Positions 1 to 17,641 of a stretch of DNA of 17,641 nucleotides are shown here, one piece after another (within the stretch, counting starts at the first letter, position 1; each line of letters starts with the position of its first letter). Source of the stretch: Promethearchaeia archaeon. Its GTDB lineage: Archaea > Asgardarchaeota > Lokiarchaeia > Sigyniarchaeales > SOKP01. The notes under the pieces were generated by a model. That model saw nothing but the letters and a program-made list of their open reading frames with translations. It did no database searches and was not told the DNA's origin. A program made the translations under genes and the position numbers. Where the stretch lies: contig JAHQWJ010000129.1 in the NCBI GenBank assembly GCA_029856125.1, positions 1 to 17,641 of the forward strand. The letters are read 5' to 3'.

Positions 1-529
1 TATTGTGAGGTTTAAATTCACCAACCCAATCTGAGATTAGGATATCTCCTTCAATCGTGGGATAAAATTGCTTTCCTACCACAAACTTGTGGTAATAGTT
101 ATAAATTCTATCAAGTCCCTGTTCTGACGTTGTCATTGGAAGGATCACTTCAAAAATGGGAGCGACCTCATCGTTAAAATATAGTTTTGCAGCATCAAAT
201 GATCGCGGAATGCTTTCCAGAGTCTCAATTAGAACTTTTGCTTCTGCTTTTTCTTCTTTGGGGTTTGGAACTCTTATTGTCAAAAAGATATCTTTTCCTA
301 GCCGGTTATCTTTAAAAAAATCAGGGAATTTAGTCAAGAGTTTTTTTACAACAAATCCATCAACTTCTTTACCCTCAGCATCCCACATTTGCTCATCGCA
401 CCCAAGATGTGAATACGCATAAAAAGCTTCCTGAATTTCATCTTCGCCACCAAGATCAGGTGATTCAGCGAAAAAAGGAAGGTGGACATTATCGGGATGT
501 TGTGTACTCATACAACGAGGTATTTTCAT
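1..529 (-). CDS. ppcA: Archaeal-type phosphoenolpyruvate carboxylase, 5' part (runs off the window start; missing from the ORF track)
   Basis: Manual translation from ATG at 529: MKIPRCMSTQHPDNVHLPFF...EDEIQEAFYAYSHLGCDEQMWDAEGKEVD...FLTIRVPNP...IFEVILPMTTS. STQHPDN, QMWDxEGK and RVPNP are PpcA signatures. Frame is open to the window edge. Confidence 0.93.
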   Translation of the reverse strand, partial: MKIPRCMSTQHPDNVHLPFFAESPDLGGEDEIQEAFYAYSHLGCDEQMWDAEGKEVDGFVVKKLLTKFPDFFKDNRLGKDIFLTIRVPNPKEEKAEAKVLIETLESIPRSFDAAKLYFNDEVAPIFEVILPMTTSEQGLDRIYNYYHKFVVGKQFYPTIEGDILISDWVGEFKPHN

Positions 530-694
530 CTTCTTAAATTATAAAATATAATTCATATTAAGATTGTTTTAATTGTAAACTACGTGGAATTTAATATTTG
601 GTTTTATAAATCAAAAATTTAGATTTTTTACAGCTACAAATCTATTAATCTTACACTCATATATATCTAAAAATTTGAAAAAAGAAGAATTTTT

Positions 695-1654
695 CTATCT
701 GTCTAATTGACTTATTTTGTTATGGCTTGAACTTCGCTTAAAACTAATCATTTGTCGAGTAAGTGTATCAAAGTTGTATTGAATAAACATAGTTCTTTTT
801 CGCATCATAGTTTCCATAAAGAAAAATCTTATTGAAAAAATACCTTCCTTCCTTATAAATATTGGAATCGCTGTCCATTTTGCGAAATAATAATATTTAT
901 TACAGAGTGCCATTCCCTGTTCGAAAAGGACCATTTCCTCGTCTGCTAAGATCGTTTTAGTGTTAAAAATCTCATGGTTTTTCGAAAAATGCGATTTTCT
1001 TACTATGCTTAAGGATAATTCGTTTTGTTTAATACTTTTATCGAGAATCATGAAATAGAAAGGTAGTATTCCAGGGAAATACTTCTGATTTTTATTAAGC
1101 TTTGAAGAAAACCATAATTTGGAACTTGTTCTATAGAAGTAATAAATAAGAAAAAAGACGGTGTAAAAATCAATGAAAGACCTGAGGACGATTATATCTG
1201 CAGAAAAAATGGAAATTAACATTGAAGTTATAAGGAATATTAATGAATTCACCATTGTGAAAAAACTACCTGCTTTTTCAACATAAAAACTTCGCTCTTT
1301 TCTAGAGATTGGAAACAAATACGGAATCTTAGTAGTGGTAAGAAGATCCATTGACACATGCAACCCATAGAATAAAATTCCTATAATCCAGACTATAAAG
1401 AATGACTTTTGTCTTAAGATAGAATTAATTCCTCCAATAATGCCTGCTACTAGTACGCCAATAATATACGAATGAGATCCTCCTCGATGTTCAAAGTAAT
1501 TTGATTTAAAAACTCTTTTTAAAGGCATTAAGAATATATCTAAATCAGGTAATACTGAGAAAAAAACGGCCAAAGCTAAATAATCAAAAGTGACATCCCT
1601 CATAAAAAGTAGATATGTAAGGGCTCCAACAACTAAATGAGTGAATAAATCCAT
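695..1654 (-). CDS. Membrane-bound metal-dependent hydrolase (YdjM-like)
   Basis: MDLFTH start, LPDLD, HRGGSHS and LHVSMD motifs; several hydrophobic segments. Confidence 0.85.
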   Translation of the reverse strand: MDLFTHLVVGALTYLLFMRDVTFDYLALAVFFSVLPDLDIFLMPLKRVFKSNYFEHRGGSHSYIIGVLVAGIIGGINSILRQKSFFIVWIIGILFYGLHVSMDLLTTTKIPYLFPISRKERSFYVEKAGSFFTMVNSLIFLITSMLISIFSADIIVLRSFIDFYTVFFLIYYFYRTSSKLWFSSKLNKNQKYFPGILPFYFMILDKSIKQNELSLSIVRKSHFSKNHEIFNTKTILADEEMVLFEQGMALCNKYYYFAKWTAIPIFIRKEGIFSIRFFFMETMMRKRTMFIQYNFDTLTRQMISFKRSSSHNKISQLDR

Positions 1655-1736
1655 AATTAACTTATCTTGCTACGATTATGTTAATAGTATTTTAAAAAAA
1701 TAAAGGAAGTTGAAACAATTCTATCATGATATGATA

Positions 1737-2117
1737 TTACTTGTTCTTAAATCCGATGTACATCAAACCCAACCAACCGAAAGTAAACGCAAAACCACCA
1801 ATAGGGGCTAAAAATTCGATCCATTGAATCCCCGTAAAGACTATGAAATAAAGACTCCCACTAAAGAGGATGATACCTGATAAAAATAACCATCCAGAGA
1901 TATCTACCATTTTTAACTTAATGTTATTTGCTAAAAGTGCTATGATTATTAAAGCAAAAGCGTGATACATTTGATATCGCACAGCCTTTTGAAAAGTTAA
2001 AAGAATCGCAGAATCAGGATGACCCACATCAATTAAATGCGCGCCATAAGCTCCAGCTAGAACTGCAAATGCAGCGTTAAAAGCACCAAGAATCAACCAT
2101 AATTTTTTTTTATCCAT
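1737..2117 (-). CDS. DUF423/YgdD (TMEM256-like) membrane protein
   Basis: GAYGAH, AVRYQMYHA, GIILFSGSLY and PIGG motifs; about 4 TM segments. Confidence 0.9.
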   Translation of the reverse strand: MDKKKLWLILGAFNAAFAVLAGAYGAHLIDVGHPDSAILLTFQKAVRYQMYHAFALIIIALLANNIKLKMVDISGWLFLSGIILFSGSLYFIVFTGIQWIEFLAPIGGFAFTFGWLGLMYIGFKNK

Positions 2118-2189
2118 TTTTAAAATGTCCTTTTTAATTAATAGTATAGTTAAAATTATATTCTGAGTGTTTAAAAATATTTTATTATA

Positions 2190-2813
2190 TTATATAACTG
2201 CTTCATTTCGCAAGGTATTTTCTATTACTTTCTTAAAAACATCGTAGGGTTGAGCGCCTACTACGATCTTGTCTCCAATTATGAATGTTGGTACGCCATT
2301 TATTCCATATTGTCTTAATTCTTTGAGAGATTTCGTTAACTCGGATTTTGGTTCTTCACTAATGATGTAATCAAGCACCTCATTCCTGTTTAAACCGACT
2401 TTTTCCGCTAATGTTAAAAGTAAGGTTTGATCTCCTATATTCTTCCCTTCTTTCCAGTAGGAATCTAACACTAGCCTGTGAAATTCATCAAATTTACCTT
2501 TTTTCCTTGCGAATTCCGATATATACAAAGCTAATCGCGAATTTGGGAGCTTTTCAGAAAGCTTTAATGTAATTCCAGCTTCATCAGCAAGGCTCTTTAT
2601 ATTTGCTATCATCATATCTAAATAATCTTTAGGAAAATTTAAGCTATTCAATTTAGTACCTTCTTTTGGTGTTTCAGGATGAATTTCAAATGGTCGCCAC
2701 TCAACTTCTAGATCATAATTTTCTTTAAGTTGTTCTACGCGATAATACCCTATGTAACAAAAAGGACAAATATAATCTGAGAATACAACAATTTTTAACT
2801 TTTTTTGACTCAT
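2190..2813 (-). CDS. DsbA/FrnE-family thiol-disulfide oxidoreductase
   Basis: SDYICPFCYIG active site, WRPFEIHP, GINGVPTF cis-Pro loop and GAQP. Confidence 0.9.
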   Translation of the reverse strand: MSQKKLKIVVFSDYICPFCYIGYYRVEQLKENYDLEVEWRPFEIHPETPKEGTKLNSLNFPKDYLDMMIANIKSLADEAGITLKLSEKLPNSRLALYISEFARKKGKFDEFHRLVLDSYWKEGKNIGDQTLLLTLAEKVGLNRNEVLDYIISEEPKSELTKSLKELRQYGINGVPTFIIGDKIVVGAQPYDVFKKVIENTLRNEAVI

Positions 2814-2940
2814 AATTCACGATTTAGAAGAGAAAACAAGCTTTTATAATTTATTGAATTAAAAAATAGGAAATACATACAATAAGTCTATCGGAAAAAA
2901 ATCCATCTACAAATTGACTTGCATTTTAAAAAATCATGTA

Positions 2941-2952
2941 AAAGTTTATATA
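2941..2952 (+). promoter_or_regulatory. Archaeal BRE/TATA box (AAAG-TTTATATA)
   Basis: TTTATATA at 2945-2952, preceded by a purine run. The ATG at 2979 is at about the expected transcription start position. Confidence 0.55.
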
Positions 2953-2978
2953 GCCTTAGTTAATATCATCTTATAACA

Positions 2979-3065
2979 ATGATCTCAAGTAATACTGCTG
3001 CAAGAAGAGTTATAAGGTTATTGATATCCTTAAGTATTATTATCGTAGCAGTATTAATTCGATAA
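2979..3065 (+). CDS. Putative leaderless 28-aa leader peptide or hydrophobic microprotein (MISSNTAARRVIRLLISLSIIIVAVLIR)
   Basis: ATG about 27 nt after the TATA box; 14 of 28 residues are I/L/V; overlaps a hairpin. Not in the ORF track. Confidence 0.35.
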   Translation: MISSNTAARRVIRLLISLSIIIVAVLIR

Positions 3066-3120
3066 GCGAAACAATTCCGCTTGATCTTTTTGTATTATTT
3101 TTTCGCGGTTTTGTTCGCTT
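2990..3120 (+). promoter_or_regulatory. Two tandem RNA hairpins in the leader of the frhB-wHTH gene
   Basis: TAATACTGCTGC (2990-3001) pairs with GTAGCAGTATTA (3045-3056, one G-U), with an inner TAAGG/CCTTA stem. AAGCGA..ACAA..CCGC (3064-3080) pairs with GCGG..TTGT..TCGCTT (3105-3120). Confidence 0.55.
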
Positions 3121-3217
3121 GAAAAATGATATTTTTTTTAAAAGATCGTTGCATATTCGTTGCGTTTAAAGCTTGAGTAAGTTGAAAATCACAAAAAAAA
3201 GAAATGGAGAACCTAAA

Positions 3218-4642
3218 ATGGAAATGAAAAATCAAGTGAAAGATTACTTACAAACTAAAGATATTGATATCGGATTTCAAGATTTAACTGACTTAGTAAT
3301 AGATAAAAATAATTGCGTTTTTTGCGGATCTTGCATCTCCCTCTGCCCTCGAATTGGAATGAATGAAAAGGAACCAAAGTTATTAGAATATGATCCGGAA
3401 TGCTCTACTTGTTTTAGATATTGCCCAAGAACATATTTTCCTACAGAAATGTTTGAAGAAGAGTTGTTCAATGGTAATGCGAGTAAAAATTATTCAATAG
3501 GATACTATCAAAAGTTAGTGGCTGCTAAAAGTAACGACGAAGCTGTCTTGAAGCGAGCTCAGAATGGAGGTGTGGTTTCTAAACTATTGATTCATGCTCT
3601 TGATTCGGGACTTATAGATGGGGTTCTACTTACCGATAAGTATGATAATTGGTACCCCAAACCAGTAATTGCGAGAACTCCTGAGGAAATATTATCATGC
3701 GTTGGTTCCAAATATACGATTTCACCAACGTTAATTACTTATCGTGAAGCTATTAGAGAGTTCAAATTAAAAAAATTAGCATTTGTTGGTGTCCCTTGCC
3801 AAATCAACGCAGTAAGAAAGTTACAATTATCTTCCCCCCTCTCGGAAGAATATGGAAAGTTTAAATTAATCATTGGACTTTATTGTTACTCTAACTATAC
3901 CTATGATCTATTGAAAGCCTTCGTTCAAGGAGAGCTTGGAATACCGCTAAATACTGTAAAGAAGTTCGATATCTCAAAAGGGAAGTTTTATGTGTATATG
4001 AAAGACGGGTCGGTTAAACAGGTTCCAATTAAAATGACGAAACAGTATACCTGGAATAGTTGTCACTATTGTAAAGATTTCAGTGCAGAAATTGCTGATA
4101 TATCCGTTGGAAGTGCGGGAGCATTAAGTGATGATTGGAACAGTGTTTTATTGCGTACTGATATTGGAGTAAAAGTCTTCAATGATACTGTTAAATCTAA
4201 CAACTTAATTACTTCTGATAACATCGATCTTGTTAAAATTGAGAAAACTGCATATAGAAAGAAGACAAGAATCACCCAAATTGATGAAAAAATGTTAAAC
4301 ACTATGCGATTATTAGATATTTCTGAAGTCGAAATTAAAACTTACACTTCCTTAATGTCGTTAGGACAAGCAAGCGAATCGCTATTAAGTGAAGTTATGA
4401 AAGTAGAGAAAAACTTCGTTATAAGCGCTTTAGAAAGTCTAAAACAACGCGAGTGGGTTTTATTATCCAATGGAATTTACATTTCTGTTGACCCAACACT
4501 AGTCATAAATAACGAGATTAGTAAACTAAGAAAAAAATTCTTGGAAAAAATTGGAATACTTAATAGCGAAGTTCTCCCCGAATTAGAATCAATATTCGTA
4601 CGAAATAATATTAATCAAATGCGCCATAAAAAAGAGTTGTAA
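3218..4642 (+). CDS. FrhB/FdhB-family (F420-dependent oxidoreductase beta subunit) protein with N-terminal 4Fe-4S motifs and a C-terminal TrmB-like winged-helix domain
   Basis: CVFCGSCISLCP, CSTCFRYCP, AQNGGVVS, GSKY, VGVPCQI, IGLYC, CHYCKDFSAEIADISVG. The tail LDISEVEIKTYTSL...LESLKQREWV resembles a TrmB HTH. ATG 3218 follows GGAG and is preferred over TTG 3173. Confidence 0.88.
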   Translation: MEMKNQVKDYLQTKDIDIGFQDLTDLVIDKNNCVFCGSCISLCPRIGMNEKEPKLLEYDPECSTCFRYCPRTYFPTEMFEEELFNGNASKNYSIGYYQKLVAAKSNDEAVLKRAQNGGVVSKLLIHALDSGLIDGVLLTDKYDNWYPKPVIARTPEEILSCVGSKYTISPTLITYREAIREFKLKKLAFVGVPCQINAVRKLQLSSPLSEEYGKFKLIIGLYCYSNYTYDLLKAFVQGELGIPLNTVKKFDISKGKFYVYMKDGSVKQVPIKMTKQYTWNSCHYCKDFSAEIADISVGSAGALSDDWNSVLLRTDIGVKVFNDTVKSNNLITSDNIDLVKIEKTAYRKKTRITQIDEKMLNTMRLLDISEVEIKTYTSLMSLGQASESLLSEVMKVEKNFVISALESLKQREWVLLSNGIYISVDPTLVINNEISKLRKKFLEKIGILNSEVLPELESIFVRNNINQMRHKKEL

Positions 4643-4668
4643 TCGACAAAGAGAGTCAGAAAAGAACC

Positions 4669-5208
4669 CTAAATGATTTTCTCCATGAATAACCAGTGAG
4701 GTAAAAACATTGTTGGTACTTCGCTCTCAATATATCGCTCTCTTTCCCGAAATCCTGCTCGTCGATACACTTGTTGAGCAGCAACCATAAATTCCCCTGT
4801 ATCCAAGCGAACCGAAGAAAATCCGAATTCCCGTCCTTTTCTTAATAATCGTTCTAATATCTCTTTTCCATAACCATTCCCCCTATATTTCGGTAGGATA
4901 AACATTCTCTTGATTTCTCCAACACCCCTTTTTAGTGTTCTTAGTGCCCCCATTCCGATTATGGAGTTATCTTTTTGTATAACATAGTAAATACCCTCAG
5001 GTGGTAAATAACCTGCCAATTGTTCAAGAGTCTTCTCTGAATATTCTAGGATACTTTCTCCTATTATTGAAAACGTATCAATGCTATATCGTTGCTGCAC
5101 TTCCTCATTTATCCAAGTAAAATATTCTTCGGTTAGTTTAATTAAGTGTGATTTATGCAAACTTACATTAATAGGGATAAATTCAACCATAATGTCTATA
5201 GTGCTCAA
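4669..5208 (-). CDS. GNAT-family N-acetyltransferase
   Basis: GEIKRMFILPKYRGNGYGK acetyl-CoA-binding motif A; VRLDT...AQQVYRRAGF. Confidence 0.9.
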   Translation of the reverse strand: MSTIDIMVEFIPINVSLHKSHLIKLTEEYFTWINEEVQQRYSIDTFSIIGESILEYSEKTLEQLAGYLPPEGIYYVIQKDNSIIGMGALRTLKRGVGEIKRMFILPKYRGNGYGKEILERLLRKGREFGFSSVRLDTGEFMVAAQQVYRRAGFRERERYIESEVPTMFLPHWLFMEKII

Positions 5209-5294
5209 TTATTTAAAATGTTAAATAATATCAAAATTCTGCTGAATAAGAAATTAAATTAGAAATAATAAAAAAAAAAAAATTGTTTAAATGA

Positions 5295-5669
5295 TTACTC
5301 AAGTCCTATCTTTGAAGCATATTTTACGATAAGGAATATTATTAAGGCTATTATTATAAAATTTATAAATGCCGCTATGAAGTTTCCGATCCCAAATACA
5401 CCAAGTTTGATATCCGAAATATTATCAAATCCAGGTACAAAGATTCCGATTATTGGAGTTATTAGATCTTGAGCTAAGGAAAGGATTAGAGCGTTTACAG
5501 CAAGACCGAGTATAAAAGCAGATGCAAGACCCAGAATTTTGTATTGTTTTATGAACTCCAAAAATTCCTTCGCTAGATTTTTTGGTTTTTCTTTTGGTGG
5601 TGGTGGTGCTGGAGTTAGTAGTTCTCGAATTTTTTTTAATTCCTCTAACATTTCATCTTCTTTTGCCAT
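5295..5669 (-). CDS. mscL: Large-conductance mechanosensitive channel family protein with an atypical N-terminal extension
   Basis: KEFLEF amphipathic helix, TM1 ILGLASAFILG, DLITPII, TM2 GNFIAAFINFIIIALIIF. Confidence 0.88.
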   Translation of the reverse strand: MAKEDEMLEELKKIRELLTPAPPPPKEKPKNLAKEFLEFIKQYKILGLASAFILGLAVNALILSLAQDLITPIIGIFVPGFDNISDIKLGVFGIGNFIAAFINFIIIALIIFLIVKYASKIGLE

Positions 5670-5870
5670 CTAAATTCACTTTACACTTTTTATATGGATT
5701 TACAATTGTTTTAATTATATTAAGGTTTGAATAATATTTACTCTGGCTTTACTTAAATCTTTTTTTTATAATCTATGAAGGAGAATATTTAATTCGAACT
5801 TTTGTTGAACTTCGAACTTTAACACTATAAATAGGTCTAGTCCTAATTATATATTAGGAGATTTGTAATA

Positions 5871-6710
5871 ATGTCAGCTAAAAAATTAGATTTTGAGTCA
5901 ATTTATTTTGATTTATATGAATTAAATTCAGGGATATTTGCTGCAATGTCAGCAGACAAATTTCCCACTTCAAATGCGGGATTTTTTGATCTTGGTAATT
6001 ATTTAGTTATATTCGATACGCTTATGGACCCTTACTCTACAATTGATCTCATCAATGCGTCAAAACAATTTACAAACAAAGAACCTTCTTTTCTGATAAA
6101 TAGTCACCATCACATGGACCATTTGTTGGGAAATCGTATATTTCCTATGAATGTCCCTATTATAAGCAGCTTTGAAGCATTTGGGCAAGCTAAGGAGTCT
6201 TTAGACACCAGTTTTAAAAACTTTAAGGAAAGAGCTCCTGCTGAACTTAAAAGGACAGAAGCGGAATTACTAAACGAAAAAAATCCAAATAAAATACTAG
6301 AGTTGAAGAACGATTTAAATACTTGGAACGAAATCAGTAAACCAAGTTTCACTTTAAGACTTCCAGATTTTATTATTAACAATTCCTTTACACTTAAAGG
6401 CACTAAAAACCAAGTTCAAATAATTTACATTGGAGCAGCTCACACAAAAGGAGATATTGTAGCGTTATTCGAAAAAGAAAAAATTTGTTTTATGGGAGAC
6501 TTATTATTCGAGGAAACTGACCCTAGTTGGCTTAATAATAGTAATATAGCAGTTCCTCCAAATCCATCCAGACTTCGCGATACATTAATAGAATATGCTG
6601 AAAAAGATGTTGAAACTTATGTTCCTGGACACGGAAATCTTTGTACAAAAAAACAGCTTCTAGAAAATGCTGAATTCTACGACGAGTATTACGTAAAAAA
6701 AAGTCAATAA
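5871..6710 (+). CDS. MBL-fold metallo-hydrolase
   Basis: SNAG, NSHHHMDHLLGN (HxHxDH), AHTKGD, FMGDL, VPGHG. GGAG SD upstream. Confidence 0.9.
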   Translation: MSAKKLDFESIYFDLYELNSGIFAAMSADKFPTSNAGFFDLGNYLVIFDTLMDPYSTIDLINASKQFTNKEPSFLINSHHHMDHLLGNRIFPMNVPIISSFEAFGQAKESLDTSFKNFKERAPAELKRTEAELLNEKNPNKILELKNDLNTWNEISKPSFTLRLPDFIINNSFTLKGTKNQVQIIYIGAAHTKGDIVALFEKEKICFMGDLLFEETDPSWLNNSNIAVPPNPSRLRDTLIEYAEKDVETYVPGHGNLCTKKQLLENAEFYDEYYVKKSQ

Positions 6711-6800
6711 AAAAATCTAATATAACATAATTCAACTAACATTTAGAGTTTATTTGGAAATATCCAAAATTATTTAATTTTAGTCTTATTTCAATTAATT

Positions 6801-7655
6801 ATGGTTAATGATGGATTTAATCAGTTTAAAGGAGATGTTAATACAGAAAGGATCAAATATATCGCTGATCCTCAACTGAGAAATATCGTAAATGTTTCTA
6901 TTGCCTTAGCACGGCCTTTATTGGTAAAAGGAGAGCCAGGTACGGGAAAAACTCTATTATCTCATGCAATAGCGGAATCTTTGGGGAAAAAATTAATAAT
7001 ATGGAATGTAAAGAGCACAACAGAAGCGATAGATGGCGCTTATATGTACGATACAGTTCAAAGATTAAACGATAGTCGATTTGGAAGCGAGGATCGCAAT
7101 GTGGACACTGTAAAAGATTACATTACTTTCGGACCTCTTGGGGAAGCATTTGATTCTGAAGAACAGGTTGTCCTTCTTATTGACGAGGTGGATAAAGCAG
7201 ATATTGAATTTCCTAACGACCTTTTACAAGAGTTAGATGTTATGGAATTCTATGTTAAAGAAACTAAAGAGTTTATAAAAGCAAAAACTCGACCCATTGT
7301 CATTATCACTTCAAACAACGAAAAAGAACTTCCTGATGCGTTCTTGCGAAGATGTGTATTTCACTGGATTGAATTTCCATCTAAAGAATTTATGTCAGAA
7401 ATATGTAATCTTCATTATCCTAATTTGAAGCAAAATCTATTGGAACAATGCCTTAAACATTTCTATGCACTAAGAGCTATCACTAAACTGAGAAAAATGC
7501 CCTCAACTTCGGAACTCCTCGATTGGATCGGTGTTTTGTTAAAAAGTGGAATAACCTTAGACGAACTTAAGCGTGGCATCCCCTTTTTAGGTGTACTCCT
7601 TAAAAAAGAAAAAGACATTGAGGTTGCGTTAGAAAAAGTTAAATTTCCAACATAA
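6801..7655 (+). CDS. MoxR-family AAA+ ATPase
   Basis: Walker A GEPGTGKT, Walker B LLIDEVDKAD, TSNNEKELPDAFLRRC, PSTSELLDW. Confidence 0.93.
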   Translation: MVNDGFNQFKGDVNTERIKYIADPQLRNIVNVSIALARPLLVKGEPGTGKTLLSHAIAESLGKKLIIWNVKSTTEAIDGAYMYDTVQRLNDSRFGSEDRNVDTVKDYITFGPLGEAFDSEEQVVLLIDEVDKADIEFPNDLLQELDVMEFYVKETKEFIKAKTRPIVIITSNNEKELPDAFLRRCVFHWIEFPSKEFMSEICNLHYPNLKQNLLEQCLKHFYALRAITKLRKMPSTSELLDWIGVLLKSGITLDELKRGIPFLGVLLKKEKDIEVALEKVKFPT

Positions 7656-7876
7656 AAAATATAACTATTTTTGTTCAAAATTTTTTATTGATGCTAATTC
7701 TTAAGAGTTAAGATCTATTTCTGTGGTTCTCGAATAATATATTCTCACTTCTACTAAATATTTTTTAAAATATAAAGCGGAGATTTATTAGTTTTGGATT
7801 TTCTCTATGAATTGCGATACTCTATCGTAAAAACTTTAAGATTTATGAGAAAAAATTAATTAGAAGGTGAGGAATT

Positions 7877-8242
7877 ATAAGCGAAAAAGAAAAATTTATT
7901 CTTTATGTGCAAACTAGTGATGATCCTGAACGACAGTATTCACCGCTTGTATTAGCACAGACTGCTAAAGCAATGGATGTTAAAGCACTCGTTTACTACT
8001 TAGGTCAAGGGTTAAGGATATTAAAACCTGGCAAAGCAGATGAGATTAAAGCGGAAAACTTCCCAACGCTCAAGGAAATGATTGATAAAACACTTGCGGA
8101 AGGTATCGAAATTTTCGTCTGCGAAGCTTCAAAAAGAATGTTAGGTTGGGAAAATGCTGAGTTAATTCCAGGATTGAAAATTGTTGGAGCAGCAACATTG
8201 AACGATTTAGTGTTAGAAGCCGACGCTACAATGTGGTTTTAA
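7877..8242 (+). CDS. DsrE/DsrF-like sulfur-relay family protein (probable start ATA 7877; annotated GTG 7907)
   Basis: VYYLGQG, GIEIFVCEAS (conserved Cys), LIPGLKIVGAATL. SD GGTGAGG at 7866-7872. Confidence 0.8.
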   Translation: MSEKEKFILYVQTSDDPERQYSPLVLAQTAKAMDVKALVYYLGQGLRILKPGKADEIKAENFPTLKEMIDKTLAEGIEIFVCEASKRMLGWENAELIPGLKIVGAATLNDLVLEADATMWF

Positions 8243-8488
8243 CACAAGCATCTATCCGATTTTAAGAAAAAATGTTCAAAAATTAAGTTTTAATAGGCTA
8301 GAAAGAGAATTATTTAATAGTATCTACTCTAGTAATTTCATTAATTTCGTAGGATCAATTCTTGCCGTATTTAACTTATCCCTAATAGAAATTTGAAAAC
8401 CGCTGGCAGTTTCGTATTTATGAGAAAGCTAATATTTGTAAATTAATTTTATAAATTAGAAGAATTAAAATTTATGATTTTAACTTAA

Positions 8489-9913
8489 ATGTTTGTAGAA
8501 TATTTTTATTATCTCAAGGAAAGATTACCGGTAAGTATAACGGAATATATGGCCTTAATAGAATCATTAAATAAAGGTCTCATCCACAATATGGTCGAGT
8601 TTTATTATATATCTCGCTCTTTGCTATGTAAAAACGAGCACCATTTTGATATATACGATATTTCGTTTGCCAATTTTTTTAAAAACGCTGTCATTAAATT
8701 TCCCGACGATATAAAACAAGAGATTTGGGATTGGCTGAACCAAGACATTACAATCCCCGAGTTAATTGAAGGATTAAAAATTCTATTGAAAGAATACCCG
8801 CAATATTTAAACATTGAAGACCTTCAACAATTCCTAGAGAAATTTCTCCAGAAGCTCAACGAAGATTTAGACGGAAATGTATTGATAAACGCACCGGAGA
8901 AGGTTAAAGAGGAAATCTGGGATTGGTTGAAAAAAAATATGGACTTATCAGAAATGGATGGTAATTTTCAAGAAATGTTAAGTCAGATGTTTAACATTGA
9001 AGAAATGCAGAAGCAGTTCGAGGACCTCATGCAAAGACAAGACGAAGAACATAACGGAGGAAATCAATGGGTAGGAACTCAAGGGACATCTCAATTTGGA
9101 CATTCAGGACAAAATCCGATGGGCATGAGAGTAGGTGGTTCTTCGGGAATGAGGATGGCAGTTCAAATCGCCCAAAAAAGAATATTTTCTGATTATAGAA
9201 AAGACATCGTGTTAGACACTCGACAAATCAAAGTCGCACTAAAACGACTTAAGAAATTAGAGGAAATTGGAAAATTTGACGAGTTAAACATGGATAAGAC
9301 GATCGATATGACTGCAAAAAATGGTGGTGATATCGAAATTATTTTCGAGAAACGACGCAAAAATAACGTAAAACTCATCCTTTTAATGGATGTTGGAGGA
9401 AGTATGACTCCGTACGCTCATCTGGTAAATCTTCTTTTCTCTGCATCTAATAATATGTCACACTGGAAGTCATTTAAGTTTTATTACTTCCATAACTGTG
9501 TCTACGATAAACTCTATGATAACGCTCAAAGAAATCCCGAGGAAGCAATAGATTTCGAAGATTTTATAAAAAAGTACGATAATAAATATAAAATAGTGAT
9601 TGTTGGCGACGCTGCCATGGCATCATGGGAACTAACAGAACGTTACGGTTCAATTTACTACTATCACAGAAACGAAATGCCCGGAATTTATTACATTAGA
9701 GAAATTGCTAACCATTTCAAGAATAATGCAGTATGGCTAAATCCTGAACTAATTCGGATGGAATGGGTACCCTGGACGAGGAAAATAATTTCAAGCATTA
9801 TCCCTATGTATAACTTAACAGTCGAAGGAATTGAAGAAGCGATGGATTACCTGAGGACAGGTGGAAAAAATCAATACACTACAGTCCAGATGCTAAAGGG
9901 ACTGGCTTATTAA
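8489..9913 (+). CDS. vWA-domain protein (CoxE-like partner of the MoxR ATPase)
   Basis: HNGGNQWVGTQGTSQFGHSG, MDVGGSM MIDAS-type motif, FHNCVY, VGDAAM, VWLNP. Confidence 0.88.
   Translation: MFVEYFYYLKERLPVSITEYMALIESLNKGLIHNMVEFYYISRSLLCKNEHHFDIYDISFANFFKNAVIKFPDDIKQEIWDWLNQDITIPELIEGLKILLKEYPQYLNIEDLQQFLEKFLQKLNEDLDGNVLINAPEKVKEEIWDWLKKNMDLSEMDGNFQEMLSQMFNIEEMQKQFEDLMQRQDEEHNGGNQWVGTQGTSQFGHSGQNPMGMRVGGSSGMRMAVQIAQKRIFSDYRKDIVLDTRQIKVALKRLKKLEEIGKFDELNMDKTIDMTAKNGGDIEIIFEKRRKNNVKLILLMDVGGSMTPYAHLVNLLFSASNNMSHWKSFKFYYFHNCVYDKLYDNAQRNPEEAIDFEDFIKKYDNKYKIVIVGDAAMASWELTERYGSIYYYHRNEMPGIYYIREIANHFKNNAVWLNPELIRMEWVPWTRKIISSIIPMYNLTVEGIEEAMDYLRTGGKNQYTTVQMLKGLAY
8702..9060 (+). repeat. Internal ~64-aa tandem duplication within the vWA protein
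   Basis: PDDIKQEIWDWLNQ...QYLNIEDLQQ (from 8702) versus PEKVKEEIWDWLKK...QMFNIEEMQK (from 8894), 192 nt apart. Confidence 0.7.
9869..9913 (+). repeat. Direct repeat copy 1 (last 15 codons of the vWA gene; att-like)
   Basis: 40/45 nt identical to 10773-10817. Confidence 0.9.
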
Positions 9914-9995
9914 TTTTTATCATTGAATATTAAAAACTAACTCTCTTAAGTTTAATCTTAACAAGACATAGTTTTTAAAAATTAAGAAAATCTAA

Positions 9996-10388
9996 TCACA
10001 AATTTTTATTCTTCTCTAAATAATCAGCAATATTTTCTACGAAATCTTGACCTATATTTAATAACCCCTGAGCCTCATCTTTACTAATTATGATTGTTGT
10101 TCCATAATCTCCAATAAGTCTTTTATCATATGCCCTATTAAGTTGTCTTCCCATTTCCTTTGAAAAAATATTTGTTTTAATGAAATTCTCACCAAAAAGA
10201 GAAATCAAACCACTATGAGATTTTGGTGCTAAATTTTTTGTAAGAAGCAATCCCTCGGTTATTAAAAACATAGCATAATAGGTTCTTGAAACCACACTAT
10301 CATAATCTTTTATTTCGAGTAAAACTTTTGAACTCTCAATAAATTTTCTTGCTTTTTCTACGAAAAACTTAATATCCTCATTACTCAA
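9996..10388 (-). CDS. HEPN-domain protein (toxin partner of the MNT-HEPN module)
   Basis: SRTYYAMF, KSHSGLISLF and KRLIGDY motifs. Its TTG start overlaps the MNT stop (TTGA). Confidence 0.88.
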   Translation of the reverse strand: MSNEDIKFFVEKARKFIESSKVLLEIKDYDSVVSRTYYAMFLITEGLLLTKNLAPKSHSGLISLFGENFIKTNIFSKEMGRQLNRAYDKRLIGDYGTTIIISKDEAQGLLNIGQDFVENIADYLEKNKNL

Positions 10389-10699
10389 ATTGAGATACCT
10401 TCCTCTCTTAAATTTAGGATAAAAGGATAATTTCTGGAAAAATAATCATCGTTAGATAATGGATGAATAGAAATTAAAACTGAATATTTTAAACTAAGAT
10501 CGTACGAAAATTCGGTAATCCTATCAATTTCTCTAAATGGGTTAATATTACCTTTCAAAATTACAGCAATATCTATATCAGAATCTTCTCGTTGCTCCCC
10601 TCTCGCATAGGAACCATATAATAACACATCTACTAACTGTTCTTTATAGAGTTCTATAAGTTTTTCTTTAAATTCTTTAAGTATCTTTTTTATTTTCAT
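10385..10699 (-). CDS. Minimal nucleotidyltransferase (MNT) antitoxin
   Basis: LYGSYARGEQREDSDIDIAV (GSx10DxD); translationally coupled to the HEPN gene. Confidence 0.9.
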   Translation of the reverse strand: MKIKKILKEFKEKLIELYKEQLVDVLLYGSYARGEQREDSDIDIAVILKGNINPFREIDRITEFSYDLSLKYSVLISIHPLSNDDYFSRNYPFILNLREEGISI

Positions 10700-10772
10700 T
10701 TATACGAAAAATATTAGTTTTGTATTAAATATGTTTAGGTCTTATTTAGATCTTTCTTACTAGTATTTAATA

Positions 10773-10817
10773 AACCAATATACAACAGTCCAAATGCTAA
10801 AGGGATTGGCTTATTAA
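10773..10817 (+). repeat. Direct repeat copy 2 (orphaned 3' end of the vWA gene)
   Basis: AAC CAA TAT ACA ACA GTC CAA ATG CTA AAG GGA TTG GCT TAT TAA encodes the same NQYTTVQMLKGLAY* as the gene end. Confidence 0.9.
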
Positions 10818-10852
10818 AGCACTTTTTTAATTTAATAATCTCTTTTTCGATC

Positions 10853-10963
10853 TTAGGTTTGTTTTTCATCTAGTTTTAACAATATACCTCATTTAGGACA
10901 TACCGCTAAAAATTTAACGTCTATCCTACATATGGGACAAATAAGCTGCTCGGACCTAGTGGC
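10853..10963 (-). pseudogene. Zinc-ribbon-like fragment ATRSEQLICPICRIDVKFLAVCPK(TGA)GILLKLDEKQT
   Basis: CPIC...CPKxG knuckles with TGA (10889-10891) at the fourth Cys position. No canonical in-frame start. Confidence 0.4.
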
Positions 10964-11135
10964 TCAATTATATTAAAGAGGATGAAAAATGCAATAATCG
11001 GAAACCGTCACATCAATATATGAAAATCTACATAAGGCTAACATTTATATATGGAATTCGACATATGATGATCGGAAACCATCATATTAAATATAAAAAA
11101 ATTCACATAAATTTATTGAGGTGAGTAAGAAACAA

Positions 11136-11297
11136 TTGTTAGTAGAAAAGAAAGTATGGAAAGAAATGACAGACGTTTGTTATAAGTGTGGGACACCTTT
11201 AAAAGATACTGACTTTGTTTACAGACTAAGAGCACCCAATGTTAAAACATACATATGTTCTAATTGTGGATATTTTGAAATATATTTCGATGAGTAA
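11136..11297 (+). CDS. Small zinc-ribbon protein, 53 aa (MLVEKKVWKEMTDVCYKCGTPLKDTDFVYRLRAPNVKTYICSNCGYFEIYFDE)
   Basis: CYKCG...CSNCG; GAGGTGA SD at 11118-11124; TTTATATA at 11044-11051; downstream hairpin and T-tract. Below the ORF-track cutoff. GTG 11121 and ATG 11166 are alternative starts. Confidence 0.8.
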   Translation: MLVEKKVWKEMTDVCYKCGTPLKDTDFVYRLRAPNVKTYICSNCGYFEIYFDE

Positions 11298-11373
11298 TTG
11301 TTTATAGCTTCCTATATCAATAATTAAATTAAATCTGTTAATTCAAATCCCAAGTATTAGAGTAAAATATAAT

Positions 11374-11410
11374 AATCTCCACGATTATTGATTGGAGATT
11401 TTTTTTTTTT
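11374..11410 (+). terminator. Hairpin plus poly-T terminator
   Basis: AATCTCCA (11374-11381) pairs with TGGAGATT (11393-11400), followed by a long T run. Confidence 0.6.
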
Positions 11411-11501
11411 ATTAGAGGAAATATCAAATTTTCAAAAGAGTTCTTCTAAGTTCTTAAGTGAACTATTTATTTACTATCTATTTTAAATTAAAAAATTACA
11501 T

Positions 11502-11574
11502 ATCCGAAAACCCTTGCAGAGGGTCAGTTCTCTCTCAACTATGGTTTTTTTGAAAGAGTCATTCTAATTCGGAT
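11502..11574 (-). promoter_or_regulatory. Candidate SECIS element in the hdrA 3' UTR
   Basis: Minus strand: AUCCGAA-UUAGA-AUGA-CUCUUUCAA-AAAAACCAUAG-UUGAGAGAG-AA...UUCGGAU. It has an outer 7-bp stem, AUGA, a 9-bp stem and an A-rich apical loop, starting 5 nt after the stop. Confidence 0.65.
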
Positions 11575-11579
11575 TAAAA

Positions 11580-13610
11580 TTATTGAGAAGCTAATGTATT
11601 GAGTTTTTTGGTAATAAGTTCAATCGAATCAACATATTCTTCTTTGTATTCAAGCTCAGTACTACAAATACCCTTGATTTCTTCGACATATTGTATGTCT
11701 CTATGATATTTGATATCAATTGCATGAGATGGACATGAAGATGCGCAAACACCACACCCGCTACATTTTAATTCGTCAACTTGGGCAATAGATTCTCTAT
11801 TAACTGTTATAGCATCATAGGTACAGACTTTTTCACATCTATGGCACCCCAGACAGAAGTTTTTGTCTACTTCAGCAATTACTAATTCTTGAATTATCCT
11901 GTCTTTAGAAAGTAAAGTAGCCGCTTTGCTTGCTGCTGCTAAAGCTGTTGAGACCGTAGAAGGTATGTTTTTAGGTCCAGCAGCACATCCACATATGTAT
12001 ATGCCCATTTGGGTCGTTTCTTGCGGCTTCAGGCAATTGTGAACCTCCGTTAAAAATCCGTAGCTATCTTTTCTCAAACCTAATGTCTCAATTAATTTTG
12101 TTGAATTTTTAGAAGGAACCATCCCCGTTGATAAGACGACTAAGTCAGCATCCAGATTAACAATTTGGTTTGTAAGGGTATCAGAAGCCGTAAGTGTCAA
12201 TTTATTGGTCTCTGAATCGAGTTGAATGTCTCCAACTTTACCCCGAATTGTTAAGATTCCCGCTTCTCTCACTTTTCTATAATATTCTTCGTTTCCTTTA
12301 TCCCAAGTGCGCATATCGATATAAAATATAACTATTTCCGTGTCTGGATATTCTTGTTTTAATAACTGAGCGTTTTTAAGCGCAACACTACAGCACACTA
12401 CTGAACAGTATGGGTTTCCGTTTAACGATCTTGAACCAACACATTGAATCATAGCCACTATTTTTGGCGTTTCTCCGTCAGAAATTCTGTAGAGATGACC
12501 TCCCGTTGGTCCAATAGGACTTAACATGCGTTCTAACTCAATTTGAGTAATAACATCAGGATAAATGCCGTATTTGTACTCGTTTGTTTCGATAATTGGA
12601 TACTCGTCGTAACCAGTTGCAGCAATTACGGCTCCAACATTTATGTCGACAAATTCAGGTTCTTGGTCGAATTCTATTGCTTCAGCTGGACAAGTTCTCT
12701 CGCAGCTATTGCATTCAATGCATACACTTCTGTCTATCGTAGCTATTTTAGGTACTGCTTGTGGAAAAGGTATGTAAATCGCGCTTCTTTCACCAATTCC
12801 TCTGTTAAATTCGTCAGGTACATTAATAGGACATTTTTCCGTGCATAGTCCGCAGCCTGTGCATTTTTTTTCGTTCACATAGCGGGGATTTTTCTTTATT
12901 TTTACATTGAAATTCCCTGGAAGTCCACTGAATTCAACTACTTCGCTGTAAGTAAATAATGTAATATTGGGATGTTTCGAAGTATTTACCATAATTGGTG
13001 CCAGAACTCATATACCACAATCGTCTGTGGGATATATTCTATCCAATTGTGCCATTTTCCCGCCAATTGTAGCTTCTTTTTCTACTAAATATACATTTAT
13101 TCCTTGATTCGCTAAGTCTAAAGCAGCATTCATTCCCGCTATTCCCGCACCTATGACTAAAGCAGCCCGTTTCACTGGAATCTCCTTATAAGGAACGATT
13201 TCTAACTGACGAGCTCGATTTATTCCTCCTCTTACCATTCTAATCGCTTTTTCAGTAGCATGTTTTTTATCGCGTTGGTGCACAAACGAACAATGCTCGC
13301 GAATATTTACCATCTGAAAGTAATAAGGGCTCAGTCCCGCTTCGATTAATACCGCTCGATATGTAGATTCGTGAATTTTTGGTGTGCACGCAGCAACAAC
13401 AACTCGGTTTAAACCTAAATCTAAGATATCGTTTTTTATGATATTTTGTCCTGGGTCGCTACAAGTGAAATCGTTTACTCTCGAAATTACGACATCTGGG
13501 AGTATTTCCATGTAATCTCTTACTATATCGCAGTTGACGCTACTACTAATATTAACTCCTCATTTGCAAATATAAACACCGATTCTAACAATGTTCTGTA
13601 AATCAGACAT
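11580..13610 (-). CDS. hdrA: Heterodisulfide reductase subunit A-like flavoprotein; selenoprotein with two in-frame UGA (codons 17 and 201), 676 aa
   Basis: SD AGGTG and ATG at 13610, then MSDLQNIVRIGVYICK-TGA-GVNI...VIGAGIAG...YPTDDCGI-TGA-VLAPIMVN... all in one frame. Both TGAs sit at conserved HdrA Cys (GVYxCxCG; DCxxC). It has ferredoxin motifs, IQCVGSR, YCSVVCC and GPKNIP. Confidence 0.93.
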
Positions 13611-13687
13611 TTAATACACCTTTTTACAACATCACCATTTAGTATTTGGAATTAAATTTTTTTTATTTTTTTTTTATTTAATTTGTT

Positions 13688-14821
13688 TTAAACTATTGAT
13701 TTAACTTCTTTTATTGGTCCAAATTTAGTTTTCATGAAGTTTTCTTTTCGCTCGATTTTTGAAATTGAATATCGTAATAGTAGATTTTTGATGTGTTTTT
13801 CTTTCGAAGTATTGAGCTCTAAATTAATAAAAATTTTTCTCTTCAGGGCGTCTGCTAGTAATTCACGCCCCTTTTTTGTTCTTGTTATTACTGTGGTGAA
13901 ATGTTCTGGAGATCCTAAACCTCCAAACGATACATCAGCATATACGTTTGTAAAATCACTACACGCATTACAAGCGGGTCGCATATACTCTTTTAAATCC
14001 TCAAAAGGAATATGAAGTAAAGACTTTTTTCCCTTTAATCGGATGATAAGGTTTTCCTTAATCTTAATCTTTTCGATGTCCTCGAACTTTATCTTGAACT
14101 CCCCCTCAAATTGATTTACTTTTTGTTGGTCAAATTCGAAATTCTCGTAACAAAATAATCCTAAACAAAACTCTATATTATGCGAAGGTATGATGCCAAG
14201 ATTTTGCATGCACCTAATTGTATAAATTTGACACGGAGTTCCAACCACCGCTAACTTTTTAAACTTGGTACTGCTTATCTTAGGAAGTGAACTAGAATAA
14301 GAATGATACCTCTGAACTTCTTCTAATTGGTGGGAAATCCCTAATTTGAGTCCTGAAGTACTAAGTAAATCTTCTTTGTTTTTGGCTAAAAAAGGTTCTC
14401 TCGAGAAAGGGGCTTTTGTTTTTGCCACTATAGCTCCGTCTATTAACTTCTCTTCAAACATGAAATTAAGTAGAGCGTTTACAACTCCTCCGTCAGTACC
14501 ATGGCGCAAAAAGTCGGAATCTACTGATTGGCACGAGTAGAGATCGCAAATATTACCAAGTGGCATAGATGAAAAATCTAACAGGTTAAAGGTTTTATTG
14601 AGATCGTCGTCTAACACATGAGTCTGTGGACATATGTGATAACAAATTCCGCATTTCAGACAATTATCTTTATTTATAAATTCTGGAGGAGAATTGGGTT
14701 CTTTATAACCAATTACATCATATTCCATTGAGTTACAGAAGCTCACACACCCTCCACATTGCTGACAAATCCCTTTTTGATGGACTTCTTCTATTAAATC
14801 CTCAAAATTTTTAATTGTCAT
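13688..14821 (-). CDS. FrhB/FdhB-family F420-dependent oxidoreductase beta subunit with N-terminal 2x[4Fe-4S] domain
   Basis: CQQCGGCVSFC, CLKCGICYHICP, GTDGGVV, VGTPCQI, LGLFCYENF, CNACSDFTNVYADVSFGG. GAGGTGA SD; ends 77 nt upstream of hdrA. Confidence 0.9.
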   Translation of the reverse strand: MTIKNFEDLIEEVHQKGICQQCGGCVSFCNSMEYDVIGYKEPNSPPEFINKDNCLKCGICYHICPQTHVLDDDLNKTFNLLDFSSMPLGNICDLYSCQSVDSDFLRHGTDGGVVNALLNFMFEEKLIDGAIVAKTKAPFSREPFLAKNKEDLLSTSGLKLGISHQLEEVQRYHSYSSSLPKISSTKFKKLAVVGTPCQIYTIRCMQNLGIIPSHNIEFCLGLFCYENFEFDQQKVNQFEGEFKIKFEDIEKIKIKENLIIRLKGKKSLLHIPFEDLKEYMRPACNACSDFTNVYADVSFGGLGSPEHFTTVITRTKKGRELLADALKRKIFINLELNTSKEKHIKNLLLRYSISKIERKENFMKTKFGPIKEVKSIV

Positions 14822-15017
14822 ACTTCACCTCTAATGCTGTTTTTCGTTATCCCATTGTCTTATTCATAACTTTGGGTTTCTAAATCAATAGTGTAATACT
14901 TGTTTTTAGTCGTACGAATTTATGAAAATAATAATTATATCTGAAAAACTACATTTATCTATCATTCACAATAATATAATGTTATTTTTCATATATATAG
15001 GTATTGGAATATTAATG

Positions 15018-15101
15018 TCTTTATCGAAAAAAAAATCATTATGATCAATTTCAATAATCATATGTCGAAAAATAAACATAATTTGATCAATTCCGATAAT
15101 T
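15018..15101 (-). repeat. Imperfect ~41-nt tandem repeat upstream of the frhB-hdrA promoter
   Basis: Minus strand: ATTATCGGAATTGATCAAATTATGTTTATTTTTCGACATATG then ATTATTGAAATTGATCATAATGATTTTTTTTTCGATAAAG. A TATATATA box lies at about 14992-14999. Confidence 0.5.
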
Positions 15102-15411
15102 CAAATATATTTAAAACAGGGGCGAAATGATCAAAATAAGTTTCTACTGTAAGACAAGATGATGATCATGGTTAGAATAATCTAAAAAACTAAAATCAAT
15201 GAAATTGGTTAATTTTTCTTTATTTTTATCATTTGCCGCTTCTCACTTACATTTTACCCCATAGTTCGATACTTTTCTAACCGATTGACAATTTTTAGAA
15301 CTTTACAGATAAAATCTGGAATTTACAGGTAGATCATTTTGAAAGTTTCAAATTTTTTTTATTATTGGTAGTGTAAAAAAAAAAAAAATAGAAAATTTTA
15401 GGCTTTTCAAA

Positions 15412-16950
15412 TTAATATTCATATACTAATTGTTCCAGTAATACTTCCTTCAAACTATGGGCAACAGGACGTCCTTTTTTATGAATTGCTCGACCAACAA
15501 CAGCTTCGGCTGCTTCCAATACCATTTCTGAGAGTGTTGGATGGCTGTGTATTGTTTTTGTAAGATCTTCAACGCTCAATCCGTGTTGCATAGCAAGCGT
15601 AATTTCTGCAATTAATTCTGAAGCTCCCTCTCCAATACACGACGCACCAACTATTTGAAGTGTGTATTTATCTGCTAAAATAATTAAAAGTCCATTTTCT
15701 CCCATACACTTCGCTTTTCCAAGAGATTGATAAGGAAATTGTCCTACATATAAATCAATCCCTAGTTCTTTTGCTTCTTTTCTTTTAAGTCCAACCGTAC
15801 CGATGTTAGGGCTCGTGAAGATTGTGGAAGGAACAGCTCGATAGTTTGTTTTCGTTGGTTTTACTTGGAATTGGGTTAAACTAGAAAGAGCATTTGCAAC
15901 CGCAACATCACCCTCATAACTGGCAACATGAGCAAGCATAAGTCCTCCAGTTACATCACCAATTGCATATATCCCATTGACCGAAGTTTCTAATGTAGCA
16001 GGATCAACTTCAATTGCTCCCCTATTAGTCATAATTCCTAGTTTTTCTAAACCTAAATCTTTTGATAATTTATTTCTACCGATGGAAATCAAACAATAAT
16101 CTGATTCGTATGTAGATTTCTCTGCATCTTCAATTTCATTAATTGGAACAGAAGTAGAACAAGTTATCGCTTTCACATTTGAACCTGTATGTTCAACAGA
16201 TAATACATTTTGAGAAGTAACTATCTTAATGCCCATTAAATCGAATTTCTTTTTTAATTCCTTAATAATCATTGGTTCTTCCCCGGCTATAGGTGAAGGA
16301 AGGTACTCTAAAAGAGTTACTTTGCTTCCAAAATTCGCAAAAATATCTGCGAACTCACATCCTATTACTCCTGCGCCAATGATTAGCAAGTTTTCTGGAA
16401 TAACATTGAAATTAGGATCTAAAATGTCATCGCTTGTTAATATCCTTACATGATCAACATTAAAATTAGGAATTAATGCAGGAGTTGAACCTGTAGCAAT
16501 GATAACTCTTTTAGCAACAATAAACTCCTCGGCATTATCTCCTTGAATTAAAATCTCAAAACCAATTTCAGCATTACCTCCAAGAATTTTACCATATCCT
16601 TGATAAATGTCATTCTTCCAAGATTTTTGAAGATTCGCAATTCCAGCACCAAGTTCGTTTACAATTTTATTCTTTCGCTCAACAACCTTAGAAAAGTCTA
16701 CTTTACAGTCTCCAATACTGATGCCAAATTCTTCAGCATCGTGTAATTTTTCAAAATAATGTGCAGACGCAAGTAAAGCTTTTGTGGGAATACATCCTCG
16801 ATTTAAGCATGTTCCCCCTAACCTATTTTTTTCTATTAATGCAACTTTGGCTCCACATTGCGCAGCTCTAATAGCCGCATGATAACCGCCTGGCCCTGCA
16901 CCTATAATCGCTAAATCATATTCATTACTTAATGTTTCTTCTTTAAGCAT
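15412..16950 (-). CDS. lpdA: Dihydrolipoamide dehydrogenase (E3)
   Basis: IGAGPGGY, GGTCLNRGCIPTK redox disulfide, IGAGVIG NAD site, LAHVA, HPTLSE. Confidence 0.93.
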   Translation of the reverse strand: MLKEETLSNEYDLAIIGAGPGGYHAAIRAAQCGAKVALIEKNRLGGTCLNRGCIPTKALLASAHYFEKLHDAEEFGISIGDCKVDFSKVVERKNKIVNELGAGIANLQKSWKNDIYQGYGKILGGNAEIGFEILIQGDNAEEFIVAKRVIIATGSTPALIPNFNVDHVRILTSDDILDPNFNVIPENLLIIGAGVIGCEFADIFANFGSKVTLLEYLPSPIAGEEPMIIKELKKKFDLMGIKIVTSQNVLSVEHTGSNVKAITCSTSVPINEIEDAEKSTYESDYCLISIGRNKLSKDLGLEKLGIMTNRGAIEVDPATLETSVNGIYAIGDVTGGLMLAHVASYEGDVAVANALSSLTQFQVKPTKTNYRAVPSTIFTSPNIGTVGLKRKEAKELGIDLYVGQFPYQSLGKAKCMGENGLLIILADKYTLQIVGASCIGEGASELIAEITLAMQHGLSVEDLTKTIHSHPTLSEMVLEAAEAVVGRAIHKKGRPVAHSLKEVLLEQLVYEY

Positions 16951-16982
16951 TATTTTACCCCGTATTTACTTAAATAAGCTTT

Positions 16983-17641
16983 TTAATTAAGAGAATGTAA
17001 AAATTTTGACTTTTGAACAAATAATATGTTGGATTTAATGTTTTGTTCCTTTGCCTGCTTCACAATCTCAGCAAAAGTATTTTCTTCACCAAAATGAATA
17101 ACTGTTAACTCTTTACTATCTAGATTTTTAATCACTTGCAAAATTTTTGAAGTGAGAGCATCAGTTCTAATTTTTTGATTAATATAGTGCTTTAATTCCA
17201 TTATTTCATTTGAATAGGTATCAATTAAATAACTCAGCTCTTGCGCACTTGGAGTATTTCTATCTTTTAATGAATTATATTTACCCAATAGCTCATTAAA
17301 TTTGTTTTGAATTTTAAAAAGTTGATTTAAAAAATGCTCCTTTTCGTAATGCGGTAATTTTAAGGTAAAATAAGATATTCCATATTTATTTAATACTTTT
17401 GCAAAAGAAGTCTGATTGAATTCTTTTAAACTCATGTTTCCTAAATCTATAGTAGCAATGCGTACTGGTATAAGTTTAATTTTTTCCACAAATTCTTCAA
17501 TATACGTTTCTTGAACTATTGGTTCAATATCCCTCTTATACTCTTCTAAGCTTTTATCACTTGGAAAATGGGGTCCCCATGTACCACTGATGATTTTATA
17601 TTTTTCATTCCACCAATTAAGTGTCTCATTCTCTTCTAAAT
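16983..17641 (-). CDS. Hypothetical protein, 3' part (start lies beyond the window end)
   Basis: The frame of ORF 16983-17489 stays open to the window edge (LEENETLNWWNEKYKIISGTWGPHFPSD...). No family recognised. Confidence 0.7.
   Translation of the reverse strand, partial: LEENETLNWWNEKYKIISGTWGPHFPSDKSLEEYKRDIEPIVQETYIEEFVEKIKLIPVRIATIDLGNMSLKEFNQTSFAKVLNKYGISYFTLKLPHYEKEHFLNQLFKIQNKFNELLGKYNSLKDRNTPSAQELSYLIDTYSNEIMELKHYINQKIRTDALTSKILQVIKNLDSKELTVIHFGEENTFAEIVKQAKEQNIKSNILFVQKSKFLHSLN

Follow-up and report, generated by a model that had tools for sequence, protein, structure and literature searches.

The gene at 3218–4642 (+) of the window, i.e. the whole 17,641 nt stretch of Promethearchaeia archaeon DNA analysed herein, encodes a 474-aa protein in which a ferredoxin domain, an FrhB domain and a TrmB-type winged helix with coiled coil are combined; this is a real, and apparently undescribed, architecture. 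With moderate confidence, we consider its product to be a homodimeric flavo-Fe-S oxidoreductase with a TrmB-derived pairing module, the synthesis of which would follow the supply of isoleucine, valine and leucine (ILV) via the ribosome on an upstream mini-ORF.

Architecture and predicted fold

The FrhB–TrmB fusion gene is free of internal stops, and short assembled RNA contigs of low depth fall inside its coding region, with none covering the upstream leader. An alternative TTG start at 3173 is unsupported, because homologues begin at the same Met as the 474-aa protein, at 3218. Pfam identifies Fer4 (residues 27–44), FrhB_N (101–172) and FrhB_C (185–333), bearing out the claim of an earlier note on this DNA that a complete Fe-S plus FrhB module is present, followed by a TrmB match (PF01978) at residues 366–416 with 29.8 bits against a cut-off of 25.6. 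The ferredoxin domain, in which two [4Fe-4S] clusters are expected, spans 3275–3442 (+) and contains Cys 33, 36, 39, 43, 62, 65 and 69. The FrhB-type FAD/[4Fe-4S] domain at 3518–4216 (+) harbours Cys 194, 223, 282 and 285, the QNGG loop at 115–118, and Ser225 at the position of Glu137 in FrhB.

In the full-length AlphaFold2 model (50-row alignment; mean pLDDT 90.6, pTM 0.88), the tail is predicted to form helices at residues 357–366, 370–382, 387–394 and 398–410, a hairpin at 414–423 and a long helix of 42 residues at 426–467. On the DNA, the TrmB-type winged helix (residues 357–425, with a short wing) occupies 4286–4492 (+), including a degenerate recognition helix at 4409–4447, and the long amphipathic helix occupies 4493–4618 (+) and is predicted to form an antiparallel dimerisation coiled coil. 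The closest fold to the tail is TrmBL2 (5bpd; Z 12.1, rmsd 2.4 over 110 residues). The winged helix and coiled-coil-like helix proposed earlier are supported.

The host genome (3.69 Mb, 33 % G+C, from a bin that is 99 % complete, with relatives in the Promethearchaeota/Lokiarchaeia) contains 13 of the many orphan FrhB paralogues known from Lokiarchaeia. The paralogue at 13688–14821 (377 aa) had been said to lack the tail, and Pfam indeed finds no TrmB match there. The architecture had also not been recognised as a described one, and no description of it was found amongst open papers. Elsewhere in the window, an HdrA-like gene at 11580–13511 (−) appears as a pair of ORFs separated by one in-frame TGA, which follows a CGI motif and probably encodes selenocysteine. 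A small nucleotidyltransferase and HEPN-like pair at 9996–10699 (−) displays, from its sequence, the usual archaeal toxin–antitoxin layout, and two imperfect direct repeats of ~40 nt lie in the intergenic region at ~10990–11110, which the earlier note had listed amongst its candidate promoters.

Distribution and origin of the fusion

Fifty-three protein clusters of near length match the tail; FrhB domains are present in every one of them, and a precomputed TrmB match in 50. A tail profile at E ≤ 1e-14 identifies 54 loci in 50 of 400 Asgard genomes, nearly all with frames of 470–515 aa and separated by a gap from ordinary TrmBs (E ≥ 2.6e-9). As these clusters and loci carry the same architecture, an assembly artefact is excluded. 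By family, the loci are distributed amongst 44 of 135 genomes of the host's own family and all five of family f28, with one elsewhere. In f28 (L039–L042) the fusion is the first gene of an operon that also encodes a shortened FrhB, a FAD-linked oxidase and a CCG protein, and that in three of four loci is divergent from hdrA-mvhD-frhB-hdrC.

A representative search adds two distant fusions, P0077 and P0076, the cluster of the latter being named from Ca. Argoarchaeum and Ca. Ethanoperedens (ethane-oxidising Methanosarcinales). The P0076-type gene (L059:1301-2716) lies behind an HTH gene and retains the canonical Glu, and the P0077-type gene (L061:5001-6374) lies directly after an archaellum-like ATPase and membrane genes. 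In a tree of FrhB cores the Asgard fusions form one group, adjoined by P0077, and P0076 sits on a long branch of unsure placement. Tail searches started from these two proteins returned only themselves.

With regard to origin, Atlas feature matches to the tail (0.83–0.86) are stand-alone TrmBs, and the Atlas fold search returned no TrmB-fused cluster. Since, outside the fusions, the tail is most closely related to ordinary TrmB-type regulators, its sequence was most likely captured from such a regulator. A common origin with the HTH-like ends of other FrhB paralogues was also considered, and finds no support either way (hhalign probability 2.6 % and 0.7 %). An 821-aa FrhB at L007:6032-8497 (−) carries a GltD/Nfn-like flavin domain within FrhB_C and terminates in an HTH-like region; it is located after hdrA-mvhD-mvhG-like genes, and the top Atlas fold match is to a similar cluster from Promethearchaeota. 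The FrhBs at L039:527-1921 (−), L053:5795-7243 (+) and L051:2947-4818 (−) possess a weak HTH-like region, below cut-off, before the ferredoxin, and one of the three has an MvhD-like start.

Cofactors and substrate pocket

Little or no variation is seen in the seven ferredoxin Cys (all invariant in 35 non-redundant members), the four FrhB Cys, the QNGG loop and the G-S-x-Y loop, with the cofactor ligands invariant in 35–39 non-redundant members; for the second ferredoxin cluster, only three Cys are aligned. Glu137, which belongs to the flavin-lining loop of FrhB (PMC3930138), is replaced by Ser225; the Asgard family has small residues here, Ser included, whilst most paralogues keep Glu. This replacement falls in channel loop 131–138. 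The Ser209 region is retained, and there is variation in the GKGK turn, for which a role in holding the phosphate of F420 has been proposed (PMC3591093).

The closest solved chain is 8riu_B, the F420-reductase zeta subunit of ethanotroph CODH (E 7.6e-61, TM 0.81 by target), the C-terminal extension of which forms a homodimer interface (PMC11493965). The fusion reaches 271.6 bits for NF006807 (cut-off 269) and, at 252 bits, lies below the cut-off of 331.5 for the FrhB equivalog TIGR03289. No frhA or frhG neighbours are present at the locus, nor do they regularly occur in the relatives' loci examined. Judged by its sequence, the protein would behave as a zeta/FpoF-type redox protein. With cofactor ligands kept and cofE present in the host genome, F420 is a plausible substrate, whilst the pocket differences may also allow a non-F420 organic one. 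From these features we infer the activity of a stand-alone FrhB-family enzyme, which would pass electrons between a ferredoxin-domain partner and a two-electron substrate at the FAD, be it F420 or an organic compound in the altered pocket.

Fate of the TrmB-type tail

In TrmB, Tyr50 and Asp51 of the recognition helix are named as important for DNA binding (PMC4158304). These residues align to Ile402 and Ser403 of the fusion, with Phe at position 400. Comparison of 41 non-redundant fusions with 41 stand-alone TrmB-like controls, drawn with the same profile, reveals Pro397 in 1 versus 29 sequences, Arg/Lys400 in 3 versus 28 and Tyr/Phe402 in 9 versus 39, with the last two occurring together in a single fusion but in 28 controls. 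The motif is thus lost despite the fusions being more alike overall (41 % against 34 %). Nor is there a substitute conserved DNA code, as the exposed recognition face is 21 % identical amongst fusions compared to 32 % amongst the TrmB controls. The first half of the recognition helix is acidic in the fusions (mean charge −0.8, versus +0.8 in controls), the winged helix of the 474-aa protein carries a net charge of −4, and its wing is three residues shorter than that of TrmB. Even in close orthologues, with 87 % column identity, no 12-residue window of the protein is less conserved than the wing, and column identity is 66 % for the exposed recognition face against 90 % for the predicted dimer interface. 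Entropy is likewise lower in the predicted interface than in the recognition face (1.42 versus 2.53 bits, p 1.3e-4, with positions that are not independent).

TrmB regulators carry their DNA-binding domain at the N-terminus (PMC9426492), unlike the fusion, in which the TrmB domain (residues 366–416 of 474) is C-terminal. At the level of sequence, the fusion therefore fails two defining features of TrmB transcription factors, namely the DNA-reading residues and the N-terminal domain position. A palindrome and word-enrichment analysis of 33 upstream regions of fusions yields no shared palindromic operator. The enriched words are those of the leader RNA described below and a GATCA+TATA promoter word of leader-less members only. 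GATCA directly precedes the TATA box, ~100 nt upstream, in leader-less L033–L038, L045, L047 and L049–L057. It is repeated in L027, L030 and L053 and before the FrhB paralogue (window 15010–15170), possibly as the site of another regulator. In the host genome, no redox regulon is marked out by clusters of GATC.

The earlier note had proposed a redox-sensing, sequence-specific transcription factor, and had named a degenerate recognition helix in advance as an outcome that would speak against it. Such a helix is what is found in silico, with Ile402/Ser403 for Tyr50/Asp51 and the basic–aromatic pair in 1 of 41 fusions; together with the net charge of −4 and the lack of a shared palindrome, this leaves the proposal unsupported. 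The region at 2880–2960, put forward as a target promoter of the protein, instead precedes the leader-peptide element. A sub-clade of leader-less members (L037, L038, L050–L052 and L054), which excludes the 474-aa protein, displays a basic face (+2 to +7) with Tyr and 78 % exposed-face identity, and may still bind DNA.

The predicted homodimer of the tail scores 0.54, whilst the best of three controls scores 0.00. This mark is reached by 20 of 30 solved pairs and by 1 of 23 single chains, although likeness to TrmB dimers may contribute to it. The prediction runs agree in at least 83 % of contacts, with pLDDT of at least 81, and place the interface at residues 355–366, 377–381 and 426–463, where the conserved tail residues fall. 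Invariant and exposed or semi-exposed residues outside the predicted contacts are Trp413, Arg411 and Asn464. The tail, having lost the DNA-reading face and kept the dimerising core, is probably a pairing or docking module, and as a TrmB-derived dimerisation module it probably pairs two copies of the enzyme. Against a pure pairing role, the whole winged-helix fold is retained although a coiled coil might suffice.

An ILV-rich leader upstream of the fusion gene

An element ~150 nt before the fusion gene combines a promoter, a mini-ORF and competing RNA folds. A BRE/TATA-like box at 2940–2952 (+) lies ~30 nt before the mini-ORF, a spacing conserved in aligned leaders, and from this we infer a start site that renders the mini-ORF leaderless. 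The mini-ORF at 2979–3065 (+) has 28 codons (26–29 in leader-bearing loci), of which 10 of the last 14 encode Ile, Leu or Val. Across 16 loci, Ile accounts for 40 % of the last 12 codons, Leu for 22 % and Val for 17 % (79 % in total), with ~1 % Phe, compared to 50 % ILV and 11 % Phe for hydrophobic segments of the host genome. At least nine ILV codons in the last 12 are found in 14 of 16 leaders, against 2.6 % of such segments.

Within the leader ORF, an RNA helix of 12 bp (2990–3056 (+); 2990–3001 with 3045–3056) has 89.6 % of alignment cells paired, and two of nine pairs with changes on both sides. From the leader stop codon onwards, the stem of fold A (3063–3121 (+); 3063–3080 with 3105–3121) encloses a U-rich loop. 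Here, 94.9 % of cells are paired (0/500 shuffles; slid controls 27–48 %) and 6 of 13 pairs are compensatory, a covariation that relatedness of the leaders can inflate. Complementarity and energies point to a competing long hairpin, fold B (3083–3147 (+); outer pairs 3083–3090 with 3140–3147), with a mean complementary run of 10.3 versus 7.2 in shuffles. The computed energies of the two folds lie within ~4 kcal/mol in 14 of 15 leaders, and fold B is favoured when the first 14 nt from the stop, i.e. the 5′ arm of fold A, are covered. Alternatively, the outer helix of fold B could make a pseudoknot on fold A. Fold A leaves the U-rich loop open, whereas in fold B most of it is paired, and there is no clear intrinsic terminator; U-rich signals are used by aCPSF1 (PMC7515710). 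A search of Rfam returned nothing near threshold for the leader RNA.

The leader precedes the fusion in 19 genomes, in which the surrounding genes are unrelated; the one in G163 has no identified ATG start. In the tree it occurs on the main branch as well as on the three deepest Asgard branches, and it is absent from 26 of 43 rows; with over half of the family lacking it, the link to amino acids may be specific to certain lineages. A covariance model of the leader RNA has two good matches in the host genome, before the fusion gene and leuS, and matches 93 of 135 family genomes. The genes downstream of it are leuS (with Leu-rich peptides), the fusion (Ile/Val/Leu-rich) and small acidic ORFs, the leuS leader peptides being 57 % Leu compared to 40 % Ile for those of the fusion.

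Several related elements are present in the host genome. A Leu-rich mini-ORF and homologous hairpin lie before leuS at G000:C126:25752-25909 (L072:1420-1577), as in many relatives, and a poly-Leu mini-ORF of 32 codons with a strong but different hairpin precedes leuA-leuC-leuD at G000:C140:6231 (−) (L065). At G000:C123:10400-11550 (−) (L073) there are tandem leader units, one of mixed composition and one Val/Leu-rich, each preceding an unannotated acidic ORF of ~57–68 aa and converging on an aminotransferase gene; this arrangement recurs in many relatives (also L103, L107, L122, L130, L139 and L142). Amongst open papers, none was found to describe such leaders in archaea.

We propose that the ribosome position on the mini-ORF chooses the fold. 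A ribosome at the leader stop codon would cover the 5′ arm of fold A and lead to fold B, and one stalled upstream on the mini-ORF would let fold A remain, coupling output of the gene to branched-chain amino-acid supply. The computed energies do not indicate which fold is 'on'; by analogy with leuS, where this is expected, output of the fusion most likely rises on starvation.

Metabolic context

Because the leader would read Ile/Val/Leu, the enzyme probably serves branched-chain amino-acid metabolism, e.g. as an electron supplier, a pathway assignment drawn from the leader. The possibility that it substitutes for ilvC was considered, as the host has ilvD, leuACD and several ThDP enzymes but no ilvC; ilvC is, however, present in 10 of 19 leader-bearing genomes, and the fusion is therefore not a simple substitute. 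The distribution of ilvC is patchy across the family, including its absence from the 99 % complete host bin. A mutase-pathway role was similarly discarded, with acyl-CoA mutase/meaB neighbours occurring in only two related genomes (G207 and G184). No branched-chain amino-acid pathway gene is a regular neighbour of the fusion in the loci examined.

Alternative explanations

A one-component transcription factor, in which FrhB would sense the redox state of F420, FAD and Fe-S and govern the sequence-specific binding of a dimeric winged helix to DNA, would account for the complete TrmBL2-like winged helix and dimer helix, for a gene that mostly stands alone and in f28 is divergent from the hdrA-mvhD cluster, for the basic, Tyr-bearing face of one sub-clade, and for an altered pocket that could suit sensing. 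We nevertheless judge it decidedly unlikely, given that the TrmB motif is lost in 40 of 41 fusions, that the recognition helix begins with an acidic half, that this face and the wing vary even in close orthologues, and that neither a shared upstream palindrome nor the N-terminal domain position of TrmB regulators is seen. Leader peptides, moreover, usually control enzymes, synthetases and transporters. In a related proposal, which we hold to be improbable, the protein would sense redox state through its flavin and Fe-S centres and act as a regulator, recognising DNA or a protein partner with a code other than that of TrmB, and its own synthesis would be set by the ribosome-read Ile/Val/Leu gauge; if true, a single circuit of Asgard archaea would integrate the supply of amino acids with the redox state of F420.

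Docking offers a further possibility, tentative and on the unlikely side, whereby the winged helix of a redox sensor or adaptor would attach the enzyme to a partner complex (Hdr/Mvh or another oxidoreductase) or to chromatin, as DsrD does on DsrAB. The invariant Trp413, Arg411 and Asn464 outside the dimer contacts would suit this, as would the recurring Hdr/MvhD/FrhB neighbours of leader-less members, the weak HTH-like matches on other FrhB paralogues and the non-specific DNA binding of TrmBL2 (PMC4877046). Yet no partner gene is conserved beside the fusion, the charge of the winged helix argues against DNA coating, and the paralogue matches are below cut-off. Finally, we give little credence to a general F420:ferredoxin oxidoreductase with no amino-acid link, the mini-ORF of which would encode a small membrane peptide or act as a generic translation gauge. 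Whilst the leader peptide is a basic stretch followed by a hydrophobic run, related mixed-composition leaders precede small acidic ORFs, and many family members have no leader, such a gauge accords poorly with the ILV richness and near absence of Phe relative to genomic hydrophobic segments, with the homologous, Leu-run element before leuS, and with the poly-Leu mini-ORF and hairpin before leuA. The homodimeric oxidoreductase under Ile/Val/Leu control hence remains our preferred explanation.

Significance and comparison with known systems

These findings correct an easy misannotation, in that a Pfam TrmB match on an FrhB protein need not mean a regulator; rather, an enzyme appears to have co-opted a regulator's dimerising scaffold. 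They also provide an orphan Lokiarchaeia FrhB paralogue with a concrete lead, i.e. branched-chain amino-acid metabolism, and extend the leader peptides of Asgard archaea beyond the leucine type (leuS, leuA) to an Ile/Val/Leu type with a non-obvious target. Being compact, the leader element could furthermore be used to report on control coupled to the ribosome in those prokaryotes that are most closely related to eukaryotes.

Amongst enzymes, the CODH zeta subunit (8RIU) and FwdI (8RJA) of Ca. Ethanoperedens thermophilum, and FpoF/FqoF-type proteins, share the N-terminal ferredoxin and FAD/[4Fe-4S] FrhB fold of the fusion. Zeta additionally dimerises via a C-terminal extension, although that of the fusion is a 125-residue TrmB-derived module. 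The fusion further differs from all of these in having no partner operon, a replaced Glu137 and leader-peptide control. FrhB of the F420-reducing [NiFe]-hydrogenase (TIGR03289) is alike in its FAD loops and four Cys ligands (35–37 % identity), whereas the fusion falls below the equivalog cut-off, lacks frhA/frhG neighbours, and possesses an extra ferredoxin and tail. HCAR (5DQR) and other FrhB-fold reductases of organic substrates demonstrate the use of this fold outside hydrogenase, at ~20 % identity to the fusion.

For the tail, TrmB and TrmBL2 (PF01978; 5BPD, 3QPH) likewise have an extended winged helix with an amphipathic dimerisation helix behind it; in the fusion, however, the domain is C-terminal, the Pro/Arg/Tyr motif is lost, the wing is shorter and there is no sugar-binding domain. 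DsrD is a winged helix tied to a redox enzyme that was long taken for a regulator, and was then shown to be an allosteric activator (PMC8794893). As a separate small protein from another winged-helix family, it provides an analogy only.

The leader has its counterparts in the ilv leader-peptide attenuators of bacteria, such as ilvL of E. coli. Further bacterial examples are the Corynebacterium ilvBNC uORF (PMC10272879) and the leaderless polycysteine uORFs of mycobacteria (10.1101/834739). As in the Asgard leader, a short uORF with many codons for the amino acids that are sensed precedes RNA folds that compete with one another. The Asgard element differs in having an archaeal promoter, no clear terminator and no Rfam match, and its target is an orphan redox protein, with the leader being homologous to those of Asgard leuS.
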